DNA from: Geosiphon pyriformis uo1
Lineage: Eukaryota; Fungi; Glomeromycota
Reading direction: 5' to 3'
DNA: 11,173 bases
Assembly (NCBI GenBank): GCA_016748015.1
Contig: JAAOMT010000285.1
Span: forward strand, 1 to 11,173
The notes below the pieces were generated by a model. The model worked only from the letters and a program-made list of their open reading frames with translations. It did no database searches and was not told the origin of the DNA. Shown here piece after piece: positions 1 to 11,173 of the stretch (positions are counted from its first letter, which is position 1; each line of letters starts with the position of its first letter). Both the position numbers and the translations under genes were made by a program.

Positions 1-39
1 ATACTGGGGCTTTTTCTGATCATTTGTTAAAAGTTCCAC

Positions 40-430
40 AAGTAACAGGTACTATGGTGTATTGTTCTTGGTATGAAATTTTTAGTTCCTAAGTCTTTCA
101 GTCTAAATTTGCATTGGCTTTAAGAAGCCAATCATTTCCGACTAGAGCTTAGTATTGGGATGTATCCATAACTAGAACTTTGACTGAAATGGTGATTCCA
201 TCAATAGTGAATAGGAAATTGTCAATCTTTCTCACTGGTGTCTTTTTCATGCCATCTGCAGTTACAATTACAGTTTGGGCTGGTTTGTCAACAGTTTTTT
301 AAAGTTGTTGTATTAACTGGTAGGTGATAATACTTCCAGCTGATCCACTGTCTAGAATTAATCAGATGGATTTTCCTTCTACTGTGGCTTCAGTATACAT
401 GGAAGTAATAGCTTTTTGCTTATTGACTGC
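40..430 (-). other. Retropepsin (aspartic protease) domain of element A
   Basis: Manual translation: MYTEATVEGKSI*LILDSGSAGSIITYQL...VIVTADG...FTIDGITISVKVLVMDTSQY*ALVGNDWLLKANANLD. Catalytic DSG is at 344-352 and the ALVGNDWL motif matches the LLGxDFL-type C-terminal signature. Boundaries are approximate. Confidence 0.9.
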
Positions 431-979
431 TGCATTGCTAAGCAAGAATGATAATTCATTTGCTTCAAGTTCGAATGAGAATATATCTGATAGGTTGGCA
501 TTTTGGGCAATTTGGGCTGGTGGAATAGTATTGTTGGAAGAGTTTGATGTTAGTGCTGCAACTTCATCTTCAAAAAGTGCAGTTTGTTGAAAATCCGATC
601 CTTTAGGCATTGTAAAATAACTGGGTTGAGTGTGATAGTGATTGGGTCTTTGCTGACCAGAATTTTGGGAAACCAACTGGTTATTTGGGTTGATTCTGTT
701 GTTGTTATTCTGAAATTGATTTTGAGATGTGAATTGGTTATGTTGAACCAATTTTCTGGCTGGTACTTAATATTGTTGAGTGGATGGTATTTGATATTGC
801 TGAATTGGTAAAGGTTGCTAATATTGTTGTTGCATTGGTTGTAGAGCTAGTTGATAGTAACTGTTTTGATTTTGTGGTCTTGGTAAATAATAAGTTGGTG
901 GTGGAGATTGGTAATAAAATTGTTGTAATAAAGAATAACGTTGATTACTCCTGTTTTGTTGGTCTCTTTGCAATTTTCT

Positions 980-1021
980 GCAATCTTGTTTCCAGTGTCC
1001 TGGAATTCCACAATAATGACA
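980..1021 (-). other. Gag nucleocapsid CCHC zinc knuckle
   Basis: CHYCGIPGHWKQDC = CX2CX4HX4C in the gag frame. The ORF track misses it because of flanking stops. Confidence 0.95.
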
Positions 1022-2480
1022 ATTTTAAGGTTGGTTGTTGGATGGTAATTCAAAGTTGTTTTGGTTGCATCATTGTGGTGGTTGATATCTTTGTGATTGC
1101 TGCTGCTGTTGTTATTAATTGGTGAAATAGTTTTCAACTTTTTTTGTGAGTTGGTCTATTTTCTCTTCAGCTGCTGAGCTGGTTTCTCCAATAGCTAGGT
1201 TGACAAGTTTGGTGTGGTTTGCTTCTTCCATAGCCATTTTATAGTTCTTTATATGTCTAATAGCAGTTGTTAAGTTTTCTGGGGCATATAGACAAACTTT
1301 TTTAATTAATTTGTCCTTTAATTTTGCTATAAACTGATCCAGAATCTGGGCATCAGAATAGTATTCATTGGTTTCCAATTGCCGAATTCATCAAAAAAGT
1401 TTGTTAAATCTTCCCAGATAAGTCATAACAGTTTTAGATGTTTCTTGTTTGATATTGCAAAACCGATTATAAAGAGTAATAGATGTGTTGTTGTCAGTGA
1501 ATTGTTGTAAGAAAGCATCTTTGAATGCTTGCCAGTTTTCAAATGGTTCTTCTAAATTTTCAAACCATTCTTCTGCAGTTTCTTGAAGGAAATATGAGAT
1601 TGCTTTGAGCATTCTTGCTGTATTCCAACCATTTAAATCTCCTGCTTTCTGAATTTTATCAAGCCATTCTTGAGGGCTGGTATTATTGTCTTCACCAGTA
1701 AATTCTGAAATTTTTGCAATATAAGCAGTTGCCATTTCTTCTTCGTTTTCTGTGGTTTTTTTTTGTTTTGATTTAGTTTCTTCACTTTCCAAGTTTTCTG
1801 AATGATTACTTTTGTTTTCTTGTAAGTACTCAATAATATTGGTGCTTGTTGATATAGGTTCTTGCTGTTGAGTAGGATTTCTAGGTGACTGAAAGTCTTC
1901 TAGTCTGGAGAAATGGTTAAGTAGTGAACTTGGTGTTTGTGGTTGAACAAATAAAATTGGAAATGGTGTAATAGTAAGTGGTAATTTAACACTGGTTCTT
2001 TGTTCAGGTGTTTGTAAGTGTTTGGCAGTTGTTTTTGGTAGTATTGGAGTGTTTGGAGTGGTTCTTGAGTATTGTTTCACTTTTTGTTTGCCTTTATTGC
2101 TTGTTTCTGTTTCTGATTCAAAGTCAATAGAGTATTAAGACTGGACTGGATATGTTTCTTCACAATACTTGATAATATTAAAATTGAGTTCCTGAAAGTA
2201 GGTGGCAAGTGTGTTACTGTTAAGATCTTCAGTTCCCAACTGTGAATAGTGCACTAAATTATTGTAAAGGTTGCTTTTCACTTCTGAAATGTTGTAATTT
2301 TCAAAAAGATAATTGTTGATGCAGTTTTCAATATATTGGTATACTGATTTTTTGACAACTTCAATTCCGTCTGGGATGTTGAATCTTTGCTTGCAGTAAG
2401 TGTAAATTAACTGATAATACTCTAGAATTGCTGTGTCTGGTGTGGTCACCACTTTGAATTTGTTGTTGCTGTGTTATTTC

Positions 2481-2495
2481 CATAAAAAAGCACCA
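2481..2495 (-). promoter_or_regulatory. Primer-binding site of element A (decayed)
   Basis: TGGTGCTTTTTTATG lies 2 nt after the LTR end (...TAACA-TT-TGG). It differs from the D copy (TGGTGCTCTCTCACG) by four C>T changes. Confidence 0.85.
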
Positions 2496-3105
2496 AATGT
2501 TACTAGAAGTTTTTAGTTTTTCTTGAATGTTGTAAATGTTGATTTTGCTGTGAATTCACGTTTCTGGGAAGTAGTTGGATCTTCAATAACTGAATTTATC
2601 TTCAAATTATCTTCTATAATTTGAACTGCTGGGCTTATAAGTAGAATGACCAATTCCTTGCCAGTTACTTTATGTAGTTATGTTGTAGTAAATGTTAACT
2701 TTTTCCCAGAAATTGCTTATCTGGAAGCTCACTAAAATGTGTAGTTCTTTTACTTTAAAAGTCAACTCTTCTACAAGAATCTTGTCTGTAGACTACCCTA
2801 ATGATTGTAATAAAAATAAAAGAAAAATAAAAGAAATGTAAAGGAAATAGAATTCTGTTAAGGAAAACGTTTTCTATTCAGGCCTGAAGTTACTAACAGA
2901 TTACTGAAATTGGTAGCTAATTAATTTCAAAATGTTAGTTGTGTTGAGAGAATTTCAAGTACAATAATCAAAGGATTTGGGTTTTGAATATTTAATTTTT
3001 ATTTAAAATATGTAAAAGGTGATTTGTTTCAATTAAAATATCTAAAGTAGGATACTATAGTAAGATACTATGAGAAGATACATTTTCTTGAAGAGAGAAG
3101 CTCTT

Positions 3106-3113
3106 CTTTTATA
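3106..3113 (-). promoter_or_regulatory. Putative TATA box of LTR A
   Basis: TATAAAAG on the minus strand, at the same relative position as TATATAAAAG in LTR D (10476-10485), just downstream of the phased motif array. Confidence 0.6.
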
Positions 3114-3160
3114 CAACTTGTAATACTAGTTTTTGAACTTGTACTTTTCTCTTTGCTACA

Positions 3161-3253
3161 ATTTGGGTAAACTAAAGATATATTTTGGCGAATTTACAAG
3201 TTATTTTACTGAACTATTGATTATTTCGGCAAATTTTCATTAATTTCGGCGAA
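3161..3253 (-). repeat. Phased array of five 11-bp motifs (consensus ~ATTTYGGCGAA on +) in U3 of LTR A
   Basis: Copies start at 3161, 3182, 3203, 3223 and 3243 (spacing 21, 21, 20, 20). Confidence 0.75.
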
Positions 3254-3462
3254 TTTTGACTATGTTAAAAGGTTCAGAGTATTGTGTAATTTGATTATCT
3301 TAATTTCTAAAATACAAATCGGATTATTGATTAAGTAATGATATTTGATAATTTGATTAAATAATAAGTGATAATCGAATTAATAATAATGTATGCTAAT
3401 TAATAATAGGAATTATAAGGGTAATTTCATGCTAATTAATAGCTAAAATTCTACTAGTAACA

Positions 3463-5030
3463 ATGCTAACCGAAAAAAACTATAGAACATCAGCACTAGA
3501 ACATTTAGCAATTTATTGGGCTGTCATGAAATGGAAGGAATATTTAAGCCAGAAATTTGAGATATATACTGATCACAAAGGATTAACTTCAATTCAGAAG
3601 CAAAAATTTGGAGACAATTGACATGTGAAATAAAAAATAGCACTTTCACTATATACTTTTACAGTACACTATAAAAAGGAAAAAAAAACAGAAATGCTAA
3701 TGGTTTGTTGCAAATAAAACAAATCTGAACATTTCAACCCAAAAATATAATAAAAGATGAATACACAAAAATATTAACAACTCCAGTATTATATAAATAT
3801 TTAACAGTTTAAAAAGAAACAAAACAACATAAAATAACAATTAAAATATTTTATCAACCATCAAAATATACTTTACCAAAAAAACAAAAGAAATCCAAAT
3901 CAACTAATTAGAGTAATTACAGAATCAGAAAAAGAGACAATATTGTTCAACATGCATTTAGATCCAACAGCAAAACATTTTTATAAAGAAACAACCATGA
4001 AAAAAATCAAAAAAAATACTATTGGCCATCAATATATTCAGACATCATTCAATATATTCAAAATTGTGATGCTTATTAGAGAAGAAGAGAAATCAGATCC
4101 AACAAACCATTGAGACCAATCAAAGTGAGACAATTATTTGATCATATTAAGATTGACTTAGTTAGACCATTAACAATAACCAGCAAAGGAAACAGATATA
4201 TTGCAGTAACTATGGATTACCTTACTAAGTGGCCAGAAGCCAAAGCCATTTAAAAAACAGATGCAAAATCTGTTGCCAAATTTGTTCATTAAGATCTAAT
4301 TTGTCAACACAGATGTCCAAAAAAACTACTATTAAATCAAGGAACTTACTTTGTAAACAAAACACTAGCAGAATTAAGTCAAAGATTTAGAATCAAAAAA
4401 CCATTATTATCACTATACAATCCACAAACAAATAGTTTAATTGAAAAATTTAACAGAACATTGTATGAAGCAATTGCCAAAATCAGCCAAGAAAATCAAA
4501 ACAAATAGGATTTATTTATACTATCAGTATTATTTGCTTATCAGACAATAAAACAAAACACTACACAAACAACACTATTTGAATTAATATATGGTAGAAC
4601 AGCAATATTACCAATAGAAATAGAAGTCAGCACATATCTAACTGAACCAATAACAGAAGACAATTTTCAAAAAACATTGTTGAGAAGAACATATAACTTA
4701 ATAGAAACACTAGAAAACAAATAATAAAGCACAGCTAATAATATTCAGAAGTTACAAAAAAAACAATGAAGTGGAAAATTTGACCCCAAATGAGATGAAC
4801 CATTTCACATAAAAGAAATTCTAGAAAATAGAGCTTATAAATTAAGATTGAACAACAAAATCTTAACCAAAGCAGCACATGGAGATTAACTGAAATCATA
4901 TTACAATATAGCATTATCATTTACCAGTAATATTTTACAATTGAAAGTAAAGAGAATACTAGTCCAACCAAATAAGATTTCATGAGATTTAGAACCAATC
5001 ATCATCATTGACACAAACATATCAAATTGA
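3463..5030 (+). pseudogene. pol: pol remnant of element B: C-terminal RNase H plus integrase (HHCC, DDE core, GPY/F region)
   Basis: RNase H 3463-~3720: EKNYRTSALEHLAIYWAVMKWKEYL..FEIYTDHKGL...YTFTVHYK..NRNANGL. Integrase ~3900-5030: MHLDPTAKHF..YYWPSIYSDIIQYIQNCDAY, IDLVRPL..GNRYI..MDYLTKWPEA, LLNQGTYF (catalytic D>N), YNPQTNSLIEKFNRTL, KFDPK*DEPF. Many stops and some frameshifts. Confidence 0.93.
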
Positions 5031-5054
5031 TTGACCAAAAGAATATATAAAGAC

Positions 5055-5705
5055 ATGATAAACATGATAGAAAATATCAAAAAAATAGAAATTATTAACG
5101 AAATTTACTTGCTAGCACAACAACTCTTTTAATTAATTCAACAACAAAATATAGAAATTACTATCAACTATTCGATACAAAGATACCAAAAAAATACCCC
5201 AATACAAAGTACAGAGAAAACCAAAAAACACCATCAACAAAATAATTCTAAAAGTAAAATTGGCAATAGAAGAACCAATAAGTGTTATCTCATATCAAGA
5301 ATTAACCAAAAAAACTTGAAAGTAATGGATACAAGAATTTCTAAAAAACTTTTGTTATTTTCACTTGAAACAATATTTGAATATCTAGAACTTATATATG
5401 AATAAAACAAAGCAATTATTCAATCCAGAAATATTACAACAACTTGAACAATTTGTGAGAAAAAATAATTTAACCACACAAACATGAGCCATCTATTAAT
5501 TACAAGTTGGATTTCAAGACTGACCAGAAATCTTACTCAATTCAACAATAGACTCTATTACCATTAACCAAATAGGAAAATAACCAATGCCCAATTTGAG
5601 GAATTATAAAACAAGATAACACAAGTAATTCTTGAAAAAGAAGTTCAAAAAATACTCAAAGATGGAGAATTAGAATTAAGAGATTTTGACAGAGCTCAAT
5701 ATTAA
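5055..5705 (+). pseudogene. Extra ~220-aa ORF of unknown function between integrase and PPT (element B)
   Basis: Reconstructed: MINMIENIKKIEIINEIYLLAQQLF*LIQQQN...WIQEFLKNFCYFHLKQYLNI*NLYMNKTKQLFNPEILQQLEQFVRKNNL...INQIGK/TNAQFEEL*NKITQVILEKEVQKILKDGELELRDFDRAQY*. It aligns codon by codon with the C copy, with synonymous and conservative changes. Confidence 0.8.
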
Positions 5706-5715
5706 AAGAAGAAAA
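5704..5715 (+). promoter_or_regulatory. Polypurine tract of element B
   Basis: AAAAGAAGAAAA ends 3 nt before the LTR start and overlaps the stop codon of the extra ORF. The same arrangement is seen in C. Confidence 0.75.
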
Positions 5716-5718
5716 TAA

Positions 5719-6603
5719 TATTACTTATAGAATATAAGAAATATATTAGCATATAAATTAACCAATCAGAAGTAGCTGTAGTAAATATGAAATTCTAAGA
5801 TTTTTTTCAAAGAAATTGCAAAATTTTAGGAATTTTAGAATTCTCATACAAAGAATTGCAAAATTCCAGAATTCCAGAATTCTCATACAAAGAATTGCAA
5901 AATTCCAGAATTCCAGAATTCTCCTTAAAAGAATTATAGAATTTTAGATATGAAAAAATGAGAAATTAAGAAATCTTAATTATGTATATATAATAGTAAC
6001 ACTAAAAGCAAAAAAGACAGACTTTTCAGTTTAGATTTTATCTAAGCAATCTTTAAATTTACAAATATCAATAAATAATTATTTGCTATCTCAATCCACT
6101 CTTTACTATCAACACTTTATGTTAATAGTACTATATACTTGACTATACTGAAACAATAGCTCTTGATCATAGCTATTGACAAAATACTAACTTAATTGTT
6201 TTGGCTTATTTTTCTTTATTAAACTTTCTTTTCTTTTATTTTTCTCTTTATTGTTGTATACTAATTGTTTAAAGATTAAGTGCTGAGTTACTGACATTAG
6301 AATATAGCACTGGTAAAAGACCTAGGAATAAAAGTAGACACTCAAATTTGAGGATAGCTTACTAGAAAATTGCTGGCCACCACACCAAGAAAAAAATTAA
6401 TGGAATTGTAATTCTGAGAAGCAACAAACAAAACAAAACAACTTAACTTGAGGGTTAATACTTGAAACATTACTAAAAAAGAATCACATTTGAACTTCTG
6501 TTTATTATACAAAAAATTCTAACCAAAGCTTTCAGATAACCAAAACCTTCAGATCATAACTATTATATTAGCTATTAGTACTAAGTTACAGGTTTGTTAT
6601 TTG
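5719..6603 (+). repeat. 3' LTR of element B (~885 bp; terminal TAACA missing or degenerate)
   Basis: Starts TATTACTTA (probably decayed TGTTAC) after the PPT. CCAAT at 5762, TATATATAA at 5985, AATAAA at ~6068. Colinear with LTR C up to ...TTATTTG (6603). Confidence 0.82.
5837..5923 (+). repeat. Perfect 39-bp tandem repeat (2.2 copies) within a GAATTC-rich U3 array (~5790-5950)
   Basis: AGAATTCTCATACAAAGAATTGCAAAATTCCAGAATTCC starts at 5837 and 5876, with a partial third copy at 5915. A degenerate counterpart is at ~8655-8790. Confidence 0.92.
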
Positions 6604-8030
6604 ATTTAAAACTCCAAATAATCATCTATAATATTGCTTACTACAACTCAAGAACCAGAGCTAACCTCCCAACATGCTCAATAAATAGAATGAAAAATGT
6701 TATAAACAAAATATCTAAAATTACCAAAAACAATACCACCACCAGCCTTAATGAAATGCTTATTAATTTAATAAAGAAGGTACCAGCCAGAAAAGAAAGC
6801 AGATTCCATGAATGCATTAGTGGCTTTATTGTCTAATATACTTGAATGTCTCTTCACTTTATGTCAGCTAACTTTCAAATTTCTATTATAAATAGCACCC
6901 ACAATATGGTAATGTTTAATCCAATACTGGTTCTGAAAATTCAGACACAACAAACTCAATTCTGATTTATAAGTATTTAAAGCAGCCTAATTGTCTAAGA
7001 AGAAATAAACCAAACTGGAAGGCAGTATACACTCAAGTGCCAGCATAATAGCTTGCAACTCTGTCATAGTTGAAGACACTAAACCAGAAATTCTAACACC
7101 CAAACCCAAACCAATATCTTTAAAAAAAGCAGCTGTACCAGTCCTCATATCAATAGTTTCTAAACCACAAAGAAACCCATCCATATAGACAGAGAGAGGA
7201 CTAGCATTAACATTCAACAAATGGTTACAAATGACTTTAAACTCACTAGAATCAAGAATGTTTAACAAACTAGTGTTCTTAAGAAGAAAAAAACTAGCAG
7301 AAAAAAAAGCCAAACTACTGAGAAAACAAACAGAAAGATCGAACTATTCAAAAACAGAGCCATGTGAATCCAATTTCTTCTACTACTTAAATGTTTTCCA
7401 ATTAAAAACCATATCATTTCAGTCATAAAGCTGTTTTACAAAAGCTATTCTATACTGTCATAGCAAAGAAACACACTTATAAAATTTCAACACACCAAAA
7501 ACAAAAAACATAGAAGTACCACTCCAAAAATAAAAAGCATTAGTTATAAAACTATTCAAAAACAGATTACACTTCAGAAAAATGCAGACTATCCCAGCTA
7601 AAAAATTGTTCAAAAGATTAACACCCATACAAACTGGAAAGAGCACGAAATAATATGGAGGCCAGTTGAAAACCTGAAAATTATGTAATCTATGAGCAAA
7701 AAAATGGCCCCAAACTCCAATAAAATTAACAAAACAAACAATAGAAGCCAATTTGTTCTTAGTCTAAATTTGTTTAAAAGATTTTAAATCATTTAAAAAA
7801 AAGTGATGGAGTGCATTATTAGAAAAATTGGAAAGAAAACCAGATTTAGATTTCAAATTTTTGTGAATCAAAATGTCTTACTTATTATACAAACTAATAG
7901 AAATAAAACTGAATTAAGTCTTATAACTGATAATTAGATGAAGAACTGCTGAAACCAAATACAAAAATTGTTTGTTAGAGACTATCTTCCTCAAAACCAA
8001 ATTGGCAAAAAACTGGATATCTGAATATAC
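6604..8030 (-). mobile_element. Non-LTR retrotransposon (LINE) ORF2 fragment: post-RT region plus RNase H, pseudogenised
   Basis: Minus-strand coding remnant: SDIQFFANLVLRK..KQFLYLVSAVLH.IISYKT.., then RNase H SVYMDG...SSTMTELQAIMLAL...FLDN*AAL...VS*HKVKRHSSILDNKATNA (degenerate YTDGS / AELxA / SDS / HKVKGHSG..GNE.AD). This HVKGH-containing RNase H type is typical of non-LTR elements. The fragment has no LTRs of its own. Confidence 0.82.
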
Positions 8031-8857
8031 TGTTACAGATAATTATTTGCATAATTTGGTGCTAATTTACTCGATGATATTGGTAATATCTGAAGGTTTT
8101 GGTAATCTGAAAGTTTTAAGTTAGAGTTTTTTGTTTAATGAACAGAAATTAAATGGTGTACAATTCTTTAGTAGTAAGTCTTCCAATTTTTTTCTTTAAC
8201 TTAGTGGCCAGTTTATTCTGCCAGTCATGTCTTTCTGGTAAGCTATCCAATTTTCACTTTGTACCTTTCTATTTGGGTCTTTTACCAGACTATCTGTGAC
8301 ATTAATAACTCAATACTTAATTTTTAATTAATTAATCAACAACAAAAATAACAAAAAAAAAGAAAATAAAAATAAAAGAAAATAAAAAAATAAGCCAAAA
8401 TGATAAATGTTAGTATTCTATCAATAGCTGTAATCAAGAGCTATTGTTCTAGTGTGATTAAGTATTGGCCACTATTAACATAAAGTATTGATAGTGTAGA
8501 GTAGATTGAGATGGCAAATAATTATTTATTAATATTTGTGAATTAAAAGGTTGCTTAGATAAAATCTAAACTAAAAGGTCTAACTTTTTTACTTCTAATG
8601 CTACTGCTATATATACATATTTGAGGTTTTTCAATTCTTCTATTCTTCCTGTCAGGAATTCTGGAATTTCTAGAATCTTGTAATTTCTCGAAAGAAATTC
8701 TGAAATTTTGGAATCCTGTGATTTCTTATATAAGAATCCTGTAATTCTTGGAATTCTACAATTCCTCTGAAAAAAATCCTAGAATTCCCTCTTTTATTAT
8801 GTCTATTTCTGATTGGCTAATATATACTACTATAATTTTTATCTTTTATGAGTAATA
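8031..8857 (-). repeat. 3' LTR of element C (827 bp)
   Basis: Minus strand TATTACTCA...ATCTGTAACA. CCAAT (8812-8816), GAATTC-rich array and TATA-like element (~8608-8617) occur in the same order as in LTR B. Confidence 0.88.
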
Positions 8858-8860
8858 TTA

Positions 8861-8872
8861 TTCTCTCTTTTT
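8861..8872 (-). promoter_or_regulatory. Polypurine tract of element C
   Basis: AAAAAGAGAGAA, 3 nt before the LTR start. Confidence 0.78.
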
Positions 8873-9533
8873 AATATTGAGCTCTATTGAAATTCTTGAA
8901 CTCTTCTAATTCTCCTTTTTTGATTATTTCTTGAACTTCTTTTTCAAGAATCACTTGTGTTATTTTGGTTTGTAATTTTTCAAATTGGGCATTGGTCATT
9001 TTACCTATTTGATTAGTAGTAACTGTGTTTATTACTGTGTTAAATAGTATTTCTGGTCAGTCTTAAAATTCAGTCTGTAATTAATAGATGGCTCTTGCTT
9101 GTATTGTTAGATTGTTTTTTTTCACAAATTGCTCAAGATGTTATAGTATTGTTGTATTAAATAATTATTTTGTTTTATTTATATATAAATTCTGAATATT
9201 CAAATATTGTTCCAAATAGAAATAACAAAAGTTTCTTGGAAATTGTTGTATCCATTAATTCATGTTTTTATTATCATCTCTTAATATGGTACACCTTTTG
9301 TTTGTATTTTTATTGCTGCTTTTACTTTCATTATTACCTTGTTAATAATGTTTTCTGGTTTTTTTTGTTCTTTGCATTGAGGTCTCTTTTTTGTATTTTT
9401 GTATCAAATGATTTGTTGGTTAATAGTAATTTTCATATTTTGTTGTTGAATCAGTTGGAAGAGTTGTTGTGTCAGTGTGTATATTTTGTTAGTAATTTCT
9501 ATTTTTTTGGTATTTTTTTGTTACATATATCAT
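8871..9533 (-). pseudogene. Extra ~220-aa ORF of unknown function (element C copy)
   Basis: ..KKIEITNKIYTLTQQLFQLIQQQNMKITINQQII...WIQQFPRNFCYFYLEQYLNIQNLYINKTK*LFNTTIL*HLEQFVKKNNL...TNQIGKMTNAQFEKLQTKITQVILEKEVQEIIKKGELEEFKNFNRAQY*. Homologous to 5055-5705. Confidence 0.8.
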
Positions 9534-9556
9534 GTCTTATATACTCTTTTGGTTGT

Positions 9557-10088
9557 TTAATTTGATGTGTTTGGTTTAATAATTATAATTGGTTCCAGAT
9601 TTCATGAAATCTTATCTGGTAGACTAGTATTTGTTGTACTTCTAGTTGTGAAATATTATTGGTGAATGATGATATTATAGAGTGATATGGTTTCAGTTGA
9701 TTACTATGTGCTGCTTTGGCTAATATTTTGTTGTCTCATCTTAATTTATAAGCTTTATTTTCTAGAATTTCTTCTATGTGAAATGGTCCATCCTAATTGG
9801 GATCAAATATTTTACTCCTTTGTTTTTCTGCTTTGGTATAATGTAAAAATACTTTGTTTCCAATCCTGAATTCAACTGGTTTATCTAGTAGTTGGTTATT
9901 ATGTCTTTCTTTTTGTTTTTCTTGTGACTTTTCAATATTATCAGCTGCTCTTCACTATTTGTTTTCTAGTGTTTCTATTATGTCATATGTTCTTCTCAAC
10001 AATGGTTTTTAGAAATTGTCTTCTGTTATTGGTTTAGTTGAATATGTGTTGACTTTTATTTTAACTGGTAATGTTGCTGTTTTACTGT
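9557..10088 (-). pseudogene. pol: Integrase C-terminal part of element C (GPY/F region), truncated by element D
   Basis: SKTATLPVKIKV..PITEDNF...QEKQKERHNNQL..PVEFRIGNKVFL..FDPN*DGPFHIEEILENKAYKL...DLEPIIIIKPNTSN*. Matches B ~4590-5030. Confidence 0.9.
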
Positions 10089-10315
10089 TGTTACCAAACG
10101 AAATTAGAGATATCATTTAGCATGAAACTATCTTATAATTCCTATCATTAATTAGCATATATTATCATTCAAATTATCACTTATTACATTAACAAAAAAA
10201 AAAAAAAATGTCCAAAATTATCATTTAATTAATAACCCAAATTGTACACAACACAAATGTAACCTAATTGTGATATTCAATCATGTAATACCCCAAACTA
10301 TGTAACATTCAAAAG

Positions 10316-10427
10316 TTCATCAAAATTTATAGAAATTTACCGAAATAATTGATAGTTCACCAAAATATCTAATAGTTTGCAGAAATAACTTGTAGTTTGC
10401 GAAAATGTATCTTTAGTTCAGCAAAAT
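10316..10427 (+). repeat. Phased array of six 11-bp motifs (consensus ~TTYRCCRAAAT) in U3 of LTR D
   Basis: Copies start at 10316, 10336, 10356, 10376, 10396 and 10417 (spacing 20, 20, 20, 20, 21). Confidence 0.75.
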
Positions 10428-10777
10428 TATAGAAAATAGCAAAGTTCAAGTTCATAGAATAGTGTTATGACAAGTTATATAAAAGAAGAGCTTCTCTTTT
10501 CGAGAAAATGTATCTTACTTTAGATTTATCACTTGGAACTATTCCTACACACAAAAAGAAATAAATATCAAATAATTTGAAAAACCAAATTCTTTAATTA
10601 TTGTACTTAAAAAATCTCCAAAACCCAACTAACATTTCGAAATTGATTAGCTACCAATTTCAGTAAAACTGTTAGTGACTCCAGGCCTGAATAGAAAACG
10701 TTTTCCTTGATAAAATTCTATTTCTTTTACATTTCTTTTATTTTCTTTTATTTTCTTATCATAATTATTAGGGTAAC

Positions 10778-10899
10778 CTACAGACGAGATTCCTGTAGAA
10801 GAGTTGACTTTCACAGCAAAGTAACTACACATTTTTAGTGAGCTTCCAGATGAGCAATTCCTGGGAAAAAGTTGACGTTTACTACAATGTAACTACACA
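10778..10899 (+). repeat. Two diverged copies (period ~68 bp) of a two-hairpin module in R/U5 of LTR D; counterpart in LTR A at ~2670-2792 (-)
   Basis: Unit 1: CTACAG-ACGAGATTC-CTGTAG..AGTT-G-ACTTT-CACAGC-AAAGT-AACT-ACACA. Unit 2: TTCCAG-ATGAGCAATTC-CTGGGA..AGTT-G-ACGTT-TACTAC-AATGT-AACT-ACACA. Confidence 0.7.
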
Positions 10900-11076
10900 A
10901 AGCAACTGGCACGGAATTGGCCATTCCACTTATAAGCCCAGCAATTCAAATTATAGAAGATAATTTGAAGATAAATTCAGTTACTGGAGGTTCAACCACA
11001 TCCAGAAAATGTGAATTCACAGCAAACAGGCATCAACAACATTCAAGAAAAGAGACCAAAAACCTTTGGTAACATT

Positions 11077-11091
11077 TGGTGCTCTCTCACG
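11077..11091 (+). promoter_or_regulatory. Primer-binding site of element D
   Basis: TGGTGCTCTCTCACG, 2 nt after the LTR 3' end. It is complementary to a tRNA ending ...GAGAGCACCA. The tRNA identity cannot be determined here. Confidence 0.88.
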
Positions 11092-11173
11092 AAAACAACA
11101 CAGCAAAAACAACTTCAAAGTGGCAACCACACCAGACACAACAACTCTAAAGTATTACCAGTCAATTTACACC

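What the first reader, a model, noticed from the sequence alone, without database searches (positions are those of the whole stretch)
5031..5705. Conserved unknown ~220-aa protein in the 'env position' of a Ty3/gypsy family, in frame with integrase (copies 5055-5705 + and 8871-9533 -)
Seen: both B and C carry ~660 bp between the integrase stop and the PPT that translate, once stops and 1-8-bp indels are repaired, to the same protein ending in F(D/N)RAQY*. The final stop overlaps the PPT. Differences look like those of a selected coding sequence: synonymous (ATC/ATA, TTA/CTA, AAT/AAC, ACC/ACT, GGA/GGT) and conservative (QE/QQ, VRKNN/VKKNN, FEEL/FEKL). Blocks such as NFCYF.L.QYLNI.NLY.NKTK and NQIGK.TNAQFE.L..KITQVILEKEVQ are nearly invariant. 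In both copies the ORF is in frame with integrase, behind one stop (TGA 5028-5030 in B, TAA 9557-9559 in C). I see no signal peptide, transmembrane helix or chromodomain, so it resembles neither Env nor a chromovirus tail. Inference: an uncharacterised accessory protein, expressed separately, by readthrough, or as an integrase C-terminal extension if the stop is a decayed CGA/CAA. It could act in targeting or anti-silencing. The ORF track does not show it.
Basis: partly seen in the sequence, partly recalled or inferred. Interest (0 to 1): 0.8.

Follow-up and report, generated by a model that had tools for sequence, protein, structure and literature searches.

The report
Third gene of Geosiphon retrotransposons
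A high-copy jumping-gene lineage in the fungus Geosiphon carries, behind its integrase and a true stop codon, a conserved third gene for a small protein that matched no known family or fold in my searches, and that protein likely helps the element regulate itself or cope with host silencing.

Summary
The ORF is real. Copies B (5055-5705, +) and C (8871-9533, -) are dead: 8 stops each plus frameshifts. An ungapped 209-aa model from another locus (P0077) shows the whole protein. Relatives form four groups only 30-45% identical but colinear, each with a Met at nearly the same N-terminal place. Every named hit is a Geosiphon pyriformis gene model. Transversion-only pN/pS between B and C is 0.34 (p about 0.01).

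TGA/TAA is the family codon, two other copies' integrases end there, and no model crosses the junction in frame. The ORF lies outside the LTR (5719-6590), and its stop overlaps the PPT.

The protein has no transmembrane or signal stretch, no Pfam, PHROG, PDB or Atlas hit, and two moderate-confidence helical models found no fold match. A TATATAA 41 nt before the shared Met hints at an internal promoter (about 5% by chance). Function is inferred only.

Extra ORFs after pol are a known kind; this family appears undescribed. The scan noted other third genes in fungal gypsy elements on other DNA, with no sequence match to this one.

The parts
3436..3621 (+). RNase H fragment of copy B pol
   Evidence: Pfam RT_RNaseH E 6e-12
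3838..5030 (+). Decayed integrase of copy B (H2C2, core, SH3-type C-terminal module; no chromodomain hit), ending in the true stop TGA 5028-5030
   Evidence: Weak Pfam Integrase_H2C2 and rve_3 hits; SH3_Tf2-1 in relatives P0075/P0076, which match 4758-5027 at 72-73% and end at the same codon; codon variants
5044..5050 (+). TATATAA in the 24-nt spacer, a candidate internal promoter (inferred); also at 9543 in C, and the same word as the LTR TATA at 5987
   Evidence: about 5% chance for a 55-nt stretch in shuffles
5055..5705 (+). ORF3 of copy B, dead (8 stops, 2 frameshifts). First Met 5055; second, cross-group Met position 5085 (ATA here)
5704..5715 (+). Polypurine tract of B, overlapping the ORF3 stop
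   Evidence: sequence
5719..6590 (+). 3' LTR of B (872 bp; the family majority has G at 5720, giving TG...CA ends with a 7-of-8 inverted match). ORF3 lies outside it
   Evidence: (5720 A>G in 63% of depth; 20 contigs with varied flanks before 5721)
8050..8857 (-). 3' LTR of copy C (far end approximate)
8861..8872 (-). Polypurine tract of C, overlapping the ORF3 stop
8871..9533 (-). ORF3 of copy C, dead (8 stops after 9502, one frameshift in the body, one compensated indel pair at the start)
9557..10085 (-). 3' part of the integrase of copy C, ending in TAA 9559-9557

Best explanation
This Ty3/gypsy lineage carries a conserved third gene between a true integrase stop and the polypurine tract; it is likely translated on its own from a short subgenomic message into a soluble, predicted-helical 209-219-aa protein that likely acts in trans on the element's own DNA or RNA to keep it expressed against host silencing. 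Shown here: the ORF, its place outside the LTR, the true stop, the four divergent groups, purifying selection, and the lack of membrane stretches. Inferred: its own start at the Met shared by the groups (5085 position), the subgenomic message (internal TATATAA promoter, or splicing from the 5' LTR), and the regulatory role, which rests on analogy alone. Copies B and C are dead through C>T/G>A decay.
For: Coding: intact 209-aa model P0077, and 16 of 150 group-I-like models with 150 or more aligned residues and no gap of 6 or more. Four groups 30-45% identical, each on a strongly supported branch; 24 of 172 columns share the majority residue in all four, 45 more share the class. Transversion pN/pS 0.34, 9 synonymous of 32, p about 0.01; shifted frames 0.72 and 4.3; LTR frames 1.0-2.9. 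Family majority letters give sense codons at four of B's stops (5130, 5319, 5386, 5607).

Separate protein: junction codon TGA/TAA in the family; P0075 and P0076 end there; none of 184 ORF3-bearing models crosses the junction in frame, though 8 carry integrase sequence joined further in. Met at about the same place in all four groups; residue 11 is Met in 24 of 31 models that start at the first Met.

Soluble: best 19-residue hydropathy 0.27-1.18 and 0-2 Cys in five representatives.

Host-facing hint: between groups IV and I the integrase C-terminal module is 67-68% identical but ORF3 only 29-40%. A related AM fungus methylates transposons and has RNAi (bioRxiv 10.1101/2021.03.30.436303, passages). 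Precedents: foamy virus tas/bet, made from an internal promoter before the 3' LTR (PMC8003144, passages); Cer1 CERV, which exports genomic RNA (PMC10309623, abstract).
Against: Nothing here tests function or expression. Faster change than integrase fits relaxed constraint or any accessory role equally well. The protein is only mildly basic (pI 6.5-9.3) and shows no nucleic-acid-binding motif that a library recognised. The TATATAA is a 5% chance event in AT-rich DNA, B and C share it by descent, and it could not be checked in groups II-IV (no DNA). The first Met (5055) lies too close behind it to be used from such a promoter, yet 31 models start there. Gene predictors must start at an ATG, which inflates the Met coincidence, and groups II and IV rest on 2 and 1 models with an N-terminus. 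The selection test uses one pair of copies: transitions gave pN/pS 0.73 (p 0.09), a shifted frame scored lower on transitions (0.53, p 0.003), and the integrase control was itself not significant (0.57, p 0.24). Position 5028 lay at the edge of what could list, so a minority CGA is less firmly excluded than TGG. Searches were length-limited, so long pol-ORF3 fusions could show only.
Confidence: 0.42

Rival explanations
1. ORF3 is a separate protein that would work inside the particle or the integration complex, as a structural partner of Gag or an integrase targeting cofactor in a lineage that lacks a chromodomain.
For: Separate soluble protein with conserved surface-type polar residues (N102, K129, N131, N164, N171, Q173 in P0077 numbering). 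No chromodomain hit in the integrase tail. Kept in four groups.
Against: It diverges much faster than the integrase beside it. No fold likeness to capsid or reader domains appeared in the searches, which is inconclusive.
Confidence: 0.28
2. ORF3 is a captured or de novo gene that was once useful and is now carried as a passenger without a current role in transposition.
For: No relative found outside Geosiphon. Two contigs skip 5069-5720, that is nearly the whole ORF. Most copies are broken.
Against: The frame and length are held across four groups at 30-45% identity, and selection is still visible between B and C inside group I. Breakage affects the integrase in the same way.
Confidence: 0.12
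3. ORF3 would be made by stop-codon readthrough as a low-level C-terminal extension of integrase.
For: It is in frame behind one stop in B, and in the body of C. The 8 spacer codons hold no stop in B.
Against: In-frame by chance is 1 in 3. The groups have their own Met. The base after the stop is T in B and in most contigs, not the C of the leaky UGA-C context (recalled). Frame in groups II-IV is unknown.
Confidence: 0.1
4. ORF3 is an Env-like membrane protein for spread between cells.
For: Position between pol and the 3' LTR only.
Against: No hydrophobic stretch (best 19-residue mean 1.18), no signal-like N-terminus, 0-2 Cys, no conserved furin-type site in five representatives.
Confidence: 0.04
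5. The stretch is non-coding and the shared translation only reflects DNA similarity of two copies.
For: B and C are no more alike here (80%) than in the LTR (78%); three stops fall on the same codons in both.
Against: An intact 209-aa ORF exists; four divergent groups keep the protein; the shared stops fall on W, R or Q codons of the models, the usual decay targets.
Confidence: 0.02

Closest known systems
Sense additional ORFs between pol and the 3' LTR (aORF-3S) of plant LTR retrotransposons, e.g. Athila, Bagy2 (PMC7264820; first third of the text read)
   Same: Same place and strand, present in most copies of a family, no likeness to host genes
   Different: Those described as env-like often have transmembrane domains; this one has none, and its host is a Glomeromycotan fungus
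'add. ORF' of unknown function in fungal Gypsy elements (Novikova et al. 2010, PMC2864245; passages, a figure legend)
   Same: Fungal Ty3/gypsy element with an extra ORF of unknown function
   Different: No sequence comparison was possible; the passages seen name no Geosiphon element; supplements not opened
Bdelloid rotifer ORF3s (PMC5408684; passages)
   Same: Family-specific ORF3s, some 210-230 aa, described as separate transcription units
   Different: Those are transmembrane, coiled-coil, GDSL or DEDDy proteins; none of these families was hit here
Foamy virus Tas/Bet (PMC8003144; passages) and C. elegans Cer1 CERV (PMC10309623; abstract)
   Same: Soluble orphan proteins of LTR retroelements that act on the element's own expression; tas/bet lie before the 3' LTR under an internal promoter
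   Different: Functional analogy only; no sequence or fold match appeared, and no function was tested here

Membership tests
Ty3/gypsy LTR retrotransposon (host element) | RNase H followed by integrase, then PPT and a TG...CA LTR | tested here: met
Ty3/gypsy LTR retrotransposon (host element) | Reverse transcriptase phylogeny and own gag | not tested
   B and C are cut before RT in this window; no genome held
aORF-3S / ORF3 class | Sense ORF between pol stop and 3' LTR, outside the LTR | tested here: met
aORF-3S / ORF3 class | Conserved across copies and under selection | tested here: met
aORF-3S / ORF3 class | Expressed from a subgenomic message | not testable with these tools
   no RNA run available for laying
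Env / env-like glycoprotein | Signal peptide and transmembrane anchor | tested here: not met
   hydropathy of five representatives, (Kyte-Doolittle only, no dedicated predictor)
Env / env-like glycoprotein | Conserved cysteines and furin-type site | tested here: not met
   0-2 Cys; R.[KR]R in 0 of 5, R..R in 1 of 5
Chromovirus integrase tail | Chromodomain fused to integrase | tested here: not met
   integrase ends at the stop after an SH3_Tf2-1-like module; no Chromo hit in P0075, P0076, P0077
Integrase C-terminal extension | Sense codon at the junction in family members | tested here: not met
   position 5028 tested only at the edge of the listing range
Enzymatic ORF3s (GDSL, DEDDy, 2OG oxygenase) | Domain or fold match | tested here: inconclusive
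   no Pfam hit and no fold above Z 3.9, but the models are of moderate confidence
Tas/Bet- or CERV-like regulators | Acts in trans on the element's transcription or RNA export | not testable with these tools
   needs experiments

The most novel reading that the evidence does not exclude
An old Ty3/gypsy clade that helped fill 41% of the Geosiphon genome with LTR sequence owes its success to a third gene with a new fold, made from an internal promoter as in foamy viruses, whose product shields the element from methylation or RNAi: a first anti-silencing protein of a fungal retrotransposon.
Probability: 0.15. Interest if true: 0.85.

Novelty: new variant of a known kind. Interest (0 to 1): 0.52.

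Why it matters
What non-Env third ORFs of LTR retrotransposons do is an open question. This one is small and soluble, survives intact in at least one copy, and is held across four divergent groups, so it can be expressed and solved. It belongs to a high-copy family in a fungus whose genome is 41.2% LTR sequence (PMC11952901, passage). It also explains well over 150 'hypothetical proteins' of the G. pyriformis annotation as pieces of one transposon gene (184 models hit).

Tried and rejected
No whole genome is held, so no copy census or multi-copy dN/dS was possible.

No RNA holder was listed; this says nothing about expression. Runs X2 and X3 laid nothing.

Family searches of ORF3 models gave nothing at a curated cut-off: Pfam (P0077 had 0 families at E up to 1), PHROGs best E 0.005, PDB sequences best E 0.08 and 0.26, ESM Atlas no usable hit twice.

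Two AlphaFold2 models (pLDDT 72 and 68, pTM 0.62 and 0.59) agree on an N-terminal helix plus hairpin, a loose linker and a helical core. Single domains were not folded apart, so a new fold is not shown.

Homodimer prediction: no answer.

Locus scans with P0077 found no relative in viral contigs or metagenome contigs; genome contigs was not scanned.

Idea rejected: B and C as tandem arrays, or ORF3 inside the LTR. The B-C likeness past 6296 and the shared downstream exons of many models are explained by an LTR that runs from 5719 to 6590.

Not found in print: searches listed no paper on this ORF. The original Geosiphon genome papers and repeat libraries were not seen, and no supplements were opened; a repeat library could hold the sequence unannotated.

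Full report
Observation. Copies B (+) and C (-) align through integrase, the 675-nt stretch and the LTR, at 83%, 80% and 78% identity. The junction codons are TGA 5028-5030 and TAA 9559-9557. The final TAA starts a 12-nt purine run, and the LTR begins at 5719. B has 8 internal stops and 2 frameshifts; C has 8 stops after 9502, one frameshift and a compensated indel pair that puts its ATG 9533 out of frame.

Host and family. All 8 hits and all 120 listed hits (167 found, 47 not listed) are Geosiphon pyriformis gene models. A phmmer search of 1.84 billion representatives gave 64 hits. Of these, 38 could be named and all are G. pyriformis; the 26 unnamed are 54-72% identical to the query. One DNA run laid 5685 contigs on 4860-5760, so the family is high-copy, though depth is no copy count. 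LTR elements cover 41.2% of this genome (PMC11952901, passage).

It is a real gene. P0077 is an ungapped 209-aa model that covers the ORF from the second Met to the end; 16 of 150 group-I-like models align for 150 residues or more without a gap of 6 or more. Relatives fall into four groups, 30-45% identical between representatives. In a 23-row tree (a subset chosen for length) groups II-IV each have 100% bootstrap and the 13 group I rows 99%. The groups are colinear; 24 of 172 columns share the majority residue in all four and 45 more share its class. Between B and C, 9 of 32 transversions are synonymous (pN/pS 0.34, p about 0.01), while shifted frames give 0.72 and 4.3 and LTR frames 1.0-2.9. 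Transitions, which carry the decay, give 0.73 (p 0.09); one shifted frame gives 0.53 on transitions, and the integrase control (0.57, 18 transversions) is not significant. The DNA test is therefore modest, and the protein groups are the stronger evidence. The family's majority letters give sense codons at four of B's stops among the 40 of 343 rows shown.

It is not an integrase extension. In 342 contigs laid on 4998-5096, the only listed variant of the junction codon is G>A at 5029 (18% of depth); no A>G at 5030 reaches 5%. Position 5028 was at the edge of the listing range, so CGA is less firmly tested, but B and C both have T there. Models P0075 and P0076, from other loci, end at this codon. 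Of 184 models with an ORF3 hit, 14 have more than 25 residues in front; 8 carry integrase sequence joined further into ORF3 or out of frame, and none crosses the junction in frame. Two of the four protein searches were length-limited and could not show long fusions.

Start and expression (inferred). Group I has Mets at 5055 and 5085; residue 11 is Met in 24 of 31 models that begin at the first. Groups II (2 models), III (about 13) and IV (1) begin with Met at or within two residues of the second. Predictors favour ATG starts, so this is suggestive. TATATAA lies at 5044 in B and 9543 in C, 41 nt before the second Met, and is the same word as the LTR TATA at 5987; shuffles give about 5% for such a stretch. 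An internal promoter would parallel foamy virus tas/bet (PMC8003144, passages). Splicing is the more usual route for ORF3s (PMC5408684, passage) and is not excluded. No expression data were available.

Place. The LTR of B runs 5719-6590 with TG...CA ends and a 7-of-8 inverted match; 20 contigs have varied flanks before 5721. ORF3 is thus outside the LTR, and B and C are ordinary 3' ends facing each other across a fragment of another element (6630-8060).

Protein. Five representatives have no hydrophobic stretch (best 19-residue mean 0.27-1.18), 0-2 Cys and pI 6.5-9.3. Two AlphaFold2 models of different groups agree on a helix-hairpin N-terminus, a loose linker and a helical core. Sequence, profile, language-model and fold searches found nothing usable; with models of pLDDT about 70 this does not prove a new fold. 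ORF3 diverges much faster than the integrase module beside it: 29-40% against 67-68% between groups IV and I.

Mechanism. Coding and separate from integrase: about 0.85-0.9. For the role I commit to a trans-acting regulator of the element's own expression against host silencing (0.42 overall). The grounds are solubility, no recognised enzyme motif, fast divergence, heavy C>T/G>A decay of the copies, methylation and RNAi of transposons in a related AM fungus (bioRxiv 10.1101/2021.03.30.436303, passages), and the precedents Tas/Bet and CERV (PMC10309623, abstract). A particle or integration cofactor is the main rival (0.28). None of this is tested.

Novelty. Extra sense ORFs between pol and the 3' LTR are a known kind (PMC7264820, first third read; PMC2864245 and PMC5408684, passages). 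This protein family was not found in any library, nor in seven literature searches. The scan's own notes hold other fungal third genes on other DNA but no sequence match. Verdict: new variant of a known kind, interest 0.52.

Noticed in passing
window 2135-2473 (-): A second gypsy family (LTR-like 2814-3420 on -, and 10130-10750 on +) has a 112-aa open stretch in frame upstream of its gag core, with no Pfam hit; part of it recurs in model P0017. It may be an unusual Gag N-terminal domain.
   Followed up: no
window 5760-5950 (+) and 8570-8800 (-): The U3 part of the B/C LTR holds a 39-nt tandem repeat (3-4 copies), a candidate enhancer array or binding site for ORF3.
   Followed up: no
window 5069-5720: Two contigs of run X1 skip almost exactly the whole ORF3 and PPT (joint 5068 to 5721): possible deletion derivatives.
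   Followed up: no
window 6630-8060 (-): B and C end tail to tail on a fragment of another element that matches long Geosiphon models (P0027, P0188). I read it as LINE-like from recall; Pfam did not hit the window ORF 6987-7343.
   Followed up: partly
protein clusters P0093, P0134: Group III models are about 95% identical to each other and share one downstream exon, so group III looks young and is the best place to seek intact full-length elements.
   Followed up: partly
G. pyriformis annotation (P0001-P0188): Many hypothetical proteins are chimeric models that stitch ORF3 to LTR, gag or LINE-like pieces (48 of 184 with a long downstream part).
   Followed up: partly
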